Source of the DNA: an uncultured Oscillospiraceae bacterium
GTDB lineage: Bacteria; Bacillota; Clostridia; Oscillospirales; Oscillospiraceae
Reading direction: 5' to 3'
Assembly (NCBI GenBank): GCA_934589675.1
Contig: CAKTOF010000003.1
Span: 6,865 to 70,864 of the forward strand
Length of the DNA stretch: 64,000 nt
Part shown: positions 1 through 64,000 of the stretch, in pieces
Numbering within the stretch: the first letter of the stretch is position 1
Layout: each line of letters starts with the position of its first letter
The notes under the pieces: model-generated
Database searches by the model: none
What the model was told of the DNA's origin: nothing
Seen by the model: only the letters and a program-made list of their open reading frames with translations
Position numbers and translations under genes: made by a program

Positions 1-1
1 G

Positions 2-445
2 CACAAGCGCTCGCGCAGCGAGGGCTTCGGCAAAGAAGTCCAGCGCCGCATCCTGCTCGGCACGTTCGCGCTCTCAACGGGCTATTACGACGCGTACTAC
101 AAAAAAGCGCTTCAGGTCAAGGCGCTCATCAAGCAGGCGTTCGACCGCGCGTTTGAAAAGTACGACATGATCCTCTGTCCCGTCGCGCCGACGACGGCTC
201 CGCGCCTCGGCGAGAGCCTGTCCGACCCGCTGAAGATGTACCTTTCGGATATTTATACCGTCTCGGTCAATCTCGCGGGCCTGCCCGGCATCTCCGTCCC
301 GTGCGGGTTTGACCGCGCCGGGATGCCCGTCGGCGGGCAGCTCATCGGCCGGCCGCTTGGCGAGCAGGCCATTTTGAACGCCGCGCACGCGTTCCAGTCC
401 GTCACGGACTTCCACCGCGCCGCGCCGAAAGGAGGCGACCGCTGA
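2..445 (+). CDS. gatA: Glutamyl-tRNA(Gln) amidotransferase subunit A, C-terminal part (5' end cut by window)
   Basis: Frame of ORF 167..445 stays open back to nt 2. It reads [43 protein letters not shown]...[12 protein letters not shown], the conserved GatA C-terminal region. Its stop overlaps the gatB start (TGATG). Confidence 0.9.
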
Positions 446-1878
446 TGGCTTGGGAGATCGTCATCGGCCTTGAAACGCACGTCGAGCTGGCCACGAAGAC
501 GAAGATCTTCTGTTCGTGCACCACGCAGTTCGGCGGCGCGCCGAACACGCACTGCTGCCCGGTCTGCACCGGTATGCCCGGCTCACTGCCGGTCTTAAAC
601 CGCCAGGTCGTGGACTACGCCGTCCGCGCCGGCCTCGCCCTTGGCTGCGACATTACGCGCCACGCGCGCTTTGACCGCAAGAACTATTTCTATCCCGACC
701 TGCCGAAGGCGTACCAGATCTCGCAGCTCTACGAGCCCATCTGCCGCAACGGCCGCGTGCCCATCGAGGTCGGAGAGCATGAAAAGGTCATCCGCATCCA
801 CGAGATCCACATGGAGGAGGATGCGGGCAAGCTCGTTCACGACGAGTGGACGGAGCAGACGCAGTGCGACTACAACCGCTGCGGCGTCCCGCTCATCGAG
901 ATCGTCACGGAGCCGGACTTCCGCTCAGCCGATGAGGTCATCGCGTACCTTGAAAAGCTCAAGAGCACGCTCGAATACCTCGGCGTGTCCGACTGCAAGA
1001 TGCAGGAGGGCTCGCTGCGCTGCGACGTAAACCTGTCCGTCCGCCCCATGGGCTCAGACGAATTCGGCACGCGCACGGAGATGAAAAACCTCAACTCGTT
1101 CAAGTCCATCACCCGCGCCATCGCCTACGAGGCAGACCGCCAGATCGAGCTGATCGAGGAGGGAAAGCGCGTCGTGCAGGAGACGCGCCGCTGGGACGAC
1201 AACAAAGACCGCACGAGCGCCATGCGCTCGAAGGAAAACGCGCAGGATTACCGCTATTTCCCCGAACCGGACCTCGCGCCGATCGAGATTTCCGAGGACT
1301 GGCTGGAGTCCGTCCGCGCAAGCCTGCCGGAGATGGCGCGCGAGAAAAAGGCGCGCTATCAGGCCGAGTTCGGCCTGCCGGAGTACGACGCGGGCATCCT
1401 GACGGGCACGAAGGCGCTTGCCGACCTCTTTGAGCGCGCCAGCGCCCTGTGCGGCCGGCCGAAGGATGTGTCGAACTGGATCCTGGGCGACGTGCTCAAG
1501 GCCGTCAAGGACGCGGCCATCGAGCCGAAGGACATGGCGCTTACGCCGGAGAATCTGGCCGCCATCGTTGAAAAAGTCGCCTCCGGTGCTGTCAACCGCA
1601 AGGCCGGCCGCGAGATCCTCGCCGCCGCGTTCGCATCTCCCATCGACGTTGACGCCTTCATCGCCGAGCACGGCCTCGAGCAGGTGAGCGACACCGGCCT
1701 CGTCGAGCAGACAGTCGACGCCGTCTTCGCCGCCAACCCGCAGAGCCTTGCCGACTACAAGGCCGGCAAGACGAAGGCCGTCGGCTTCCTCGTCGGCCAG
1801 ACCATGAAGCAGCTGCGCGGCAAGGCCGACCCGAAGCTCGTCAACGAGACCATCGCCGCAAAGCTCGCCGCACTGTGA
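445..1878 (+). CDS. gatB: Aspartyl/glutamyl-tRNA amidotransferase subunit B
   Basis: 477 aa. N-terminus WEIVIGLETHVELATKTKIFCSC..., HMEEDAGK motif and a C-terminal GatB/YqeY-like tail. Translationally coupled to gatA. Confidence 0.95.
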   Translation: MAWEIVIGLETHVELATKTKIFCSCTTQFGGAPNTHCCPVCTGMPGSLPVLNRQVVDYAVRAGLALGCDITRHARFDRKNYFYPDLPKAYQISQLYEPICRNGRVPIEVGEHEKVIRIHEIHMEEDAGKLVHDEWTEQTQCDYNRCGVPLIEIVTEPDFRSADEVIAYLEKLKSTLEYLGVSDCKMQEGSLRCDVNLSVRPMGSDEFGTRTEMKNLNSFKSITRAIAYEADRQIELIEEGKRVVQETRRWDDNKDRTSAMRSKENAQDYRYFPEPDLAPIEISEDWLESVRASLPEMAREKKARYQAEFGLPEYDAGILTGTKALADLFERASALCGRPKDVSNWILGDVLKAVKDAAIEPKDMALTPENLAAIVEKVASGAVNRKAGREILAAAFASPIDVDAFIAEHGLEQVSDTGLVEQTVDAVFAANPQSLADYKAGKTKAVGFLVGQTMKQLRGKADPKLVNETIAAKLAAL

Positions 1879-1956
1879 TTTTCAAGAAAACCACTTGCAA
1901 ATTCTCTTCCCATATGCTAATATAACTGGGCTGGTGGAACTCCACCAGCCCAATAT

Positions 1957-2032
1957 CCGGGTGTGGCGCAGCTGGTAGCGCGCTTGACTGGGGGTCAAGA
2001 GGCCGCAAGTTCAAGTCTTGTCACTCGGACCA
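1957..2032 (+). tRNA. tRNA-Pro (anticodon GGG), CCA encoded
   Basis: 76-nt cloverleaf folded by eye. Acceptor CCGGGTG/CACTCGG (one G-U); D arm GCGC-AGCTGGTA-GCGC; anticodon stem CTTGA/TCAAG with loop CTGGGGG; T arm GCAAG-TTCAAGT-CTTGT; discriminator A plus CCA. Confidence 0.85.
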
Positions 2033-2066
2033 TCGGAGTATCCTTCGGGATACTCCGATTTTTTCT
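2033..2066 (+). terminator. Intrinsic terminator after tRNA-Pro
   Basis: Hairpin TCGGAGTATCC-ttcg-GGATACTCCGA followed by TTTTTTC. Confidence 0.8.
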
Positions 2067-2070
2067 TTTC

Positions 2071-2099
2071 TTGATTAGTTGCCAATATTCGGCTATAAT
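2071..2099 (+). promoter_or_regulatory. Sigma-A type promoter for the islet gene at 2139
   Basis: TTGATT (2071-2076), 17-nt spacer, TATAAT (2094-2099). Lies about 40 nt upstream of the ATG at 2139, which has a GGGGTG RBS. Confidence 0.6.
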
Positions 2100-2138
2100 G
2101 TCTATTAAAGAGTACAGAAACGATAGGGGTGTACATTT

Positions 2139-2720
2139 ATGGATATTATTGTTACTGCTTTATCTGTTGTCTTTTCTGGTGTTGTTGCAACTATGATCAC
2201 TATTTTTTATCAAAAGTTTTCTGGTGAGCGAACTGCAAAACGTAAAATATTTGAAACAGCAGTTTCTTACAGATTTTTCATTTGCGAAGAAGAAAATGTT
2301 AAATTGCTTAACTCAATCGATGTAATTTTTCACAAAGATCGGAAAGTTAGGCAAGCTTGGAAGTCCTATATGGATGAGGCAGATAAGCCTTCTTCAAATC
2401 CACAACTACTTAATGATAAATACATAAAATTGCTTGAAGAAATGGCGCTTTCATGTGGATATAAAGATATACGGTGGGATGATCTCAAGCGCTATTACTA
2501 TCCAATTGGCCTTTCTAATCGAAAAAACGATGATGAAGTTTTGAAAAAGCTGCAAATTAGGGCTGCAGAAAAAACTGCATCCGATACTGCTGACCAGCAA
2601 AATACTCCGCAAAATGAACAGTTCGCTCATCAAATGATGCTTGAACTATTGCCAAGGCTAATTGAAAATCCAGATAGCTTTAACAGACTAATAGAACTTG
2701 CGGATAAAACAAAAAAGTAA
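2139..2720 (+). CDS. Hypothetical protein with one N-terminal TM helix and a K/E/D-rich soluble domain (possibly DUF6680-like; not verifiable here)
   Basis: 193-aa ORF in a markedly AT-rich stretch. N-terminus IIVTALSVVFSGVVATMITIFY is hydrophobic. RBS and promoter are present. No motif recognised with confidence. Confidence 0.6.
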   Translation: MDIIVTALSVVFSGVVATMITIFYQKFSGERTAKRKIFETAVSYRFFICEEENVKLLNSIDVIFHKDRKVRQAWKSYMDEADKPSSNPQLLNDKYIKLLEEMALSCGYKDIRWDDLKRYYYPIGLSNRKNDDEVLKKLQIRAAEKTASDTADQQNTPQNEQFAHQMMLELLPRLIENPDSFNRLIELADKTKK

Positions 2721-2876
2721 TTGTACAGAGCGAAAGTATCAGTTTCATGCCCAGAGTTTGGTATTTTCGAATGAATACCTCTTGCCGACTACCAGCAAAC
2801 CGTTGATATATCTGTGTTTTTTGAGATCCTATGACCATTATCTGACTTTTCACGAAATTCAAACTGGAGATTGAAC

Positions 2877-3203
2877 ATGAACGAGCGAATTGCGGACACA
2901 CTTGATTTTACAGCCTGTAAATACATTCCCGAGCTGTACAAGGAAATGCGCGCAAAGATGGAATGGGACGATGATTTCGGAGAAAACTTGAGCGCGTTGT
3001 GGGATATTCTCACCGGAATGCCTTATAAGGGCGATGATTTTACGATCATCCGTCCGGTCAGATTTGAAAATGTTCCCCATGGGCAAAATGACATCTTCAC
3101 CGAATATGTGGACAAACTGTGCGCAATCTTCCAACGCGCACGGGATCGGTATGGGGATATTACGGCAACCATTCGTTATACTGACTCTGAGAAAAATAAT
3201 TGA
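2877..3203 (+). CDS. Barstar-family ribonuclease inhibitor-like protein
   Basis: Helix motif FGENLSALWDILTG matches the barstar core YGENLDALWDCLTG. Size (108 aa) and beta-alpha order are barstar-like. ATG at 2877 follows the TGGAGA RBS; the ORF track starts at TTG 2871. Confidence 0.7.
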   Translation: MNERIADTLDFTACKYIPELYKEMRAKMEWDDDFGENLSALWDILTGMPYKGDDFTIIRPVRFENVPHGQNDIFTEYVDKLCAIFQRARDRYGDITATIRYTDSEKNN

Positions 3204-3334
3204 TCGAATTATTTAATTTAACGGATAAAAGCTCTTGCTGACTGCCTGTGAACCATTGATATGACAGAACTTTTCCAAGTCCTAATGTCATTTCTCGCAC
3301 AATTTAACAGTGCGCGTCATTTGGCGCTGAAATC

Positions 3335-3376
3335 AAAAAAGCCGCTGCCCGGTTTGACCGGGCGGCGGCTTTTTTG
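3335..3376. terminator. Bidirectional intrinsic terminator (islet genes on + / XRE gene on -)
   Basis: AAAAAAGCCGCTGCCCGG-tttga-CCGGGCGGCGGCTTTTTT: a GC stem flanked by an A-run and a T-run. Confidence 0.8.
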
Positions 3377-3398
3377 CCAGCGGGCGCGGGCAGCGCTC

Positions 3399-3710
3399 TT
3401 ATTTTTTGCTCAGACGCTCGATGAGCGCCAGCACAAGCGCGGCGTCTTCCCCATTGAGCGTGCGAAGACCCGCAAGGGCTTTGCATTCGAGCGCGGGCTG
3501 CGCGGAGCCCTCGTCGAAGAACTGCTGCGGCGTGATCTCAAAATAGTCGCAGATCGCGAAAAACTCCCGGAACGGCGGCAGCGCCTTTCCGGAGGAGATG
3601 TTATAGACGTAGCCCCGGCTGTGGCCGAGGTCGTAGCTCATTTTATATTCCGAGACGCCTTTTTTCAGCCGCAGCTGCGTGATGCGTTCGCGCACGAATT
3701 CTTCCGTCAT
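3399..3710 (-). CDS. XRE-family helix-turn-helix transcriptional regulator (SinR-sized)
   Basis: 103 aa. ITQLRLKKGVSEYKMSYDLGHSRGYVYNISSGKALP is a classic HTH_3/XRE motif, followed by a ~35-aa C-terminal helical tail. RBS is GGCAGGAGG. Confidence 0.85.
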   Translation of the reverse strand: MTEEFVRERITQLRLKKGVSEYKMSYDLGHSRGYVYNISSGKALPPFREFFAICDYFEITPQQFFDEGSAQPALECKALAGLRTLNGEDAALVLALIERLSKK

Positions 3711-3785
3711 GATGGCACCTCCTGCCTCTCACTATCATATCCATTCGACGATTTCGTATAGTCGTAAAATATTTGTCAAAAAGTA

Positions 3786-3814
3786 TTGAATAGCCTAAAA
3801 ATATGTGTTATCAT
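3786..3814 (+). promoter_or_regulatory. Candidate promoter of the sipW operon
   Basis: TTGAAT (3786-3791), 17-nt spacer, TATCAT (3809-3814) preceded by TGT. Leaves a ~160-nt AT-rich leader before the sipW ATG at 3980. Confidence 0.5.
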
Positions 3815-3979
3815 GATGGAAATAATCATAAATTATTGGATGAAATTCCTGATTCGACAAAGATTAATGGACGCGAGTACAATAAATGGAAAAAGAAGGA
3901 GGCTGCGCGCTTGTTCGACGGCTTTTTTGACCGGGCGATGCTACCATTTCTTCAGACCGAGAGAGAAAGGGGTTTCCAC

Positions 3980-4546
3980 ATGAAAAAGGCGATCAGAATG
4001 ATCTGGAACGCGGCCTCGTGGGCGCTCGTCGCGGCCATTGCGGCGCTGGCGGTGCTGCTGGCGGGCGCGCGGCTTGTCGGCCTTCAGGTCTACAGCGTGC
4101 TCTCCGGCTCCATGGAGCCGGCGTACAGAACGGGCGCGATCGTCTATGTGAAGAAAATCGAACCTGAGGACATCGTGCCGGGGACGGTCATCACGTTTGC
4201 GCTCGACGAAAGCACTGCCGCGACGCACCGCGTCGTGGAGGTCGTGCCGGATGAGGCGGATCCGGACGTGCTGCGCTTTCGAACAAAGGGCGACGCGAAT
4301 GACGCGGTCGACGGTGCGCTCGTGCATGAAAGCAACGTCATCGGCACGCCGGTCTGGACGATCCCGTACCTCGGCTACGCGGCAGAATTTCTGCAAAAGC
4401 CGGCCGGGCGGGTGCTGACGGTCGGCATTGGTGCGCTGGCGGCGCTGAGCGTGCTGCTGCCGGAGCTCGTCTGCCGGCAAAAACAGGGAGGGAAACGCCG
4501 AAAGGCTCCCGATATTGAATCTCATCAAGGAGGAACCGGAAGATGA
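3980..4546 (+). CDS. sipW: Signal peptidase I, SipW (archaeal/ER S26B) type
   Basis: MKKAIRMIWN + TM helix; Ser box VLSGSMEP; His box ATHRVVEV; GDAND box; C-terminal TM anchor. The ORF-track start at 3803 is rejected in favour of ATG 3980 with an AAAGGGG RBS. Confidence 0.85.
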   Translation: MKKAIRMIWNAASWALVAAIAALAVLLAGARLVGLQVYSVLSGSMEPAYRTGAIVYVKKIEPEDIVPGTVITFALDESTAATHRVVEVVPDEADPDVLRFRTKGDANDAVDGALVHESNVIGTPVWTIPYLGYAAEFLQKPAGRVLTVGIGALAALSVLLPELVCRQKQGGKRRKAPDIESHQGGTGR

Positions 4547-5097
4547 AAACTAAAACAGGCCGCAGGGCGATCATTGTAACGCTCTGCGCGCTGCTGCTCG
4601 TCGGTGCGTCGGTGCTGGGCACTGTGGCCTACCTGACAGCGACGACGGCGGCAAGGGAAAACACGTTTACATACGGCGACATCGGCCTGACGCTCGACGA
4701 AACGACGGGCGCAAGCTACAAGATCGTCCCGGGCGTGGACATCGAAAAGGACCCGGCCGCTACGGTCGCGGCGGGCAGCGAGGATTGCTGGCTGTTCGTG
4801 AAGGTCGAGCAGACGGGCGAATTCCTGACGGGCGTCAGCTACGAGATCGACGACGGCTGGACGGCGCTGCCGGGCGAGGACGGCGTCTATTACCGTCAGG
4901 TCGACGAAGCGACGACCGAGCAGACGTTTTCCGTCCTCAAGGGCGACAAGATCACTGTGAGCACGGATATTACGAGTGCCCAGATCGCCGCGCTGACGGG
5001 CGACAACAAGACCCCGAAGCTCAAGTTCACAGCGTATGCCGTGCAGCAGGCCGCGGTCGACACGGCGGCGGAGGCATGGGCCATCGTCAGGCCGTAA
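4543..5097 (+). CDS. TasA/camelysin-like secreted protein with SipW-cognate signal peptide (paralogue 1)
   Basis: 184 aa. Signal ...LGTVAYLTATTAARENTFTYGDIGL; C-terminal AVQQAAVDTAAEAWA motif shared with the other three paralogues. ATGA overlap with sipW. Confidence 0.75.
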   Translation: MKTKTGRRAIIVTLCALLLVGASVLGTVAYLTATTAARENTFTYGDIGLTLDETTGASYKIVPGVDIEKDPAATVAAGSEDCWLFVKVEQTGEFLTGVSYEIDDGWTALPGEDGVYYRQVDEATTEQTFSVLKGDKITVSTDITSAQIAALTGDNKTPKLKFTAYAVQQAAVDTAAEAWAIVRP

Positions 5098-5123
5098 TTT
5101 AATTTTGAGAGGACGATACATAC

Positions 5124-5882
5124 ATGAAACGGAACATCATCATCAGCTGCCTGTGCCTTGCGCTGGCCGTCATGGCAGCGGCGGGCGCGTCGCTTGCGTA
5201 CTTCACGGACACGAAGGCGGCGGAGAACACGTTCACCGTCGGCGACGTGAAGATCGACCTGCTTGAGTCGGGCCTGCACCGCGAGAACGCGGGCTACGAG
5301 ACCGGCGAAACGCCCGCTCCGAGCAACGCCGAGCTCTGGTCGGACGTCGAAAAGCTCGGCTCGGGCAGCGACAGCCCCTATCGGGCCGGTGACACATTTT
5401 ACACCGACGACCAGATCAAGGCCGACGCCGCAGATTACACCTGCGAGAACGTCCGTCTGAATCCCGGCCAGAGCTACCACAAGATGCCCTACGTTGTGAA
5501 TACGGGCAAAAACGATGCGTATATCCGCATCCGCGTCATGCTCCCGGCGGCGCTTGACACGGCGGTGCTCAATTCCAGCATGTATACAACGACGGCTGTG
5601 CGCAGCGGCGAGTTCACGATGGCCTATGACGACTCCGGCGCGGTCGTGCGCGATGGCGTGGCCTACAACGTCTACACATTTACGCGCACAGCTGCGCTCA
5701 AGCCCGGCCAGATGACGTACTGGAACGTCTGGGGTACGGTGCACATGGACGCGGACGTCACCGGCGAGGAGCTTTCCGACCTTCTGCCGGAAGGGACGTT
5801 CTCCGTGCTCGTCGAGGCAGATGCCATTCAGGCGGACGGCTTTGCCGACGCGGCGGCGGCATGGGCCGCATTCGACGCTTGA
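5124..5882 (+). CDS. TasA/camelysin-like secreted protein with SipW-cognate signal peptide (paralogue 2)
   Basis: 252 aa. ...GASLAYFTDTKAAENTFTVGDVKIDL is the textbook SipW-cognate motif. C-terminus is DAIQADGFADAAAAWAAF. Confidence 0.8.
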   Translation: MKRNIIISCLCLALAVMAAAGASLAYFTDTKAAENTFTVGDVKIDLLESGLHRENAGYETGETPAPSNAELWSDVEKLGSGSDSPYRAGDTFYTDDQIKADAADYTCENVRLNPGQSYHKMPYVVNTGKNDAYIRIRVMLPAALDTAVLNSSMYTTTAVRSGEFTMAYDDSGAVVRDGVAYNVYTFTRTAALKPGQMTYWNVWGTVHMDADVTGEELSDLLPEGTFSVLVEADAIQADGFADAAAAWAAFDA

Positions 5883-5967
5883 TTGCCGGTCTGCACCTGC
5901 GGGTGCAGACCGCAGGGAAGGGCCCGCGCGGGCGGGTCTTTCCCTGCGAGCGAGGGGAGGTAGGAAG

Positions 5968-6534
5968 ATGAGACGAAGAATTCTGCTTGCAGCGGCGCTG
6001 GCGCTGCTCGTTCTCAGCACCGCCGGAACGGCGGCGTATTTCAGCGCGGAGGCGCGTGCGGAGAATTTTATCACGAGCGGCAAGGTCGACATCGCACTGC
6101 GCGAGTGGGCCGACGAGGGGGAGACGCTGCCGTATGAGGACGTGTCCGGCGTCATGCCGGGAACGGCGGTCACAAAGATCGCCGTCGTGGAGAACACGGG
6201 CAGCGCGCCCGTCTGGGTGCGCGTGCGGCTGGAAAAAAGCGTCACGGGCGCGAACGGCGCGAAGCTGGACGCATCGGCCGTTGGGCTTGCGCTCGGGAAC
6301 CGCGGCTGGACGGACGGGGATGACGGGTACTATTACTATGACCGTCCGCTCGCACCCGGAGAGACGACGGAGCCGGTGCTGACGGGCGTGGAGTTTTCGC
6401 CGGAGATGGGCAATGCCTATCAGGGCGCGCGGGCGCAGGTCGACGTGCGCGCCTGTGCCGTGCAGACGGCGAACAACGGCGCGTCCGCGCGCGAGGCGGC
6501 CGGATGGCCGGCCGCCGAAGCAAAGGGGGAATGA
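5968..6534 (+). CDS. TasA/camelysin-like secreted protein with SipW-cognate signal peptide (paralogue 3)
   Basis: Start moved to ATG 5968 (RBS GAGGGGAGG). MRRRILL...GTAAYFSAEARAENFITSGKVDI; MPGTAVTKIAVVENTG; GNAYQGARAQVDVRACAVQ. Confidence 0.75.
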   Translation: MRRRILLAAALALLVLSTAGTAAYFSAEARAENFITSGKVDIALREWADEGETLPYEDVSGVMPGTAVTKIAVVENTGSAPVWVRVRLEKSVTGANGAKLDASAVGLALGNRGWTDGDDGYYYYDRPLAPGETTEPVLTGVEFSPEMGNAYQGARAQVDVRACAVQTANNGASAREAAGWPAAEAKGE

Positions 6535-6537
6535 CGG

Positions 6538-9500
6538 ATGAATCGGCGAATCACTGCGCTTGCGCTGTGCGCCGCAACGCTTTTGGCCGTGCTGCCGTGC
6601 GGGACGGCCGCGGCGGAGACGGCGTCCTGGATCAAATGCGCCGGTGAGGCTGCGGAAACGGTTATGCTGGACGCGGCGCAGCGGCAGACGATCACGGCGC
6701 GCACGGACGCAGACGGGCAGTGGCAGATCGCCTGCGGCGACATTTGGGCGGACATTGCCGGACAGACGGAAAAGACGCTTACCGTGAGCTACGCGCTCAT
6801 TGCCAGCGCGCTCGACGGGGAAAGCGCCATGCTCCGCTATGCCTGCGGCGGACAGGTGATTGCGGGGCCGGTCACGGTCACGCTTGCGCCGGCGGACGCG
6901 GACGTGCCGGCGGACGTACAGCGCGCGGCAGCAGCAGAGCCGGCGGCATCGGACGAGGCGGCACTGACGGCGGAGGCCGCGCCGCAGGCGGGGCTGTACA
7001 CGGTCACTGTTGAGTACATGCTCTCTTCCGGCGAGCGCGCCGCGCCGAGCTGGACGGCGCAGCTGAGCGCCGGCAGCGCGCTGCGCCAGACGGTGCTCAG
7101 CCCCGCCGTCACGGGCTATGCGCCGGATCAGGAGGCAGTCGAGCTCGACATTGAGAGCCTGGAGGGCGACCGCAGCATCGTCGTGACCTATTATCCGGCC
7201 GAGACGACGTTCACCGTTCTGCACTATTACCAGCGTGTGGACGCAGACGACTATGAGCTTGCCCGGAGCCAGACCCGCACCGGCCGGACAGGCGACCCGG
7301 TCGGCGACGGCCTTACGGACACGCCGGAGGGCTTCTATGCAATGCGGTACGACGCGTCGACGCGCATCGCAGCCGACGGAAGCACGGTCATTGAGCTCTA
7401 TTATGACCGCTATTACTACCTTATGCGCTTCGACCTCGGCGGCGGCTACGGCGTCGAGCCCGTATACGCGCGCTACGGCGCGCCGATTGCGGCGGGGACT
7501 CCGACGCGCGCAGGCTATACGTTCCTCGGCTGGGATCCGCAGGTGCCGGAGACGATGCCCGCGGAAAACGCAACGCACACCGCCCTCTGGAGCGAGGGCA
7601 CGGCGGGCTTTACCGTTGTGTTCTGGTATGAAAACGCCGATGACGACGGCTATTCCGCCGCCGGGACGTACACGCCGGCCGATGTGCCGCCCGGAACGAC
7701 GGTTTCAAGTGAGGATTATCAGAATCAGGCATTCGACGGCCGCGACGCGGCGCATTTTACATACAATGCTGCAAAGGCGGAGACTGCCACCGTTGCGGGC
7801 GACGGGTCGGCGGTGCTGAATGTCTTTTTTTTGCGGAATGAGTATACGCTGACGTTCAAAGGCAGATACACCACATACAAGACGATCACGGCGAAGTACC
7901 AGCAGGACATCCATGTAGAGTTTCCGATCAAGGATGGAAATCAGACGATCTGGTGGACGGTTCCGGACGACTGCACAACGTATGTTCCCGGCAATGAGCT
8001 TGGCAGCATCGACATCATGCCGGGTGAGAATATCACGTTTACACGCGCAGATGCGACCAGCAGAACGTGGCTGTGGTACTACGTCGAGACGCTCCCGGGC
8101 GAGACGGCGGACGCGACATACGGCGGGAAGAGCTTCAAGCTCTATAAGAAGATCAACTGCGACGGGACGTCCACGCTGACGAGGAAAGAGGAGTTCCACG
8201 CCATCCGCGGCTTTACGCAGTGGCGCTCTGACCCGGTGTTTGATTCAGAAGGCAAGGCAGAGCAGAAGCGGAACAACTATTTCTACTACGCCCGCGATTC
8301 CTACACGCTGCAGTTTTTCAATTACAACGCCTATGTGACAGACAAAGAGGCGAGCGTGCTCTACGAAGCGCCGCTCGGCGGCTATGACTTCACGCCGGAC
8401 TGCCCGGCGGGCCTTGAAAAGGACGCATATGTCTTTGACGGCTGGTACCGCACGGCCGGGTGCTATGAGGGCTCGGAGGCGGATCTTTCCGAGATGACGA
8501 TGCCCGCGTCTGACCTCATTTTGTACGCGCGCTGGACGCCGAAGAGCCACCGCGTGCGGACGTACCTCAGCGAGAGCGCATTGACTGCGGGCGGCGCGGC
8601 GCTCGGCACATGGGATACCGTCCCGCACGGCACAGCCGTTGAAAGCCCGCCGGACGATCCGGCGCGGGAGGGCTATCGCTTTGTCGGGTGGTTTTACCGC
8701 GGGGCGGACGGCGCCGAGCACGCGTATGACTTTTCCATCCCCGTCACGCGCGATCTGGAGCTTTACGCGAAGTGGAGCTCCGACACGCTCGTGGCCTACA
8801 CCATCCGCTATCGGCTCGCAGACGGCACGCACGTCGCGCCCGACACAACGGGCTACGCGCCCGGCGGCGCGACGCGCACATTCGCGGCCAAGGCCGGGAC
8901 GGAGCTGTACGCAGGCTATCAGACCGGCTATTTTCCGAATGTGGCCAGCCACTCGCTGACGATGGACTTAGACGACGCGGCGCAGAACGAGTTTACATTC
9001 ATCTACGAACCGGCCGGAAAGCTGCCATACACCGTGCGGTATCTCGAGCGCGGAACGAATGCCGCGCTGCACGAGGAAAAGCAGGCTGAAACATCCGACG
9101 CCATCGTGACGGAGCGCTTCGTCGCCGTGGACGGCTACGCGCCGGACGCGTATGAAAAGCGGCTCATCCTCACGACGGACACAAACGAGCTGATCTTCTG
9201 GTACGACCGCGACGACGCCCACGCGCCGGTGCGCACGGTGCACTATGTGCAAAACGTCGCGGGCGACGGGTACACCGTCTACCGCGCGAGCGAGGACGCC
9301 GGCGGGGTCATCGGACAGACCTATGACGCGGCGCCGCTTGCGCTTGCGGGATTTACTTATCAGGCGGAAAAGAGCACGCCGTCCGGCGTGCTGACGGCGG
9401 CAGGACTGCTGCTTACGCTGTATTACGACCGCGCCCTGTACCCCTACGAGGTGCGCTATCTTGAGCTCGGCACGGAGAAGCCGCTGGCGAATCCTACCGA

Positions 9501-9981
9501 AGGCATGGCGCGCTATGGCGCGATCCTGACGTTTACGGCGGCGGACATCGCGGGCTTTGAGCTCGTCAGCACGGCGCAGCAGTCGATGACGATCGCTATT
9601 GAAGATCCCGCGGACGCGGCGAAGAAGAACGTGCGCACGTTTTACTACCGCGCGTGTCCGGCGGCGCTGACCGTGAAAAAGTCCGGCTGCGCGGCCGAGG
9701 ACGCCGGAGCGTGCTTCCTGTTCACCGTCACGGGTCCGGGCGGCTTTCAGGCGCAGCTGAGCATTGTCGGAAACGGCTCAGCGACGCTGGCAGGCCTCCC
9801 AGCGGGGACGTACACCGTGCGCGAGGAGACGGACTGGAGCTGGCGCTACACGCCGGAGGACGCGGAGTTGACCGTCGTGATCAGAAACGGCGGGACAGGC
9901 GAGGCGATTTTCCAAAACTCGCGCACGGATGACCGCTGGCTGACCGCCGACGCGCGCTGCGACAACCACTTTACCGGCTGA
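6538..9981 (+). CDS. Large secreted repeat adhesin (MucBP-like and Listeria-Bacteroides/InlB B-type repeats, C-terminal Cna-B/SpaA-like beta-sandwich), no anchor signal
   Basis: 1147 aa. Sec signal ...LPCGTAAAETA. At least 3 repeats of GY(T/R)F(L/V)GW / YVFDGWY type. Several ~70-aa Y-x-V-x-Y ... GY ... repeats (YTVRYLERGT.., YEVRYLELGT.., YTIRYRLADGT..). C-terminus is LTVKKSG...LAGLPAGTYTVREE. Confidence 0.7.
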   Translation: MNRRITALALCAATLLAVLPCGTAAAETASWIKCAGEAAETVMLDAAQRQTITARTDADGQWQIACGDIWADIAGQTEKTLTVSYALIASALDGESAMLRYACGGQVIAGPVTVTLAPADADVPADVQRAAAAEPAASDEAALTAEAAPQAGLYTVTVEYMLSSGERAAPSWTAQLSAGSALRQTVLSPAVTGYAPDQEAVELDIESLEGDRSIVVTYYPAETTFTVLHYYQRVDADDYELARSQTRTGRTGDPVGDGLTDTPEGFYAMRYDASTRIAADGSTVIELYYDRYYYLMRFDLGGGYGVEPVYARYGAPIAAGTPTRAGYTFLGWDPQVPETMPAENATHTALWSEGTAGFTVVFWYENADDDGYSAAGTYTPADVPPGTTVSSEDYQNQAFDGRDAAHFTYNAAKAETATVAGDGSAVLNVFFLRNEYTLTFKGRYTTYKTITAKYQQDIHVEFPIKDGNQTIWWTVPDDCTTYVPGNELGSIDIMPGENITFTRADATSRTWLWYYVETLPGETADATYGGKSFKLYKKINCDGTSTLTRKEEFHAIRGFTQWRSDPVFDSEGKAEQKRNNYFYYARDSYTLQFFNYNAYVTDKEASVLYEAPLGGYDFTPDCPAGLEKDAYVFDGWYRTAGCYEGSEADLSEMTMPASDLILYARWTPKSHRVRTYLSESALTAGGAALGTWDTVPHGTAVESPPDDPAREGYRFVGWFYRGADGAEHAYDFSIPVTRDLELYAKWSSDTLVAYTIRYRLADGTHVAPDTTGYAPGGATRTFAAKAGTELYAGYQTGYFPNVASHSLTMDLDDAAQNEFTFIYEPAGKLPYTVRYLERGTNAALHEEKQAETSDAIVTERFVAVDGYAPDAYEKRLILTTDTNELIFWYDRDDAHAPVRTVHYVQNVAGDGYTVYRASEDAGGVIGQTYDAAPLALAGFTYQAEKSTPSGVLTAAGLLLTLYYDRALYPYEVRYLELGTEKPLANPTEGMARYGAILTFTAADIAGFELVSTAQQSMTIAIEDPADAAKKNVRTFYYRACPAALTVKKSGCAAEDAGACFLFTVTGPGGFQAQLSIVGNGSATLAGLPAGTYTVREETDWSWRYTPEDAELTVVIRNGGTGEAIFQNSRTDDRWLTADARCDNHFTG

Positions 9982-9992
9982 GGAGGGAGACC

Positions 9993-10556
9993 ATGGACGA
10001 AACGAGAGGAAGAGCGCGCGCCGCTGCGGCGCTTCTGGCGCTGACCCTGCTCGCCTCGGCGGGCAGCGGCGCAACGGCCGCGATGCTCTCACGCCGGTCG
10101 GAAGCGGCGGAGAACGTGTTTTCCTATGCGCTTGTGGACTGCTCGGTCGACGAGGAATTCAACGGGCGCGTCAAGAAAAACGTGCAGGTGACAAACGACG
10201 GCACGACGGACGCATTCGTGCGCGCGGCGGTCATCATAAACTGGCTGAACGCAGACGGAACGGTCGCTGCCGCCGTCCCAGCGGGGTATGGCTATGAATT
10301 GACGCTGAACCCGGACGAAACGTGGCTCACCGGGGCGGATGGGTACTATTATTATCCTGCGCCGCTCGCGCCCGGACAGTCGACGCAGGGCAGCCTGCTC
10401 ACATGTAGAGTCACGCAGCCGGAGGACGCGCAATACACGCTCTCGGTGCAGATCATCGCAAGCGCCGTCCAGAGCGCGCCGGAGGCGGCGGCCGAGGAGG
10501 CGTGGGGCGTCGCGGTCGAGGACGGCCGCATCACGAAAACGGGGGTGAGCGGATGA
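9993..10556 (+). CDS. TasA/camelysin-like secreted protein with SipW-cognate signal peptide (paralogue 4)
   Basis: 187 aa. ...GATAAMLSRRSEAAENVFSYALV. Shares DGYYYY-x-PLAPG(Q/E)(S/T)T and AVQSAPEAAAEEAWG with paralogue 3. Confidence 0.7.
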   Translation: MDETRGRARAAAALLALTLLASAGSGATAAMLSRRSEAAENVFSYALVDCSVDEEFNGRVKKNVQVTNDGTTDAFVRAAVIINWLNADGTVAAAVPAGYGYELTLNPDETWLTGADGYYYYPAPLAPGQSTQGSLLTCRVTQPEDAQYTLSVQIIASAVQSAPEAAAEEAWGVAVEDGRITKTGVSG

Positions 10557-11755
10557 GACGGATCGCTGCGGCGGCGCTTGCCGCGCTGCTCACGCTTGCC
10601 ATGCTCCCGGCTGCGCTGGCTGCGCCGGGCGGGACGGTCACATACCGAGGGAGAAGCGCGGGCTTCGAGTTTTCACCCGGCAGCGCGGACGCCGCGACCG
10701 ATCTCTTCTCGGCGTTCCGGGACATCATGCCCGGCGACGCGCGGGAGACGACGGTGACCTTCAAGAACGCAGCGTCGGACTGTGACTATGTCGAACTCTA
10801 TCTGCGCGCGGAGACGAAAAGCGGGGAGGACTTCCTCTCGCAGCTCCATCTGCGCGTCGAAACCGGCGGGACGGCGCTGTTTGACGGCCCGGCTGCCATG
10901 GCGCTCTCGCGCGTACACCTCGGGACGGTCCGCGCGGGGGATTCAATGGCGCTTTCCGTCAAGCTGACGGCGCCGAAGGAGCTCGGCAATGAGTTTTCCA
11001 TCCGCGCGGGCGAGGTGGACTGGATCTTTTCGGTTTCGGCGTTCAACGCCACGCAGCTGACCGCGCGCAAGGTCTGGGGCGACGGCAGCGCTGCGCACAG
11101 CGGTGAAGTCGTCCGCGTGCAGCTGCTGAAAAACGGCAGCGCTGACCGGACGGCGGAGCTGAGCGCGCGCAATGGCTGGGCCTATACGTTCGACGGGCTG
11201 GACGCGGACGATGCGTGGACGATCGAGGAGCTGGACGTCCCGGCGGGCTACACGGCCTCTTACCAGACGGAAGGCGGCGTCGTGACCATTTTGAACGCGC
11301 CCGTCCGCACGCCCGACCTGCCGGTCACTCCGCAGCCAAGCCCACCTGCTCCTGAACCGGAGCCTGAGCCGGATGGCCCGGACGCGCCGGAGGCGGGCGC
11401 GCAGCTCACGGTCGTCAAGCGCTGGGACGGCGAAAGGATGCATCCGGACAGCGTGAATGTGACGCTCTATGACGGCGAAACGGCCGTCGAGACCGTCCGC
11501 CTGACGGCCGAGGACGGCTGGACGCACACATGGACGGAGCTTCCCGCCGCGGGCGACTACGCTGTGCTCGAGTCGGACATCCCGCGCGGATTCTACCCGT
11601 CGTACTCGGTGGAGGGCGGCGACGTGACGATCACGAACGCGGCGTCGCTGCTTGATACGGGCCGGAGCGTGGACGCGTGGTATCTGGCGGGCGCGGGCGC
11701 GGCGCTGATGCTGATCGGCGCGCTCGTGCGGCGTGTCAGGCGGCGCGATGCGTAG
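10553..11755 (+). CDS. Cell-wall sorting-signal protein: N-terminal TasA-like domain + two Cna-B repeats + LLDTG sorting signal
   Basis: ATG 10553 makes an ATGA overlap with the previous stop. Sec signal ...PAALAAPGG. Two Cna-B type repeats (KVWGDG...TILN and VVKRWDG...TITN) are separated by a PQPSPPAPEPEPEPDGPD linker. C-terminus is LLDTG + hydrophobic stretch + RRVRRRDA. Confidence 0.75.
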   Translation: MRRIAAAALAALLTLAMLPAALAAPGGTVTYRGRSAGFEFSPGSADAATDLFSAFRDIMPGDARETTVTFKNAASDCDYVELYLRAETKSGEDFLSQLHLRVETGGTALFDGPAAMALSRVHLGTVRAGDSMALSVKLTAPKELGNEFSIRAGEVDWIFSVSAFNATQLTARKVWGDGSAAHSGEVVRVQLLKNGSADRTAELSARNGWAYTFDGLDADDAWTIEELDVPAGYTASYQTEGGVVTILNAPVRTPDLPVTPQPSPPAPEPEPEPDGPDAPEAGAQLTVVKRWDGERMHPDSVNVTLYDGETAVETVRLTAEDGWTHTWTELPAAGDYAVLESDIPRGFYPSYSVEGGDVTITNAASLLDTGRSVDAWYLAGAGAALMLIGALVRRVRRRDA

Positions 11756-12377
11756 ACGGGCAGGAGGTGTGCTTTTCGTGCTCGGCGCGGCGGTTTTGAC
11801 GGCGGCCTTCATCCGCGGCGCGCAGACGGCGGCGGATGACGCCGCGGCCGGGCAGGCGTCAGCGGAGATCCTGACGCAGTTTTATGCGGCCATGGAACGG
11901 ACGGCGGACGAGGCAGCGGACAGCGCAGCGGATGAGGCGGCGGACACGCTGCCCGCGCCGCTTGCTGCGGCAGCTTCGCAGGCGGCACCGTCGCCCGCGG
12001 ACGCGGAGACGCCGGAGTGCATCGGCGCGCTGGTCATCCCGGCCATCGCGCTGGCGCTGCCGGTGCTGGCGGACTGGTCGGACGGGAACCTCGAGCTTGC
12101 GCCCTGCCGCCAATTCGGCGCGCCGGAGACGGATGACCTTGTCATCGCGGGCCACAATTACCGCAGCCAGTTTTCCCGGCTTGGGGAGCTCTGCGCCGGC
12201 GATGCGCTCACATTGACAGACCGCGAGGGCAGAAGCCACACCTACACCGTCGCGGAAACGGCGACCGTCGCGCCGGACGACGTGGCGGCCGTGCAGAGCG
12301 CGGCATATCCGCTCGTGCTCTACACATGCACGCCGGGCGCGAAGGCGCGCGTGGCCGTATTTTGCAATTACGCATAG
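11748..12377 (+). CDS. Sortase family transpeptidase
   Basis: TM anchor, Ala/Asp-rich linker, catalytic His (VIAGHN), Cys (LVLYTCTP) and Arg (KARVAVF). ATG 11748 overlaps the preceding stop; GTG 11733 is an alternative start. Confidence 0.8.
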   Translation: MRRRAGGVLFVLGAAVLTAAFIRGAQTAADDAAAGQASAEILTQFYAAMERTADEAADSAADEAADTLPAPLAAAASQAAPSPADAETPECIGALVIPAIALALPVLADWSDGNLELAPCRQFGAPETDDLVIAGHNYRSQFSRLGELCAGDALTLTDREGRSHTYTVAETATVAPDDVAAVQSAAYPLVLYTCTPGAKARVAVFCNYA

Positions 12378-12378
12378 A

Positions 12379-12408
12379 AAAAGGGCAGAGGCCGAGCCTC
12401 TGCCCTTT
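12379..12408. terminator. Bidirectional intrinsic terminator between sortase and the convergent yoaK-like gene
   Basis: AAAGGGCAGAGGC-cga-GCCTCTGCCCTTT. Confidence 0.8.
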
Positions 12409-12410
12409 GC

Positions 12411-13094
12411 TTATTTCTCTTTGCGCTCTCCGGGAATCATCAGCAGCAGGCTGCACAGCAGCAGCGCGCACGACAGCCAGATCGTTCCGTGCCCCAGAAC
12501 CGGGACAAGGCGGCTGCCGAGGCCTGCGCCGAGGAAAAATGCGAAAATGACGCCGAAATAGCGCGCCGCGCGCGGCAGATCGTTCGGATTTTTCGTCCGG
12601 ACGAAGGCGCACAGGGCCTCGACGCCGCTTCGGAGGTTGCCGATGCACATCGTGCTTGCAAACGGATGGCCGCCGACCTTGCGGAACGCCTGCACCTGCA
12701 TGGCGCACGCAAATGAGACGAGCGCATTTGCCGCCATGTCGAGCGCGGCCGGGAAGAATCCGACGGCAAACAGCAGCGCGATCTCACCGAGCAGCACGAG
12801 CTGCCGCCAGTGGACGGACGAGCGGTGCTGGAAGCGGAAGCGGATGAGCTCGCTGGCCAGCACGCCGAGCGCGAAGGATAAGACCGGGATGAGATAGTGC
12901 ATCGCCGCGGCCCAGCTGCCGGAGAAAATGTTCGTGCTGAGCAGGACGATGTTGCCCGTCTGCGCATTGGCAAAGACGTGGCCGCGCGAGAGGTAGGAAT
13001 ACGCGTCCTGCAGCCCGCCCGACAGCGAAAGAAACAGCACGGTGATCATAGCCTCGGACATCTGGCCGCGCGCGCGGCCTGCTTTTTGCTTCAT
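12411..13094 (-). CDS. YoaK/DUF1275 family membrane protein
   Basis: 227 aa, about 6 TM. GGLQDAYSY...FANAQTGN motif is typical of DUF1275. RBS AAGGAGG. Confidence 0.6.
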   Translation of the reverse strand: MKQKAGRARGQMSEAMITVLFLSLSGGLQDAYSYLSRGHVFANAQTGNIVLLSTNIFSGSWAAAMHYLIPVLSFALGVLASELIRFRFQHRSSVHWRQLVLLGEIALLFAVGFFPAALDMAANALVSFACAMQVQAFRKVGGHPFASTMCIGNLRSGVEALCAFVRTKNPNDLPRAARYFGVIFAFFLGAGLGSRLVPVLGHGTIWLSCALLLCSLLLMIPGERKEK

Positions 13095-13166
13095 GGCGGC
13101 GCCTCCTTTTCTTACCGTTCGAAATTATACGCACCGGAGCGATAAAATGCAACTGTCGCGCGCGCA

Positions 13167-13196
13167 GAAAAAGGGCAGCGGCGCGCCGCTGCCCTT
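13167..13196 (-). terminator. Intrinsic terminator of the DUF1538/PII-like operon
   Basis: On the minus strand: AAAGGGCAGCGGCG/CGCCGCTGCCCTTTTT. Confidence 0.75.
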
Positions 13197-13200
13197 TGGT

Positions 13201-13860
13201 CTATTTGTCCAGCAGGGAGAAGCCTGCCACGTCCGTCACCGGAAGCGAGAACGTGATGGCGCCGGCGTCCGAGCCGGGGCCGGCCTGCTCCAAAATGGCC
13301 TGCATGATGGCGGCTTTTTCGCCTGCGCGAGCGACGATGAGGATCAGCTCCTTTTCCTGCGCGAGAGACAGGCCGAAGAACTTCTCCGATTTGGCGTTGC
13401 CCGTGCCTTTCCCGTGCAGGATCGTCCCGCCGGCTGCGCCTGCAGAGCGGGCGGCATCCATGACGGCGTCCGTGTAGCCGGCGTTTGCAATGGCGAGCAC
13501 GAGCTCGTAGTCAAATTCCGCCGCAGGCGGCTGAGTGAGCGGCGCATCGCCGCGAAGATATGACAAGGTCCTTCCTCCTCCTACGCTTTTCATTGGGACG
13601 ACAACGGCGATGCCGCCGCCCGGGGTGTCGAGATAGAGCTGCCGGCGCATGGCTTCAAGGAGCGCGATCGTTTTTTCCTCAGTCGTGACGCTGAGCACGA
13701 CGCGCCGCTCGCGTGAGACGATGCCGAGCAGATCCAGCACGCTGCGCGAAGCCGTTCCGCGCCCGTACAGCGCGAGATTGAGCGGCACGTCCAGCGACCG
13801 GCACAGGGTGAGCATCGGCTCGAGCTGTTCGCGGCTTAAAATGCTGACAGTCAGATTCAT
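13201..13860 (-). CDS. Tandem P-II-like (nitrogen regulatory protein-like) domain protein
   Basis: Two ~100-aa halves with a PII-like pattern (second half: ELVLAIANAGYTDAVMDAARSAGAAGGTILHGKGTG). ATG 13860 forms an ATGA overlap with the upstream DUF1538 gene stop. Confidence 0.65.
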   Translation of the reverse strand: MNLTVSILSREQLEPMLTLCRSLDVPLNLALYGRGTASRSVLDLLGIVSRERRVVLSVTTEEKTIALLEAMRRQLYLDTPGGGIAVVVPMKSVGGGRTLSYLRGDAPLTQPPAAEFDYELVLAIANAGYTDAVMDAARSAGAAGGTILHGKGTGNAKSEKFFGLSLAQEKELILIVARAGEKAAIMQAILEQAGPGSDAGAITFSLPVTDVAGFSLLDK

Positions 13861-15440
13861 ACGGCAGCCTCCCAAAGTTCGATGACATCCGTGTCGCCAA
13901 AGGCGGCGTCCTGCCGCTCCGGACCGCCAGCGCGGCGGACGGAGATGGCGCCCATGATCTGGATGGAGATGAGCGGCATCATTGCGACCATGGCGACGAC
14001 GCCGAACGCGTCGCGCAGCGGATCGCCTCCGAGCGCGGTCGACGCGCCCATCATAAATTGCAGCATAAACGTCGCCGTCATCGGGCCGGAGGCGACGCCG
14101 CCGGAGTCAAACGCGATGGCGGTGTAGAGATCCGGCACGAAGAACGAAAGCCCGAGCGCGACCGCGTAGCCCGGCACGAGGAACCACAAAGCGGACAGCC
14201 CCGTGACGACGCGCAGCATGGCAAGCCCCATGGCCAGCGCGATGGCGAGCGACAGGCTCAGCCGGATGGCGCGGCCGGAGATGGCGCCGGAGCTCACGTC
14301 CTCGATCTGCTTCTGCAGCACCGTCACGGCCGGCTCAGCCGAGATGATAAAATAGCCGAGCAGCATGGACAGCGGGATGAGCAGGTATTTCGTCCATCCC
14401 GAGGCCAGCGACGCGCCGAGCAAGCTGCCGAGCGCGGAAAATCCGACGTTTACGCCCGTGAGGAACAGCACAAGGCCGACATAGGTATACGCGATGCCGA
14501 GCAGGATGCGCCAGAGCGCGCGGCGCGGCATACGCAGGCTCACGGCCTGAAACAGCAGGAAAATGAGAAAGATCGGCGCGAGCGACACGGCCATCTCTTT
14601 CATGTAGACCGGGATGGCGTCAAGATATGCCCGGCCGATGGCACCCGTGTCGGGCAGAGCGGCGGCCTGCGCAGCGCCGGCGTGCGTGCCGCTGCTCTGA
14701 TAGAAAAATCCGAGGATGAGCACGGACATGATCGGCCCGATGGAGCACAGCGCCACAAGGCCGAAGCTGTCAGACTCGGCGTTGCGGTCGCTTCGGATGT
14801 GTGCCACGCCGACGCCGAGCGCAAGGATGAACGGTACGGTCATCGGCCCGGTCGTCACGCCGCCGGAATCGAACGCGACGCTCAGAAAATCCGCGTCTGC
14901 CAGCGAGGCAAGGATAAATACGACGGCGTAGAACGCGATGAGGAGCCAGCGCAGGCGGATGCCGAGCAGAACGCGCACCATGCACACGGCAAGGAAAAAT
15001 CCGACGCCGACGCCGACGGTGAGCAGCAGCACGGTGTTGTCGATGTGCGGCACCGTCTCGGCCAGCACCTGAAGATCGGGCTCAGCGACCGTGATGGCCG
15101 CGCCGAGCAGAAAGCTGACTGCGACGATGAGCAAGGGCTTTCTTGAGCGCGTGAGCGCGGAGCCGATGCGGTTGCCGATGGGCGTCATGCTCGTCTCTGC
15201 GCCAAGCGTGAAAAGCCCCATGCCGACAATGAGAAGCAGCGCGCCGAGCAAAAACGAAACCATGAGCCCCGCCGGAACGGGCGAGATGGTCAGGCACAGC
15301 ACAAGCACGATGATGAGAATGGGCAGAACCGAGCGCGCGGCGCTGCGGATCTCCGCCCGGATGTGGGAAGTCGTCTTGAATAAACGGATGCGGAAGCAGC
15401 TCCTTTCCGGAAAAATTATGGCTGCGGCAGCCATTTCCAT
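13857..15440 (-). CDS. Membrane protein with two fused DUF1538 domains
   Basis: Internal duplication visible (AFDSGGVTTGPMTVPF and AFDSGGVASGPMTATF; AEPDLQVL and AEPAVTVL). Start is uncertain (ATG 15440 or 15434). The first ~94 codons of ORF 13857..15722 are rejected as non-coding. Confidence 0.65.
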   Translation of the reverse strand: MEMAAAAIIFPERSCFRIRLFKTTSHIRAEIRSAARSVLPILIIVLVLCLTISPVPAGLMVSFLLGALLLIVGMGLFTLGAETSMTPIGNRIGSALTRSRKPLLIVAVSFLLGAAITVAEPDLQVLAETVPHIDNTVLLLTVGVGVGFFLAVCMVRVLLGIRLRWLLIAFYAVVFILASLADADFLSVAFDSGGVTTGPMTVPFILALGVGVAHIRSDRNAESDSFGLVALCSIGPIMSVLILGFFYQSSGTHAGAAQAAALPDTGAIGRAYLDAIPVYMKEMAVSLAPIFLIFLLFQAVSLRMPRRALWRILLGIAYTYVGLVLFLTGVNVGFSALGSLLGASLASGWTKYLLIPLSMLLGYFIISAEPAVTVLQKQIEDVSSGAISGRAIRLSLSLAIALAMGLAMLRVVTGLSALWFLVPGYAVALGLSFFVPDLYTAIAFDSGGVASGPMTATFMLQFMMGASTALGGDPLRDAFGVVAMVAMMPLISIQIMGAISVRRAGGPERQDAAFGDTDVIELWEAAV

Positions 15441-15573
15441 ACAAATAATACTATAACATGGTTTTGCAGTCAAGGCAACCGAGCAGCTGAAAAAATTGTT
15501 CGGCCGCTCATCTTGCGGCGCGGCGCTCCATACGCTACAATATAGGTAAACGGATCGAAGGGAGGCGCGGACG

Positions 15574-16440
15574 ATGAACTGTGAGCGCTGCGGAAAGGTG
15601 ATCCCGGAGGGCGGCGGGAGCTGCCCGGACTGCGGCGGGCGCGCAGCCGGAAACAAGCGCGGCCGGACGGGCAGAGCGCTGGCCGTCGTGCTGCCGGTGC
15701 TCTCGCTCTTGTGCATCGGCATCGCGCTTTTGTACTACGCTGTGCTCGGCGACATCGGCAAGCCGGATCTGCCGGACGACGCATCGGCATCTCCGGAGCA
15801 GACGGCCGATGCGCCCGAGACCATCCACCTGTCCGGCACAGTGGATGAGGCGAGCGCGCCGGAGAAAACGCCCGCGCAGCCGGCCGCGGGGCAGACGGAC
15901 AAGCCGGACGCGGAGCCGGACGTGAAGCTTGTCCTTTCGCAGACGGAGCTGACGCTCGCCCCGGGCGAGCAGGCGGGGCTGTCCGTGTCCGTGCAGGCGC
16001 CGTATGGCAGGGAAGTGTATGTGTTCTGGTCGTCGTCGGACGAGACGGTCGCGTCGATCGACCCGTCCGGCATGGTGACGGCCGCCGCCCCGGGCGAGTG
16101 CGACATGATCGCCTCGGATGGCGAGGTGAGGTCGCTGTGCCATGTCACGGTCGCAGAGACGGCGGCAGACAGCTACCTGCTGCCGACGGACAGCCGCGTC
16201 ATCACAGAGTCGGACGTTTCCGACATGGACCGCGAGACGGTCTGCCTTGCGCGCAACGAGATCTTCGCGCGGCACGGCCGCGTGTTCAAAACGGCGTCCA
16301 TCCAGGCATATTTCGAGGCGCAGAGCTGGTATACGCCGGATCCGGACTTCGACGAGAACGCGCCCGGCGCGCTCAGCACGCTTGAAAAGCAGAACCTCAG
16401 CTTCCTGGTCGCTTACGAGACGCAAAAGGGCTGGAGATGA
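15574..16440 (+). CDS. Zinc-ribbon / TM / Big_2-like / YARHG domain protein
   Basis: N-terminal CERCG...CPDCG, one TM, an Ig-like segment (LTLAPGEQAGLSVSV...SSSDETVASIDPSGMVTA) and a C-terminal ARNEIFARHGRVF (YARHG motif). Confidence 0.7.
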   Translation: MNCERCGKVIPEGGGSCPDCGGRAAGNKRGRTGRALAVVLPVLSLLCIGIALLYYAVLGDIGKPDLPDDASASPEQTADAPETIHLSGTVDEASAPEKTPAQPAAGQTDKPDAEPDVKLVLSQTELTLAPGEQAGLSVSVQAPYGREVYVFWSSSDETVASIDPSGMVTAAAPGECDMIASDGEVRSLCHVTVAETAADSYLLPTDSRVITESDVSDMDRETVCLARNEIFARHGRVFKTASIQAYFEAQSWYTPDPDFDENAPGALSTLEKQNLSFLVAYETQKGWR

Positions 16441-16943
16441 AGCACATCGGAACCAAAACGCTGACGCACATTGCGCTTCTGTCCGCGCTTGCGCTTGGCC
16501 TTTATGTGCTTGAAGCGCAGATCCCGCTGCCGCTGCCCGGCATGAAGCTCGGGCTTGCAAATGTCGTGACCCTCGCGGCCATGCGGCTGCTGGGCCGCCG
16601 TCAGGCGCTCGCCGTGCTCGCGGTGCGGCTTTTCCTCGGCGCGTTTGTCACGGGCAATGTTGCGGCGCTGGCATATTCGCTGTGCGGCGGCGCGGCGAGC
16701 TTCGCGGTCATGGCGCTCACCGTCGGCCATTTCCCGGAAAGGCAGACATGGGTCGTCAGCGTGCTCGGCGCGATCGCGCATATGGCCGGGCAGATGCTCG
16801 TGGCCGTGTATGTGACGGGGACGGCGTACATTCTCTCTTACGGCCTTGTCCTGACCGCCGCCGCCATCGCCGCGGGCGCGCTGTGCGGCGTGTGCGCGGA
16901 GGGACTTTGCCGCGCGCTGCGGCAGATCGGAAGCCGACGGTAA
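16437..16943 (+). CDS. Gx transporter family membrane protein (heptaprenyl diphosphate synthase component I-like)
   Basis: 168 aa, 5 TM. ALALGLYVLEAQIPLPLPGMKLGLANVV is typical of this family. ATGA overlap with the upstream gene. Confidence 0.55.
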   Translation: MKHIGTKTLTHIALLSALALGLYVLEAQIPLPLPGMKLGLANVVTLAAMRLLGRRQALAVLAVRLFLGAFVTGNVAALAYSLCGGAASFAVMALTVGHFPERQTWVVSVLGAIAHMAGQMLVAVYVTGTAYILSYGLVLTAAAIAAGALCGVCAEGLCRALRQIGSRR

Positions 16944-16960
16944 AATCCAGAAAAAATCTC

Positions 16961-16989
16961 TTGATTTTCTCTGAATGGCATGGTATGAT
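16961..16989 (+). promoter_or_regulatory. Promoter of rplS, followed by a ~100-nt structured leader (possible L19 autoregulatory leader)
   Basis: TTGATT (16961-16966), 17-nt spacer, TGG-TATGAT (16984-16989). The leader function is inference only. Confidence 0.6.
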
Positions 16990-17093
16990 ATTCAGGCTTG
17001 TGAACAGGATGGTCCTCTGCCGCCGCCGGTTCTTCGGGATTGCGGCATTTCCCGTGCGGTATGAACATCTGAAAAGAAGGGAGGACAAGTAAA

Positions 17094-17435
17094 ATGGATC
17101 TGATGAAAGCACTGACCGATCAGTACAAAAAGCCGGAGCTTCCGGAGATGAACGTGGGCGACACCGTCCGCGTGCACGTCAAGATCAAGGAGGGTTCCCG
17201 CGAGCGTATCCAGGTTTTTGAGGGTACGATCATCGGCAAGAAGCATGGCGGGATCGAGGAGACGATCACCGTTCGCCGCGTCACGTTTGGCGTCGGCTGC
17301 GAGAAGGTCTTCCCCGTGCATTCTCCCAACGTCGTCAACGTGGAGACCGTTCGCCGCGGCAAGGTCCGCCGTGCGAAGCTGTACTATCTGCGCGACCGTG
17401 TCGGCAAGGCCGCCAAGGTCAAGGAGAAAGTCTGA
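17094..17435 (+). CDS. rplS: 50S ribosomal protein L19
   Basis: 113 aa. [32 protein letters not shown]...[18 protein letters not shown]. Confidence 0.97.
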
Positions 17436-17453
17436 AAACCGCATAGCTTTGGA

Positions 17454-17482
17454 TAAAAAAAGGGGTGCAAACCCCTTTTTTT
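17454..17482 (+). terminator. Intrinsic terminator after rplS
   Basis: AAAAAAAGGGGT-gcaa-ACCCCTTTTTTT. Confidence 0.85.
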
Positions 17483-17550
17483 ATTTTTATCTTCAGTGTA
17501 TAATAACTCGCAAGGCGCGCCGCGCCTTATTTTTGGAAAGGGGCGAGGCA

Positions 17551-18135
17551 ATGGAACTCGAAAAGGAAGGCTCCGCGGCAAAAAAGCCGGAGGAGAAGAA
17601 CCCGCCGGGCTATGAACTCTACACATGGCTGCATGATCTTGTATTCTGCCTGTCCTTTGTGACGGTGTTTTTTGTATTTTTTATCCGCCTTGTCGGCGTG
17701 TCCGGCCCGTCCATGACGCCGACGCTCTTAAACGGCGACAATGTGGCGCTGCTGAGCAATTTCTTCTACCATGAGGTCGAGGCCGGCGACATCGTCGTCA
17801 TGCGCATCCCCTCGTTCGACGACCAGCCCATCGTAAAGCGCGTCATCGCCAAGGGCGGCCAGACGGTGGACATCGACTTTGAGGCCGGCGTCGTCTATGT
17901 GGACGGCAAGGCGCTCGAGGAGGACTATATCAACGACCTGACGCACTTGAATTACGCCGACGGCCTGAGCTATCCCGTCACGGTCCCGGAAGGCTGCCTG
18001 TTTGTCATGGGTGACAACCGAAACGAGTCGGCTGACAGCCGCTATGGGCCCATCGGCCTCGCCGATGAGCGCTATGTGCTTGGAAAGGTGCTCGCCATCG
18101 TGTGGCCGCTCGGCCGCTTGGGGCTTTTGAAATGA
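17551..18135 (+). CDS. lepB: Signal peptidase I (LepB type)
   Basis: VSGPSMTPTL Ser box, VKRVIAKGG Lys box, GDNRNESADSR box. ATG 17551 chosen; the longer ORF from 17218 overlaps rplS. Confidence 0.9.
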   Translation: MELEKEGSAAKKPEEKNPPGYELYTWLHDLVFCLSFVTVFFVFFIRLVGVSGPSMTPTLLNGDNVALLSNFFYHEVEAGDIVVMRIPSFDDQPIVKRVIAKGGQTVDIDFEAGVVYVDGKALEEDYINDLTHLNYADGLSYPVTVPEGCLFVMGDNRNESADSRYGPIGLADERYVLGKVLAIVWPLGRLGLLK

Positions 18136-19004
18136 GCGACGTGCAGAACATCCAGTGGTATCCGGGCCACATGACGAAAACGCGGCGGCAGATGGAGCAG
18201 GACTTAAAGCTCGTCGACGCCGTCTGCGAGCTGGTCGACGCGCGCATCCCGCGCGCCAGCCGCAATCCGGACATCGACGCTATCTGCGGCAGCAAGCCGC
18301 GCATGATCGTCCTGAACCGCACGGACATGGCCGACCCGAACGCGACAAAGCGCTGGGGCGACCATTTTCGCGCGCAGGGCTTCGCTGTCGTGCAGACGGA
18401 CTGCAAATCGCGCAGGGGATTAAATGACTTTGCGCCCGCCGTGCGCGCGATGCTCTCTGACAAAATCGCCGCGTGGCGCGAAAAGGGGCAGGTCGGCCGG
18501 AGCGTGAAGCTCATGATCGTCGGCGTGCCGAACGTCGGGAAGTCGACGTTCATCAACCAGATCGCCGGGCGCAAGGGCGCCAAGGCCGAAAACCGCCCGG
18601 GTGTCACGCGCGGCAAGCAGTGGGTGACGGTCGGGCAGGGTATGCTGCTGCTCGATACGCCCGGCATTCTGTGGCCGAAATTTGACGATCCGGAGGTCGG
18701 GATGCTGCTGGCCTACACCGGCGCGGTCAAGGACGATATTTTAGACCTCGAATCGCTCGCGTGCAGCCTGATGTCGCTTTTATGGGCGCGCTACCCGGAC
18801 GCGCTGCGCGAGCGGTATAAGATCGACTGCGCGCCGGGCGCGCCCGGCTATGAGCTGCTCGAGGCTGCGGGGCGCAAACGCGGATTTCTGCTGCGCGGCG
18901 GCGAGATCGACACCGAGCGCATGGCGCGCATCCTGCTCGACGAATACCGCGGCACGAAGCTCGGCCGCTTTACGCTCGAAGAACCGGAAGGGGAGAAAGC
19001 ATGA
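18132..19004 (+). CDS. rbgA: Ribosome biogenesis GTPase A (YlqF/RbgA)
   Basis: IQWYPGHMTKTRR start, circularly permuted G motifs (NRTD ... GVPNVGKST ... DTPG). ATGA overlap with lepB. Confidence 0.9.
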   Translation: MSDVQNIQWYPGHMTKTRRQMEQDLKLVDAVCELVDARIPRASRNPDIDAICGSKPRMIVLNRTDMADPNATKRWGDHFRAQGFAVVQTDCKSRRGLNDFAPAVRAMLSDKIAAWREKGQVGRSVKLMIVGVPNVGKSTFINQIAGRKGAKAENRPGVTRGKQWVTVGQGMLLLDTPGILWPKFDDPEVGMLLAYTGAVKDDILDLESLACSLMSLLWARYPDALRERYKIDCAPGAPGYELLEAAGRKRGFLLRGGEIDTERMARILLDEYRGTKLGRFTLEEPEGEKA

Positions 19005-19615
19005 GCGAATTAAACCTCTGGCAGTATGAGGACGCGTGCTTTGACCGCGGCTTCAGCTGCGTCTGCGGCATCGACGAGGCCGGGCGCGGCCCGCTGGCCG
19101 GGCCCGTGTGCGCCGCGGCCGTCGTTTTGCCGAAGCATCTGGAGATCGAGGGCCTCAATGACTCGAAAAAGCTCTCCGACAAGCGCCGCCGCGCGCTCTA
19201 TGACGTGATATGCGAGCAGGCCGTCTGCTGGTCTGTTGCGTTCGCGGATGAAAAGGAGATCGACGAGATCAATATTTTACAGGCGACATTTCTTGCCATG
19301 CGCCGCGCGCTGGATGGCCTGTCCGTCCACCCGGACATTGCGCTCGTCGACGGCAATCGCGATCCCGGTCTTGGCGTCGAGACCGAGACGATCGTCGGCG
19401 GCGACGGAAAAAGCGCCTCCATTGCGGCCGCGTCCATCCTTGCGAAGGTGACGCGTGACCGGCTCATGGAGCAGTATGCTGAGCAGTATCCGGCCTACGG
19501 CTTCGAGATCCACAAGGGCTACGGCACGAAGCGGCACTATGCCGCCATCGCAGAGCACGGCCCGTGCCCCATTCACCGGATGACGTTTTTGAAGAAGTTC
19601 TATGAGAAGCAGTAA
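19001..19615 (+). CDS. rnhB: Ribonuclease HII
   Basis: GIDEAGRGPLAGPV ... DSKKL ... conserved RNase HII motifs. 4-nt overlap with rbgA. Confidence 0.92.
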   Translation: MSELNLWQYEDACFDRGFSCVCGIDEAGRGPLAGPVCAAAVVLPKHLEIEGLNDSKKLSDKRRRALYDVICEQAVCWSVAFADEKEIDEINILQATFLAMRRALDGLSVHPDIALVDGNRDPGLGVETETIVGGDGKSASIAAASILAKVTRDRLMEQYAEQYPAYGFEIHKGYGTKRHYAAIAEHGPCPIHRMTFLKKFYEKQ

Positions 19616-19967
19616 TCTCTCCGGCCGCTGGGGCGAGGCGATTGCGGCGGAGTATCTGCGAAAAAAGCACTATGAGATCGTCGCCTCCGGCTATCGCTGC
19701 CGCTTCGGCGAGATCGACCTCATCGTGCAAAACCGGAAGTACATCGTCTTTGTCGAGGTCAAGCTGCGCAAGAGCGCGGAGTTTGGCCGCGCGATGGAAT
19801 ATGTGGACGCGCGAAAGCAGTCGCGCATCCGCACGACGGCGGAAATCTATCTCTCCGAGCACGAGACGGCGCTTCAGCCGCGCTTTGACGTCGTTGAGAT
19901 CTACGCCCCGCAGGGTCCGGAGACAAAGCGGCCCGAGCTGTATCATCTGGAGGACGCGTTTTCATGA
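19602..19967 (+). CDS. YraN family endonuclease (UPF0102)
   Basis: 121 aa. GRWGEAIAAEYLRKKHYEIVASGYRCRFGEIDLIV...VFVEVK. Confidence 0.85.
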   Translation: MRSSNLSGRWGEAIAAEYLRKKHYEIVASGYRCRFGEIDLIVQNRKYIVFVEVKLRKSAEFGRAMEYVDARKQSRIRTTAEIYLSEHETALQPRFDVVEIYAPQGPETKRPELYHLEDAFS

Positions 19968-20896
19968 GCTTTCCTGTTTTCGACGCGCACTGCGACACGG
20001 CCTATGAGCTTCTTCGCACCGGCGCGCTGCTCGGCGCAAATGACTGCCACATCAGCTTAGAGCGCATGGAGCGCATCCCCGGAAGCGCGCAGTTTTTCGC
20101 ATTCTGGACGGCCGACCCCGGCGCAAAAGAACCGCCGGAGCAGCTGTTTCACGCTATGTACGACGAGCTCATCCGCCAATTATCGCTCTTTTCCGGCCGC
20201 ATCCGCCTGTGCAGGACGGCGGATGATGCGGCCAGAGCCGCGGAGGAGGGCAGAAGCGCTGCGTTTTTGTCCATCGAGGGCGCGGAGGCCATCTCCTGCG
20301 ACCCTGAAAAGCTCGAATCGGCGTATGATATGGGCATCCGGATGATCACGCTGACGTGGAACGAAAAAAACTCGCTCGCGGGCTCGCACATCACGGGCGA
20401 AGGGCTGACGGGCCGCGGCCGCGCGTTCGTGCGCGAGGCGCAGCGGCTCGGGATGCTTGTCGACGTGAGCCATCTGTCCGAGCGCGCGTTCTGGGACATC
20501 GCAGACATCACGGACGGCCCCATTGTGGCCAGCCATTCCAATGCCCGCGCCGTCTGCCCGCACTCGCGCAATCTGACGGACGCGCAGTTTTGCGAGATCG
20601 TCCGCACAGGCGGCTTCGCCGGGCTCAATCTCTACGCGGAGTTCTTAGGCCGCGGCCGCGTGACGGCCGAAACCGTCGCCGACCACGCGCTGCACTTTAT
20701 TCAGCTCGGCGGCGCCGGACACATTGTTCTCGGCGGCGACCTCGACGGGTGCGACCGCCTGCCGGAGGGCTTTGAGGGCTTTGACAGCTACCCGCTGCTC
20801 GCCCGCGCGCTTTTGCAGCGCGGCTTGGACGAGCGGACGGTGCGCGATATTTTTTATGACAATCTGATAAAGGTAGTGAGATCATGCAGTATTTGA
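19964..20896 (+). CDS. Membrane dipeptidase family (peptidase M19) protein
   Basis: 310 aa. FDAHCDT start, LTWNEKN, VDVSHLS, ASHSNAR motifs. Confidence 0.8.
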   Translation: MSFPVFDAHCDTAYELLRTGALLGANDCHISLERMERIPGSAQFFAFWTADPGAKEPPEQLFHAMYDELIRQLSLFSGRIRLCRTADDAARAAEEGRSAAFLSIEGAEAISCDPEKLESAYDMGIRMITLTWNEKNSLAGSHITGEGLTGRGRAFVREAQRLGMLVDVSHLSERAFWDIADITDGPIVASHSNARAVCPHSRNLTDAQFCEIVRTGGFAGLNLYAEFLGRGRVTAETVADHALHFIQLGGAGHIVLGGDLDGCDRLPEGFEGFDSYPLLARALLQRGLDERTVRDIFYDNLIKVVRSCSI

Positions 20897-22371
20897 GCAC
20901 AAGAGACGAAAAGCTCCGCAAGAGCGCAGCTGAGGCCATCGTTATGGGACTTTCACGCGACGGCGGGCTTTACACGCCCGTGAGCTTTCCGCGCCTGCCA
21001 GACGGTGCGGTGGAGTCGCTGGCGAAGCTGCCGTATGCCCAGCGCGCGGCGAAGATCATGAAGCTGTTCCTCGACGAGTTTTCCGAGGAAGAGCTGCTCG
21101 GCTTCACGGAAAAGGGCTATGCCTGCCCTGAAAAGTTCGACGATGCGGCGGTTGCGCCCGTCGTGACGCTCGGTGAGAGCACGCATATGCTCGAGCTGTG
21201 GCACGGCCCGACGTGCGCGTTCAAGGACATGGCGCTGCAGATGCTGCCGTATCTGCTCACGGCCTCTCTGAAAAAGACGGGCGAGACGCGCACGGTCTGC
21301 ATCCTTGTCGCCACGTCCGGCGACACGGGCAAGGCCGCGCTCGAGGGCTTCCGCGACGTTGCGGGCACGAAGATCCTCGTGTTCTACCCGAAAGACGGCG
21401 TTTCGGACATACAGAAGCTCCAGATGGTCACGCAGGAGGGCGAAAACGTCGGCGTCTGCTCCGTCATCGGCAACTTTGACGATGCGCAGACCGGCGTCAA
21501 GCGCATCTTCTCGGATGAGGCGCTGCGCGCAGAGCTGGACGGCCGCGGCTACTTCCTCTCGTCGGCCAACTCCATCAACTGGGGACGCATCCTGCCGCAG
21601 GTCGTCTACTATATCTCCGCGTACTGCGACCTTGTCGCGGCCGGGAAGATCCAAAACGGCGACAAGCTCAACTTCTGCGTCCCGACCGGCAACTTCGGCA
21701 ACATTCTGGCAGGCTTCTTCGCCAAGCTCATGGGGCTTCCTGTCGGCCAGCTCATCTGCGCGTCGAATGAGAATAACGTCCTGACGGACTTTATCTCCAC
21801 CGGCGTATATGACCGCAACCGCCCATTCTATGCGACGAGCTCGCCGTCCATGGACATCCTCATCTCGTCGAACCTCGAGCGGCTTTTGTATCTGCTGTCC
21901 GGCTCGGACGAGGAGGTGCGCGGGTACATGGACTCGCTGAACAAGACGGGCCGCTATGAAGTCTCGCCGGAGCTTCGGGAGAAGATCGGGCAGACGTTCT
22001 CGTGCGGCTGGTGCGATGACGTGCGCGTGGGCAAGACCATCGCGGACGAATTTGCGCGCAGCGGCTATCTCATGGACACGCACACGGCTGTTGCCTACAG
22101 CGTGCTGGCCGATTACCGCGAAAAGACGGGCGATGAGACGCCCGCCGTCGTCGTCTCGACGGCCAGTCCGTTCAAGTTCTGCTCGAGCGTGCTCGGCGCG
22201 CTCGGCGAGACGGAGCTTGCGCCCGGCACGAAGATCCTGACGCAGCTTGCGGACAAAACCGGCAAGCCCGTTCCCGCGCCGCTCGGCGCGCTTGCAGGAA
22301 AGAGCGTGCGCTTTGACGGCGCGGCGGACAAGTCGGCCATGGAGGCAGTCGTGCGGGAGTTCCTGAAATAA
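20884..22371 (+). CDS. thrC: Threonine synthase (long form)
   Basis: 495 aa. MQYLSTRD start, PLP-lysine motif GPTCAFKD, ATSGDTG. Confidence 0.92.
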   Translation: MQYLSTRDEKLRKSAAEAIVMGLSRDGGLYTPVSFPRLPDGAVESLAKLPYAQRAAKIMKLFLDEFSEEELLGFTEKGYACPEKFDDAAVAPVVTLGESTHMLELWHGPTCAFKDMALQMLPYLLTASLKKTGETRTVCILVATSGDTGKAALEGFRDVAGTKILVFYPKDGVSDIQKLQMVTQEGENVGVCSVIGNFDDAQTGVKRIFSDEALRAELDGRGYFLSSANSINWGRILPQVVYYISAYCDLVAAGKIQNGDKLNFCVPTGNFGNILAGFFAKLMGLPVGQLICASNENNVLTDFISTGVYDRNRPFYATSSPSMDILISSNLERLLYLLSGSDEEVRGYMDSLNKTGRYEVSPELREKIGQTFSCGWCDDVRVGKTIADEFARSGYLMDTHTAVAYSVLADYREKTGDETPAVVVSTASPFKFCSSVLGALGETELAPGTKILTQLADKTGKPVPAPLGALAGKSVRFDGAADKSAMEAVVREFLK

Positions 22372-23060
22372 TGGCGCTCTACGCCATCGCCGACCTTCAT
22401 CTCTCGCTCGCTTCGGACAAGCCCATGGACGTGTTCGGCGGCGCATGGGAGGGCTATGTGGACAAGCTGCGCGAGGGGCTCTCCGTCATCGGCCCGGACG
22501 ACACGACCGTCCTGCCCGGCGACCTGAGCTGGGCGCTGAGCCTTGACGAGGCTGAGGCGGATTTCGCGTTCATGAGCGCCATCCCCGGCCGGAAGATCAT
22601 CGTCAAGGGCAACCACGACTACTGGTGGTCGACTGCGAAAAAGTTTGAGGATTTCTGCGCCCGGCACGGCTTTGAGAATATGCACGTGCTCAACAACAAC
22701 TGCTATTTCTACGGCGAGACGGCGCTTTGCGGCACGCGCGGCTGGTTTTTTGAAGAGGAGCGCGGCGACGGACACGATGAAAAGGTGTTCCGCCGCGAGC
22801 TGGGCCGGCTCGAGACGTCGCTCAAGGCGGCAGGGGAGCACGAAAAGCTCTGCTTTCTGCACTACCCGCCGAAATACCGCGGCTATGTGTGCCGCGAGAT
22901 CCTCGACCTCATGGCGCGCTACGGCGTGAGCGAGTGCTATTACGGCCATCTGCACGGCGCGAGCCACCGCCTGGCCGTTCAGGGCGACGGCATGGGGCTG
23001 AGCCTGCATATGGTCTCGGCGGACTATCTCGGCTTTCGCCCGCTGAAGATCCGGGACTGA
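22371..23060 (+). CDS. Metallophosphoesterase family protein
   Basis: YAIADLHL ... GDLS ... GNHDYWW ... HYPP ... GHLHG metal-binding motifs. Confidence 0.8.
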   Translation: MALYAIADLHLSLASDKPMDVFGGAWEGYVDKLREGLSVIGPDDTTVLPGDLSWALSLDEAEADFAFMSAIPGRKIIVKGNHDYWWSTAKKFEDFCARHGFENMHVLNNNCYFYGETALCGTRGWFFEEERGDGHDEKVFRRELGRLETSLKAAGEHEKLCFLHYPPKYRGYVCREILDLMARYGVSECYYGHLHGASHRLAVQGDGMGLSLHMVSADYLGFRPLKIRD

Positions 23061-23178
23061 CGGGTTTTCACGGCCCTGAAAAAAAGACTGGAAATTGCGC
23101 ATGTTATCTGATAAAATAGAACAGCTGTTTCTAAAGAAATTACCGGCCCGGTCAAAGGCCGGACAGGAGGAACCATCA

Positions 23179-24645
23179 ATGACTGTGAAGAATCTTGAAA
23201 AAAATGAGGGCGTCGTGACGTTTGTCATGGATGTCGACAAGGCGCAGTTTGACGCCGCCATCGAGAAGGCTTACCGCAAGCTCAAGGGCAGCATCAATGT
23301 CCCGGGCTTCCGCAAGGGCAAGGCGCCCCGCAAGATCATCGAGGGCATGTTCGGCGCGACCGTTTTCCACGAGGACGCCATCAACGAGATGTTCCCGGAG
23401 CTCTATGACGAGGCCATTGCCTCCGAGCAGCTCAAGGTCGTCGGCATGCCGTCCATCACGAATGTGAACTATACCGACGGCGGCCTGGAGCTGACCGTCT
23501 CCGCCGATCTGTACCCGACGGTCGAGCTCGGCGAGTACAAGGGCCTCGAGGTCGAGAAGGAGGCTGTCTCCGTCTCCGACGAGGATGTGGACAAGGAGCT
23601 TGCCCGCATGCAGGAGCGCAACGCCCGCATCACGACGGTCGAGCGCCCGGCCAAGGACGGCGACACGGTCGTCATCGACTTTGAGGGCTTCATCGACGGC
23701 GTCGCCTTCGACGGCGGCAAGGCCGACGGCTACAGCCTCAAGCTCGGCTCCGGCTCGTTCATCCCCGGCTTTGAGGACGGCTGCATCGGCCTGTCCGCCG
23801 GCGACGAGAAGGACGTCGAGGTCACGTTCCCGGCCGACTACGGCGCCGCGGAGCTTGCCGGCAAGCCGGCCGTGTTCAAGGTCAAGGTCACCGAGGTCAA
23901 GGAGACCGTCCTGCCGGAGCTCGACGATGAGTTTGCCAAGGACGTCTCCGAGTTCGACACGCTCGCCGAGTACAAGGCCGACATCCGCGCCAAGGAGCTG
24001 AAAAAGCGCGAGGACGAAGCTGAGAACAACTTCAAGAGCGCCGCGCTGAGCCGTGCGATGGACAACATGAAGGTCGAGATCCCGAACTCCATGGTCGAGC
24101 AGGAGCTTGACAAGGTCGTCGAGCAGTACGGCTACCAGATCCAGATGAGCGGCATGAGCATGGAGCAGTACCTGCAGATGATGGGCACGGACGCGAACGG
24201 CTTCCGCTCCACGCTGCGCCCGGTCGCGCTCGATCAGGTCAAGAGCCGCCTGCTTCTTGAGAAGATCGCCGAGGTCGAGAACATCACCGTCTCCGACGAG
24301 GAGGTCGAGGCCGAGTTTGCGTCCATGGCCGAGCAGTACGTCATGGACGTTGACAAGGTCAAGGAGTATGTCGACGCCGAGGATCTCCGCCGCGACCTTG
24401 GCTACCGCAAGGCGCGCGACCTGATCGCCGAAACCGCCGTCGCCGTTGCGCCGAAGCCGGAAGAGGAGAAGGCCGAGGAGGCCCCGAAGAAGAAGTCGAC
24501 CCGCAAGCCGGCTACCAAGAAGGCCGAGGCCGAGGAAGCGGCTGAGGGCGAAGAGGCTCCGAAGAAGAAGCCGGCCGCCAAGAAGACGACGAAGAAAAAG
24601 ACCGAGGAAGCTGCCGACGAGGCCGAAAAGCCCGCAGAGGAATAA
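23179..24645 (+). CDS. tig: Trigger factor with K/E/A/P-rich C-terminal extension
   Basis: ATG 23179 after GGACAGGAGG. GFRKGKAP ribosome-binding motif, FKBP-type PPIase core (VVIDFEGFIDGVAFDGG). Has an extra ~65-aa low-complexity tail. Confidence 0.93.
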   Translation: MTVKNLEKNEGVVTFVMDVDKAQFDAAIEKAYRKLKGSINVPGFRKGKAPRKIIEGMFGATVFHEDAINEMFPELYDEAIASEQLKVVGMPSITNVNYTDGGLELTVSADLYPTVELGEYKGLEVEKEAVSVSDEDVDKELARMQERNARITTVERPAKDGDTVVIDFEGFIDGVAFDGGKADGYSLKLGSGSFIPGFEDGCIGLSAGDEKDVEVTFPADYGAAELAGKPAVFKVKVTEVKETVLPELDDEFAKDVSEFDTLAEYKADIRAKELKKREDEAENNFKSAALSRAMDNMKVEIPNSMVEQELDKVVEQYGYQIQMSGMSMEQYLQMMGTDANGFRSTLRPVALDQVKSRLLLEKIAEVENITVSDEEVEAEFASMAEQYVMDVDKVKEYVDAEDLRRDLGYRKARDLIAETAVAVAPKPEEEKAEEAPKKKSTRKPATKKAEAEEAAEGEEAPKKKPAAKKTTKKKTEEAADEAEKPAEE

Positions 24646-24699
24646 GTTTCCTGTCTCCCGGATAGAATCAGAGGGTATCTTTGAAAGGAGATCTTGTTT

Positions 24700-25281
24700 A
24701 TGAGCTTAGTTCCCTATGTTGTGGAGCAGACGAGCCGCGGTGAGCGGTCGTATGATATTTACTCCCGCCTGCTCAATGACCGCATCATCATGCTTTCCGA
24801 GGAGGTCAACGACACGACGGCCAGCCTGATCGTCGCGCAGCTGCTCTACCTCGAGGCGCAGGACCCGGATAAGGATATCCAGTTCTACATCAACAGCCCT
24901 GGCGGCTCCGTCACGGCCGGCATGGCCATCTATGACACGATGCAGTATATCAAGTGCGATGTGTCGACGATCTGCGTCGGCATGGCCGCGTCCATGGGCG
25001 CGTTTCTGCTCTCGTCCGGCGCAAAGGGCAAGCGCCTTGCGCTGCCGAACGCCGAGATCATGATCCATCAGCCGTCCGCCGGCACGCAGGGCCAGATCAC
25101 GGATATGGCCATCCACCTGCGCCGTCTGGAGATCATCAAAAAGCGCCTGAATGTCATCCTCGCCAACAACACCGGCAAGCCGGTCGAGCAGGTGACGGCT
25201 GACTGCGAGCGCGACAACTTCATGACCGCCGAGGAGGCCGCCGAATACGGCCTCATTGACAAGGTCATTTACCAGCGCTAA
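24700..25281 (+). CDS. clpP: ATP-dependent Clp protease proteolytic subunit
   Basis: [22 protein letters not shown]..., catalytic GMAASMG, IMIHQP. ATG 24700 lies 9 nt after AAAGGAG. Confidence 0.97.
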
Positions 25282-25308
25282 TTTTCCAAAGGCAAAAGGA
25301 GGACAATT

Positions 25309-26565
<1,257 letters not shown>

Positions 26566-26573
26566 AAGAACGA

Positions 26574-26611
26574 AACGCCGCACGGAGGGTGTCCTTTGTG
26601 CGGCGTTTTTT
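26574..26611 (+). terminator. Intrinsic terminator after clpX
   Basis: AACGCCGCAC ... GTGCGGCGTT followed by TTTT (14-nt loop). Confidence 0.6.
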
Positions 26612-26633
26612 CCATACAGGAGTGATTATACCC

Positions 26634-29060
26634 ATGAGTGAGACTCTCAAAAGCAGCTGCCTGCCGATCCTCGCGCTCCGCGGCATGACGGTGTTTCCCG
26701 GCGTTATGGCGCATTTTGACGTCGGCCGGGAGAAGTCCGTCCGCGCCATCGACGAGGCCATGAGCGGCGACCAGCTTATTTTCATGATCGCCCAGCAGGA
26801 GCTGCTTGACGACGACCCGAAGCCCGCGCGGCTGTGCCGCACCGGAACGGTCGCCTACATCAAGCAGATCCTCAGAATGCCGGGCGACGTCGTGCGCATT
26901 TTGGTCGAGGGCCGCTACCGCGCGACGATCGGCAGCATTTTGCAGTCGACGCCGTACTTTTACGGCCGCGTCGAGCCTGCGCCGGATGTTCCGGTCGCCG
27001 AGCCGGAGCGTGCGGAGGCACTGCTGCGCACGGTCCGTCAGCTGTTCGATCAGTACAGCGAGCTCTCGCCCAAGCCGATGCCGGACGTGCTGCTGTCGCT
27101 GCTTGCCTCGCGCGAGCCGGGCTACATTGCCGACGCGGTCGCCAGCAGCGCGACCATCGACTTCCGCGATAAGCAGGCCGTGCTCGAGGAGCTGGATCCC
27201 GTCCGCCGGCTCGAGCTTGTTGTGCAGCTGCTCGAACGCGAGATCGAGGTGCTGCGCTATGCATCCGAGATCGACGAGCAGGTGCGCGAGAACCTCTCGG
27301 AGAATCAGAAGGAATACTATCTGCGCGAGCAGCTGCGCGTCATCCGCGGCGAGCTCGGCGAGGACGACGACGAGGCAGAGATCGCGCAGTATGAGAAGAA
27401 GATCCGCGCGCTCGAGCTTCCGGAGCAGACGGAGGAGCGCCTGCTCAAGGAGACGGCGCGCCTTGCCAAGCAGCCGGCCGGATCCTCCGAGGCTGCCGTT
27501 ATCCGCAATTATCTCGACGTGTGCCTTGAGCTTCCGTGGAATACCCGCACGAAGGAGCGCGCCGACGTGGCGCAGGCACGCCGCATTTTAGACCGCGACC
27601 ATTTCGGCCTTGAGAAGGTCAAAGAGCGCATCCTCGAGTCCATCGCCGTCCGCCAGATATCGCCGGACTATCCGGGGCAGATCCTCTGCCTCGTCGGCCC
27701 GCCCGGCGTCGGCAAGACGTCCATCGCGCTCAGCGTAGCCAGCTGCTTAAACCGCAAGCTCGCGCGCATTTCGCTCGGCGGCGTCCACGACGAGGCCGAC
27801 ATCCGCGGCCACCGCAAGACGTACATCGGCGCCATGCCCGGCCGCATCATTGAAGGCGTCCGTCAGGCCGGCGCGAAAAACGCGCTGCTCGTGCTCGACG
27901 AGATCGACAAGATGGGCACGGACTACCGCGGCGACCCGTCGAGCGCGCTGCTCGAGGTGCTCGACTCCGAGCAGAACAGCGCGTTCCGCGACCACTTTAT
28001 CGAGGTGCCGTTCGACCTGTCCGAGTGCATGTTCATCACAACGGCCAACACGACCGACACCATTCCGTGCCCGCTGCTCGACCGCATGGAGATCATTGAG
28101 CTCGGCTCATATACCGACGAGGAAAAGCTCCAGATCGCCAAGCGCCACCTCCTGCCGCGCCAGATCGAGCGCCACGGCCTGACCAAGGCGCAGCTTCGCG
28201 TCGGCGATGCGGCGCTGCGCGAGATCATCACGGGCTACACGCGCGAGTCCGGCGTCCGCAACTTAGAGCGCGAGCTGGCCGCCATCTGCCGCAAAGCCGC
28301 CATGCGCTTTGCCTCAGACAAGACGCTCACGCGTGTGAGCGTGCGCGCGGGCGAGCTGGAGGAGTACCTCGGCGTGCGCAAATTCGAGCAGCAGACGTGC
28401 GGCAGGAAAAACGAGGTCGGCCTCGTGACCGGTCTTGCATGGACGGCCGTCGGCGGAACGGTGCTGGAGGTCGAGGCAAACGTCATGGACGGCTCCGGCA
28501 AGCTGATCCTGACGGGCAACCTCGGAAAGGTCATGGAGGAGTCGGCCAGCGCCGCGATGAGCTACATCCGCACGCGCGCCGCGAAATACAACATTCCCGA
28601 GGACTTTTACAAGACAAAGGACATCCACATCCACTTCCCGGAGGGCGCCGTTCCGAAGGACGGCCCGTCGGCCGGCGTGACGGTCTGCACGGCCATGGTC
28701 TCCGCACTCTCGGGTGCGCCGGTGCGCGCGGACGTCGCCATGACGGGCGAGATCTCCATCCGCGGCCGCGTGCTGCCCATCGGCGGCCTGAAGGAAAAGA
28801 CGATGGCCGCGCTGCGCCACGGCGTACATACCGTCATCATCCCAAAGGAGAACGAGCCGGACCTTGCTGAGATCGACCAGACGGTGCGCGCCTCGCTGGA
28901 ATTTTTGCCGGTGTCACACGCCGACGAAGTGCTTGCGGCCGCGCTGGACTTTTCCGCGTGCCGATCGCACCGCGCCGAGCAGCCGTCCGAGCCGATTCCC
29001 GAGCTCGCCGTCCCGCATCCGAAAAAAACCGTGCGCAAGTCCGGAACGCTGCGCCAGTAA
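26634..29060 (+). CDS. lon: Endopeptidase La (Lon protease)
   Basis: [18 protein letters not shown]-domain, Walker [10 protein letters not shown], proteolytic PKDGPSAG serine motif. ATG 26634 chosen. Confidence 0.96.
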
Positions 29061-29069
29061 GGAGACGCC

Positions 29070-29663
29070 ATGGCCAATTTTCAGAATGTATCGTTCGTGA
29101 CATCGTGCGCGTCGAATGACGCCATGGTGCGCGACGGGCGGCCGCAGATCGTATTTGCCGGCCGCTCAAACGTCGGCAAATCGTCGGTGATCAACTGCCT
29201 GCTGCGCCGCAAAAATTTCGCGCGCGTCGGCAGCCAGCCGGGCAAGACGGTGCACATCAACTATTTCAACGTCGACGATCAGCTCTATCTCGTCGACCTG
29301 CCCGGCTACGGCTACGCGCAGGTCTCACAGGCCGAGCGCGCCCGCTGGGGCCGCCTCATCGAGGATTATTTCGCCGCCGGGCTCATCACCTACGGCGTCA
29401 TGATCGTCGACGCGCGCCACAAGCCGACGGCCAACGACCTGACGATGGCCGAGTATTTCCTGAACACGGGCGCGCCGTTTATCGTTGTGGCCAACAAGCT
29501 CGACAAGCTCAAAAAAAGCGAGATCGAGCCGAACCTCGCGCTCATCCGCAGTACGCTCGGCCTGCCAAGCGGCGTTGCCGTGCTGCCGTTTTCGGCCGAG
29601 AAGGGGACAGGACGCGACAAGCTCCTGCGCGCCATCCTGACCGCGAGCGAGCCGCAGGCCTGA
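29070..29663 (+). CDS. engB: Ribosome biogenesis GTP-binding protein YihA/EngB
   Basis: GRSNVGKSS G1, DLPGYGY G3, NKLDK G4. Confidence 0.92.
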   Translation: MANFQNVSFVTSCASNDAMVRDGRPQIVFAGRSNVGKSSVINCLLRRKNFARVGSQPGKTVHINYFNVDDQLYLVDLPGYGYAQVSQAERARWGRLIEDYFAAGLITYGVMIVDARHKPTANDLTMAEYFLNTGAPFIVVANKLDKLKKSEIEPNLALIRSTLGLPSGVAVLPFSAEKGTGRDKLLRAILTASEPQA

Positions 29664-29722
29664 CGCCTTGCGCCCCGTGCGGCAGTGTGCTATAATTTTT
29701 CAGGCAGAAAGGAGCGGCGCAT

Positions 29723-30415
29723 ATGTTTTCGTTTATGGGCTGGCTGCGGCAGCTTGATTTTTCGTCCATCTGGTCCACGGCGCTCATTGTCTGCGCGTCG
29801 CTTCTGTGCATCACGTTCCATGAGACGTGCCACGGCTTCGCCGCGTGGAAGCTCGGCGACCCGACGGCGAAAAACGCCGGCCGCCTGACGCTCAACCCCA
29901 TCCGCCATGTCGACTGGGCCGGCCTTATCATGATGGCCATCTTCAAATTCGGCTGGGCCAAGCCTGTGCCGATCGACGTGCGCAATTTCCGCCACCCCAA
30001 GCGCGATACGGCCATCACAGCCGCGGCCGGGCCGCTCTCGAACGTGCTTTTGGCCTATGTCGCGCTGCTTATCCGCAGCGTGCTGCTGTATTTTTATGCA
30101 ACACGGCGCGTCGGGGCGCTCAGCTATGTCATCACGTTTTTTGAGTACATCGCCATCATCAGCGCCGGCCTTGCCGTGTTCAACATCATCCCGATCCCGC
30201 CGCTTGACGGCGCGAAGGTCGTCTATGCGTTCCTGCCCGACCGCGCGTATGCCAAAGCGATGGTGTACGAGCGCTATGGCATGATCCTGCTGATGGTCGT
30301 GCTGTTCACAGGCGCGCTCGATGTGCCGCTCGACTTTCTGCGCGGCGGCCTGCTGGACGGGCTGAGCCGGGCGGCGTGGTTCCCGTTCCGCATCCTGACG
30401 AATCTGAAAGTGTAG
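29723..30415 (+). CDS. Site-2 protease family (peptidase M50) membrane protein
   Basis: HETCHG (HExxH) and FNIIPIPPLDG (NxxPxxxLDG) motifs; multi-TM. Confidence 0.8.
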   Translation: MFSFMGWLRQLDFSSIWSTALIVCASLLCITFHETCHGFAAWKLGDPTAKNAGRLTLNPIRHVDWAGLIMMAIFKFGWAKPVPIDVRNFRHPKRDTAITAAAGPLSNVLLAYVALLIRSVLLYFYATRRVGALSYVITFFEYIAIISAGLAVFNIIPIPPLDGAKVVYAFLPDRAYAKAMVYERYGMILLMVVLFTGALDVPLDFLRGGLLDGLSRAAWFPFRILTNLKV

Positions 30416-30421
30416 GTGCCC

Positions 30422-31219
30422 ATGGAAGAACCGAAATACCGCCTCGAGGGCGTCATCCGAAGCCAGGACGAGCTTGAGGACTTCGAGGGCCCGCTCGATG
30501 TGATCCTGCTGCTGCTCAGCAAGAACAAGATCGAGATCCGCGACATTCAGATCTCGTCCATTTTGGAGCAGTATCTGGCCTACATCGACGAAATGAAGCG
30601 GCTCGATCTTGAGATCGCGAGCGAGTTTGTCGCCATGGCGTCGCACCTCATGTACATCAAGAGCAAAATGCTCCTGTCCTACAGCGATCAGGAAGAGGCG
30701 CTCAGCGAGATGGAGATCCTCATCCGCTCTCTGGAAGAGCGCCGCCGTCAGGAGGCGTACAACCAGATCCGCGACGCGGCAAAGCAGCTTGAGCCGCGCT
30801 CGGCCATCGGCCTTAACCTGTTTACGAAGCCGCAGGAGCCGGCGCCGCGTCAGATGTGCTACCGCTACGAGCACGACCCGGCCGACCTCACGGCGGCGTT
30901 TGCGCGCATGAGCGCGCGCAGCGAGCGGCAGCTCCCGCCGCCGGTTGCCGCGTTTGCCGGCATCGTCGGGCGCGAGCCGTACCCCGTGACCAAGAAAGCG
31001 GCGCAGATCCTCTCGCGCCTATTGAAGGCCGGCGTGACGAAATTCCGCAGCCTGTTCTCCGGCAGCCGAACGCGCAGCGAGATCGTTGCAACGTTTATGG
31101 CGGTGCTGGAGCTGTGCCGGCTGAGCTCCGTCCGCGTTGACGCAAATGAGCGCGGCGAGATGGCCGTGACATACCTAAAAATGCCGGAGGAATCCGCGCT
31201 GCCGCAGCAGGAGGAATGA
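30422..31219 (+). CDS. scpA: Segregation and condensation protein A
   Basis: FEGPLDVILLLLSKNKIEIRDI... typical ScpA. ATG 30422; GTG 30416 is an alternative start. Confidence 0.88.
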   Translation: MEEPKYRLEGVIRSQDELEDFEGPLDVILLLLSKNKIEIRDIQISSILEQYLAYIDEMKRLDLEIASEFVAMASHLMYIKSKMLLSYSDQEEALSEMEILIRSLEERRRQEAYNQIRDAAKQLEPRSAIGLNLFTKPQEPAPRQMCYRYEHDPADLTAAFARMSARSERQLPPPVAAFAGIVGREPYPVTKKAAQILSRLLKAGVTKFRSLFSGSRTRSEIVATFMAVLELCRLSSVRVDANERGEMAVTYLKMPEESALPQQEE

Positions 31220-31222
31220 GCG

Positions 31223-31831
31223 ATGGAGTATACGGAGCTTGACCGGGCCGTGGAAGCCATCCTGTTCGCAGCCGGCGAGCCGATCGCGTGCGCGCGCATG
31301 GCCGCAGCGCTCGACGAGACGGCTGAGGCGGTGAACAGCTCGGCGCAGCGGCTGATGGACGCATACGCCTTTGACCGCCGCGGCGTGCGCATCGTGCACC
31401 TTGACGATGCGTGGCAGATGTGCTCGTCCGGCGAATTTGCCGACGCCGTCGCCCGCGCGCTTGAGACGCGAAAGCCGCCGCGGCTTTCGCAGTCGCTGCT
31501 CGAAACGCTGACCGTCGTGGCCTATTATCAGCCCGTCACAAAAACATATGTGGAGCAGATCCGCGGCGTGGACAGCTCGTATTCCATGACGGCGCTCCAA
31601 AACCGCCAGCTCATCGAAGAGTGCGGGCGCCTCAACGTGCCCGGCCGGCCGATCCTGTACAGAACGACGCCGGACTTTCTTCGCACGTTCGGCCTGCAGT
31701 CGCTCGACGAGCTGCCCGAGATCGAGCGCATGACGCTTGAGGTCCGTCCGGAGGAGGCCGAGGCCATGATCGTGAAAGACGGCGAGGAGGCCCCGGCAGA
31801 GGCAAAGACCCCGGCGGAGACGGAAGCATGA
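31223..31831 (+). CDS. scpB: Segregation and condensation protein B
   Basis: VEAILFAAGEPI...LSQSLLETLTVVAYYQPVTKTYVEQIRGVDS...GRPILYRTT. Confidence 0.9.
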   Translation: MEYTELDRAVEAILFAAGEPIACARMAAALDETAEAVNSSAQRLMDAYAFDRRGVRIVHLDDAWQMCSSGEFADAVARALETRKPPRLSQSLLETLTVVAYYQPVTKTYVEQIRGVDSSYSMTALQNRQLIEECGRLNVPGRPILYRTTPDFLRTFGLQSLDELPEIERMTLEVRPEEAEAMIVKDGEEAPAEAKTPAETEA

Positions 31832-32460
31832 CCGCGCTCGCCATCGTCTTCGCCGTTTTGGTGCTGATTGCGCTTTTGCCGGTCGGCGGTGCGGTCGAGT
31901 ACGGCGAGGACGGGCTTTCGGCGCATCTTGTCATCGGCCCGGCGCGCATTTTGCTCTATCCGCGGGCGAAAAAGCCGAAAAAGGAAAAGCGCGGGAAGCC
32001 GCCAAAGAAGAAAAGGCCGAAAAAGGGCAAGAAACAGCCGGAGGAAGCGGACGTCAAGGTCAAAAAGGGCGGCAAGTTTCCGATGCTCTGGGAGTTTTTG
32101 CAGCTCGGGCTTGGCTTTTTGGGCGAGATGCGGCGCAAGCTGCTCGTGCGGGAGCTGACGGTCTATTTCACCTACGGCGGCGCAGAGCCGGCCGAGACGG
32201 CCGTCCGCTACGGCAAGACTTGCGCGGCTGCGCACGCGGTCATGCCGCTTTTTGACCAGCTCTTCCGCGTCCGGAAGCAGGATGTCCGGATCATCTATGA
32301 CGCTGCGGCGACGGAGATCACGGTCTACGCCCGCGCGGCCATCACGATCCGCATCGGCCAGACAGCTGCGCTCGCAGTGCGCTACGGCGTGCGCGCGCTG
32401 AAAATTTTGCTTGCACAGCGGAAAAATAAAAATCAAGACGATAAGGCGGTGTCACAATGA
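31828..32460 (+). CDS. DUF2953 (YtfI-like) sporulation-associated protein
   Basis: N-terminal TM, lysine-rich KKPKKEKRGKPPKKKRPKKGKK segment, position directly upstream of ytfJ. Family call is from memory. Confidence 0.5.
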   Translation: MTALAIVFAVLVLIALLPVGGAVEYGEDGLSAHLVIGPARILLYPRAKKPKKEKRGKPPKKKRPKKGKKQPEEADVKVKKGGKFPMLWEFLQLGLGFLGEMRRKLLVRELTVYFTYGGAEPAETAVRYGKTCAAAHAVMPLFDQLFRVRKQDVRIIYDAAATEITVYARAAITIRIGQTAALAVRYGVRALKILLAQRKNKNQDDKAVSQ

Positions 32461-32894
32461 GCAGCACTCTTTCTGATTTCATGGGAACCAATATGGAAAA
32501 GGTCAAGGCCATGGTCGATGCGAACATGGTCATCGGCGACCCAATCACAACGCCGGACGGCGTGACGATCCTGCCGATCTGCCGCATCAACATCGGCATC
32601 GGCGGCGGCGGGACGGAGATCCCCGGGAAGAACCTGCCTGCGGGCGGCTACCCGTTCGGCGGCGGCTCCGGCGCGGGCGTCACAGTGACGCCGCTGGCGT
32701 TTCTCATCACGAAAAACGGCTCGGTGCGCATGCTCCCGGTCGCGGAGCCGGCAAGCTCTGCGCTCGACCGCATCATCGAGAACATCCCAGATCTCATCGA
32801 CCGCATCATGGGCTATGTGAACGAGGCAAAGGCGAAAAAGGCCGCCGCGCCCGAGGCGGACGTGACGATCGTCGCTGACGTTTCCGAAAATTAA
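32457..32894 (+). CDS. ytfJ: Sporulation protein YtfJ (GerW family)
   Basis: VIGDPITTPDGVTILPICRINIGIGGGG...PFGGGSGAGVTVTPLAFL. Confidence 0.85.
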   Translation: MSSTLSDFMGTNMEKVKAMVDANMVIGDPITTPDGVTILPICRINIGIGGGGTEIPGKNLPAGGYPFGGGSGAGVTVTPLAFLITKNGSVRMLPVAEPASSALDRIIENIPDLIDRIMGYVNEAKAKKAAAPEADVTIVADVSEN

Positions 32895-32942
32895 CGCGTA
32901 TCGCCCCACCCGCTGCAGCGCATACTGTGACGGGTGAGAAGC

Positions 32943-34034
32943 ATGAGATCAATCGCAGCTCGCATGGCGGCGGCAGTCGTTGCCGCCGCCGTTTTCCTGT
33001 CCGCTCCGGCGCTGGCCGCGCCGGATGTATCCGCGCAGTGCGCGCTGGTGCTCGACGGCTGCACAGGCCGCGTGCTCTATGAAAAATCGGCCGATACCCG
33101 CTCGCTCATTGCCAGCACGACAAAGATCATGACGGCGCTCGTCGTGCTCGAGTCATGCGACATAGACGCGCGCGTGCGCGTCCCGGAGAGCGCGTGCGGC
33201 ATCGAGGGCTCGTCGGTCTATCTGAGGCCCGGCGAGGTGCTCTCGGTGCGCGAGCTTCTGCTCGGACTGATGCTGCATTCCGGCAACGACGCGGCCATGG
33301 CGCTTGCGCTCTACTGCGGCGGAACAAGCGAAGCATTTGTGCGCCGGATGAATGAAAAGGCGGAGAAGCTCGGCCTGCGCAGCACGCATTTTGCCAATCC
33401 GCACGGCCTCGACGACGAGCAGAACTACTCCACGGCGCGCGATTTGGCCAGCCTTGCAGCCTATGCGCTCGAGCGGGAGGACTTCCGCGAGATCGTGTCC
33501 ACAAAGACTGCGATTGCGGCCGGACGGAGCCTGACCAACCATAACAAGCTGCTCTGGCGCGTCGACGGCGCGGTCGGCGTCAAGACGGGCTATACGCGCG
33601 CCGCCGGCCGCATCCTCGTCGGCGCGGCCGAGCGCGGCGGACGGCGGCTTGTGTGCGTGACGATCAACGCCCCGCACGACTGGGCCGATCAGGCGGCGCT
33701 GTTTGACTACGGCTTTTCGGCGTTTACGCAGCAGACGCTCGTCTCGGCCGGGGATACGGTCGCGTCCGTTCCTGTAATCTCAGGCGACCGCGGTCAGGTG
33801 CGCGCAGCGGCGGGGGAGCCGCTCGGCTATCCGCTCGCTGAAGGCGAGCAGGTAGAGACTGTGCTGCGCCTTCCGCGCTTTGTCTTTGCGCCCGTTATGC
33901 GCGGTGAGGCGGCGGGGACGGCGGAATACTATCTCGCAGGGCGCCGGATCGGCGCCGTGCCGCTATACTGGAGCGAGTCGGCCTTCAACGCGCCGGCGAA
34001 GCCGGGGCTGCTCCGGCGCATATTTGGATATTAG
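32943..34034 (+). CDS. D-alanyl-D-alanine carboxypeptidase (peptidase S11)
   Basis: Signal peptide, SxxK (ASTTK), SGN (HSGND), KTG (VKTGYT). ATG 32943; GTG 32934 is an alternative start. Confidence 0.88.
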   Translation: MRSIAARMAAAVVAAAVFLSAPALAAPDVSAQCALVLDGCTGRVLYEKSADTRSLIASTTKIMTALVVLESCDIDARVRVPESACGIEGSSVYLRPGEVLSVRELLLGLMLHSGNDAAMALALYCGGTSEAFVRRMNEKAEKLGLRSTHFANPHGLDDEQNYSTARDLASLAAYALEREDFREIVSTKTAIAAGRSLTNHNKLLWRVDGAVGVKTGYTRAAGRILVGAAERGGRRLVCVTINAPHDWADQAALFDYGFSAFTQQTLVSAGDTVASVPVISGDRGQVRAAAGEPLGYPLAEGEQVETVLRLPRFVFAPVMRGEAAGTAEYYLAGRRIGAVPLYWSESAFNAPAKPGLLRRIFGY

Positions 34035-34043
34035 GAGAAAACG

Positions 34044-34751
34044 ATGAAAGAGAGAATCCAGAAGATCCTGTCCGCGCGCGGGCTGTGCTCGCGCCGCGAG
34101 GCCGAGCGGTGGATCGAGGCCGGGCGCGTGAGCGTGAACGGCCGCACGGCCGCGCTCGGCGAGCAGGCCGATCCGGAGACGGATGAGATCGCGGTCGACG
34201 GCACGATGCTTCCGCGCCGGCCGAAAAAGCGCTATCTGATGCTCAACAAGCCGCGCGGCTATGTCACCACCTGCGCCGACGAGCGCGGCCGCAGAACCGT
34301 CATGGAGCTTGTCTCCGGCTGCGGCGCGCGCGTGTATCCCGTCGGGCGGCTCGACATGGACTCCGAGGGCCTGCTGCTGCTCACAAATGACGGCGACTTT
34401 GCCGAGCGCGTCATGCACCCGTCGCATGAGGTCAAAAAGACGTACTTACTGCGCGTGGGCGGCCTGACGGAAGAGAAGCTCGCGCTGCTCCGCCGACCCG
34501 TCGAGCTCGACGGCTACCGCATTGCCCCGCCGGAGATCGAGCGCGTCGTCGGCCACGGGACATCGTCCGACATCCGGATCGTCATCCATGAGGGAAGAAA
34601 CCGCCAGCTGCGCCGGATGTGCGAGATGGCCGGGCTGAGCGTCCTGCGCCTTACGCGCATCGCAGAAGGCCCGATCCAGCTCGGCGATCTTACCCCCGGA
34701 ACATGGCGCGAGCTGACAAATGAGGAGAAAAACGCCCTTATGGAGGGTTGA
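34044..34751 (+). CDS. rluB: Pseudouridine synthase, RsuA/RluB family
   Basis: S4 domain (RIQKILSARGLCSRREAERWIEAGRVSVNG) plus catalytic GRLDMDSEGLLLLTNDG. Confidence 0.9.
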   Translation: MKERIQKILSARGLCSRREAERWIEAGRVSVNGRTAALGEQADPETDEIAVDGTMLPRRPKKRYLMLNKPRGYVTTCADERGRRTVMELVSGCGARVYPVGRLDMDSEGLLLLTNDGDFAERVMHPSHEVKKTYLLRVGGLTEEKLALLRRPVELDGYRIAPPEIERVVGHGTSSDIRIVIHEGRNRQLRRMCEMAGLSVLRLTRIAEGPIQLGDLTPGTWRELTNEEKNALMEG

Positions 34752-34881
34752 CGCGGTAAAATAATGCCGCAAGTTATTCATATTCTTCTTGCAAAATCTG
34801 AAAAATAGAGTATGATAGAATCCTGAGTGGGCCGCGCGCTGCTCAATGCGCGTTTTTTCAGAGATACAAGGGGGATACGAC

Positions 34882-35745
34882 ATGGCGACAGACATTTTGG
34901 CGACCATCCAGGCGGGGATGGACGGCTTTTCCAAGGGGCAGAAGCTCATTGCCCGGTACATTCTTGAATCGTATGACAAGGCGGCCTTCATGACGGCCAG
35001 CAAGCTCGGAAAGACGGTGAACGTGTCGGAGTCGACCGTTGTCCGCTTCGCCGTCGAGATCGGCTACGACGGCTATCCGAGCATGCAGCGCGCCATGCAG
35101 GACATGATCCGCAACAAGCTCACGAGCGTGCAGCGCATCGAGGTCGCGCGCGACCGCATCGGCAATCAGGACATCATGAATATGGTGTTTCAGTCGGACA
35201 TCGAGAAGATCCGCATGACGCAGGAAGAGATCGACCGTGATGCATTCGAGGCGTCCGTCGAGGCCATTTTGAACGCCAAGCGCATCTATATTCTCGGCGT
35301 CCGCTCGTCGGCCGTCATCGCGCAGTTCATCGGCTTTTACTTCAACTATATGTTTGACAACGTCAAGCTCGTTGATACCTCGTCTGCCAGCGAAATGTTC
35401 GAGCAGATCGTCCGCGTCGGCCCGGGCGACGTCGTCATCGGCATCAGCTTCCCGCGCTACTCGGCGCGCACGATCAAGGCGCTTCGCTTCTGCCACGACA
35501 CGGGCGCGACGGTCGTTGCGCTTACCGACACGATGCAGTCGCCGATCGCCGAGATGGCAAACCATGTGCTCATCGCCAAGAGCGACATGGTCTCGCTCGT
35601 CGATACGCTTGTCGCGCCGCTGAGCCTTTGCAACGCGCTGCTCGTGTCCATCGGCAGCCGCAAGGAGGCGGAGCTGTCGAAGACGTTCACGCACCTTGAG
35701 GAAATCTGGGAAGAGTACGAGGTCTACGAAAAAGTTGAAATTTGA
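34882..35745 (+). CDS. MurR/RpiR family transcriptional regulator
   Basis: HTH_6 N-terminus (FSKGQKLIARYILESYDKAAFMTASKLGKTVNVSESTVVRFA) and a SIS domain. ATG 34882 after AAGGGGGA. Confidence 0.85.
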   Translation: MATDILATIQAGMDGFSKGQKLIARYILESYDKAAFMTASKLGKTVNVSESTVVRFAVEIGYDGYPSMQRAMQDMIRNKLTSVQRIEVARDRIGNQDIMNMVFQSDIEKIRMTQEEIDRDAFEASVEAILNAKRIYILGVRSSAVIAQFIGFYFNYMFDNVKLVDTSSASEMFEQIVRVGPGDVVIGISFPRYSARTIKALRFCHDTGATVVALTDTMQSPIAEMANHVLIAKSDMVSLVDTLVAPLSLCNALLVSIGSRKEAELSKTFTHLEEIWEEYEVYEKVEI

Positions 35746-36982
35746 TGTGATCGTGGTCGGCGGCGGCGCCGCGGGGATGTTCTCCGCCGGCACGGCCGCC
35801 GGCTTCGGTGCGCGTGTGGCGCTCATCGACCACGCCGACCGGCTCGGAAAAAAACTCAATATCACCGGCAAGGGGCGCTGCAACGTCACCAATGACTCCG
35901 GCCCCGACGAGGTGCTCAAGAACATCCCACACAACGGCCGGTTCCTCTTCAGCGCGCTCAACGGATTTCCGCCGGAGCGCGCGATGGAGTTTTTTGAGAG
36001 CCGCGGCGTCCGGCTGAAGGTCGAGCGCGGCAAGCGCGTCTTTCCGGAGAGCGACCGCGCCATGGACATCACCGCCGCGCTGGAGGGATTCCTTCGCAGC
36101 AGCGGCGTGAAGCTCCTGCGCGGAAGCGTGAAGTCACTGATCGTGGAAGACGGCGCGCTGCGCGGCGTCCGCACGGCGGAGGAGGAGATCGAGGCTCCGT
36201 GCGTCATCGTATGCACGGGCGGCTGCTCGTACCCGGCCACGGGGTCGGACGGCAGCGGCTACAAGCTCGCCGAGCAGGCCGGGCACACGATCATCCCGCC
36301 CGTCGGCTCGCTCGTGCCGCTGGAGGAAGACGGCTGCTTCTGCGCGCGGATGCAGGGGCTGTCGCTGCGCAATGTTGCCGTGAAGCTCACAGATGCGAAG
36401 AATAAGACGGTGTTTTCGGACTTCGGCGAGCTTTTGTTCACGCACTTTGGCCTGTCCGGCCCGACGATCCTGAGCGCGAGCGCACATATGAAGCAGGACA
36501 CGGGCCATACGGTTCACATTGATCTCAAGCCCGCGCTCGACGAGGCGGTGCTCGACGCAAGGCTCCTGCGTGAGTTTGAGCAGGCGCAGAACAAGAACGC
36601 GGCCAACGTGTTCGGCAGCCTCTATCCGCGCGCGCTCATCCCTGTCATGCTCGAGCGCAGCGGCATCGACGCGCAGACAAAGGCCAATTCCATCACGCGC
36701 CCGCAGCGCCGCGCGCTGCTTGCGCTGACGAAGGACTTCACCGTGTCCGTCGCCGGCCGCCGCCCTGTGCGCGAGGCCATCGTGACCCGCGGCGGCGTCA
36801 AAACGTCGGAGGTCGACCCGAAAACCATGGAGTCGAAGAAGCTCCCGGGGCTGTACTTTGCCGGCGAGGTGCTCGACGTGGACGCCTATACGGGCGGATT
36901 TAATTTACAGATCGCCTGGTCGACGGCCTTTTCCGCGGGAAACGCGGCGGGGCGCGCCGGGACGAAGCAGGAGTTGGATTGA
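35735..36982 (+). CDS. NAD(P)/FAD-dependent oxidoreductase, HI0933/YhiN (BaiN-like) family
   Basis: DVIVVGGGAAGMF dinucleotide fold, ITGKGRCNVTN, FAGEVLDVDAYTGGFNLQ C-terminus. Start uncertain (TTG 35735 or ATG 35696). Confidence 0.8.
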   Translation: MKFDVIVVGGGAAGMFSAGTAAGFGARVALIDHADRLGKKLNITGKGRCNVTNDSGPDEVLKNIPHNGRFLFSALNGFPPERAMEFFESRGVRLKVERGKRVFPESDRAMDITAALEGFLRSSGVKLLRGSVKSLIVEDGALRGVRTAEEEIEAPCVIVCTGGCSYPATGSDGSGYKLAEQAGHTIIPPVGSLVPLEEDGCFCARMQGLSLRNVAVKLTDAKNKTVFSDFGELLFTHFGLSGPTILSASAHMKQDTGHTVHIDLKPALDEAVLDARLLREFEQAQNKNAANVFGSLYPRALIPVMLERSGIDAQTKANSITRPQRRALLALTKDFTVSVAGRRPVREAIVTRGGVKTSEVDPKTMESKKLPGLYFAGEVLDVDAYTGGFNLQIAWSTAFSAGNAAGRAGTKQELD

Positions 36983-36984
36983 AA

Positions 36985-37662
36985 ATGAAACAGCATTTTT
37001 CCATTGCCATTGACGGCCCATCCGGGGCGGGAAAAAGCACGCTGGCCCGCCGCCTTGCGCGCGAGCTTGGCTGCTCCTATGTCGACACGGGCGCCATTTA
37101 CCGCACCGTGGCCTATCATTTTGCCATGCTCGGCATCGGCCCGAAGGACACGGACAACGTCCGCCGCTTTCTGCCGGACTGCGCCATCGAGATCGAGTTC
37201 CGGCCCGACGGCGTGCAGCATATGATCCTCAACGGCAAGGATGTCACGGACGAGCTGCGCACGCCTGAGGTCTCGGCTGCGGCGAGCGTCATTGCGGCGC
37301 AGCCGCTCGTGCGCGAATATCTGCTCGATATGCAGCGCGACCTCGCGCGGCGCTACAGCGTCGTCATGGACGGGCGCGACATCGGCACGGTCGTTCTGCC
37401 GGACGCGGACGTGAAGATCTACCTCACGGCCTCGGCCGAGGCGCGCGCGGAGCGCCGCCTGGCGGAGCTTCTGGAAAAGGGCGAAAAGACGACCTACAAG
37501 GCCGTCCTGGCCGATATGCGCGCGCGCGACGAGCGCGACGCGACGCGCGCCATCGCGCCGCTCAAAAAGGCGAAGGACGCTGTGGAGCTCGACACGACGG
37601 CGCTTACGCTCGACGAGTCGGCCGAGGCGCTCCGCAAGATCGTGGAAGGACGGTGCGGCTGA
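36985..37662 (+). CDS. cmk: Cytidylate kinase
   Basis: IAIDGPSGAGKST P-loop, DTGAIYR, DGRDIGTVV. ATG 36985; TTG 36979 is an alternative start. Confidence 0.93.
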   Translation: MKQHFSIAIDGPSGAGKSTLARRLARELGCSYVDTGAIYRTVAYHFAMLGIGPKDTDNVRRFLPDCAIEIEFRPDGVQHMILNGKDVTDELRTPEVSAAASVIAAQPLVREYLLDMQRDLARRYSVVMDGRDIGTVVLPDADVKIYLTASAEARAERRLAELLEKGEKTTYKAVLADMRARDERDATRAIAPLKKAKDAVELDTTALTLDESAEALRKIVEGRCG

Positions 37663-37664
37663 GC

Positions 37665-38261
37665 ATGTATCCCATTGTTTACTGGCTCGTGCGTATCGGC
37701 CTGTTCTTCTGGCACCCCGTTTTCCGCGTGAAGGGGCGCGAGAATCTTCCGAAGGACGGAAGCTTCGTCATCTGCTGCAACCATTCCTCATGCGCAGACC
37801 CCGTGTGGCTGCTCGCAGCGCTGCGCGCGCGGCGGCATAAGCAGGTTCCGCGCATCATGGCCAAGGCGGAGCTTCTGAAAGTCCCTGTGCTCGGCCCGCT
37901 GCTCAGGTGGGTCGGCGTGTTCGGTGTCGAGCGCGGCGAGGCGGACGTCGGCGCGCTCAAGATCGCGCTCAAGACGCTCAAGGAGGGGCGCAGCCTCATG
38001 CTGTTCCCGCAGGGGACGCGCTGCAAAAACGGCGAGCGCCTGCCGGGCAAGACCGGCGCGGCCATGCTCGCCACGCGGACGGATACGATGGTGCTGCCCA
38101 TGTACCTGACAGAGAACAAGCGCCCGTTCGGCCCCGTTACATGCGTCATCGGCAAGCCTTACAAGATGGAATATGAGGGCAAGCGTGCCACAAGCGCCGA
38201 GCTGCACGACCTGACAGACGGCCTCATGGACCGCATCTACAAGCTGGGGGAGCAGGCATGA
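37665..38261 (+). CDS. plsC: 1-acyl-sn-glycerol-3-phosphate acyltransferase
   Basis: NHSSCADP (NHxxxxD) and FPQGTR motifs. Confidence 0.85.
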   Translation: MYPIVYWLVRIGLFFWHPVFRVKGRENLPKDGSFVICCNHSSCADPVWLLAALRARRHKQVPRIMAKAELLKVPVLGPLLRWVGVFGVERGEADVGALKIALKTLKEGRSLMLFPQGTRCKNGERLPGKTGAAMLATRTDTMVLPMYLTENKRPFGPVTCVIGKPYKMEYEGKRATSAELHDLTDGLMDRIYKLGEQA

Positions 38262-40336
38262 AGGTCACTGTCGCCAAAACGGCGGGCTTCTGCTTCGGCG
38301 TCGACCGCGCTGTCTCGCTCGTGGAGCAGGCGGCAAAGAGCGGCCGCACCGTTGTGACGCTCGGGCCGATCATTCACAACCGCCATGTCGTGAGCCGCTT
38401 CGCGTCCATGGGCGTGCACGAGATCGGCGACGTCTCAGAGGCGCCGGACGGCGCCGTCGTCGTCATCCGCTCGCACGGCGTGGGAAAGGCCGTCTACGAC
38501 GCGCTGCGCGTGCGGGGGCTCGACATCGTCGACGCGACGTGCCCGTTTGTTGAGCGCATCCATAAGATCGCCCACGCGGCGTCGGAAGCGGGGCGGACGG
38601 TCATCATCGTCGGCGACCGGACGCACCCGGAGGTGCTCGCCATTGCTGGCTGGTGCGCCGACCCGGTCGTTGTGGAAAACGACGCTGCGCTCAAGGCGTG
38701 GCTCGAAGAAGACGCCTCGCGCGCAAACGCCCCGCTGACGGCCGTCTGCCAGACAACAAACACGCAGAATACGTGGAAATCCTGCACGAATTTATTAAAA
38801 AAACAGTGTACAAACTGCGAAATTTTTGATACAATATGTAATGCTACGGAAAAACGCCAAAGCGAGGCCGTAATTCTGGCCGGCGCGTCGGATGCTGTGG
38901 TCGTTGTAGGCGACGCCGCAAGCTCCAACACGCGGCGCCTGTACGAGCTGTGCAGGCTGTCCTGCCCGAATGTGTCCCTTGTGGACAATGCAGACGAGCT
39001 GGACTTGCGGCGATTGGCCGGTGCTTTTTCCGTTGGCGTCACGGCCGGCGCTTCCACGCCGTCGTGGATCATAAAGGAGGTCAGTCACAAGATGAGCGAC
39101 GAAATTTTGGAACAGGCGGCAAACGCGGCCGCCGAAGAAACCGTTGATGCTGCGGTTGAGGCTGGCGAGGAGAGCTTTGACGAGCTCCTCGAGCAGTCCT
39201 TCAAAACTTTGAATACAGGAGATAAGGTCACTGGTATCGTCACCGGCATCAGCCCGACGGAGGTCTATGTTGACCTCGGTGCGAAGCAGGCGGGGTACAT
39301 ACCCTACGATCAGATCAGCAGCGATCCGACGGTCAAGCCGGAAGACCTCTTCAAGGTCGGCGATGAGATCGAAGTTTTCGTCGTTCGCGTCAATGACGTT
39401 GAGGGTGTCGTCACGCTGAGCAAGAAGCGCCTCGATGCCAATAAGGGCTGGGACGAGGTCGAAGCGGCCATGGAGTCCAAGGAGCCCGTTGAGCTCACCA
39501 TCACCGAAGTCAATGCCGGCGGCCTCGTCGGCAACTACAAGGGCGTCCGCGTGTTTATCCCGGCGTCCCAGAGCGGCGTGCCGAAGGGCGGCGACCTTGA
39601 GAAGCTCCTCAAGACGACCGTCAACGTCCGCATCACGGAGGTCAACCGTTCCCGCCGCCGCGTCGTCGGCTCGATCCGTGCTGTCACGAGCGAGGCCCGC
39701 AAGGCCGCGGCGGAGAAGATCTGGTCCGAGATCGAGGTCGGCAAGACCTATCACGGCACCGTCAAGAGCCTGACGAGCTACGGCGCATTTGTCGACATCG
39801 GCGGCGTCGACGGCATGGTCCATGTATCCAAGCTGAGCTGGAACCGCATCAAGACTCCGTCGGACGTTGTTTCCGTCGGCGACGAGATCGACGTTTTCGT
39901 CATCGCGCTCGACCCGGAGAAGCGCCGCATCTCCCTCGGCTACCGCACGCCGGAGACCAACCCGTGGAACATCTTCACCACGAACTATCACGTCGGCGAC
40001 GTGGTCAAGGCCAAGATCGTCAAGCTTATGGAGTTCGGCGCGTTTGCCGAGATTGTCCCGGGCGTTGACGGCCTCATCCACATCAGCCAGATCGCCGATC
40101 GCCGCATCGGCAAGCCGGAGGACGTCCTGTCCGAGGGCCAGGAGGTCGACGTCAAGATCACCGACATCGACTACGACCGCAAGCGCATCTCCCTGTCCAT
40201 CCGCGCGCTGCTCGAGCCCGAGCAGGAGCCGGAGGAGGAGCCGGTCTACACCGCCCGCCAGAGCGAGCCGGAGTCGGCCATGGTCTACAGCTCCGAGAAC
40301 CCGATCGCGGGCCAGAACGAGCTGGGCGAGGAGTAA
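38258..40336 (+). CDS. ispH: Bifunctional 4-hydroxy-3-methylbut-2-enyl diphosphate reductase / ribosomal protein S1
   Basis: N-terminal ~280 aa IspH (GFCFGVDRAV, CPFV, ASSNTRRL) fused in frame to four S1 repeats (GDKVTGIV.., VNAGGLV.., YHGTVKSLTSYGAFVDIG.., GDVVKAKIVKLMEFGAFAEI..). Confidence 0.9.
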   Translation: MKVTVAKTAGFCFGVDRAVSLVEQAAKSGRTVVTLGPIIHNRHVVSRFASMGVHEIGDVSEAPDGAVVVIRSHGVGKAVYDALRVRGLDIVDATCPFVERIHKIAHAASEAGRTVIIVGDRTHPEVLAIAGWCADPVVVENDAALKAWLEEDASRANAPLTAVCQTTNTQNTWKSCTNLLKKQCTNCEIFDTICNATEKRQSEAVILAGASDAVVVVGDAASSNTRRLYELCRLSCPNVSLVDNADELDLRRLAGAFSVGVTAGASTPSWIIKEVSHKMSDEILEQAANAAAEETVDAAVEAGEESFDELLEQSFKTLNTGDKVTGIVTGISPTEVYVDLGAKQAGYIPYDQISSDPTVKPEDLFKVGDEIEVFVVRVNDVEGVVTLSKKRLDANKGWDEVEAAMESKEPVELTITEVNAGGLVGNYKGVRVFIPASQSGVPKGGDLEKLLKTTVNVRITEVNRSRRRVVGSIRAVTSEARKAAAEKIWSEIEVGKTYHGTVKSLTSYGAFVDIGGVDGMVHVSKLSWNRIKTPSDVVSVGDEIDVFVIALDPEKRRISLGYRTPETNPWNIFTTNYHVGDVVKAKIVKLMEFGAFAEIVPGVDGLIHISQIADRRIGKPEDVLSEGQEVDVKITDIDYDRKRISLSIRALLEPEQEPEEEPVYTARQSEPESAMVYSSENPIAGQNELGEE

Positions 40337-40346
40337 GATAAGCTTT

Positions 40347-40384
40347 AAAGAACCATCCGGTTTCGGCCGGATGGTTCTTTTTTG
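40347..40384 (+). terminator. Intrinsic terminator after ispH/rpsA
   Basis: AAAGAACCATCCGG-tttcg-GCCGGATGGTTCTTTTTT. Confidence 0.85.
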
Positions 40385-40411
40385 CGCGCGGAGTCGAATT
40401 CGGATGCACAT

Positions 40412-40717
40412 GTAGGGGCGACCCTTGCGGTCGCCCGGTAGCGGAACGCGTTGAAATAGAACGTCGCGCCAAAGCCTCCCCTGTGTAAGGGGAGGTGGCT
40501 CGCCGATAGGCGAGACGGAGGGGTTGTAGGCCTGAGGGTTTGTACTGCGCCGATATAACCGCACAATCCCGCCGGGCAAGACGCGGAACCGGGCGACCAC
40601 AAGGGTCGCCCCTACAGGTGAGTTCCATTCAACCGCCCCTTCTGCAAAATCCGAGCCTACAACCCCTCAGTCGCCGTTCCGACGACAGCTCCCCTTACAC
40701 AGGGGAGCCTTGGCGCG
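40412..40717. repeat. Cluster of intergenic palindromic repeat modules (REP-like), two module types each present in both orientations
   Basis: Module A GTAGGGGCGACCCTTGCGGTCGCCC (40412-40436) recurs inverted at 40591-40615 with 1 mismatch. Module B CGCGCCAAAGCCTCCCCTGTGTAAGGGGAGG...GGAGGGGTTGTAGGC (40465-40531) recurs inverted at 40655-40717. Each module contains its own hairpin. Confidence 0.8.
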
Positions 40718-40752
40718 GCCGTAATCGGCGCATACCGAAAGACGCTCTGCAC

Positions 40753-40786
40753 AAAAAAATCCCTCGGCCAGACGGCCGAGGGATTT
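40753..40786 (-). terminator. Intrinsic terminator of the ABC-F gene
   Basis: Minus strand: AAATCCCTCGGCCG-tct-GGCCGAGGGATTTTTTT. Confidence 0.8.
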
Positions 40787-40789
40787 GGT

Positions 40790-42385
40790 TTACCGGTTCT
40801 TTTTCCACTCCAGAAATTCATCGTACGTGCATGTGCGGTCTAAGATCGTGCCGTCGGTCTGGAATTCGATGATGCGGTTGGCGGTGGACTGGAGCATCTC
40901 GTGGTCGTGGCTTGCGAGCAGGACGTTGCCGGGGAAGGCGACGAGGCCGTCGTTGACGGCGGTGATGGACTCGAGGTCGAGGTGGTTCGTCGGCTGGTCG
41001 AGCAGCAGGACGTTCGCGCCCGAGAGCATCATGCGCGAGAGCATGCAGCGCACCTTCTCGCCGCCGGAGAGCACCTTGACCTGCTTGAACACGTCCTCGC
41101 CGGAGAAGAGCATCCGGCCAAGAAAGCCGCGGAGGTACACTTCACTCTGATCTTCGCTGTACTGGCGCATCCAGTCGACGAGGTTCAGCTCGCAGCCGTC
41201 GAAATATGCGGTGTTGTCCTTCGGCAGATAGCTCTGCGACGCCGTCGAGCCCCATTTGACGCTGCCGCTGTCCGGCTCGAGCTCGCCCATGAGGATGCGG
41301 AACATCGTCGTCTGCGCCAGCTCATTTTCGCCGACGAAGGCGATCTTGTCGCCGCGGTTCACGGTAAACGACACGCCGCGCAGCAGCTCCGCGCCGTCGA
41401 CGGTCTTGCTGACGTCCGAGACGGTCAGAATGTCCTTGCCGACCTCGCGGTCGGGCTTGAACGAGACGAACGGGTACCGCCGCGACGAGGCGGGCATCTC
41501 CTCGACGGAGAGCTTGTCAAGCAGCTTGCGGCGGCTCGTGGCCTGCTTGGACTTGGACTTGTTGGCCGAGAAGCGGGCGATGAACTCCTGCAATTCTTTG
41601 ATCTTTTCCTCGTTGCGCTTATTCTGGTTGCGGATGAGCGACTGGACGAGCTGGCTCGACTCGTACCAGAAGTCGTAGTTGCCGACGTACATCTTGATCT
41701 TGCCGTAGTCGATGTCGACGATGTGCGTGCAGACGGTATTAAGGAAGTGGCGGTCGTGGCTGACGACGATGACCATGCCGGGGAAGTCGAGCAGGAAGTC
41801 CTCAAGCCACGCGGTGGACTCGATGTCGAGGTTGTTCGTCGGCTCGTCGAGCATGACGATGTCCGGATTGCCGAACAGCGCCTGCGCGAGGAGCACCTTG
41901 ACCTTCTGGCGGCCGTCCGTGTCGCGCATGAGGTCGTAGTGCTGCTCGACCGGGATGCCGAGGCCCTGCAGCAGGCGCGACGCGTCAGACTCTGCCTCCC
42001 AGCCGCCAAGCTCGGCGTATTCGGCCTCGAGCTCAGCCGCGAGAATGCCGTCCTCCTCCGAAAAATCCGGCTTTTCATACAGGGCGTCCTTCTGCTTGCC
42101 GACCTCGTAGAGGCGGGCGTTGCCCATGATGACCGTGTCCATAATGGTGTAGGCGTCGTACTGGAACTGATCCTGCTTGAGCACGCTCATGCGGACGCCG
42201 GGCTTGATGACGACCTCGCCGCTTGTGGAGTCGAGGTCGCCGGAGAGGATTTTCAGAAATGTGGACTTTCCGGCGCCGTTCGCGCCGATGATGCCGTAGC
42301 AGTTTCCGCCCGTAAACTGCAGATCGACGTGCTGGAAGAGCACGCTGCCGCCGTATTGCAGGCCGAGGTTGTTGACTGTGATCAT
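40790..42385 (-). CDS. ABC-F family ATPase, YbiT-like, with degenerate second nucleotide-binding site
   Basis: ATG 42385 after AAGGAG. NBD1 has GANGAGKST, VMLDEPTNNLD and SHDRHFL. The linker has ARFSANKSKSKQATSR. NBD2 has LSGGEKVR but Walker A VGENELAQTT and Walker B LLLDQPT. Confidence 0.88.
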   Translation of the reverse strand: MITVNNLGLQYGGSVLFQHVDLQFTGGNCYGIIGANGAGKSTFLKILSGDLDSTSGEVVIKPGVRMSVLKQDQFQYDAYTIMDTVIMGNARLYEVGKQKDALYEKPDFSEEDGILAAELEAEYAELGGWEAESDASRLLQGLGIPVEQHYDLMRDTDGRQKVKVLLAQALFGNPDIVMLDEPTNNLDIESTAWLEDFLLDFPGMVIVVSHDRHFLNTVCTHIVDIDYGKIKMYVGNYDFWYESSQLVQSLIRNQNKRNEEKIKELQEFIARFSANKSKSKQATSRRKLLDKLSVEEMPASSRRYPFVSFKPDREVGKDILTVSDVSKTVDGAELLRGVSFTVNRGDKIAFVGENELAQTTMFRILMGELEPDSGSVKWGSTASQSYLPKDNTAYFDGCELNLVDWMRQYSEDQSEVYLRGFLGRMLFSGEDVFKQVKVLSGGEKVRCMLSRMMLSGANVLLLDQPTNHLDLESITAVNDGLVAFPGNVLLASHDHEMLQSTANRIIEFQTDGTILDRTCTYDEFLEWKKNR

Positions 42386-42514
42386 GGCTTCTCCTTGAAA
42401 AAATAATATCTCAGTTATTATACCGGAAAGCGCGCGCGGATGCAACTGTCCGTTGAACGTTCGGCTAAAGTGTGATAAAATACAGACGATCAACGCACAT
42501 TGGAGTGGATTCTG

Positions 42515-43705
42515 ATGGAAAAACTCAATTCCATGCTTGCCAGCCTGACTGTTTTTCGCGGTGCGGCGGAGCTGCCGGCCGTGCATGCGCTTCGGGAGGC
42601 GCTTCGGGAGGCTTGCATCGGAGGCGATGCGGAGCGGCTGCTCGACGCCTACGGCCGCGCGCTGTTCGGCCTCCGGCAGGAGGGTGCGGACTCGTTTGCC
42701 GATTACCTGCGCGCGCACCTGCTCTTTGACGAGACGCCCTACGCCCTCGCCGTTGCGCGCGGCCGGGCGGATGCGGCCTACCGCGCAGCGGCCGAGCGCG
42801 ATCTTTCAATTCTCGGCGCGCTGTGCGCGCTCCCGGCTGCGCAGCTCAAGGAAGCCATTGCCAAAATCGCGGGGGATGAGGCGTATATTGCGTCGCTTCC
42901 GGAGTGGAATTGCGCGCCTGCGCCGGAGCTTTCCGAGCTGGAGGCATCCTACCGGAAAAACGGCTGCGGCCTGTTTGCGCGCGGCCGCGCGTTCCACTGG
43001 GAGCGCGGGCAGCTCACGGCGGTGAAAAATCCCGACCCGACGGAGGGGCTCATCGGCTACGAATGGCAGCGTGAGGCCGTCGTGCAGAACACGCGCGCGC
43101 TGCTCGCGGGAAGGCCGTGCTGCAACGTGCTGCTGCACGGCGACAGCGGAACGGGCAAATCCGCGACGATCAAGAGCCTGCTCGGCGTGCCGGAGTTTTT
43201 CAATCTCCGCATCATCGAGGTCGCGAAAAACAGCCTTGAGGAGCTGACGGACGTGCAGCGCCTCGTCTCCGGGCACACGCAGAAGTTCATCCTCTACATC
43301 GACGATCTGACCTTCCAGCAGGAGGACCGCGGCTACAGCGCGCTCAAGACGGCGCTTGAGGGCGGGCTGGAGCGAAGGCCGGACAATGTGGCCATCTATG
43401 TGACGAGCAACCGCCGCCATATGGTGCGCGAGACATTCTCCGACCGCGGCTCGGATGACATCCACCGCAGTGAGACCATTGCTGAGCAGACGAGCCTGTC
43501 CGATCGCTTCGGCCTGCGGCTTCCGTACCTGTCGCTCGGCAAGCCGGAATATCTTGCCATGATCGACGAGCTTGCCGCGCGTGCGGGCATTGACATGCCG
43601 GCCGAGCAGCTCCATGCTGAGGCCAATGTCTGGGAGCTGCGCCGCGGCGGCCGCACGCCGCGCTCGGCCACACAGTTCATCGAGCATTTGCAGTCCCAAT
43701 TCTGA
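42515..43705 (+). CDS. AAA-type ATP-binding protein (DUF815 family)
   Basis: Walker A HGDSGTGKSA, Walker B FILYIDDL, SNRRH motif. ATG 42515. Confidence 0.6.
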   Translation: MEKLNSMLASLTVFRGAAELPAVHALREALREACIGGDAERLLDAYGRALFGLRQEGADSFADYLRAHLLFDETPYALAVARGRADAAYRAAAERDLSILGALCALPAAQLKEAIAKIAGDEAYIASLPEWNCAPAPELSELEASYRKNGCGLFARGRAFHWERGQLTAVKNPDPTEGLIGYEWQREAVVQNTRALLAGRPCCNVLLHGDSGTGKSATIKSLLGVPEFFNLRIIEVAKNSLEELTDVQRLVSGHTQKFILYIDDLTFQQEDRGYSALKTALEGGLERRPDNVAIYVTSNRRHMVRETFSDRGSDDIHRSETIAEQTSLSDRFGLRLPYLSLGKPEYLAMIDELAARAGIDMPAEQLHAEANVWELRRGGRTPRSATQFIEHLQSQF

Positions 43706-43713
43706 AAAAATAC

Positions 43714-43741
43714 TTGCAAAAAGAAAGAAGCGCGCTATAAT
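43714..43741 (+). promoter_or_regulatory. Sigma-A promoter of htpG
   Basis: TTGCAA (43714-43719), 16-nt spacer, TATAAT (43736-43741). Confidence 0.7.
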
Positions 43742-43745
43742 AGGG

Positions 43746-43772
43746 TTAGCACTCGGAGATAACGAGTGCTAA
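43746..43772 (+). promoter_or_regulatory. CIRCE operator (HrcA binding site)
   Basis: TTAGCACTC-GGAGATAAC-GAGTGCTAA is a perfect match to the CIRCE consensus TTAGCACTC-N9-GAGTGCTAA. It lies 4 nt downstream of the -10 box. Confidence 0.9.
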
Positions 43773-43813
43773 CCCTGTTTTGTTAATCAATGTTCCAAAG
43801 GACGTGTTTAATT

Positions 43814-45691
43814 ATGGCGAAGAAACAATTCAAGGCGGAGTCGAAGCGGCTGCTCGACCTCATGATCAACTCAATCTACACGCACAAGGAGATCTTCCTG
43901 CGCGAGATCATCTCCAACGCCTCCGACGCCATCGACAAGCTGGCCTATCTGGCGCTGACGGACGACAAGGTCGGATTAAACCGCGGCGATTTTGCCATCC
44001 GCATTTCCGTTGACAAGGAGCACGGCGTGCTGACCGTGTCCGACAACGGCGTCGGCATGACGAAGGACGAGATGGAGCAGAACCTCGGCACCATCGCGCG
44101 CTCCGGCTCGCTGCAGTTCAAGCAGGAGATGGAGAAAAAAGACGACGTGGACATCATCGGCCAGTTCGGCGTCGGGTTCTACTCGGCGTTTATGGTCGCA
44201 GACAATGTGACGGTCATTTCGAAGAAGTACGGCTCGGACGAGGCGTGGATGTGGCAGTCGTCCGGCGCGGACGGCTACACCATGACGGCCTGCGAAAAGG
44301 ACACGGCCGGCACGGACGTCATCATGAAGCTCAAGGCCGACACGGAGGACGAGAACTACTCGCAGTATCTTGAGGAGTACGAGCTGCGCTCGCTCGTGAA
44401 GAAGTACTCCGACTACATCCACTATCCGATCAGGATGGAGGTTTCCAAGACCCGCTCCGTCGCCGATCCGGACGACGAGAGCAAGCAGAAGACCGAGGAA
44501 TACACGGAGGACGAGACGCTCAACTCCATGGTGCCTATCTGGCAGCGCCCGAAGGCGGAAGTCACGCAGGAGGAATACGACAACTTCTACAAGGACAAGT
44601 TCTTCGATTACGAGGCACCCTTAAGCACGCTGCGCGTGAGCGTCGAGGGCGCGGTCACATATACGGCGCTGCTGTTCATCCCGGCCAAGACGCCGTATGA
44701 CTACTATACGAAGGAATATAAAAAAGGCCTGCAGCTCTACTCGTCCGGCGTGCTCATCATGGACGCGTGCGAGGATCTGCTGCCGGACTGCTTCCGCTTT
44801 GTCAAGGGCGTCGTCGACTCGCAGGACCTGAACCTCAACATCTCCCGCGAAATGCTCCAGCACGACCGCGCCGTCGCACGCATCGCATCGAACCTCGAAA
44901 AGAAGATCCGCGCGGAGCTTGAGAAGCTCCTGAAAAACGACCGCGAGAAGTACGAGAAGTTCTTCTCGGCCTTCGGCCTCCAGCTCAAATACGGCGTCGT
45001 GGGCAACTACGGCGAGAAGAAGGACGAGCTGCAGGACCTTCTGCTGTTCTATTCGGCCAAGCAGGGCAAGCTCGTCACGCTCTCGGAATACGTCGACGCC
45101 ATGCCCGAGGGACAGACGGCCATTTACTACGCCGCGGGCGACAGCCGCGCCCGCCTGACGCAGCTGCCGCAGACGGAGCTGGCGCTGAAGAAGGGCTACG
45201 ACGTCCTCCTTATGACCGACGAGATCGACGAGTTCTGCGCGCAGATCCTCATGACGTACAAGGAAAAGAGCTTCCAGAGCGTTATCGGCAGCGACCTGAA
45301 GGACGAGGACGAGTCCCAGCCGGCCGAGGATGAGGCCAAGCCCGTGCTTGACTTTGTCAAGGAGGCGCTCGGCGACAAGGTCAGGGAAGTCCGCCTGAGC
45401 GGCAGCCTCGGCGGCCACCCCGTCTCACTCGCGCCGGAGGCCGGCATGAGCTTTGAGATGGAGAAGTACCTCAATAAGGTCAACCCCGACAGCCCGATGC
45501 ACGCGGGCCGTATTCTGGAGCTCAACGGCGCGCATAAGGCGTATCAAGCCATCGAATTGGCCATGACGGCCGACCCGGACAAGGCGAAAAAATACGCCGA
45601 GCTGCTCTACTGCCAGGCGTGCCTCATGGCCGATCTGCCCATTGACGACCCGACGGCGTACACCGACCTTGTGTGCAGCCTGATGAACTGA
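43814..45691 (+). CDS. htpG: Molecular chaperone HtpG (Hsp90)
   Basis: FKAESKRLLDLMINSIYTHKEIFLREIISNASDAIDK, GQFGVGFYSAF. ATG 43814. Confidence 0.96.
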   Translation: MAKKQFKAESKRLLDLMINSIYTHKEIFLREIISNASDAIDKLAYLALTDDKVGLNRGDFAIRISVDKEHGVLTVSDNGVGMTKDEMEQNLGTIARSGSLQFKQEMEKKDDVDIIGQFGVGFYSAFMVADNVTVISKKYGSDEAWMWQSSGADGYTMTACEKDTAGTDVIMKLKADTEDENYSQYLEEYELRSLVKKYSDYIHYPIRMEVSKTRSVADPDDESKQKTEEYTEDETLNSMVPIWQRPKAEVTQEEYDNFYKDKFFDYEAPLSTLRVSVEGAVTYTALLFIPAKTPYDYYTKEYKKGLQLYSSGVLIMDACEDLLPDCFRFVKGVVDSQDLNLNISREMLQHDRAVARIASNLEKKIRAELEKLLKNDREKYEKFFSAFGLQLKYGVVGNYGEKKDELQDLLLFYSAKQGKLVTLSEYVDAMPEGQTAIYYAAGDSRARLTQLPQTELALKKGYDVLLMTDEIDEFCAQILMTYKEKSFQSVIGSDLKDEDESQPAEDEAKPVLDFVKEALGDKVREVRLSGSLGGHPVSLAPEAGMSFEMEKYLNKVNPDSPMHAGRILELNGAHKAYQAIELAMTADPDKAKKYAELLYCQACLMADLPIDDPTAYTDLVCSLMN

Positions 45692-45706
45692 TCCTCCGCG
45701 AATGCC

Positions 45707-45743
45707 CGCCCCGCCGCGCTCTGTGCGGCGGGGCGATTTTTTT
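45707..45743 (+). terminator. Intrinsic terminator after htpG
   Basis: CGCCCCGCCGC-gctctgt-GCGGCGGGGCG + ATTTTTTT. Confidence 0.85.
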
Positions 45744-45759
45744 ATAAAAAAGCCTCCGG

Positions 45760-47577
45760 CTAGGCCGGAGGCTCGGACTGGACGTCGATCGTAAAGCAGC
45801 TTTCAAATGTGCGGCTCCACGGCAGGTAAGGCGCGCGGACGGACACGGAAAACGGGCCGGCGGTGCCGCCGGACAGGTCGGAAACAACAGGGCTGCGCGA
45901 CAGGTTCTGCATCAGCATCGCGCAGGCGGGGAGAAGTGTGTCCTCAAGCTTTTTCTGGATCTGCGCACGCTGCTCGGCCGTGCCGAGGATATTGTTCGGG
46001 TCGAGGCCCAGCTCGCGGATGAAGGGGTCAAGCACGGGGCGCGTGTCCGTTTTGTACGCGCCGCCGAGCACGAGGCCCACGGCGAGCGACTTTACAAACG
46101 CGCGGTCGGCGTCTGCGCCTTTTTTCGCGCCGGAGGCGAGATAGGCATAGCGCGCGAAGCCCTGACTTACGCCCGCGCCGGCGACGATGGCAAGGTCGCA
46201 GAAGCCGGAGTAGCCAAGCAGCGACCCGAGCGGGACTGCGGCAAGCAGCTCGTCCGACAGCCCGCCGCAGCCGTTGGCCGACGCGTCGATCCAAACGGTC
46301 GGGACGCCGCGGGAGAGATTGTCTGAAAGCTTTTCCCGCAGCGCCGCGGCATATTCGCCGGCCTTCGCCTCGTTGTCCGGCGCGGAGAGGACGACAAGCT
46401 CGAGCGCGTCCTGCGCGCCGTCTGCCGCCTCATATCCGCCGAGCGCGGCGACGTGAAACTCGACGCTCTCCTTCAGCGTCTGGTGGTCAAACTGCGTCGC
46501 AGGCTCGTTTTCCCGGCCGCCGATGTAGGTGCAGCGCACAGGGACAGACAGCCCGGCGTCGTCGACGGAGATGCGCGCGACGAGCATCATGCCGAGGTCG
46601 TCCACGCCGCCCATCAGGATGCCGCGGCCGGAAAGCAGCCGCGTCAGATAGGCCATCTCGTTTGTCTGGATGTTGTCGAGCGAGGACGAATCGTCCACGC
46701 CGATGATCGTATAGCAGTTTGCAAGGCCCTCCGTCTGCCGCAGCAGATGGTCGGCAAGGCGCAGCTTGCGCGCCCGCGCGCCGCAGTAGGCGGCCGTGAC
46801 GTCGCCTGATAGAATGCTGCGCGAGGCTTCGTCTTCGACGGAGCTCTCTGCCGCCGTGCGGCCGTCTGCGCCGTAGGGGTAGGCGGCGATGATGGCCTCG
46901 AGCGTCAGCTCATCGCCGGAAAGCGCCGGGCGGGCGACGTTGCCGTAGGCGCGGATGGCGGTGTAGTGCGCGAGGTCATACCCATTGTAGCCGACGGTCG
47001 ATGCAAGGCGCATGAGGCTGTCGAAAAAATAGACGCGGTTGTCTGGATCCTGTGCCAGCGGGACGAGGTAGGCGTCGATGGCGTCCTGCTCGGACATGGT
47101 CGAGCCGTCTGGTAAGACGATGTCCTCCGGCTCGCTCATGGCGCGCGAGCTGACCAGCCCGCCGGAGAGCAGCTGGTCGAGCGAGAGCAGGAACAGGCCG
47201 CAGCCGGCCTCGTCTGCCTGACGGACCCACTCTAAAAGTGCGCCGCGGTCGCCGCACTGCCTGCCGTTTGCATTTTTGCCCTGACCGTCGAGCTTGGTCG
47301 AGTAGAGATCTGCGTCCGGGAACACGACGCGGTAGCCCGCGGCCTCGGCCAGATATACAACGCGCTCGACATTGTCCGGCCGGTCGTCGAGCGGAACATA
47401 GGCGATGGTGCGCGACCATTCGTCGACCGCCTCGACCGCGTCGCTCTCAACGGGTGGCTGCGGCGCCGGTGTGACGGGCGTGTCCGGCGGGACGTCGGGC
47501 GCGGGAGCGCGCGAGGCGCAGCCGTTAAGCGCAATGAGCGCTGCAAGACAGACGGCGGCGATGCGTCGTGGCTTCAT
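45760..47577 (-). CDS. DUF4127 family lipoprotein
   Basis: ATG 47577 after TAAGGAGGAA. Lipobox LIALNGC. IAYVPLDDRPDN resembles the DUF4127 N-terminal motif (from memory). The longer ORF start at 47640 is rejected. Confidence 0.55.
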   Translation of the reverse strand: MKPRRIAAVCLAALIALNGCASRAPAPDVPPDTPVTPAPQPPVESDAVEAVDEWSRTIAYVPLDDRPDNVERVVYLAEAAGYRVVFPDADLYSTKLDGQGKNANGRQCGDRGALLEWVRQADEAGCGLFLLSLDQLLSGGLVSSRAMSEPEDIVLPDGSTMSEQDAIDAYLVPLAQDPDNRVYFFDSLMRLASTVGYNGYDLAHYTAIRAYGNVARPALSGDELTLEAIIAAYPYGADGRTAAESSVEDEASRSILSGDVTAAYCGARARKLRLADHLLRQTEGLANCYTIIGVDDSSSLDNIQTNEMAYLTRLLSGRGILMGGVDDLGMMLVARISVDDAGLSVPVRCTYIGGRENEPATQFDHQTLKESVEFHVAALGGYEAADGAQDALELVVLSAPDNEAKAGEYAAALREKLSDNLSRGVPTVWIDASANGCGGLSDELLAAVPLGSLLGYSGFCDLAIVAGAGVSQGFARYAYLASGAKKGADADRAFVKSLAVGLVLGGAYKTDTRPVLDPFIRELGLDPNNILGTAEQRAQIQKKLEDTLLPACAMLMQNLSRSPVVSDLSGGTAGPFSVSVRAPYLPWSRTFESCFTIDVQSEPPA

Positions 47578-47587
47578 GGCTTCCTCC

Positions 47588-48400
47588 TTACAGGCCGAGC
47601 CGGTAGACCCGGTTCGCGTTTTCAAAAAAGACCTTTTCATGCTGCGCCTCGGGGACGAGACGGCGGATAAACTCGATATAATTTGCGATGTTCACGGCCG
47701 GAAGATCCGTGCCGAACATGAACTTGTCCCAGTTTTCGACATAGGCCATCCAGGTGCGGAGCTGGCCGATGTAGCCGGCCTGCGCGTCAAAGTACGAATC
47801 CCAGTCCTTCACGCCCTCAATGAGGCCGGACAGGTCGCAGAACACGTTGTCGTTCTTCTCCAGCACGGCCGCCGCCTCGGACAGGAACGGATTTCCAAAG
47901 TGGCACATGACGATGTCCACGTCCGGGTGGCGCACGGCGGCTTCGTCGAGCATCAGCGGGTGGCTGTATTTCAGCATCCCGCCGGCTCCGGCCGTCATGC
48001 CCGTGTGGATGGCGACGGGCTTGTGATACGTTGCGGCGAGGGAAAAGGCAAAGTCGTAGAACGGGTCGTTGACCGTCCGCGGCGAGTAGCCGGTGTAGAG
48101 CTTGATGCCGACGCAGCGCTCGCGCCGGAGGTGCGCCTCCACAAGCGCGGGCAGCTCTTCCTGCGTGTGGCGCTCGGTTGCGTGGTCGTCGAGGCCGATG
48201 CAGTAGTAAAACGGCTCCGGATAGCGGTGAAAGTCCGCCTCAAGATGGTCGTTGCCCATGATGATGCCGGCTGTGATGCCGTGCTCGGCATAATAGCTTT
48301 TCAGATAGTCCAGCAAGTTTTCATGCCCGACCTCGCGGAGCAGGCTGCTGGCAAACGGATGATCCGGAAATATGTGAAAGTGTGCGTCGATGATCTTCAT
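47588..48400 (-). CDS. Amidohydrolase-family (TIM-barrel metal-dependent hydrolase) protein
   Basis: MKIIDAHFHIF start (HxH metal motif), VAIHTG, VMCHFG, GTDLP. ATG 48400 after GGAGG. The upstream 324 codons of the ORF are antisense to the Na/Pi gene and are rejected. Confidence 0.75.
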   Translation of the reverse strand: MKIIDAHFHIFPDHPFASSLLREVGHENLLDYLKSYYAEHGITAGIIMGNDHLEADFHRYPEPFYYCIGLDDHATERHTQEELPALVEAHLRRERCVGIKLYTGYSPRTVNDPFYDFAFSLAATYHKPVAIHTGMTAGAGGMLKYSHPLMLDEAAVRHPDVDIVMCHFGNPFLSEAAAVLEKNDNVFCDLSGLIEGVKDWDSYFDAQAGYIGQLRTWMAYVENWDKFMFGTDLPAVNIANYIEFIRRLVPEAQHEKVFFENANRVYRLGL

Positions 48401-48503
48401 AGGTGCGCCTCCAAACCAGACCATTATAGCATTTTCTCCGACAAACAACAACAGAAAACCGCGCGGTGCTCCGGCATAGGCTTTACAGGGGAGGTGATGC
48501 GGC

Positions 48504-49391
48504 ATGGCGGCCCGGTGTTTTGCGGCGCTGCTCCTGCTGCTTGGCGGCATGGCGGTCATGACGGCCGCGCTTCGCCGCGGCGGAGCGGAGCGGCGGCTGT
48601 TTGCCAGGATGCGGCGCAGCCGCGTGTCCGCGTTTTTGTATGGGCTGGCCGGAACAGTCGCGGTGCAGTCGTCCAGCGCCACGACCGTCCTCATCGCAGG
48701 GGCGTACGACGCGGGACTGCTGCCGTTTTCTGCGATGACCGCGGCCATCGCAGGCGCAAATGTCGGGACGACGGCGACAGGATGGCTGCTGTGCCTTGGG
48801 CTTGCGGCAGGGAAGTGGGCATCGTACGCGCTGGCGTCTGCGGCTGCGCTGCTTTTGCTGCTGAAAAAGCGGCCTGCGGCCGGGGCGGCGCTCGGGCTGC
48901 TGCTCATTGAGCTTGGGCTTGGCGCGCTCAATGAGAGCGCGGAAGGCACGCTCGCGCCGCTGCTTGGCGGCGGGATGGCATCTTCGTTCTTCCGCGCGGC
49001 CGCGCTGACCGGCGTGATCCAGTCCTCGTCGGCGGCCATCGCGTTTTTGCAGGCGGCAGCGAAGGCGGGCGCGCTGCCGACGCAGACGGCGCTTGCCTGC
49101 GTGCTCGGCGGCAACGTCGGCACCTGCGCGACCGCGCTGCTCGCCTCAGTCGGGGGCGGGCGAGGGGCGCGGCGGGCGGCGCTGGTGCATCTGGGCTTCA
49201 ATGTGCTCGCCTCTGCGCTCGGATTCTCATTATATGCGCTCTTTTCGCCGCTTCTGGCGCGGACGGCAAGCCCTGCGCGCATTGCGGCGCTGCACACGCT
49301 TGTCAACATTCTGCCGACCCTGTTTCTGGCGGCTCTCGGGCAAAAAAAGATTGGTATTGCGCTTCGGCGCAATCTATACTATGATGAATAA
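48504..49391 (+). CDS. Na/Pi cotransporter family membrane protein (short form)
   Basis: Duplicated QSSSA motifs (AVQSSSATTVL, VIQSSSAAIAF) and GANVGTT / GGNVGTC. Confidence 0.65.
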   Translation: MAARCFAALLLLLGGMAVMTAALRRGGAERRLFARMRRSRVSAFLYGLAGTVAVQSSSATTVLIAGAYDAGLLPFSAMTAAIAGANVGTTATGWLLCLGLAAGKWASYALASAAALLLLLKKRPAAGAALGLLLIELGLGALNESAEGTLAPLLGGGMASSFFRAAALTGVIQSSSAAIAFLQAAAKAGALPTQTALACVLGGNVGTCATALLASVGGGRGARRAALVHLGFNVLASALGFSLYALFSPLLARTASPARIAALHTLVNILPTLFLAALGQKKIGIALRRNLYYDE

Positions 49392-49421
49392 GTTAAATAC
49401 AGAGAAATTGCGGGGGTCACT

Positions 49422-50492
49422 ATGAAAAAGGCTGCTAAGATCATCGGGATCATCGCGCTTGTCCTGCTCGTCATTGCGGCGGGCTATGTCATCTATGTGT
49501 TTGCGAGCTTTACGCGCCTGCCGGACAATCTGGAACTCGACATTGTGCAGGATCGGTCCGACATCGCCGCGGACGGCCGGACGTATACGCTCCTCAGCTG
49601 GAATCTCGGCTTCGGCGCCTACTCGGACGACTACACGTTCTTCATGGACGGCGGCACGGAGTCGCGCGCCCGTTCGGCGGACGCCGCGCGGGAGAACATC
49701 TCGGCCGCGCTGGACAAGGTGCGCGAGCTGTCGCCCGACTTCTGCATGCTCGAGGAGATCGACGTGGACGCAACGCGCACCTATCACGTCGACGAGCGCG
49801 CCATGGTGCTTCAGGCGATGGACGACTACGGCGCAGTCTATGCGCAGAACTACGATTCGCCGTATCTATTCTACCCGTTCACGCAGCCGCACGGCGCCTC
49901 GCGCGCGGGGCTTATGACGCTTTCCGGCTTCCATATGGAATCTGCCACACGGCGAAGCCTGCCCATCGAGTCCGGCGTGACGAAGGTCATTGATCTTGAC
50001 CGATGCTACAGCATCAGCCGCATCCCGCTTGACAGCGGGAAGAAGCTGTGCCTGTACTGCGCGCACCTTTCCGCCTATACGTCTGACGGAACGATCGCCG
50101 ACGAGCAGATCAAAATGCTTGCTGCGGACATGCAGAAAGACTATGAGGCGGGCAACTACGTCATCTGCGGCGGCGACTTCAACAAAGACCTGCTCGGCGA
50201 TTCCGGCGCGATCTTCGGCGTGTCCGGCGAGGACTATACGTGGGCGCAGCCGTTCCCGGAGGCGCTGCTGGGCGACGATCTGTCGCTCATCGCGCCGCTT
50301 GATGCGGACGACCCCGTCCCGTCGTGCCGCAACGCGGACATCCCGTATGAAAAGGGGAAGAGCTTTGTCGTGACGGTCGACGGCTTCATCGTCTCGCGCA
50401 ACGTGACGGTCGAGGGCGCGGAGGTCATCGACACGGGCTTTTTGTGGTCGGATCACAACCCCGTCCGCCTGACGTTCAAGCTCGGAGAATGA
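49422..50492 (+). CDS. Endonuclease/exonuclease/phosphatase (EEP) family protein, membrane anchored
   Basis: N-terminal TM; LLSWNLGFG, MLEEID, GGDFN, WSDHNPV motifs. Confidence 0.8.
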   Translation: MKKAAKIIGIIALVLLVIAAGYVIYVFASFTRLPDNLELDIVQDRSDIAADGRTYTLLSWNLGFGAYSDDYTFFMDGGTESRARSADAARENISAALDKVRELSPDFCMLEEIDVDATRTYHVDERAMVLQAMDDYGAVYAQNYDSPYLFYPFTQPHGASRAGLMTLSGFHMESATRRSLPIESGVTKVIDLDRCYSISRIPLDSGKKLCLYCAHLSAYTSDGTIADEQIKMLAADMQKDYEAGNYVICGGDFNKDLLGDSGAIFGVSGEDYTWAQPFPEALLGDDLSLIAPLDADDPVPSCRNADIPYEKGKSFVVTVDGFIVSRNVTVEGAEVIDTGFLWSDHNPVRLTFKLGE

Positions 50493-50495
50493 GCG

Positions 50496-51305
50496 ATGGG
50501 AAGGCTTGCGGACAAGCGCCTTTTTCTGCTTGACATGGATGGGACGCTCTATCTTGACGAAGAACTCTTCCCGGCGACGCCGGCGCTGCTGGAGCACATC
50601 CGCAGCTCTAGCGGGCGCTACCTCTATCTCACGAACAACTCCTCGCGCGGCGTGGACGCCTATGTCGAAAAAATGCGCCGCCTCGGCATTTCGGCGACGG
50701 CGGAGGACTTCTTAACGAGCGTCGACGCGACGATCGCGGACTTAAAGCGGACGCATCCGGACGACCTGCTCTACTGCTTCGGGACGGCGACGTTCCGCGC
50801 CCAGCTCGCCGCCGCGGGGCTGCATATCACGGACAAGCTCGAAGACGGCATTTGTGCCCTTGTCATCGGCTTTGACACGGAGCTGACATTCCAAAAGCTT
50901 GAGGACGCGTGCATCCTGCTGATGCGCGGCGTCGATTTTATTGCGACGAACCCGGACTGGGTCTGCCCGACGTGGTACGGCTTTGTGCCGGACTGCGGCT
51001 CGGTGTGCCAGATGCTGCTTCACGCGACGGGCCGGAGCCCGCGCGTGATCGGAAAGCCGCAGCCGGCCATGGTGGAGCTTGCGCTTGCGCGGACGGGCTT
51101 TGCGCCGGAGCAGGCGCTGCTCGTCGGTGACCGCGTCTATACCGATATCGCCTGCGGCGTCGCCGCTGGCATCGACACAGCGCTCGTCTTGTCCGGGGAG
51201 AGCACCCTCGACGACATTGTCCCCGGAAAAACTGAGCCGACATGGGTGTTTGACGATGTGGGCGCGCTGCTGGCCGCCTTAAAAAGAGAGGAGACAATCG
51301 CATGA
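50496..51305 (+). CDS. HAD-IIA family hydrolase (NagD-like)
   Basis: LLDMDGTLY, LTNNSS, GKPQP, VGDRVYTDI. Confidence 0.85.
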   Translation: MGRLADKRLFLLDMDGTLYLDEELFPATPALLEHIRSSSGRYLYLTNNSSRGVDAYVEKMRRLGISATAEDFLTSVDATIADLKRTHPDDLLYCFGTATFRAQLAAAGLHITDKLEDGICALVIGFDTELTFQKLEDACILLMRGVDFIATNPDWVCPTWYGFVPDCGSVCQMLLHATGRSPRVIGKPQPAMVELALARTGFAPEQALLVGDRVYTDIACGVAAGIDTALVLSGESTLDDIVPGKTEPTWVFDDVGALLAALKREETIA

Positions 51306-52624
51306 AGCTCGATACCAAACGCACCATTTTCGTTGGCTTTGCCTTTATGGCCATCTGCGCATTCTGGCAGATCTATGACAGCATTGTCCCTCTGATTTTG
51401 AAAAACACGTTTGATCTGAACGACGCCGTCTCCGGCATTATCATGGCCATGGACAATGTTGTGGCCGTGTTTCTTCTTCCGGTCTTCGGCTCGCTGTCCG
51501 ACCGGACGCATACACGCATCGGGCGCAGAATGCCGTATATCATTTTCGGTATGCTCGTGGCCATTGCGCTGAGCATGCTCCTGCCGCTGGCCGATCATCT
51601 GGAGATCAAGTGGCTGTTCATCGTCGCGCTCGGGCTGGAGCTGCTGGCCATGGCGACGTTCCGCTCGCCGACGGTCGCGCTCATGCCGGACGTCACGCCC
51701 AAGCCGCTGCGCTCGAAGGGCAACGCCATCATCAACCTCATGGGCGCCGTCGGCAGCATCATCATGCTTGCCATGATCGGCCTGCTCGTGCCGAAGGGCG
51801 CGCATCCGAGCTATTTCCCGGTGTTCGGCTTCGTCGCTTGCTTTATGCTCGCCTGCCTCCTCATCCTTGTGCGCACGACCAATGAGCCGAAGCTTACGGC
51901 GAAGATGGAAGAGGAGTCGCGCGCGCTCGGCGTGGATGAACGCATGGACAATGTGACCGAGGTGGCCTCGCCCCTGCAGAAGATCGCGCGCCGCGCGCTG
52001 CGTCTGGAGCTGGCGTCGGTATTTTTGTGGTTCATGGGCTACAATGCTATCACGACGTCGTTCTCTAAATACGCGAACGTCTACTGGGGCCTTGAGGGCG
52101 GCTCGTTTGCCTACACGCTCATGATCGCGCAGGCCGCGGCCATTGTCAGCTATGTGCCCGTCGGCTACATCGCAACAAAGATCGGCCGCCGCCGCACGAT
52201 CCTCGGCGGCGTCGTGATGCTGGCCATCGCGTTCGGCTCGTGCGTGTTTTTCAAGTCGTTCTCCGGCATGATCTTTTTCTTCTTCATCCTCGCGGGCGTG
52301 GGCTGGGCGTCGATCAACGTCAACTCGTACCCCATGATCGTCGAGATGGCCGGCCCCGGCAACGTCGGCAAGTACACGGGGTACTACTACGCCGCGTCGC
52401 AGTGCGCGCAGATCCTCACGCCGATCCTCTCGGGCTTTGTGCTTGAGTACGGCTGGAAGCTCCTTGGGAGCACCGATCCTGATGCGGGCTATGTGCTGCT
52501 GTTTCCGTACGGCACGCTGTTCGTGGCTGCGTCGTTCGTGACGATGCTGCTCCTGCCGCACGGGCGCCACACGGCGCATCCGGAGAAGAAGGGCGTTCTG
52601 GAATCGTTCGACGTGGATGGCTGA
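51302..52624 (+). CDS. MFS transporter (GPH/SLC45-like)
   Basis: 12 predicted TM. GSLSDRTHTRIGRRMPYI loop 2-3 motif. 4-nt overlap with the HAD gene. Confidence 0.75.
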   Translation: MKLDTKRTIFVGFAFMAICAFWQIYDSIVPLILKNTFDLNDAVSGIIMAMDNVVAVFLLPVFGSLSDRTHTRIGRRMPYIIFGMLVAIALSMLLPLADHLEIKWLFIVALGLELLAMATFRSPTVALMPDVTPKPLRSKGNAIINLMGAVGSIIMLAMIGLLVPKGAHPSYFPVFGFVACFMLACLLILVRTTNEPKLTAKMEEESRALGVDERMDNVTEVASPLQKIARRALRLELASVFLWFMGYNAITTSFSKYANVYWGLEGGSFAYTLMIAQAAAIVSYVPVGYIATKIGRRRTILGGVVMLAIAFGSCVFFKSFSGMIFFFFILAGVGWASINVNSYPMIVEMAGPGNVGKYTGYYYAASQCAQILTPILSGFVLEYGWKLLGSTDPDAGYVLLFPYGTLFVAASFVTMLLLPHGRHTAHPEKKGVLESFDVDG

Positions 52625-53459
52625 TATGGGATACGGAATTCTTGCGGCCGCTGCGGCCATCCTGATCGTGATCCTGCTTGACCTGTTCCTGCTCGCCCCG
52701 CGCAGAAAATCGCCGCCGCTGCTTCGCGTGCTGCGCACATACCGCTTTGCGCACCGTGGCTATCACGACAGCGCAGACGGCATCCCGGAAAACTCGCTCG
52801 CTGCGTTCCGCCGCGCCGTCGAGCACGGCTTCGGCGCGGAGCTTGACGTCCACCTGTCCAAGGACGGCCGCCTCGTCGTCATGCACGACGAGAGCTTAAA
52901 GCGCACCTGCGGCGTCGACTGGCCGATCTCGGAGCTGACCGCGGATGAGCTGTCTGCATACCGGCTCGAGGGGACGGACGAGAAGATCCCGTTCCTCGAG
53001 GAGGTTCTGCCGCTCTTTGAAGGCAGGACGCCGCTCGTCGTCGAGGTGAAGCCCGTCCATCGGAATCATGCTGCGCTCTGCCGCGCGGCGTGTGAGATGC
53101 TGGATCGCTATCGCGTGGATTACTGCATGGAGTCGTTCGATCCGCGCGCAGTCCTGTGGCTGCGGAAAAACCGGCCGGACATCGTCCGCGGGCAGCTTGC
53201 CGAGAATTTCACGCGCCACGGCGAAAAGCTGGCCGCTCCGCTGCGCTTTGCGCTGCACAATCTGCTGACCAACGCCCTGACGCGGCCGGACTTTGTCGCC
53301 TACCGCGTCGACGACCGGCGCGACCTGTCATTTTGCGTGGCGACAAAGCTGCTCGGCGCGCAGGAGTTTTCCTGGACTGTGCGCACGCCGGAGGAGCAGC
53401 GCGCCGTGGAAAAAGACGGCGGCGTCATCATCTTTGAGCGGTTCGACCCGACATTATAA
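52617..53459 (+). CDS. Glycerophosphodiester phosphodiesterase family protein, membrane anchored
   Basis: N-terminal TM; AHRGYH...PENSLAAF...GAELDVHLSKDGRLVVMHD. Confidence 0.85.
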   Translation: MADMGYGILAAAAAILIVILLDLFLLAPRRKSPPLLRVLRTYRFAHRGYHDSADGIPENSLAAFRRAVEHGFGAELDVHLSKDGRLVVMHDESLKRTCGVDWPISELTADELSAYRLEGTDEKIPFLEEVLPLFEGRTPLVVEVKPVHRNHAALCRAACEMLDRYRVDYCMESFDPRAVLWLRKNRPDIVRGQLAENFTRHGEKLAAPLRFALHNLLTNALTRPDFVAYRVDDRRDLSFCVATKLLGAQEFSWTVRTPEEQRAVEKDGGVIIFERFDPTL

Positions 53460-53500
53460 AAGCAGCGCCCCGAAGCTTAAGCTTCGGGGCGCTGCTTTTT
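53457..53500. terminator. Bidirectional intrinsic terminator
   Basis: AAAAGCAGCGCCCCGAAGC-ttaa-GCTTCGGGGCGCTGCTTTTTT. Confidence 0.9.
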
Positions 53501-53505
53501 TGCGT

Positions 53506-54246
53506 TTATGCGTTTAAGAAGCGAGACAGAAAATCGCGCGTCTCGGGCTTCTGCGGGTCGCCGAACACGGCGGCGGGGGAGCCCTCTTCGCAGATGACGC
53601 CGCGGTTCATGTACACGACGTGGTTGGACACATCACGGGCAAACGCCATCTCGTGCGTGACGACGAGCATTGTCATGCCCTCTTCGGCCAGCGTTCGCAT
53701 GACCGAGAGCACCTCGCCGACCATCTCCGGGTCGAGCGCGCTCGTCGGCTCGTCAAACAGCAGCACCTCCGGCTGCATGGCCAGCGCGCGGGCAATGGCG
53801 ACGCGCTGCTTCTGGCCGCCGGAGATCTGGCGCGGGCGGGCGTTTAAGTACGGCGTCATGCCGACCTGATCGAGGAATTTCTTCGCGGTCTCCTGCGCCT
53901 CGGCCTTGCTCTTTTTGAGGACCTTCACCTGACCGACGACGCAGTTTTCCAGCACGGTCATGTTGTTGAACAGGTTGAACGACTGGAACACCATGCCGAC
54001 CTTTGCGCGGTAGGCCGGCGCCTTGACGCCGCGGTCGGCCATGTTTTTGCCGTGGAAGAGGATCTCGCCGGACGTCGGCGTCTCAAGCAGGTTGATGCAG
54101 CGCAGCAGCGTCGACTTGCCGGACCCGGACGCGCCGATGATGCTCGTTACGTCACCCGGGGCGACGTTGAAGTCAATGTCGCGCAGAACCTGATTTGTGC
54201 CGAACGACTTGGAAAGATGGCGGATCTGGAGAATCGGTTCACTCAT
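53506..54246 (-). CDS. Amino acid ABC transporter ATP-binding protein
   Basis: [35 protein letters not shown]. GlnQ/ArtP-like. Confidence 0.93.
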
Positions 54247-55127
54247 TATCGTTCACCTCTGCTGCTCTGATTTCGGTTCCAGCGGGCACGCTGCTGAGCC
54301 TGATCATACTCGCGGCTTCGCTCGTCGAAGTTGCTGCCGCGGCCGGGGTGGTTGTATGTTCCGGCCGTCATGGTCAGCTGATCGGTCTGGACAAGCTCGT
54401 AGCTCGACGAACCGTCCATGCGCTTTTCGGCAAAGCGCAGCAGGAACGACGCAACGAGCGTCATGCACAGATAGCCGGCCATCTCGACCGTCGCAGACGG
54501 GAAGTAGAGGTATGTCGCGCCGACGGCCGCGCGGTGGACGGCAAAGAAGTCCGTGAAGCTGATGATGAACATGACGGACGTATCTTTGATGTTGATGATG
54601 AAGTTGTTGCCGATCTGCGGCAGGATGTTGCGCAGCGCCTGCGGCAGGATAACGGAGAGCATCGTCTGAACATGGTTCATTCCGATGGCCTTCGCGCCCT
54701 CGGTCTGGCCGGGGTCGATGGATAAAATGCCGCCGCGGACCGTCTCGGCCATGTACGCGCCGGTGTTGATGGACACGACGAAGATCGCGGCCGACCACAC
54801 GGAGTGGAACCGCACGGCATTGTCGGAGAAGTACGGCAGGCCGTAGTAGAGGAACACGGCCTGCAGCACCATCGGAGTGCCGCGGAAGATCTCAACGTAC
54901 ACGCGGACGATGACGCGGATGAGCGCGAGGAAGAAGCGCTTGACGGGCGAGTCGGTCTTTGCGTGCGGGATCGTCTGCAAAATGCCGCAGGCGAAGCCGA
55001 TGATGCAGCCGATGAGCGTCGCTATGAGCGCGAGGCCGAGCGTGTTGCCGATGCCGTGCAGGTAGGCGAGGCCGAATTTGTCCAGCAGCTTGCCGACCTC
55101 GGTGAAGAGCTGTTGAAATTTGTTCAC
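54246..55127 (-). CDS. Amino acid ABC transporter permease (His/Glu/Gln/Arg type) with ~60-aa hydrophilic C-terminal tail
   Basis: [17 protein letters not shown] (EAA loop). The tail is ...[43 protein letters not shown]... Confidence 0.88.
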
Positions 55128-55220
55128 TGGGGCAGTCTCCTTTCAGATGATGTCTCAAATGGTGTCAGCATGCCGATAAGGCGAGGGGCGCATGGCGTCC
55201 CTCGCCTTTGGAGCTATGAA

Positions 55221-56165
55221 TTACTCAGAGAGCGGCTGGACGGCGATGGCTTCGTCCATGAGAGCGTTGAAGTCGTCAGCCGTCATCGTGGACAGAACGC
55301 TGTCGATGGCGTCCTTCAGTTCGGTGTTGCCCTTCATGACGGACACGCCGATGTTGATCTCGCCCTCGTCGACCTCGAAGCCGTCGTCGGAGTCGCTAAA
55401 GTCAAGGATCTTCATGTCCGGGTAAGCCGCGACGGCGCCGAGCGCGGTCGGCATGTCGGTGCAGATGAAGTCGACGGAGTCGGTCTCAAGCGCCATGAGC
55501 ATGGCGGGCGCGGTCTCGGCTGCGGTCTGGATCTGGGCGCCGTCAATCTGCGGGAGCATGTCGTTGTACCAGATGGTCGCGATCTGCGCGGTGCATGTGC
55601 CGCCGGCAAGGTCGGCAAGGCCCTTGGCATCGGCGAACGTGCTGTCCTGCTTCGTGACGCAGACGATGGAGGCGTAGAAGTACGGGCCGGCGAAGTCGAC
55701 CTGCTCCATGCGCTCTTCCGTCATGGACTGGCCGGCGATGACAGCGTCATACAGGCCGGTCTGCACGCCGGGGACGAGGGAGTCCCAGTCGGTGCGGATG
55801 ACCTCAAGCTCCCAGCCGTTGGCCTCGCAGATCTTCTTGGCGATCATGACGTCGTAGCCGTTGGCATACTCGCCGTTCGTGCCGGAGATGAGAACGGCGC
55901 CGTTGGAGTCGTCGTACTGCGTCCAGTTGTAAGGGGCGTAGGCACACTCCATGGCGATGGTGAGCTTGCCGTCCTCAACGCCGGAGGCGACGGCCTGGCC
56001 GTCGGAGGCATCAGAGGAATCGGAGGAGTCGGAGGAATCGGCCGCGCCGCTGCCGGCCGGGGTGGAGTCGGACGGGGTGGAGTCGGTCTTGCTGTCGCCG
56101 CCGCCGCAGGCCGCGAGGCCGAGGACGAGCGCGAGGGCAAGGAGCAGAGCGAGAAGCTTTTTCAT
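55221..56165 (-). CDS. Amino acid ABC transporter substrate-binding lipoprotein
   Basis: Lipobox LGLAAC, Ser/Asp-rich linker, then a family-3 SBP fold (GYDVMIAKKICE...DAVIAGQSMT). Confidence 0.85.
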   Translation of the reverse strand: MKKLLALLLALALVLGLAACGGGDSKTDSTPSDSTPAGSGAADSSDSSDSSDASDGQAVASGVEDGKLTIAMECAYAPYNWTQYDDSNGAVLISGTNGEYANGYDVMIAKKICEANGWELEVIRTDWDSLVPGVQTGLYDAVIAGQSMTEERMEQVDFAGPYFYASIVCVTKQDSTFADAKGLADLAGGTCTAQIATIWYNDMLPQIDGAQIQTAAETAPAMLMALETDSVDFICTDMPTALGAVAAYPDMKILDFSDSDDGFEVDEGEINIGVSVMKGNTELKDAIDSVLSTMTADDFNALMDEAIAVQPLSE

Positions 56166-56203
56166 GTTGGATCACCTTTCTTTTGTTTTTCCGTTTTGGT
56201 AAT

Positions 56204-56440
56204 AAAAAATGAACCGCTGGTGTCAAGCGGTTCATGAGAGAAGACGGAAAATACAAAAGCTCCGATCCGACCCTTGATAGCGCTTCACACGAATTTCATG
56301 TGACAGTCCGCAGGGTATTTCCCGGCGGCCCAGCCATCCGGACGTCAGGCAGCATCCGGACACTTCGGCGAAGCAGCCTTTCCCGCCGGACAGCTGCCTG
56401 TCTCTTCCGGCGATACTCATCGGCTTCGCGCCTCTATCTT
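56204..56440 (-). promoter_or_regulatory. Lysine riboswitch (L-box) with intrinsic terminator
   Basis: Minus strand reads AGATAGAGGCGCGAAGCC-GATGAGTA-...GGAAGAGAC...GGGAAAGG...TTCGCCGAAG...CTGGG...GGACTGTCA, matching the L-box core (compare B. subtilis lysC AGATAGAGGTGCGAA..GAGTA..GTCGCCGAAG..GGCTGTCA). Expression platform is GAACCGCT-tgacacc-AGCGGTTC + TTTTTT (56204-56236). Confidence 0.8.
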
Positions 56441-56457
56441 GCGATTCAATTTCTTCA

Positions 56458-56486
56458 AGTCTAGCACGATGCAGGAAGTGTGTCAA
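56458..56486 (-). promoter_or_regulatory. Promoter of the lysine-riboswitch-controlled transporter operon
   Basis: Minus strand: TTGACA, 17-nt spacer, TAGACT. Confidence 0.65.
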
Positions 56487-56600
56487 CCTCTTGCAAATTG
56501 AAATTTCAGAATTTGTCGCCTTTGACGAGAAGTTTTTCACTTTTCGCGCCGGATTTATGATATAGTGATAGCAAACCTGTGCAAAAAAGGAGGGGTCTTT

Positions 56601-57140
56601 ATGCAGGCAGCGGAGCTGGCTGTTCTCGACTGGATCCAGAATGCGCTGCGCTCCCCGGCGCTCGACCGGTTCTTTTCCGCCTTTACCCGCCTGTCCGACC
56701 ATGGCGAGATCTGGATCGCGCTGGCGATCATCCTGCTCATCATTCCGAAAACGCGGAAGCTCGGATTCGGCGTGGCGGTCGCGCTGGCGCTCGACCTTGT
56801 CGTGTGCAATCTGGCGCTCAAGCCGATCTTTGCGCGGACGCGACCGTGCGATATCGCGCAGTGGATCGAGCTGATCATCGAGCGGCCGGGCGATTTTTCG
56901 TTCCCGTCCGGGCACACGGCCGTGTCGTTTGCGGCCGTCGGCGCGCTCGCGGCGGCGAAGAGCAAGCTGTGGATCCCATCGTGCGTCGTGGCGGTCCTGC
57001 TTGCGTTTTCGCGGCTTTATCTCTACGTCCACTGGCCGACGGACATCCTCGGCGGCATCGCCGTCGGCCTCGCCTGCGGCTTTGCAGGCTGGCGCCTGAC
57101 AGTCTGGGCCGGGAATAAGATCCGCACAAAAAAGAGCTGA
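56601..57140 (+). CDS. PAP2 family phosphatase (undecaprenyl-diphosphatase-like)
   Basis: KPIFARTRP, SFPSGHT, SRLYLYVHWPTD (acid phosphatase motifs). ATG 56601 after AAAGGAGGGG. Confidence 0.85.
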   Translation: MQAAELAVLDWIQNALRSPALDRFFSAFTRLSDHGEIWIALAIILLIIPKTRKLGFGVAVALALDLVVCNLALKPIFARTRPCDIAQWIELIIERPGDFSFPSGHTAVSFAAVGALAAAKSKLWIPSCVVAVLLAFSRLYLYVHWPTDILGGIAVGLACGFAGWRLTVWAGNKIRTKKS

Positions 57141-57200
57141 ACCTTGCAGAGCGCCAAGCTCTGCAAAGAAAAAGCAGGCGCCGATGCGCCTGCTCGTTCT

Positions 57201-58079
57201 TTATTGGATGTGAACGTGATTGTTGATATGGTCGATGCAGTAGCAGTGGTAGCCGCTGCATTTTGAGCAGTAGCGGAACTCCAGATCCGGGTAATCTGTG
57301 TCCGTGCGGCCGCAGACGGTGCATTTGTGGTGATAGGGCTTCTGGCCGTTCGAGGATTTGTACGAGCTTGCCCAGTTGGCGTTCGGGCGGGAGCCTGCGC
57401 CGGATGGCTTTTTGCGCGGCCGGCGCACACCGCCGCCGGGCAGGACGTTCCTGACGTCCGCGCCGAAGAACAGAAAGTAGTTGAGCAGCGGCGCGACGAG
57501 ATAGACGATGCAGAAAACGACAAGCAGCGGCGAGGCGAGATAGCGCACGACGCACACGATGATGTCAGCCGCGAGAAATGCAAAATAGAACCAGGCCAGA
57601 TACTTCATCCGCAGCGGGATGATGAAAAACAGCAGGATCTGATTGTCCGGGCAGAGCGTCGCAAACGCGAGCAGAAGCGACAGATTGAGGTCGGTGCCCG
57701 TGAGCGACGACACGCCGAAGATCATGCCGACAATGTCGATGAGCAGCACACCGCAGAGATAATACAGGTTGAATTTGAACACGCCCCAGCTGCTCTCCAT
57801 CACGCGGCCGATCTGGTAGTAGAAGAACAGCATGACGACTTCGAGGAAGAAATACGACCCGGTCGGCACAAAGACCCATGTGAAAAGCCGCCAGATCTGC
57901 CCGTGCAGGATCTTTGAGCGGCTGAACATCAGCGCGCGTACCGCCGCGCCGGACGGGTCGACAAGCGAGAGGACATACATGATGACCGTCCCGATGCCGA
58001 TGAACAGCATGAGGTTCGGGATGCCCCTGCTGCGATTTCGGTAGCAAAGCCGCTCAAAATTGCGGCGTAAATTCTTCAA
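57201..58079 (-). CDS. Rhomboid-like polytopic membrane protein with C-terminal Cys/His-rich (zinc-ribbon-like) tail
   Basis: TTG start after AAGGAG. GQIWRLFTWVFVP resembles the rhomboid TM2 WR motif. The tail is HHKCTVCGRTDTDYPDLEFRYCSKCSGYHCYCIDHINNHVH. Confidence 0.5.
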   Translation of the reverse strand: MKNLRRNFERLCYRNRSRGIPNLMLFIGIGTVIMYVLSLVDPSGAAVRALMFSRSKILHGQIWRLFTWVFVPTGSYFFLEVVMLFFYYQIGRVMESSWGVFKFNLYYLCGVLLIDIVGMIFGVSSLTGTDLNLSLLLAFATLCPDNQILLFFIIPLRMKYLAWFYFAFLAADIIVCVVRYLASPLLVVFCIVYLVAPLLNYFLFFGADVRNVLPGGGVRRPRKKPSGAGSRPNANWASSYKSSNGQKPYHHKCTVCGRTDTDYPDLEFRYCSKCSGYHCYCIDHINNHVHIQ

Positions 58080-58197
58080 GTGTGACCACTCCTTTTCCTA
58101 CTGTGGGTATTTTATCCGTTTTGCAGGCAAAAGTCTATGGCGAATGTGTAAACTTTATGGTATGATGGGCGCGAATAGAGTTAGGAGGCCACAAGCT

Positions 58198-59442
58198 ATG
58201 TCGATTATCCGCGATCCTGCCCTTGCAGAGCACGGGCGCATGAAGATCGAGTGGGTGCAGGACTTCATGCCTGCGCTCTCGTCCATCCGCGCGCGCTTTG
58301 AACGGGAAAAGCCGTTTGCCGGCCGGCGCATCACCATGTCCATCCACCTTGAGGCCAAGACGGCATACCTCGCGCTGTGCCTGCTCGCGGGCGGCGCGGA
58401 GGTACACGCGACGGGCTGCAACCCGCTCTCGACGCAGGACGACGTCGCGGCAGGGCTTGCCAGCCTTGGCGTGAACGTCTACGCATGGCACGGCGCGACG
58501 CCGGAGGAGTACACCGCGCACCTGTCCGCCGCGCTCGCGTGCCACCCGGACCTCATCATTGACGACGGCGGCGACCTTCTGGAGCTGCTTTCCGGCCCGT
58601 GTGCCGGGTATGCCGACCGCATCATCGGCGGCTGCGAGGAGACGACGACGGGCGTCCACCGCCTGCACGCGCGCGAGAAAGCCGGCGTGCTGCCGTTTGC
58701 GATGATGAACGTGAACGACGCCAAGTGCAAGCACTATTATGATAATAAGTACGGCACGGGCCAGAGCGTCTGGGACGCCATCATGCACACGACGAACCTG
58801 CTCGTCGCGGGCAAGACGGTCGTCGTCGCAGGCTACGGCTACTGCGGCCGCGGCATCGCCATGCGCGCCAAGGGCATGGGCGCGGACGTCATCGTGACGG
58901 AGATCGACGCCATCAAGGCGCTCGAGGCGACGATGGACGGCTTCCGCGTGATGCCGATGGCCGAGGCTGCGCCGCTCGGCGACCTGTTCGTCACGGCGAC
59001 GGGCTGCCGCGACGTCATCACGGGCGAGCATTTCGCCGTGATGAAAAACAACGCCTTTTTGTCCAACGCGGGGCACTTCAACGTCGAGGTCAACGTGGAC
59101 GAGCTCTCCAAAATGGCGGCGCGCGTCTACACGCGCCGCGACGAGATCGTCGGCTACGTCCTGCCGGACGGCCGGACGCTCAACGTCCTCGCCGAAGGAA
59201 GGCTTGTGAACCTCGCCTCCGGCAACGGCCATCCGGCCGAGATCATGGACATGAGCTTTGCCATCCAGTCGCTCGGGCTGGAATATCTGCTGCATCACGA
59301 GGGCAAGCTGGAAAAGAAGGTCTACGAGGTGCCGGAAGAGATCGACGACGCCGTCTCGCGCGTGAAGCTGGAGGCTATGGGCCTGAAGGTCGATTCGCTG
59401 ACCGATGCCCAGAGGGCGTATCTGTCCGGCTGGGAAGTCTGA
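58198..59442 (+). CDS. ahcY: Adenosylhomocysteinase (short, archaeal-type)
   Basis: HLEAKTAYL, ATGCNPLSTQDDVAA, EETTTGV, NAD fold VVVAGYGYCGRG. ATG 58198 after TAGGAGG. Confidence 0.93.
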   Translation: MSIIRDPALAEHGRMKIEWVQDFMPALSSIRARFEREKPFAGRRITMSIHLEAKTAYLALCLLAGGAEVHATGCNPLSTQDDVAAGLASLGVNVYAWHGATPEEYTAHLSAALACHPDLIIDDGGDLLELLSGPCAGYADRIIGGCEETTTGVHRLHAREKAGVLPFAMMNVNDAKCKHYYDNKYGTGQSVWDAIMHTTNLLVAGKTVVVAGYGYCGRGIAMRAKGMGADVIVTEIDAIKALEATMDGFRVMPMAEAAPLGDLFVTATGCRDVITGEHFAVMKNNAFLSNAGHFNVEVNVDELSKMAARVYTRRDEIVGYVLPDGRTLNVLAEGRLVNLASGNGHPAEIMDMSFAIQSLGLEYLLHHEGKLEKKVYEVPEEIDDAVSRVKLEAMGLKVDSLTDAQRAYLSGWEV

Positions 59443-59459
59443 GATTTTTGCCGAAACGG

Positions 59460-59487
59460 TTGACAGTGCGGCGGATTCTGCTATAAT
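59460..59487 (+). promoter_or_regulatory. Promoter of the metK leader
   Basis: TTGACA (59460-59465), 16-nt spacer, TATAAT (59482-59487). Confidence 0.75.
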
Positions 59488-59504
59488 GGATCAGAACTGA
59501 ATAA

Positions 59505-59645
59505 CCCTTATCAAGAGTGGCGGAGGGACCGGCCCTGTGAAGCCCGGCAACCTGCGGTGAGCAAGGTGCCAAATCCGGCGAAAAATCGACAGATGAGGAA
59601 AGCGAGCTTTCAGCGCCCTGTCGGAAGACAGGGCGCTTTTTCCTC
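59505..59645 (+). promoter_or_regulatory. SAM-I riboswitch (S-box) with intrinsic terminator
   Basis: CCTTATCAAGAGTGGCGGAGGGACCGGCCCTGTGAAGCCCGGCAACC...GGTGCCAAATCC...AGATGAGG matches the S-box core. Terminator is AGCGCCCTGTC-ggaa-GACAGGGCGCTTTTT (59612-59645). Confidence 0.9.
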
Positions 59646-59658
59646 GGAAAGGAACAAA

Positions 59659-60819
<1,161 letters not shown>

Positions 60820-60832
60820 GGAGGCATTTCAA

Positions 60833-62032
60833 ATGAAAAAAATCGAAATCATGGGCTGCGGCTACATCGGTCTGCCGACGGCCGTCACGTTCACGCTGGC
60901 CGGCTATGAGGTCTGCGGCTTCGACATCAACGAGGCCGTCGTCGACACGCTCAACTCCGGCCATATCCACATCGTCGAGCCCGGCCTTCAGGAGGCCATG
61001 ACCGAGGCGCTCGCCACCGGCCGGCTGCATTTTTCGACCAAGCCGGAGCCGGCCGACGTGTTCATCATCGCCGTGCAGACGCCGTACAAGGTCGAGGGCG
61101 GCAAGAAGGTCTCAGAGATGAAATATGTCTGGTCGGCCGCCGAGTCCGTCTCGACTGTCGCCAAGCCCGGCGACCTGTGTGTGCTGGAGTCGACGTCGCC
61201 TCCGGGCTCCACGCGCGAGGTTGAGCGCATCGTGGCCGAGGGCGCTGGAATGCAGCCGGAGCAGTTCATGACCGCGCACTGCCCGGAGCGCATCATTCCC
61301 GGCCGGATGCTCATCGAGCTGCGCGAGAATGACCGCATCATCGGCTCGAACCGCCCGGAGGCGGCCGAGTACGCGAAGGAAGTTTACAGCAAGGTCGTCA
61401 CGAAGGGCACCATCCGCACGACAGACGACCTGACGGCCGAGATGTGCAAGCTCGTCGAAAATACGTTCCGCGACATCAACATTGCCTACGCCAACGAGCT
61501 CAGCAAGGTCTGTGACCGGCTCGGCATCGACGTGTTCAAGCTCATTGCGCTTGCAAACTGCCACCCGCGCGTCAATGTCCATACGCCGGGCGTCGGCGTC
61601 GGCGGGCACTGCATCGCCGTCGATCCGTGGTTCCTGCACGAGAAATTCGAGGACATCACACCGCTCATCTACACGGCCCGCACCATCAACGACGGCAAGC
61701 CCGCATGGACGGCCGACCGCATCGCGAAGGATGTTCAGCCCGGCGCGAAGATCGCCGTGCTCGGCCTTTCATTCAAGGCGAACATCGACGACATCCGCGA
61801 GAGCCCGTCCATTGAGTTTGCGAATATCCTGAAAGAGCGCGGCTATGAGGTCATCGCCTGCGAGCCGTTCCGCGACGGCCCGGTTGCCGGCTTTGACAAC
61901 CACACGCTCGAGGAGGCCATCGCCAAGTGCGATTACGCCGTCATCACGCTCGCGCACACGCCGTTCATTGAGAACAAGGCGCTCATCGCCACGAAGCCGT
62001 ACTACGACTGCGTCGGCCTGATGGAGCAGTAA
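60833..62032 (+). CDS. Nucleotide-sugar dehydrogenase (UDP-N-acetyl-D-mannosamine dehydrogenase-like, WecC/Cap5O family)
   Basis: IEIMGCGYIGLPTA Rossmann start, EMCKLVENTFRDINIAYANEL, catalytic GVGGHC. ATG 60833 lies 13 nt after the metK stop. Confidence 0.8.
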   Translation: MKKIEIMGCGYIGLPTAVTFTLAGYEVCGFDINEAVVDTLNSGHIHIVEPGLQEAMTEALATGRLHFSTKPEPADVFIIAVQTPYKVEGGKKVSEMKYVWSAAESVSTVAKPGDLCVLESTSPPGSTREVERIVAEGAGMQPEQFMTAHCPERIIPGRMLIELRENDRIIGSNRPEAAEYAKEVYSKVVTKGTIRTTDDLTAEMCKLVENTFRDINIAYANELSKVCDRLGIDVFKLIALANCHPRVNVHTPGVGVGGHCIAVDPWFLHEKFEDITPLIYTARTINDGKPAWTADRIAKDVQPGAKIAVLGLSFKANIDDIRESPSIEFANILKERGYEVIACEPFRDGPVAGFDNHTLEEAIAKCDYAVITLAHTPFIENKALIATKPYYDCVGLMEQ

Positions 62033-62040
62033 ATCAGCAA

Positions 62041-62077
62041 CATCCCGGCTTCCAGCAGGAAGCCGGGATGTTTTTTT
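62041..62077. terminator. Intrinsic terminator (after the dehydrogenase; overlaps the eutQ stop)
   Basis: CATCCCGGCTTCC-agca-GGAAGCCGGGATG + TTTTTTT. Confidence 0.85.
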
Positions 62078-62486
62078 AGTTCGCGCTCTGCCAGTCGGCA
62101 GGGTAGGTGACGTATAAAAACCGCGCAGACTCCGGCGCCTGAAAGCGGATGGCGGAGCCCTTCGGGATGAAGATCATCTCGCCCGCGCGCGCCGTGACGG
62201 ACTGCCCGGCAAACGTGACGGTCAGCGCGCCGGAAATGACGTAGTCGATCTCGTCGTAGTGCAGCGTCCATGGAAAGTCGCTTTTCGTCATCTCCATGAT
62301 CCCCGCGCCGAGGCGCGGGCTTTCGGCGAGCGTGAGCACGTCGTGCGTATAGACGCGGTCTGCCGGGCTGCCGGTGTCCAGCCGGTCGCTTTGCGAGACG
62401 GTGACCTCCGGCAGCTTCACGAGCCTGACGCCGGGAGAGCCCGCCAGAATCTCACGCACCATGGCCTCAAGTTCACTTCTGTCCAT
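62076..62486 (-). CDS. eutQ: Ethanolamine utilization cupin protein EutQ
   Basis: 136 aa cupin. DFPWTLHYDEIDYVISGAL...GEMIFIPKGSAIRF. Context with eutH/eutN. Confidence 0.8.
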   Translation of the reverse strand: MDRSELEAMVREILAGSPGVRLVKLPEVTVSQSDRLDTGSPADRVYTHDVLTLAESPRLGAGIMEMTKSDFPWTLHYDEIDYVISGALTVTFAGQSVTARAGEMIFIPKGSAIRFQAPESARFLYVTYPADWQSAN

Positions 62487-63561
62487 TGGCTTCTCCTTTC
62501 GTCATCCAAAGCGCGAGCGCCGCGGCGAGAATGCCGCCCGTCAGCTTGCCGACGATCATCGGCGCGATCATGTCAGGCGCAAAGCCGGCCGTAAAGCCGA
62601 GGTGGTCGCCGAACACGAACGCCGCGGGGACGGCGAAGGCGACGTTGATGACCTTGCCGCGCGTGTCCATGTCCTTCATCATGCCGAACATCGGAATGGA
62701 GTTGGCCAAACTCGCCACAAGCCCTGCCGCGGCCGTGTCATTCATGCCGAGCAGACCGCCGAGCTTCAGAAGCGGCCGTCTCAGCAGCTTCTGAAGCGCA
62801 AACACGAGCGGGAACGCGCCCGCGAGCACGATGGCGATGTCGCCGACGATCTCAAGCCCGTCCGACAGCGGCGCCATGCCGGGAATGACGACGAAGCCCG
62901 TCAGCCGCTCAATGATGGCGCAGGCGAGGCCGAACGTGATGATCGCAATGATGATGCGCCCAAAGACGATAAAGCCGCGGATCATCGCCCGCTGCGCTTT
63001 CCACAGCCCCAGCGCGAGCAGGAGCGCGAAGAGGACGATCGGGACGAGATTGCGCGCGACCATACCAACCGGAAATCCCGCCGTCAGCCCGCCGGCAAGC
63101 GCGCCGAGCGGGATGGCAATGATGCCGCACAGCACGCCGCGCGCGAGGTATGGCCGGTCGTCCGGCGACAAAATGCCGAGCGCGACCGGGATCGTGAACA
63201 CGATCGTCGCGCCGAGCATGGAGCCGACGATGAGCCCGCCGAGCTTCGCCGCCTCGGGCGAGCCCGCCAGCTCAAAGGCCAGCGGCGCGCCGCCCATGTC
63301 GTTGGCGAGGATCGAGCCTGCAAACATCGCCGGGTCTGCGCCGAGCGCGCGGTAGACCGGAACCAGCACGGGCCGGAGCACGCGGGCCAGTACGGGCGCG
63401 AGGCTGATGATACCGATCATGGCCAGCGCGAGCGACCCGAGGGCCATAATGCCGCTTTCAAACTCCGCGCCGAGGCCGAACCGACCGCCGAAGATGCGGT
63501 CGAGCGCGCCGAGCGCCATGAACACGACCATGAGATAGACGATAAATTCATTGATTGTCAT
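62473..63561 (-). CDS. eutH: Ethanolamine utilization protein EutH (ethanolamine permease)
   Basis: 362 aa polytopic. MTINEFIVYLMVVFMALGALDRIFGGRFGLG... is a typical EutH N-terminus. Confidence 0.85.
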   Translation of the reverse strand: MTINEFIVYLMVVFMALGALDRIFGGRFGLGAEFESGIMALGSLALAMIGIISLAPVLARVLRPVLVPVYRALGADPAMFAGSILANDMGGAPLAFELAGSPEAAKLGGLIVGSMLGATIVFTIPVALGILSPDDRPYLARGVLCGIIAIPLGALAGGLTAGFPVGMVARNLVPIVLFALLLALGLWKAQRAMIRGFIVFGRIIIAIITFGLACAIIERLTGFVVIPGMAPLSDGLEIVGDIAIVLAGAFPLVFALQKLLRRPLLKLGGLLGMNDTAAAGLVASLANSIPMFGMMKDMDTRGKVINVAFAVPAAFVFGDHLGFTAGFAPDMIAPMIVGKLTGGILAAALALWMTKGEANGQK

Positions 63562-63796
63562 AGCGGCCTCCAGCGTGATCGAGAATTGCGACGACAGCTG
63601 CGTCGACCGGTGCGTCCGTCATGGCGCGCACGCACGACCCGCGCGCGACGAGCACCGTGTCGCCCGTGCCTGCGCCGACAAGGTCGGCCGCGACAAGCGT
63701 CTCCCGGCCGAACATGGTGACAAGCAGCGTCTGGCCGTCGAGTCCCGCGCATTTTCGCGTGGCCCAGACCGCGCCCTTGACTGTTCCGATCCTCAT
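63548..63796 (-). CDS. eutN: Microcompartment vertex protein EutN/CcmL/PduN family
   Basis: 82 aa. MRIGTVKGAVWATRK...LLV...AADLVGAGTGDTVLVARGS. Confidence 0.85.
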   Translation of the reverse strand: MRIGTVKGAVWATRKCAGLDGQTLLVTMFGRETLVAADLVGAGTGDTVLVARGSCVRAMTDAPVDAAVVAILDHAGGRYDNQ

Positions 63797-64000
63797 TCGC
63801 TCTTTCCCTCCAGAATGTCGCGCGCAAGCGGCGTCAGAACAGCGCCCGGCGGCAGGGGAGCGCCCTGCGTGCGGAGCCGGCGCGCATTCTCGGCCGTTAC
63901 GATGTGCCGCGCATCCGCACCGGGCAGCGGCTTTGCGCCAAGCTGGCGCAGCAGCCGCTCGCCGGAGTGCAGCTTGCCTAAAAGCGCGCGGGCGCGGCTG
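63793..64000 (-). CDS. 3' end of an upstream eut-operon gene (product not assignable; 5' part outside the window)
   Basis: Open frame on the minus strand ends ...GAVLTPLARDILEGKSE-stop, with an ATGA overlap onto the eutN start. Hand translation only. Confidence 0.4.
   Translation of the reverse strand, partial: SRARALLGKLHSGERLLRQLGAKPLPGADARHIVTAENARRLRTQGAPLPPGAVLTPLARDILEGKSE

Follow-up and report, generated by a model that had tools for sequence, protein, structure and literature searches.

A conserved clostridial gene cassette that probably encodes a wall-anchored pilus of TasA/BsaA-superfamily subunits

Eight genes at positions 3980-12377 on the + strand of the DNA analyzed here (the window, a stretch of 64,000 nucleotides) form a cassette that is real and widely conserved in gut Clostridia. 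Its order is sipW, P1, P2, P3, adhesin, P4, anchor, and sortase, with a terminator at the 3′ end. The cassette probably encodes a wall-anchored pilus of TasA/BsaA-superfamily subunits, built by SipW-gated donor-strand exchange, served by a dedicated sortase, and carrying an adhesin at its tip. A wall-anchored base, a TasA-like shaft, and an adhesin, as proposed in a preliminary description of this DNA, make up the best reading of the locus, because the module is conserved and the sortase substrate has a predicted TasA fold.

Organization and conservation of the cassette

The head-to-tail arrangement recorded in the preliminary description was recovered in full. ATGA overlaps occur at sipW/P1 and P4/anchor, there is one 8-nt overlap, and the remaining junctions are gaps of 3, 11, 26, and 85 nt. 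Upstream of sipW lies TTGAAT-17-TATCAT with a TG (3786..3814, + strand), a candidate promoter by its consensus match (9/12 in the scan). A hairpin resembling an intrinsic terminator (12380-12408, + strand; 13-bp stem with 8 GC pairs, T-rich tail) closes the unit. The span had originally been drawn as 3399-12408; its eight + strand genes were borne out, but the start was wrong, since 3399-3710 is an XRE/HTH gene on the minus strand that adjoins the cassette on its 5′ side. Located on the opposite strand and not kept beside the cassette in other loci, this gene was ruled out as a member.

The P2-P3 intercistronic region (5883..5967, + strand) contains two tandem GC-rich hairpins with no U-run (minimum free energy of −60.4 kcal/mol, z = −6.07 against shuffles). 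The junction 5′ of P3 was the longest and most structured one across 54 related loci, and we infer that the hairpins act as an attenuator or an mRNA stabilizer.

A survey of homologous loci returned the same module across many species. A GTDB scan yielded 80 loci, 40 of which had adequate flanks and form the synteny count. The full order was present in 27/40, and a further 9 missed the sortase only. The same order was found in all five loci sampled via protein matches, and full-order cassettes come from many Clostridia species.

Gene products and their predicted roles

The first gene (3980..4546, + strand) codes for an archaeal/ER-type signal peptidase I of 188 aa that scored 95.1 bits with TIGR02228 (cutoff, 51.85). 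The SGSMEP and THRVV boxes by which it had first been recognized as a SipW-type peptidase map to 4103-4120 and 4223-4237. Its score with the Bacillus SipW equivalog model NF046067 was 100 bits, under the cutoff of 190.

P1 to P4 have SipW-type signal peptides, directly followed past the cleavage site by a donor strand of the type xENTFxxG. These strands are predicted to be disordered, as are residues 20-36 in the AF2 model of P3. P1 (184 aa, 4543..5097, + strand) carries the motif ENTFTYG (4657-4677). P2 (252 aa, 5124..5882, + strand; ENTFTVG at 5223-5243) is the largest of the small-subunit types and, with one to four copies in related loci, a candidate for the major shaft subunit. P3 (188 aa, 5968..6534, + strand; ENFITSG at 6061-6081) has more than 440 homologues and the highest conservation. 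Its model (pLDDT 81) gave a single Foldseek match at E ≤ 1e-3, the TasA fiber 8aur. P4 (187 aa, 9993..10556, + strand; ENVFSYA at 10110-10130) invariably lies between adhesin and anchor; it accompanies the adhesin in every adhesin locus, and the Saccharibacteria loci have neither.

A SipW-cognate/TasA signature, A(Y/M)(F/L)(T/S)-x3-5-EN(T/V/F)F-x-x-G, had been attributed to all four proteins. Only P2 (35.1 bits) and P3 (23.9 bits) passed the SipW-cognate model TIGR04088 (cutoff, 19), whereas P1 and P4 stayed below threshold and P4 lacks the final G. Profile searches with P1 and P4 gave nothing beyond weak, sub-threshold matches to the BsaA family (TIGR04090; E = 0.0012 for P1, 29.6 bits for P4), with which P3 scored 48 bits (cutoff, 60). 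None of the proteins of the cassette reached the cutoff of the camelysin model PF12389 (22.5 bits; P2, 18.5; P3, 21.9), so that the scores for TasA and BsaA both lie under the curated cutoffs.

Across 344 subunits, near-invariance was seen for three residues, namely Asn of the donor strand, one Glu, and one Lys. N40, E53, K69, and Q168 are kept in 95-97 of 98 P1-type homologues, Asn and Glu in 55/58 P4 homologues, and the Lys of P3 is K70 within VTKIA (6169-6183). The same Asn is also present in B. cereus CalY, which is not known to form an isopeptide. In BsaA, the triad N35-E56-K74 forms intermolecular isopeptide bonds (PMC11580942). The near-invariance of N/E/K and the use of such a triad by BsaA, to which the subunits were likened solely through its published residue positions, suggest that the subunit joints may be covalently locked in the same manner. 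The noncovalent shaft of the preliminary description was therefore an overstatement.

The putative tip adhesin (1147 aa, 6538..9981, + strand) combines MucB2-like and Listeria-Bacteroides repeats with an ordinary signal peptide but carries no sorting signal. It matched Flg_new/List_Bact_rpt with 67 bits, fell just short of the Muc_B2 cutoff, and showed weak SpaA likeness at its C terminus. There, a conserved CnaB/SpaA-like domain (9667..9936, + strand) contains an invariant Lys (LTVKK), Glu (YTVREE), and Asn (IFQNSR). K41, E89, N120, and WSWR were invariant in an alignment of 39 adhesins, and by analogy with what is generally known of the CnaB fold, the three residues can be read as an intramolecular isopeptide triad. 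The domain is followed by the C-terminal tail WLTADARCDNHFTG (9937..9978, + strand), whose pattern W-L-x-G-x5-6-N-x-aromatic resembles the donor strand of the subunits. Its W127 and N136 were invariant in the 39 aligned sequences, which had been picked for matching the motif, and W-[LI]-x(3-12)-N-x-aromatic was present in 46/57 nonredundant adhesins with differing head domains. While the heads vary (Flg_new, VWA, DUF7601), the C-terminal module and tail stay common. From this sequence pattern, the tail may work as a donor strand. Profile searches detected no TasA-like acceptor domain in the adhesin.

Besides an ordinary signal peptide and a sorting signal, the anchor (400 aa, 10553..11755, + strand) contains an N-domain and two Cna_B domains (87.7 bits) with a Pro-rich linker. 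The only significant Foldseek matches of the N-domain model (~10622-11050; pLDDT 86) were TasA 5of2/5of1 (E = 1.3e-5) and the archaeal pilin 7ueg (E = 8e-5), with a TM-score of ~0.5. At the sequence level it did not match TasA; it aligned with the P3 family in hhalign (E = 6e-4, probability 28%), and P3-type proteins cross-matched its HMM. The sortase substrate is thus, according to the model, a TasA-fold, P3-like protein. The N-domain family comprises 1905 cluster representatives. Many family members are wholly devoid of Cna-B domains, and short anchors of 208-257 aa are made of the N-domain and the sorting signal, nothing else. Since its own N-terminal strands are ordered in the AF2 monomer, the groove of the anchor may be self-filled, or the anchor may be a donor with reversed polarity.

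No other protein of the cassette has a sorting signal. This signal (11648..11755, + strand) runs from LLDTG (11648-11662) through a hydrophobic segment to an RRVRRRDA tail; the preliminary description had correctly announced a Cna-B protein bearing such a signal at its C terminus, but the motif is of the L(I/L)xTG type, and a canonical LPXTG was ruled out. The family consensus is LIQTGQ-x-NWP.

The sortase call also held. The protein (209 aa from an ATG, 11748..12377, + strand, start approximate, with GTG codons at 11733 and 11778 as other possible starts) scored 58.6 bits with PF04203 and has the catalytic His (AGHN, 12147-12158), Cys (YTCT, 12321-12332), and Arg, which are kept in 42-43 of 44 homologues. 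All scores with class-specific NCBIfam sortase models were far under cutoff, and the best PDB match was the B. anthracis sortase 2kw8. A sortase gene was adjacent to the anchor in 40/40 cases of L(I/V/L)xTG anchors, 2/12 of xPxTG anchors, and 0/7 of motif-less anchors. Where the sortase is missing, the loci retain canonical xPxTG signals, which could be used by a housekeeping sortase.

Assembly scheme and alternatives

Our assembly scheme follows the BsaA model of Kivimaki et al., in which growth occurs at the base and the newest monomer is the acceptor (PMC11580942). The adhesin would go in first, its C-terminal tail filling the groove of whichever subunit comes first, most probably P4. Each incoming subunit, still tethered to the membrane through its uncleaved signal peptide, would accept the donor strand of the previous one, and SipW cleavage would then free its own strand. 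The shaft would be made of P2 and possibly also P1. The chain would terminate on the anchor, perhaps through P3, with the TasA-fold N-domain atop a Cna-B stalk, and the adjacent sortase would recognize the noncanonical L(I/L)xTG and join the anchor to peptidoglycan.

The opposite polarity is unlikely but deserves consideration. In this arrangement, the first shaft subunit would receive in its groove the ordered N-terminal strand of the anchor (TVTYRG...), the subunits would donate outward, and the adhesin would cap the distal free donor strand, its tail having a different role, e.g., in folding or P4 binding. B. subtilis TapA nucleates TasA via N-terminal strand donation and provides a precedent. 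Consistent with such a role, a conserved β-strand located three residues past the cleavage site of the anchor is ordered in the AF2 model, the anchor model matches closed monomeric crystal forms of TasA while P3 matches the fiber form, and the anchor lacks, at the equivalent strand, the conserved Lys of P1 and P3. However, the growing fiber would have no membrane tether, the adhesin has no detected acceptor domain, the invariant Asn-x-aromatic of its tail mimics donor strands, and the newest monomer is the acceptor in the published BsaA model (PMC11580942).

That the fibers are released into a biofilm matrix like those of TasA or BsaA, with the Cna-B protein and sortase as a loose matrix receptor or an independent adhesin, appears improbable. 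C. perfringens BsaA polymers are indeed mainly extracellular or membrane associated (PMC7395162, PMC11580942), deletion of srtB had no phenotype in that species, and 9/40 loci lack the sortase; but those loci retain signals usable by a housekeeping sortase, gene order is strict, P4, anchor, and sortase are translationally coupled, and the TasA-fold, P3-like domain is fused directly to the sorting signal. A classical pilus, in which polymerization of the Cna-B protein by a class C-like sortase yields a covalent shaft and the TasA-like proteins are accessories, is very improbable. The matches to class C sortase (40 bits) and GramPos_pilinD3 (26 bits) that hint at it are below the cutoffs of 160 and 27.2 bits (we counted both as far below), a single protein bears a sorting signal, no YPKN-type pilin motif was seen in the anchor sequence, and many members of its family have no Cna-B at all. 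We give least credence of all to the view that a sipW-tasA matrix operon merely happens to adjoin an unrelated CnaB-sortase pair in this genome, an expectation drawn solely from the sortase-less Bacillus TasA systems (PMC13082335). The same order in dozens of species shows that this adjacency is more than chance, and the 40/40 association of L(I/V/L)xTG anchors with a sortase, the TasA-like N-domain of the anchor, the overlapping genes, and the one strong terminator also contradict it.

Comparison with known systems

The preliminary description knew of no characterized example and considered the characterized TasA systems to be devoid of sortases. This was not supported, as srtB adjoins the sipW-bsaA-bsaB-bsaC locus of C. 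perfringens (Obana 2020, PMC7395162; Kivimaki 2025 preprint, PMC11580942), and sortase-linked TasA-like loci have already been noticed in two recent preprints, according to which LPXTG anchors and sortases frequently accompany loci of the TasA family (PMC11580942, section 14; 10.64898/2026.01.04.697558). We found no experimental characterization of such a composite fiber in the literature. New here are the TasA-fold, P3-like N-domain of the anchor, the L(I/L)xTG-sortase association, the C-terminal module and tail of the adhesin, and the N/E/K conservation of the subunits.

With the C. perfringens bsa locus, the cassette shares SipW, several TasA-like paralogues, a large accessory protein, a sortase gene, the donor-strand Asn, and, as proposed here, donor-strand assembly. 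Most C. perfringens strains have an LPXTG-bearing BsaB-like protein, speculated to be the fiber anchor. In strain 13, BsaA polymers were unaffected by srtB deletion (PMC7395162). The sortase gene is the last of the operon here and a divergent upstream gene in C. perfringens. The cassette further differs by its four distinct subunit classes in fixed order, by an anchor with a TasA-fold domain, a Cna-B stalk, and L(I/L)xTG rather than LPXTG, and by the conserved CnaB-like C-module and tail of its large protein. A VWA domain occurs in BsaC and also in the large proteins of related loci L006 and L008. The window proteins score at most 48 bits on the BsaA family model (cutoff, 60), and the two-component genes bsaRS lie outside the present cassette.

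The B. subtilis tapA-sipW-tasA and B. cereus sipW-tasA-calY/CapP systems likewise use a dedicated SipW for TasA-fold subunits that polymerize by N-terminal donor-strand complementation (8aur), and TapA and CapP serve there as the accessory nucleator or anchor. In contrast, these systems are explicitly sortase independent (PMC13082335), have neither tip adhesin nor wall-sorting signal, and form fibers that dissociate in SDS; the window proteins are below the PF12389 cutoff.

Archaeal strand-donation pili, the haloarchaeal Tafi (PMC11821415, PMC12337348) and the bundling pili of AbpA (7ueg), resemble the cassette in locus logic, in which strand-donating pilins of a major and a minor kind go with a dedicated signal peptidase and a predicted tip and anchor, and in the fold match of the anchor N-domain model to AbpA. 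Their anchor is membrane spanning and not a sortase substrate, and haloarchaeal pilins use the Tat pathway. In bacterial AbpX/TasA-like loci, genes for an LPXTG anchor, a sortase, and a tip protein accompany those for a TasA-superfamily fibril subunit, minor subunits, and signal peptidase I, and a purely computational AF3 prediction places the anchor and fibril subunit in a donor-strand complex (10.64898/2026.01.04.697558); these loci differ by the AbpX subunit family and a 10-TM signal peptidase I instead of SipW.

Finally, SpaA-type sortase pili share with the cassette a tip adhesin, a shaft, and a base, wall attachment by sortase, Cna-B/SpaA-type domains, and Lys-Glu-Asn triads in the stalk and adhesin C-module; their tip-first, base-last logic would apply here as well. 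Unlike theirs, the shaft subunits of the cassette lack both sorting signals and pilin motifs, and the sortase therefore cannot be the polymerase. Polymerization would instead occur by SipW-gated donor-strand exchange.

Organization and conservation of the cassette

The preliminary description had placed eight head-to-tail genes on the + strand, and all eight were confirmed by ORF listing and HMM scans. They code for a SipW-type signal peptidase (sipW, 3980-4546); three small proteins with putative SipW-type signals, P1 (4543-5097), P2 (5124-5882) and P3 (5968-6534); a 1147-aa putative adhesin (6538-9981); a fourth small protein, P4 (9993-10556); a 400-aa anchor protein (10553-11755); and a sortase (about 11748-12377). 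P1 to P4 are candidate fiber subunits of the TasA/BsaA type. A promoter-like sequence, TTGAAT-17-TATCAT, was matched at 3786-3814 (+), and a terminator hairpin with a 13-bp stem lies directly 3′ of the sortase gene (12380-12408, +). Successive genes are joined by ATGA overlaps, by one 8-nt overlap, or by gaps of 3 to 85 nt. From these overlaps and short gaps, the single strong terminator and the conserved gene order, the eight genes are predicted to form one transcription unit.

The start originally proposed, at 3399, had to be abandoned, as the unit would then include an XRE gene on the minus strand (3399-3710), which is not kept beside the cassette elsewhere. This XRE/HTH regulator gene is divergent from sipW, and of about 85 related loci a single one has a homolog close to the cassette. 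It was thus rejected as a member of the module and is at most a local regulator. Further upstream are gatB, a tRNA-Pro(GGG) gene with its own terminator hairpin (1957-2032), and, after the latter, an islet with about 43% GC, against 63% in the genome; tRNA gene and islet span 1957-3210. The islet has a gene for a DUF6680 protein (2139-2720) and an ORF of 110 aa (2871-3203), in which a barstar-like GENLSALWDILTG motif was recognized by eye only; the islet looks like a small insertion at the tRNA gene. Elsewhere in the window, an Rfam scan detected a lysine riboswitch (56270-56444, - strand, 105 bits) and a SAM riboswitch (59505-59599, + strand, 80 bits), neither with a tie to the cassette.

The peptidase passes the archaeal-type signal peptidase I model TIGR02228 (95.1 bits, cutoff 51.85), carries both catalytic boxes, i.e., the Ser box SGSMEP (aa 42-47) and the His box THRVV (aa 82-86), and fails the Bacillus equivalog model NF046067 (100.1 bits, cutoff 190). 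Model scores and motifs thus class it as a predicted SipW-type enzyme that is not the Bacillus ortholog.

A word-indexed search yielded few homologs of the anchor (17), with the same gene order around them; homologs of P3 number more than 440. Three of the latter, picked only for the length of the surrounding sequence, all lay in the succession sipW, small proteins, P3, large protein of about 1000 aa, small protein, anchor, sortase. A further scan covered one genome for each GTDB species, with a P3 alignment as the query; the scan pattern does not match the window's own P3. It detected 97 relatives and yielded 80 loci, labeled as Oscillospiraceae, Christensenellales, Ruminococcus, Lachnospiraceae, Erysipelotrichales, a Coriobacteriia MAG and several Saccharibacteria MAGs. 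Candidate cultured carriers among them are Pseudoflavonifractor sp. MSJ-30 (L017), Laedolimicola ammoniilytica (L020), Brotocaccenecus cirricatena (L016) and Hespellia stercorisuis (L085, with no sortase adjacent). Component HMMs were run on the six-frame ORFs of all retrieved loci. Among the 40 loci with sufficiently long flanks, 27 contain every component, in the succession sipW, P1(n), P2(n), P3, adhesin, P4, anchor, sortase, and in nine others the sortase alone is missing. The four subunit classes occupy fixed positions; the copy numbers of P1 and P2 vary (one to four for P2), and P3 and P4 are usually single, with two P3-type genes in a few loci. Chance adjacency of unrelated gene sets was therefore rejected, since the same order recurs across loci with each subunit class in its place.

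A hint that the cassette can be mobile comes from one Christensenellales MAG (L008), in which genes for a phage-type integrase and an IS21-family IstB (4998-6113) closely precede it on the upstream side. One locus (L066) has two tandem cassettes, and in another (L067) a second sipW-P1 start follows downstream of the cassette.

Small subunits, adhesin and the RNA spacer

The four small proteins had been described as SipW-cognate and TasA-like, which held in part. P2 and P3 pass TIGR04088, the model for SipW-dependent signal peptides (35.1 and 23.9 bits, cutoff 19); P1 and P4 had no match to it at E<0.01, and none of the four reaches the cutoffs of PF12389 or TIGR04090. With PF12389 (Peptidase_M73, gathering threshold 22.5), P3 scored 21.9 bits, short by 0.6, and P2 18.5 bits, with no match for P1, P4 or the anchor; many P3 homologs have a precomputed match to this family. 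With TIGR04090 (BsaA, cutoff 60), the scores were 48.0 bits for P3, 29.6 for P4, 18.6 for P1 and 15.7 for P2. P1 and P4 have the same invariant Asn and Glu columns as P2 and P3.

A structural model of P3 (pLDDT 81) had the TasA fiber 8aur as its sole Foldseek match at E<=1e-3 (E 1.5e-4, TM 0.52), and a phmmer search of P3 against PDB sequences gave no match. The fold of the model is that of the TasA jelly roll, from which the N-terminal donor strand, the strand that in such fibers fills the groove of a neighboring subunit, is detached: residues 20-36, which contain the motif ENFITSG, are disordered, the same behavior as described for the donor strand of BsaA (PMC11580942). Conservation was scored by type over 344 non-redundant subunits. 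The donor-strand Asn is kept in 93-99% of each type and a Glu at Asn+13 in 89-99%; a Lys of the second body strand, after a PG motif, is kept in 97-99% of P1 and P3, and the last-strand Gln in >92% of the subunits. The P3 model places the Glu in body strand 1 and the Lys in body strand 2. BsaA requires N35, E56 and K74 to form heat-stable and SDS-stable oligomers (PMC11580942). The subunit Asn, Glu and Lys are comparable to these three in topology, not by residue alignment, and by analogy may serve in the formation of intermolecular isopeptide bonds.

In the adhesin of the window, Listeria-Bacteroides repeats (67 bits) are accompanied by a MucB2-like segment and a weakly SpaA-like C terminus. 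Across loci its heads vary, with Listeria-Bacteroides repeats, VWA (cf. C. perfringens BsaC) or DUF7601, and the C-terminal module is common. An alignment of 39 such modules revealed an invariant Lys (LTxxK), Glu (YTVxE), WSWR and Asn (FxN); the Lys, Glu and Asn presumably fit the pattern of a CnaB-type intramolecular isopeptide bond. Past this module, the 39 sequences, chosen among those that match the motif, end in a tail of the form W-L-x-G-x5-6-N-x-aromatic, with invariant Trp and Asn (WLTADARCDNHFTG in the window), whose N-x-aromatic appears to mirror the ENTF of the subunit donor strand. A homolog search with the last 180 aa of the adhesin gave no match at E<=1e-3. A SipW-type signal is lacking from both adhesin and anchor. 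P4 directly follows the adhesin in every locus with a complete adhesin, and adhesin, P4 and sortase are missing together from five Saccharibacteria-labeled loci. The latter MAGs (L076, L078, L080, L087 and L088) have a reduced cassette made up of sipW, two P2 genes, P3 and an anchor that ends in a TM segment only; this could represent either a minimal ancestral state or an artifact of binning.

For the 85-nt spacer between P2 and P3 (5883-5967), a pair of GC-rich hairpins in tandem is predicted (-60.4 kcal/mol, z = -6.07), without a U-run. When 54 related loci were compared, no junction was longer than that preceding P3, with a median of about 160 nt, and it was about twice as structured per nucleotide (-0.39 kcal/mol) as the sipW-P1, P1-P2 and adhesin-P4 junctions (-0.15 to -0.19 kcal/mol). 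A junction both long and structured at this place may adjust the balance between the shaft genes and those for tip and base. The spacer could act as an attenuator within the operon, in which case it might limit read-through, or it could stabilize the mRNA.

The anchor and its sortase

The anchor had been identified as a Cna-B protein with a C-terminal sorting signal, and both parts of this description were borne out. The protein has two Cna-B domains (PF05738, 87.7 bits, above the cutoff) and a tripartite signal made up of an xxxTG motif, a hydrophobic span and a basic tail, with the C terminus ...LLDTGRSVDAWYLAGAGAALMLIGALVRRVRRRDA. The motif is LLDTG in the window, not the canonical LPXTG, and the consensus of the anchor family is LIQTGQ-x-NWP; no match to TIGR01167 (LPXTG) was reported for the cassette proteins. 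Among the top 147 family representatives, 44 have L(I/L)QTG, 64 xPxTG and 11 another xTG motif. A literature search with 'LIQTG' returned no relevant paper.

The N-terminal 140 to 170 residues of the anchor gave only noise in profile searches, with no sequence match in Pfam or the PDB. An AF2 model of this N-domain (pLDDT 86, pTM 0.81) had three Foldseek matches only at E<=1e-3, namely, the TasA structures 5of2 and 5of1 (E 1.3e-5, TM 0.50) and the archaeal bundling pilin 7ueg. Comparison with the P3 family by hhalign paired MPGD with MPGT and LGNEY with MGNEYQ (E 6e-4, probability 28%), and the anchor-domain HMM also matched P3-type ORFs; the link to TasA was seen only by the fold search, hhalign and these HMM cross-matches. 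An exhaustive HMMER search at E<=1e-3 collected 1905 cluster representatives of the N-domain family at 50% identity. The domain begins right after the signal peptide in nearly all of the best 150, and short family members (208-257 aa; L006 and L008) consist of N-domain and sorting signal and nothing else. The anchor is thus predicted to be a fiber-type subunit itself, with a TasA-fold N-domain. The anchor-family alignment also contains a near-invariant Cys-Asp-Tyr (DCDY) in this domain. A Cys is present in several adhesin tails as well (ARCDNHF in the window), and the two showed no steady co-occurrence in six loci compared by eye.

The eighth gene is a sortase, as first described: its product passes PF04203 (58.6 bits, cutoff 26.6) and has the catalytic AGHN, YTCT and Arg, the His, Cys and Arg being kept in 42-43 of 44 homologs. 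It fell under the cutoffs (140 to 165) of the NCBIfam sortase classes C, D, E, GN and SrtD, with best scores of 40.5 bits (SrtD, cutoff 140) and 40.1 bits (class C, cutoff 160). Presence of the sortase was tabulated against the sorting motif for non-redundant anchors with at least 700 bp of downstream sequence. An adjacent sortase accompanied all 40 anchors with L(I/V/L)xTG, 2 of 12 with a (P)xTG-like motif, and none of seven with a TM segment only and no motif. A broader second-round sortase HMM detected no further sortase in the anchor loci lacking one. Nine loci (L027, L034, L040, L048, L053, L066, L067, L071 and L085) have anchors with canonical-looking xP(K/Q/R)TG or AKTG signals and no sortase within about 10 kb, which implies the use of a sortase encoded elsewhere.

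Assembly model and relation to known systems

In the scheme that we propose, which follows that published for BsaA, the newest monomer would be held in the membrane by its signal peptide and accept the strand of the oligomer before cleavage by SipW. The adhesin tail would fill the groove of the first subunit, probably P4, P2 and P1 would lengthen the shaft from its base, and the last donor strand, perhaps that of P3, would enter the TasA-fold domain of the anchor, which the dedicated sortase would then move onto peptidoglycan. This scheme would explain why P1 to P4 alone need SipW, why there is a single sorting signal, and why the adhesin tail is conserved.

Two other readings were weighed against it. 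A classical sortase-polymerized pilus was rejected: the anchor is the only cassette protein with a sorting signal, no YPKN motif is present, and the class C model is far from reached. With one signal in the cassette, the sortase is the anchoring enzyme and not a polymerase. The main rival reverses the polarity of the fiber, the anchor acting as a TapA-like donor. It agrees with the anchor model, in which the N-terminal strands are ordered and which resembles closed, monomeric TasA. We consider the general architecture, a cassette for a wall-anchored fiber, to be probable. The full proposal is more tentative, the balance leaning slightly against it: a third and widespread way of building Gram-positive pili, in which a SipW-gated, tip-first donor-strand heteropolymer, its joints including that with the adhesin tail locked by spontaneous intermolecular Asn-Lys isopeptide bonds, ends on a TasA-fold base linked to the wall by a new sortase specificity, L(I/L)QTG, and in which the conserved structured RNA spacer before P3 sets the ratio of shaft to minor subunits.

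If the scheme is correct, many uncultured gut Clostridia (Oscillospiraceae, Christensenellales, Ruminococcus and Lachnospiraceae) would make adhesive pili by a route unlike sortase polymerization or type IV assembly, with reduced forms of the cassette in MAGs labeled Saccharibacteria. Adhesins with swappable heads (VWA, Listeria-Bacteroides repeats, MucBP) would probably govern attachment to host or substrate in the gut. The pair of a sortase and a substrate with the non-canonical L(I/L)QTG could serve sortase engineering, and self-assembling, possibly self-ligating subunits with a tail tag could serve as protein materials.

The preliminary description knew of no characterized example. A literature search indeed found no experimental study of such a TasA-like/sortase system, but related loci linked to sortases or LPXTG proteins already figure in reports on C. 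perfringens and AbpX. The closest system is C. perfringens sipW-bsaABC, adjoined by a divergent srtB; most strains have an LPXTG-bearing BsaB-like protein, speculated by the authors to anchor the fibers, and strain 13 tolerated a deletion of srtB without effect (PMC7395162, PMC11580942). The present model, if true, would answer why a sortase adjoins the bsa operon. The 2026 AbpX preprint describes bacterial loci with LPXTG anchors and sortases, along with an AF3 model of donor-strand complementation between anchor and fibril. At haloarchaeal Tafi loci, a dedicated peptidase is encoded together with major and minor pilins, a predicted tip protein and a predicted membrane anchor (PMC12337348). 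In contrast, the Bacillus TasA/CalY systems are sortase-independent (PMC13082335). Given the C. perfringens, AbpX and Tafi precedents, the concept is not categorically new. What the cassette adds is a fixed architecture of eight genes with four subunit classes, an anchor with a predicted TasA fold, a dedicated sortase paired with L(I/L)xTG, and the conservation of the adhesin tail and of the RNA spacer.

Follow-up and report, generated by a model that had tools for sequence, protein, structure and literature searches.

A candidate wall anchor for TasA-type fibres with a distant TasA-superfamily domain and a proline-less sorting signal, encoded at the end of a SipW-type operon

The attachment of TasA-type biofilm fibres to the cell is an unsettled matter: the role of TapA is debated, the Bacillus cereus protein is a different one, and BsaA seems to be membrane-anchored in Clostridium perfringens strain 13. 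TapA of Bacillus subtilis and CapP (BC1280) of B. cereus are minor wall-associated accessories that have been implicated both in anchoring and in starting assembly, and the B. cereus system has been explicitly described as sortase-independent. For C. perfringens, it was proposed, as speculation, that a BsaB-like LPXTG protein and SrtB tether BsaA oligomers to peptidoglycan (PMC11580942). In strain 13, deletion of srtB left the BsaA polymers and pellicles unchanged (PMC7395162), and the behaviour of the BsaA oligomers pointed to anchoring in the membrane and not in the wall (PMC11580942); these results count against an anchor model, but strain 13 is without an LPXTG-bearing BsaB (PMC11580942). 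For LPXTG anchors found in TasA-superfamily/AbpX loci, AF3 predicts donor-strand oligomerisation with the subunit of the fibre (10.64898/2026.01.04.697558). Since LPXTG-type anchors in TasA/BsaA/AbpX loci have already been predicted in two preprints (PMC11580942; 10.64898/2026.01.04.697558), the idea of a sortase anchor for a TasA-type fibre is not wholly new; the anchor-domain family and the proline-less sorting signal presented below have not been described before.

The gene considered here lies in a window of 64 kb (the whole stretch of DNA that was analysed, 64,000 nucleotides). Its product is read as the cell-wall-anchored base subunit of the TasA-like (BsaA/AbpX-type) surface fibre encoded in the same operon, with a probability of roughly 0.7, and is called the anchor in what follows.

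Architecture of the anchor and its operon

The features of the operon and of the anchor are collected in Table 1. The ATG of the anchor gene overlaps the stop codon of the upstream TasL4 gene (ATGA) and is preceded by a ribosome-binding-like stretch, GGGGGTGAG. The original prediction, made from the letters of the sequence, had described an ordinary Sec signal, two Cna-B repeats with a linker between them, and a C-terminus composed of LLDTG, a hydrophobic segment and RRVRRRDA; all of these elements were confirmed by the residue map and by Pfam. The SipW-type signal model TIGR04088, which matches TasL2 and TasL3, gave no match to the anchor. The Cna_B model PF05738 scored 87.7 bits over two stretches of the protein, against a gathering cut-off of 22.3 (E 7e-25), and the two domains carry the usual Lys, Glu and Asn isopeptide positions (VxKxW … E..[VI]PxG[YF] … TIxN), with VxExxxPxGY conserved in members of the anchor family. 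The 1147-aa repeat protein encoded between TasL3 and TasL4 keeps its operon position in other loci, its C-terminal tail is conserved, and it is probably an adhesin carried by the fibre.

Table 1 Features of the operon and of the anchor protein within the window
Feature	Position (nt)	Strand	Anchor residues	Basis and remarks
Promoter-like sites	3773..3883	+		Sigma-70-like, 9-10 of 12, just before the SipW gene; consensus matches only
SipW-type signal peptidase I	3980..4546	+		NCBIfam SipW, E 1e-28; TIGR02228, 95 bits (cut-off 52)
TasL1, TasA-like paralogue 1	4543..5097	+		Weak SipW-type signal/BsaA matches; hhalign 97.9% to TasL3 family
TasL2, TasA-like paralogue 2	5124..5882	+		TIGR04088, E 1e-8; hhalign 99.9% to TasL3 family
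TasL3, TasA-like paralogue 3	5968..6534	+		BsaA family TIGR04090, E 1e-12; many homologues with PF12389
Secreted repeat protein, 1147 aa	6538..9981	+		Flg_new/List_Bact_rpt, E 1e-18; SpaA/DUF5979-like C-terminal domain
TasL4, TasA-like paralogue 4	9993..10556	+		TIGR04090, E 5e-7; hhalign 99.4% to TasL3 family; synteny
Anchor gene	10553..11755	+		ORF of 400 aa plus stop, confirmed real
Signal peptide, ordinary Sec, AxA site	10553..10621	+	1-23	…PAALA|APGG, read from sequence
TasA-superfamily jelly-roll domain	10622..11047	+	24-165	About 140 aa; hhalign, AF2, Foldseek
First TasA-like motif			57-87	DIMPGDARETTVTFKNAASDCDYVELYLRAE
Second TasA-like motif			143-163	ELGNEFSIRAGEVDWIFSVSA
Cna-B repeat 1 (stalk)	11060..11287	+	170-245	Pfam PF05738
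Pro/Glu-rich linker	11330..11383	+	260-277	PQPSPPAPEPEPEPDGPD; between the Cna-B repeats
Cna-B repeat 2 (stalk)	11402..11626	+	284-358	Pfam PF05738
Sorting signal	11648..11752	+	366-400	LLDTG (366-370), 22-residue hydrophobic segment (371-392), RRVRRRDA (393-400)
Sortase	11733..12377	+		Start GTG 11733 or ATG 11748, both overlapping the anchor 3' end; PF04203, E 7e-16
Terminator-like hairpin closing the operon	12380..12408	+		13-bp stem, 8 GC pairs, then T-rich tail

Relation of the N-terminal domain to TasA

The N-terminal domain of the anchor is a genuine but distant member of the TasA superfamily. None of the Pfam, NCBIfam and PDB sequence models recognises it: PF12389 and TIGR04090 matched neither the whole anchor nor the domain by itself, even at E <= 10, no precomputed PF12389 match was found among the best 120 members of the anchor family, phmmer searches of the domain against PDB and Pfam (E <= 10) returned spurious matches only, and pairwise BLASTP against TasL3 and TasL4 gave nothing significant. 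The Pfam and NCBIfam models at present thereby overlook an entire branch of this superfamily.

The relationship was seen by profile-profile comparison with the family of TasL3, the paralogue nearest to the anchor domain, many homologues of which carry PF12389. An anchor-domain alignment of 84 sequences matched this family in hhalign at 95.3% (P 2.1e-8, 104 columns), and an independent alignment of 12 sequences did so at 95.9% (P 6.4e-9), compared with P >= 0.04 for ten reversed or column-shuffled control alignments. The hhalign alignment pairs exactly the two motifs that had been flagged beforehand as TasA-like in the anchor and the paralogues, and the resemblance of this pair is thus beyond chance. 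Moreover, the TasL3-family HMM directly matches 182 of the 270 anchor-family proteins, collinearly and with a best E of 7e-8. Against the small alignments of TasL1 and TasL4, hhalign gave no significant result, and the link of the anchor to the superfamily therefore runs via the TasL3 and TasL2 groups. When the anchor-family profile was compared with the PDB, the best sequence matches were TasA structures, 5of1 and 8aur (E 0.15, with a second segment collinear).

The AF2 model of the N-domain was confident (pLDDT 92.8, pTM 0.82), and a single-sequence AF2 model of the full-length anchor (pLDDT 52) was too poor for use. Foldseek ranks 1-5 in the PDB for the domain model were occupied by TasA (5of2, 5of1 and 8aur) and AbpA (7ueg), at E 1.6e-4 to 4.5e-4 and probability 1.00, with TM-scores of only 0.40-0.44. 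Such TM-scores fall under the usual comfort zone for the same fold. By AF2 and Foldseek the domain is thus a TasA-type jelly-roll beta-sandwich, albeit at modest TM-scores, and the landmarks PGD…N, DFLSQ and GN.Y…F.F are common to it and to TasA. Together with the hhalign and PDB profile results, this upholds the TasA-like N-domain of the original prediction, for which an unrelated fold had been named as the outcome that would speak against it; the nearest PDB structures proved to be TasA and AbpA. The domain is without the SipW-type N-terminus (AYFTD…ENxFTxG) that is the source of the donor strand in the paralogues, and, on sequence inspection, without the Lys found six residues before the N-x-G motif in all four of them.

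The same PDB searches, which returned TapA neither by sequence nor by fold, bear on the possibility that the protein is a TapA- or CapP-like chaperone or nucleator, which would start or catalyse the polymerisation of TasA-like subunits at the cell surface and would not be load-bearing in the fibre. TapA and CapP are indeed wall-associated accessory proteins required for TasA and CalY filaments, and the anchor, encoded in one copy at its operon's end, is a minor component as well; however, a covalent wall linkage and an isopeptide-type stalk are more in keeping with a mechanical tether than with a catalyst, and a chaperone or nucleator of this kind is considered quite unlikely. The roles of tether and of chaperone or nucleator are not mutually exclusive, and as the fibre base the anchor may either start the fibre as TapA does or simply cap and tether it.

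Proline-less sorting signal and adjacent sortase

The sorting signal of the anchor differs from the LPXTG pentapeptide in that Leu replaces Pro, with Thr and Gly retained, and no match to the protein was given by the NCBIfam sorting-anchor models. The other attributes of a sorting substrate, namely the hydrophobic segment, the basic tail and the signal peptide, are all present. The alignment of orthologues excluded a strain-specific substitution, the alternative raised when the motif was first noted, and LLDTG was present in all close orthologues. This observation could be refined, as Leu or Ile at motif position 2 marks a large subclass of the family with the consensus LIQTGQLNWP; a text search for 'LIQTG' returned nothing relevant.

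A conserved sortase follows the L[IL]xTG anchors in 8 of 8 independent loci and the xPxTGD anchors in none of 5. It is predicted from this co-occurrence that the sortase recognises the L[IL]xTG signal, and the distribution fits the dedicated sortase specificity for a proline-less signal that had been suggested for LLDTG. The sortase adjacent to the anchor gene, in which the His, Cys and Arg residues are conserved among orthologues, belongs to a conserved, unclassified family: all NCBIfam class A-F models scored under their cut-offs (SrtD, 40.5 bits against 140; class C, 40.1 against 160), as did the generic model TIGR01076 (36.7 against 39.35), and the nearest solved structure is that of B. 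anthracis SrtA (2kw8, E 5.6e-6). The L[IL]xTG signal and this one specific sortase family therefore offer a clean substrate-enzyme pair for studies of sortase specificity.

The weak, sub-threshold class C score, together with the Cna-B domains and weak matches to GramPos_pilinD3 and SpaA, might be taken to mean that the anchor is a sortase-polymerised pilin, copies of which are joined by the downstream sortase to each other or to the TasA-like subunits by Thr-Lys bonds. The anchor sequence has no YPKN-type motif (no YPK), the sorting-signal-like C-terminus is found in this protein alone among the ORFs of the operon and of the whole window, and many members of the family consist of the TasA-like domain and a sorting signal alone. 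The pilin reading is thus very improbable, and was rejected on the missing pilin motif, the single sorting-signal substrate and a sortase score far under the class C cut-off.

Gene context, proposed function and comparison with known systems

The anchor-domain family, gathered by an exhaustive representative search, comprises about 1000 clusters at 50% identity, none of which has a source-given name in the sequence collection; a word-indexed search with the N-domain had returned one near-identical fragment only. Of the 150 best representatives of the family, about 85% have a sorting-signal-like tail, and three anchoring modes could be distinguished: sortase with a stalk, sortase without a stalk, and a membrane helix. 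Wherever the flanking sequence was long enough, the anchor gene is the last structural gene of a SipW and TasA-like operon. In Clostridia the order is SipW, TasL genes, the big protein, TasL4 and the anchor, the anchor gene always being immediately preceded by TasL4, and in Saccharibacteria it is SipW, three TasL genes and the anchor. A SipW-type peptidase is encoded in the anchor operon in this window and in L004, L006, L010, L011, L012 and L020. In locus L011, a natural fusion was found in which a single ORF encodes a TasA-like domain (76-240), an anchor domain (274-420) and the sorting-type signal VPQTGD. The function of a base for a TasA-type fibre, which the original prediction had put forward, is strongly supported by this gene context, the family immediately following TasA-like genes within SipW operons in every locus examined, from Clostridia to Saccharibacteria.

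The same context has to be weighed against a stand-alone MSCRAMM-type adhesin, that is, a ligand-binding beta-sandwich on a Cna-B stalk that binds a host or matrix ligand, never enters a fibre and has its TasA-like fold by mere ancestry. A binding domain, a Cna-B stalk and a sorting signal do make up the standard layout of Gram-positive adhesins, the signal peptide is ordinary and not SipW-type, and the AF2 model of the monomer is by itself complete and of high confidence, N-terminal strands included; since AF2 usually returns self-complemented monomers for donor-strand subunits, however, the monomer model is no argument for independence. The strict place directly after TasA-like genes across very distant lineages and with three anchoring modes, the natural fusion with a TasA-like domain and the many stalkless family members all argue against a free adhesin, which is regarded as unlikely.

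The role preferred here is that of the fibre base: given that its tip domain is distantly related to TasA, the anchor probably ties the TasA-like fibre to the wall via the dedicated sortase. The protein would be exported through Sec by its ordinary signal peptide and retained in the membrane by the C-terminal signal, whereupon the downstream-encoded sortase would cut after Thr and link it to peptidoglycan, with the two Cna-B domains and the Pro-rich linker presumably forming a stalk through the wall. Donor-strand complementation may then join the distal jelly-roll to the TasA-like subunits processed by SipW, and a non-covalently or isopeptide-locked fibre, bearing the 1147-aa repeat protein as its adhesin, would in this way become covalently wall-tethered. 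The L011 fusion and a free N-terminal strand give indirect hints of such complementation. In the polarity that we prefer, a TasA-like subunit would receive in its groove the free N-terminal strand TVTYRG of the anchor, which begins 3 residues past the signal cleavage site, because the L011 fusion has the expected layout of acceptor domain, linker and anchor N-terminus; this is the weakest step of the scheme.

What the family provides is thus an anchor that is concrete and open to testing, a TasA-fold domain mounted on a sortase-linked stalk. Many gut Clostridia conserve it as the closing part of their SipW operons, and Saccharibacteria have a membrane-anchored version. A broader view may be put forward more tentatively, with slightly less than even confidence: that a hybrid fibre common in gut Clostridia combines an enzyme-free donor-strand TasA-like polymer and a very large adhesin with fixation to peptidoglycan by an unclassified L-[IL]-x-T-G sortase, the anchor module being a general attachment solution for TasA-type fibres, which takes the membrane-helix form in Saccharibacteria.

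Among described proteins, the LPXTG anchors of AbpX/TasA loci (e.g., A0A1M6GRE1 of Clostridium amylolyticum, compared by description only) are likewise encoded next to the genes of the fibre, of a sortase and of a dedicated signal peptidase; unlike the present work, the paper on them, the evidence of which is computational, makes no mention of a Cna-B stalk, a proline-less L[IL]xTG signal or a signal-specific sortase pairing (10.64898/2026.01.04.697558). The BsaB-like protein of the sipW-bsaA operon in most C. perfringens strains, also compared with the anchor family by description only, is likewise TasA/BsaA-related, with a sorting motif and a nearby sortase gene, but it has a canonical LPXTG and no described stalk, and the sortase gene is divergent upstream of sipW, whereas here it overlaps the anchor gene downstream.

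In its working, the anchor is probably most like the TapA/CapP accessories of TasA/CalY fibres; these differ in that they lack a Cna-B stalk and do not serve as substrates for a sortase, and the anchor domain, when compared with the PDB, matched TasA, not TapA. The jelly-roll fold family is shared with TasA (5of1, 5of2, 8aur) and the archaeal bundling pilin AbpA (7ueg), compared to which the anchor domain is shorter (about 140 aa), follows an ordinary signal peptide and is a module of a multidomain wall protein instead of a free-standing major subunit. In sortase-assembled Gram-positive pili, the basal pilin is a dedicated last subunit with Cna-B domains and a wall linkage that fixes the fibre to the envelope, and in chaperone-usher pili, the special subunit PapH terminates a donor-strand fibre. 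By analogy, the anchor resembles the basal pilins in its Cna-B domains and predicted wall linkage and would resemble PapH in ending a donor-strand fibre, so that the proposed donor-strand polymerisation, with a sortase used for attachment only, would be a hybrid of both logics.

Domain layout of the candidate anchor protein and its operon

An intact ORF of 400 codons encodes the candidate anchor (the target). Its ATG overlaps, as ATGA, the stop of the preceding gene and has a purine-rich GGGGGTGAG stretch before it; the target stop is in turn overlapped by the beginning of the sortase gene downstream. The gene belongs to a co-directional cluster extending from a SipW-type signal peptidase to the sortase and including four TasA/BsaA-like paralogues, TasL1 to TasL4. 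The residue map of the protein agrees with the architecture described in the original prediction. VxKxW, VxExxxPxGY and TIxN, the usual isopeptide positions, are found in both Cna-B repeats, and no other ORF in the 64-kb window has a sorting-signal-type C-terminus.

Features of the target protein (residues), of its operon and of the upstream islet (window positions)
Feature	Position	Remarks
Signal peptide	residues 1-23	
N-terminal (anchor) domain	residues ~24-165	
Motif DIMPGD…YVELYLRAE	residues 57-87	within N-terminal domain
Motif ELGNEFSIRAGEVDWIFSVSA	residues 143-163	within N-terminal domain
Cna-B repeats	residues 170-245 and 284-358	Pfam PF05738, 87.7 bits (cut-off 22.3)
Linker PQPSPPAPEPEPEPDGPD	residues 260-277	
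LLDTG	residues 366-370	
Hydrophobic segment	residues 371-392	22 residues
RRVRRRDA	residues 393-400	
DUF6680 protein	2139-2720	in low-GC islet
Barstar-family inhibitor	2871-3203	in low-GC islet
XRE-type HTH protein	3399-3710	minus strand; in low-GC islet
Promoter-like sites	3773-3883	
SipW-type signal peptidase	3980-4546	co-directional with target
TasL1 (TasA/BsaA-like paralogue 1)	4543-5097	co-directional with target
TasL2 (TasA/BsaA-like paralogue 2)	5124-5882	co-directional with target
TasL3 (TasA/BsaA-like paralogue 3)	5968-6534	co-directional with target
1147-aa secreted protein (big repeat protein)	6538-9981	Listeria-Bacteroides repeats; co-directional with target
TasL4 (TasA-like paralogue 4)	9993-10556	co-directional with target
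Target (anchor gene)	10553-11755	+ strand
Sortase	11733-12377	co-directional with target
Strong terminator-like hairpin	12380-12408	directly after sortase gene

Upstream, tRNA-Pro(GGG) at 1957-2032 is followed by an islet of 43% GC in a window of 63% GC. The islet, within 1957-3800, extends to the operon promoter region and resembles a short insertion of foreign origin or what is left of such an insertion.

Kinship of the N-terminal domain with TasA

The N-terminal domain of the target gave no sequence match in Pfam, NCBIfam or PDB, and BLASTP against the paralogues returned nothing significant. When 1.84 billion representatives were scanned exhaustively with HMMER, 1013 clusters of the anchor-domain family were collected at E ≤ 1e-3 and 463 at E ≤ 1e-10. 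When an 84-member alignment of this family was compared by hhalign with 121 TasL3 homologues, many of them carrying PF12389, the two families matched over 104 columns with 95.3% probability (P 2.1e-8), and the two TasA-like motif pairs originally pointed out were exactly those aligned: MPGD…N…YVxLYLR with MPGT…EN…WVRVRL, and LGNEYxxRxGEVDWxF with MGNxYQxxxxxVDVxA. In the controls, two of them reversed and eight column-shuffled, P was never below 0.04, and a second, independent alignment of 12 anchor sequences, drawn from related loci, reached 95.9% (P 6.4e-9). The match of the anchor alignment to the paralogue 2 group was 87% (P 4e-6), and groups 1 and 4 yielded no significant match. Because the paralogues match each other at far lower P (1e-13 to 1e-31), the anchor domain is the most divergent member of the set. 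In addition, direct and collinear matches to the paralogue 3 HMM were present in 182 of 270 anchor-family proteins (best E 7e-8), and TasA (5of1/5of2, 8aur) ranked first when the family profile was run against all PDB sequences, at an E of 0.15 that is not significant alone.

The AF2 model of the anchor domain, with the family alignment as input, is all-beta and confident (pLDDT 92.8, pTM 0.82). In Foldseek, the first five places for this model went to TasA (5of2, 5of1, 8aur) and AbpA (7ueg), an archaeal bundling pilin; probability was 1.00 and E lay between 1.6e-4 and 4.5e-4, but TM-scores reached only 0.40-0.44. Combined, the profile-level and structural results identify the domain, in line with the original prediction, as a real but distant TasA-superfamily jelly-roll that current curated models miss.

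A proline-less sorting signal and its predicted sortase

Sorting-signal-like tails end ~85% of the 150 best anchor-family representatives and fall into two classes: in one, QLNWPxP comes after L[IL]QTG; in the other, D comes after xPxTG. Cna-B domains with an LIQTG end were found in 108 of the 119 top matches of a profile search, and short members end in xPKTGD. All 14 full-length members of the 90% cluster that contains the target have LLDTG unchanged, and the motif recurs in a 94% homologue and an 81% orthologue, so that its reading as a strain-specific LPXTG substitution is refuted. The loss of proline is a feature of the class, and lineage-specificity is confined to the Asp at position 3.

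In the sortase encoded downstream, His (HNY), Cys (LYTC) and Arg are conserved and an APCRQFG motif is invariant; it fell under the cut-off of every NCBIfam class, and its relation to B. anthracis SrtA is no more than distant. With an HMM of its family, a member was found immediately 3' of L[IL]xTG anchors in eight of eight independent loci, two of which (L019, L020) encode anchors without a Cna-B stalk, versus none in five of five independent xPxTGD loci at E ≤ 10 (Fisher probability ~8e-4). The Saccharibacteria loci contain no operon sortase, and the HMM detected no family member there. This split fits the dedicated sortase suggested earlier for the LLDTG-type signal and gives good comparative support, though not proof, for a predicted specific sortase-signal pair. 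That the target is itself a pilin polymerised by sortase appears very improbable.

Gene order, proposed working and known systems

The context survey covered 11 genome loci and 11 further contigs, screened with the window proteins and family HMMs. Wherever upstream sequence exists, the anchor gene directly follows TasA-like genes, the order being SipW, TasL1/2/3, big repeat protein, TasL4, anchor in Clostridia and SipW, three TasL genes, anchor in Saccharibacteria MAGs. In the Saccharibacteria anchors (L004, ~9945-10800; L005; L006; L009; L010, 8037-8642), the place of the stalk and sorting signal is taken by a linker rich in Cys, CNCPTCCGCSQC, and by a membrane helix at the C-terminus; before this helix stands NA[IK]T[LI]D, or TADTG in the case of L010. 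TasA-type fibres in this episymbiotic lineage may merit attention.

A single ORF of locus L011 encodes a TasA-like domain (residues 76-240), an anchor domain (274-420) and a VPQTGD signal. The uninterrupted frame (9182-11254), which continues, after this signal and a hydrophobic segment, into another TasA-like domain that has a SipW-type signal of its own, represents either a true fusion or adjacent genes without an intervening stop codon. As a Rosetta-stone-type fusion, it argues for a physical partnership of TasA-like and anchor domains, and its topology (acceptor, linker, N-terminus of the next subunit) would correspond to the design used by experimenters for donor-strand-complemented pilins.

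Several records need separate mention. In another operon carrier (L012/L013, 12683-14636), the sortase gene is closely followed by genes for a phage integrase and an AbiEii toxin, which hints that the operon there may be in or beside mobile DNA. L014/L015 (8677-10795) holds a decayed operon with a 131-aa big-protein fragment, TasL4 and an SPKTGD-type anchor, SipW and the major subunit genes being absent nearby. The closest genome-collection orthologue of the target (81% identity; L001, CAVFYN010000231.1), in which an N run joins two ORFs, lies on a contig of 5.9 kb from a MAG that bears the label Bacteroidaceae; as a sortase/Cna-B/SipW operon with 60+% GC does not belong in such a genome, this contig is probably mis-binned. 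An ENA protein of 242 aa from a 2.9-kb contig (P0001) is 92% identical to the target across 72% of the N-terminal query of 182 aa, after which its sequence is unrelated; it is probably a frameshift or assembly chimera.

From what was observed of domain architecture, of homology and fold within the TasA superfamily, of the conserved place in the operon and of the joint occurrence of signal and sortase, a wall-anchored fibre base is the preferred reading of the target (probability about 0.7). The observation behind the original prediction is confirmed and its interpretation supported. By analogy with known sortase and Cna-B proteins, the target would be exported via Sec and retained by its hydrophobic segment and basic tail, the sortase would cut after Thr369 and transfer it to peptidoglycan, and internal Lys-Asn isopeptide bonds would stiffen the stalk. 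The distal jelly-roll would then join SipW-processed subunits by donor-strand complementation and so tether the fibre; we infer this donor-strand step from context and from work on TasA, BsaA and AbpX, and the choice of tether over nucleator is likewise inferred. A role of the anchor as strand donor fits the L011 topology and a predicted beta-strand beginning three residues after the signal cleavage site. Against it, the anchor domain lacks both the EN.F donor motif found just after the SipW-type signal in all four paralogues (4543-6534, 9993-10556) and their Lys six residues before N-x-G; the isopeptide "lock" of BsaA is Asn-Glu-Lys (PMC11580942). An assembly factor like TapA is an improbable identity for the target.

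On the same context and literature, the 1147-aa protein would be the adhesin of the fibre; that the target is a stand-alone adhesin is unlikely, if the least so of the alternatives. The 1147-aa protein has no sorting signal. In all its homologues (L001, L002, L007, L008, L012, L016, L017, L018) the last Ig-like domain is followed by a conserved short tail, …F.NT…..WL[ST]……N.[FW]…, which in the window (9900-9981) reads FQNSRTDDRWLTADARCDNHFTG. In its ending this tail is similar to ENxFTxG, the donor-strand motif of the paralogues, and it might be the docking element of the adhesin onto the fibre.

The general idea of LPXTG-type anchoring of TasA-type fibres is already published as a prediction. 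According to the Melville-lab preprint (PMC11580942), BsaA/TasA family genes often accompany LPxTG, SpaA and sortase genes, and a BsaB-like LPXTG protein adjoining srtB occurs in most C. perfringens strains, wall anchoring being termed "speculative"; the AbpX preprint (10.64898/2026.01.04.697558) describes LPXTG anchors and sortases in bacterial abpX loci and AF3 models of anchor-fibre donor-strand oligomers. Unlike these loci, B. subtilis with TapA and B. cereus with CapP use explicitly sortase-independent systems. The present analysis adds a large anchor-domain family unknown to Pfam/NCBIfam and placed in the TasA superfamily, with which published example anchors were compared by description only, its three anchoring formats, and the link between a proline-less L[IL]xTG signal and a single, unclassified sortase family.
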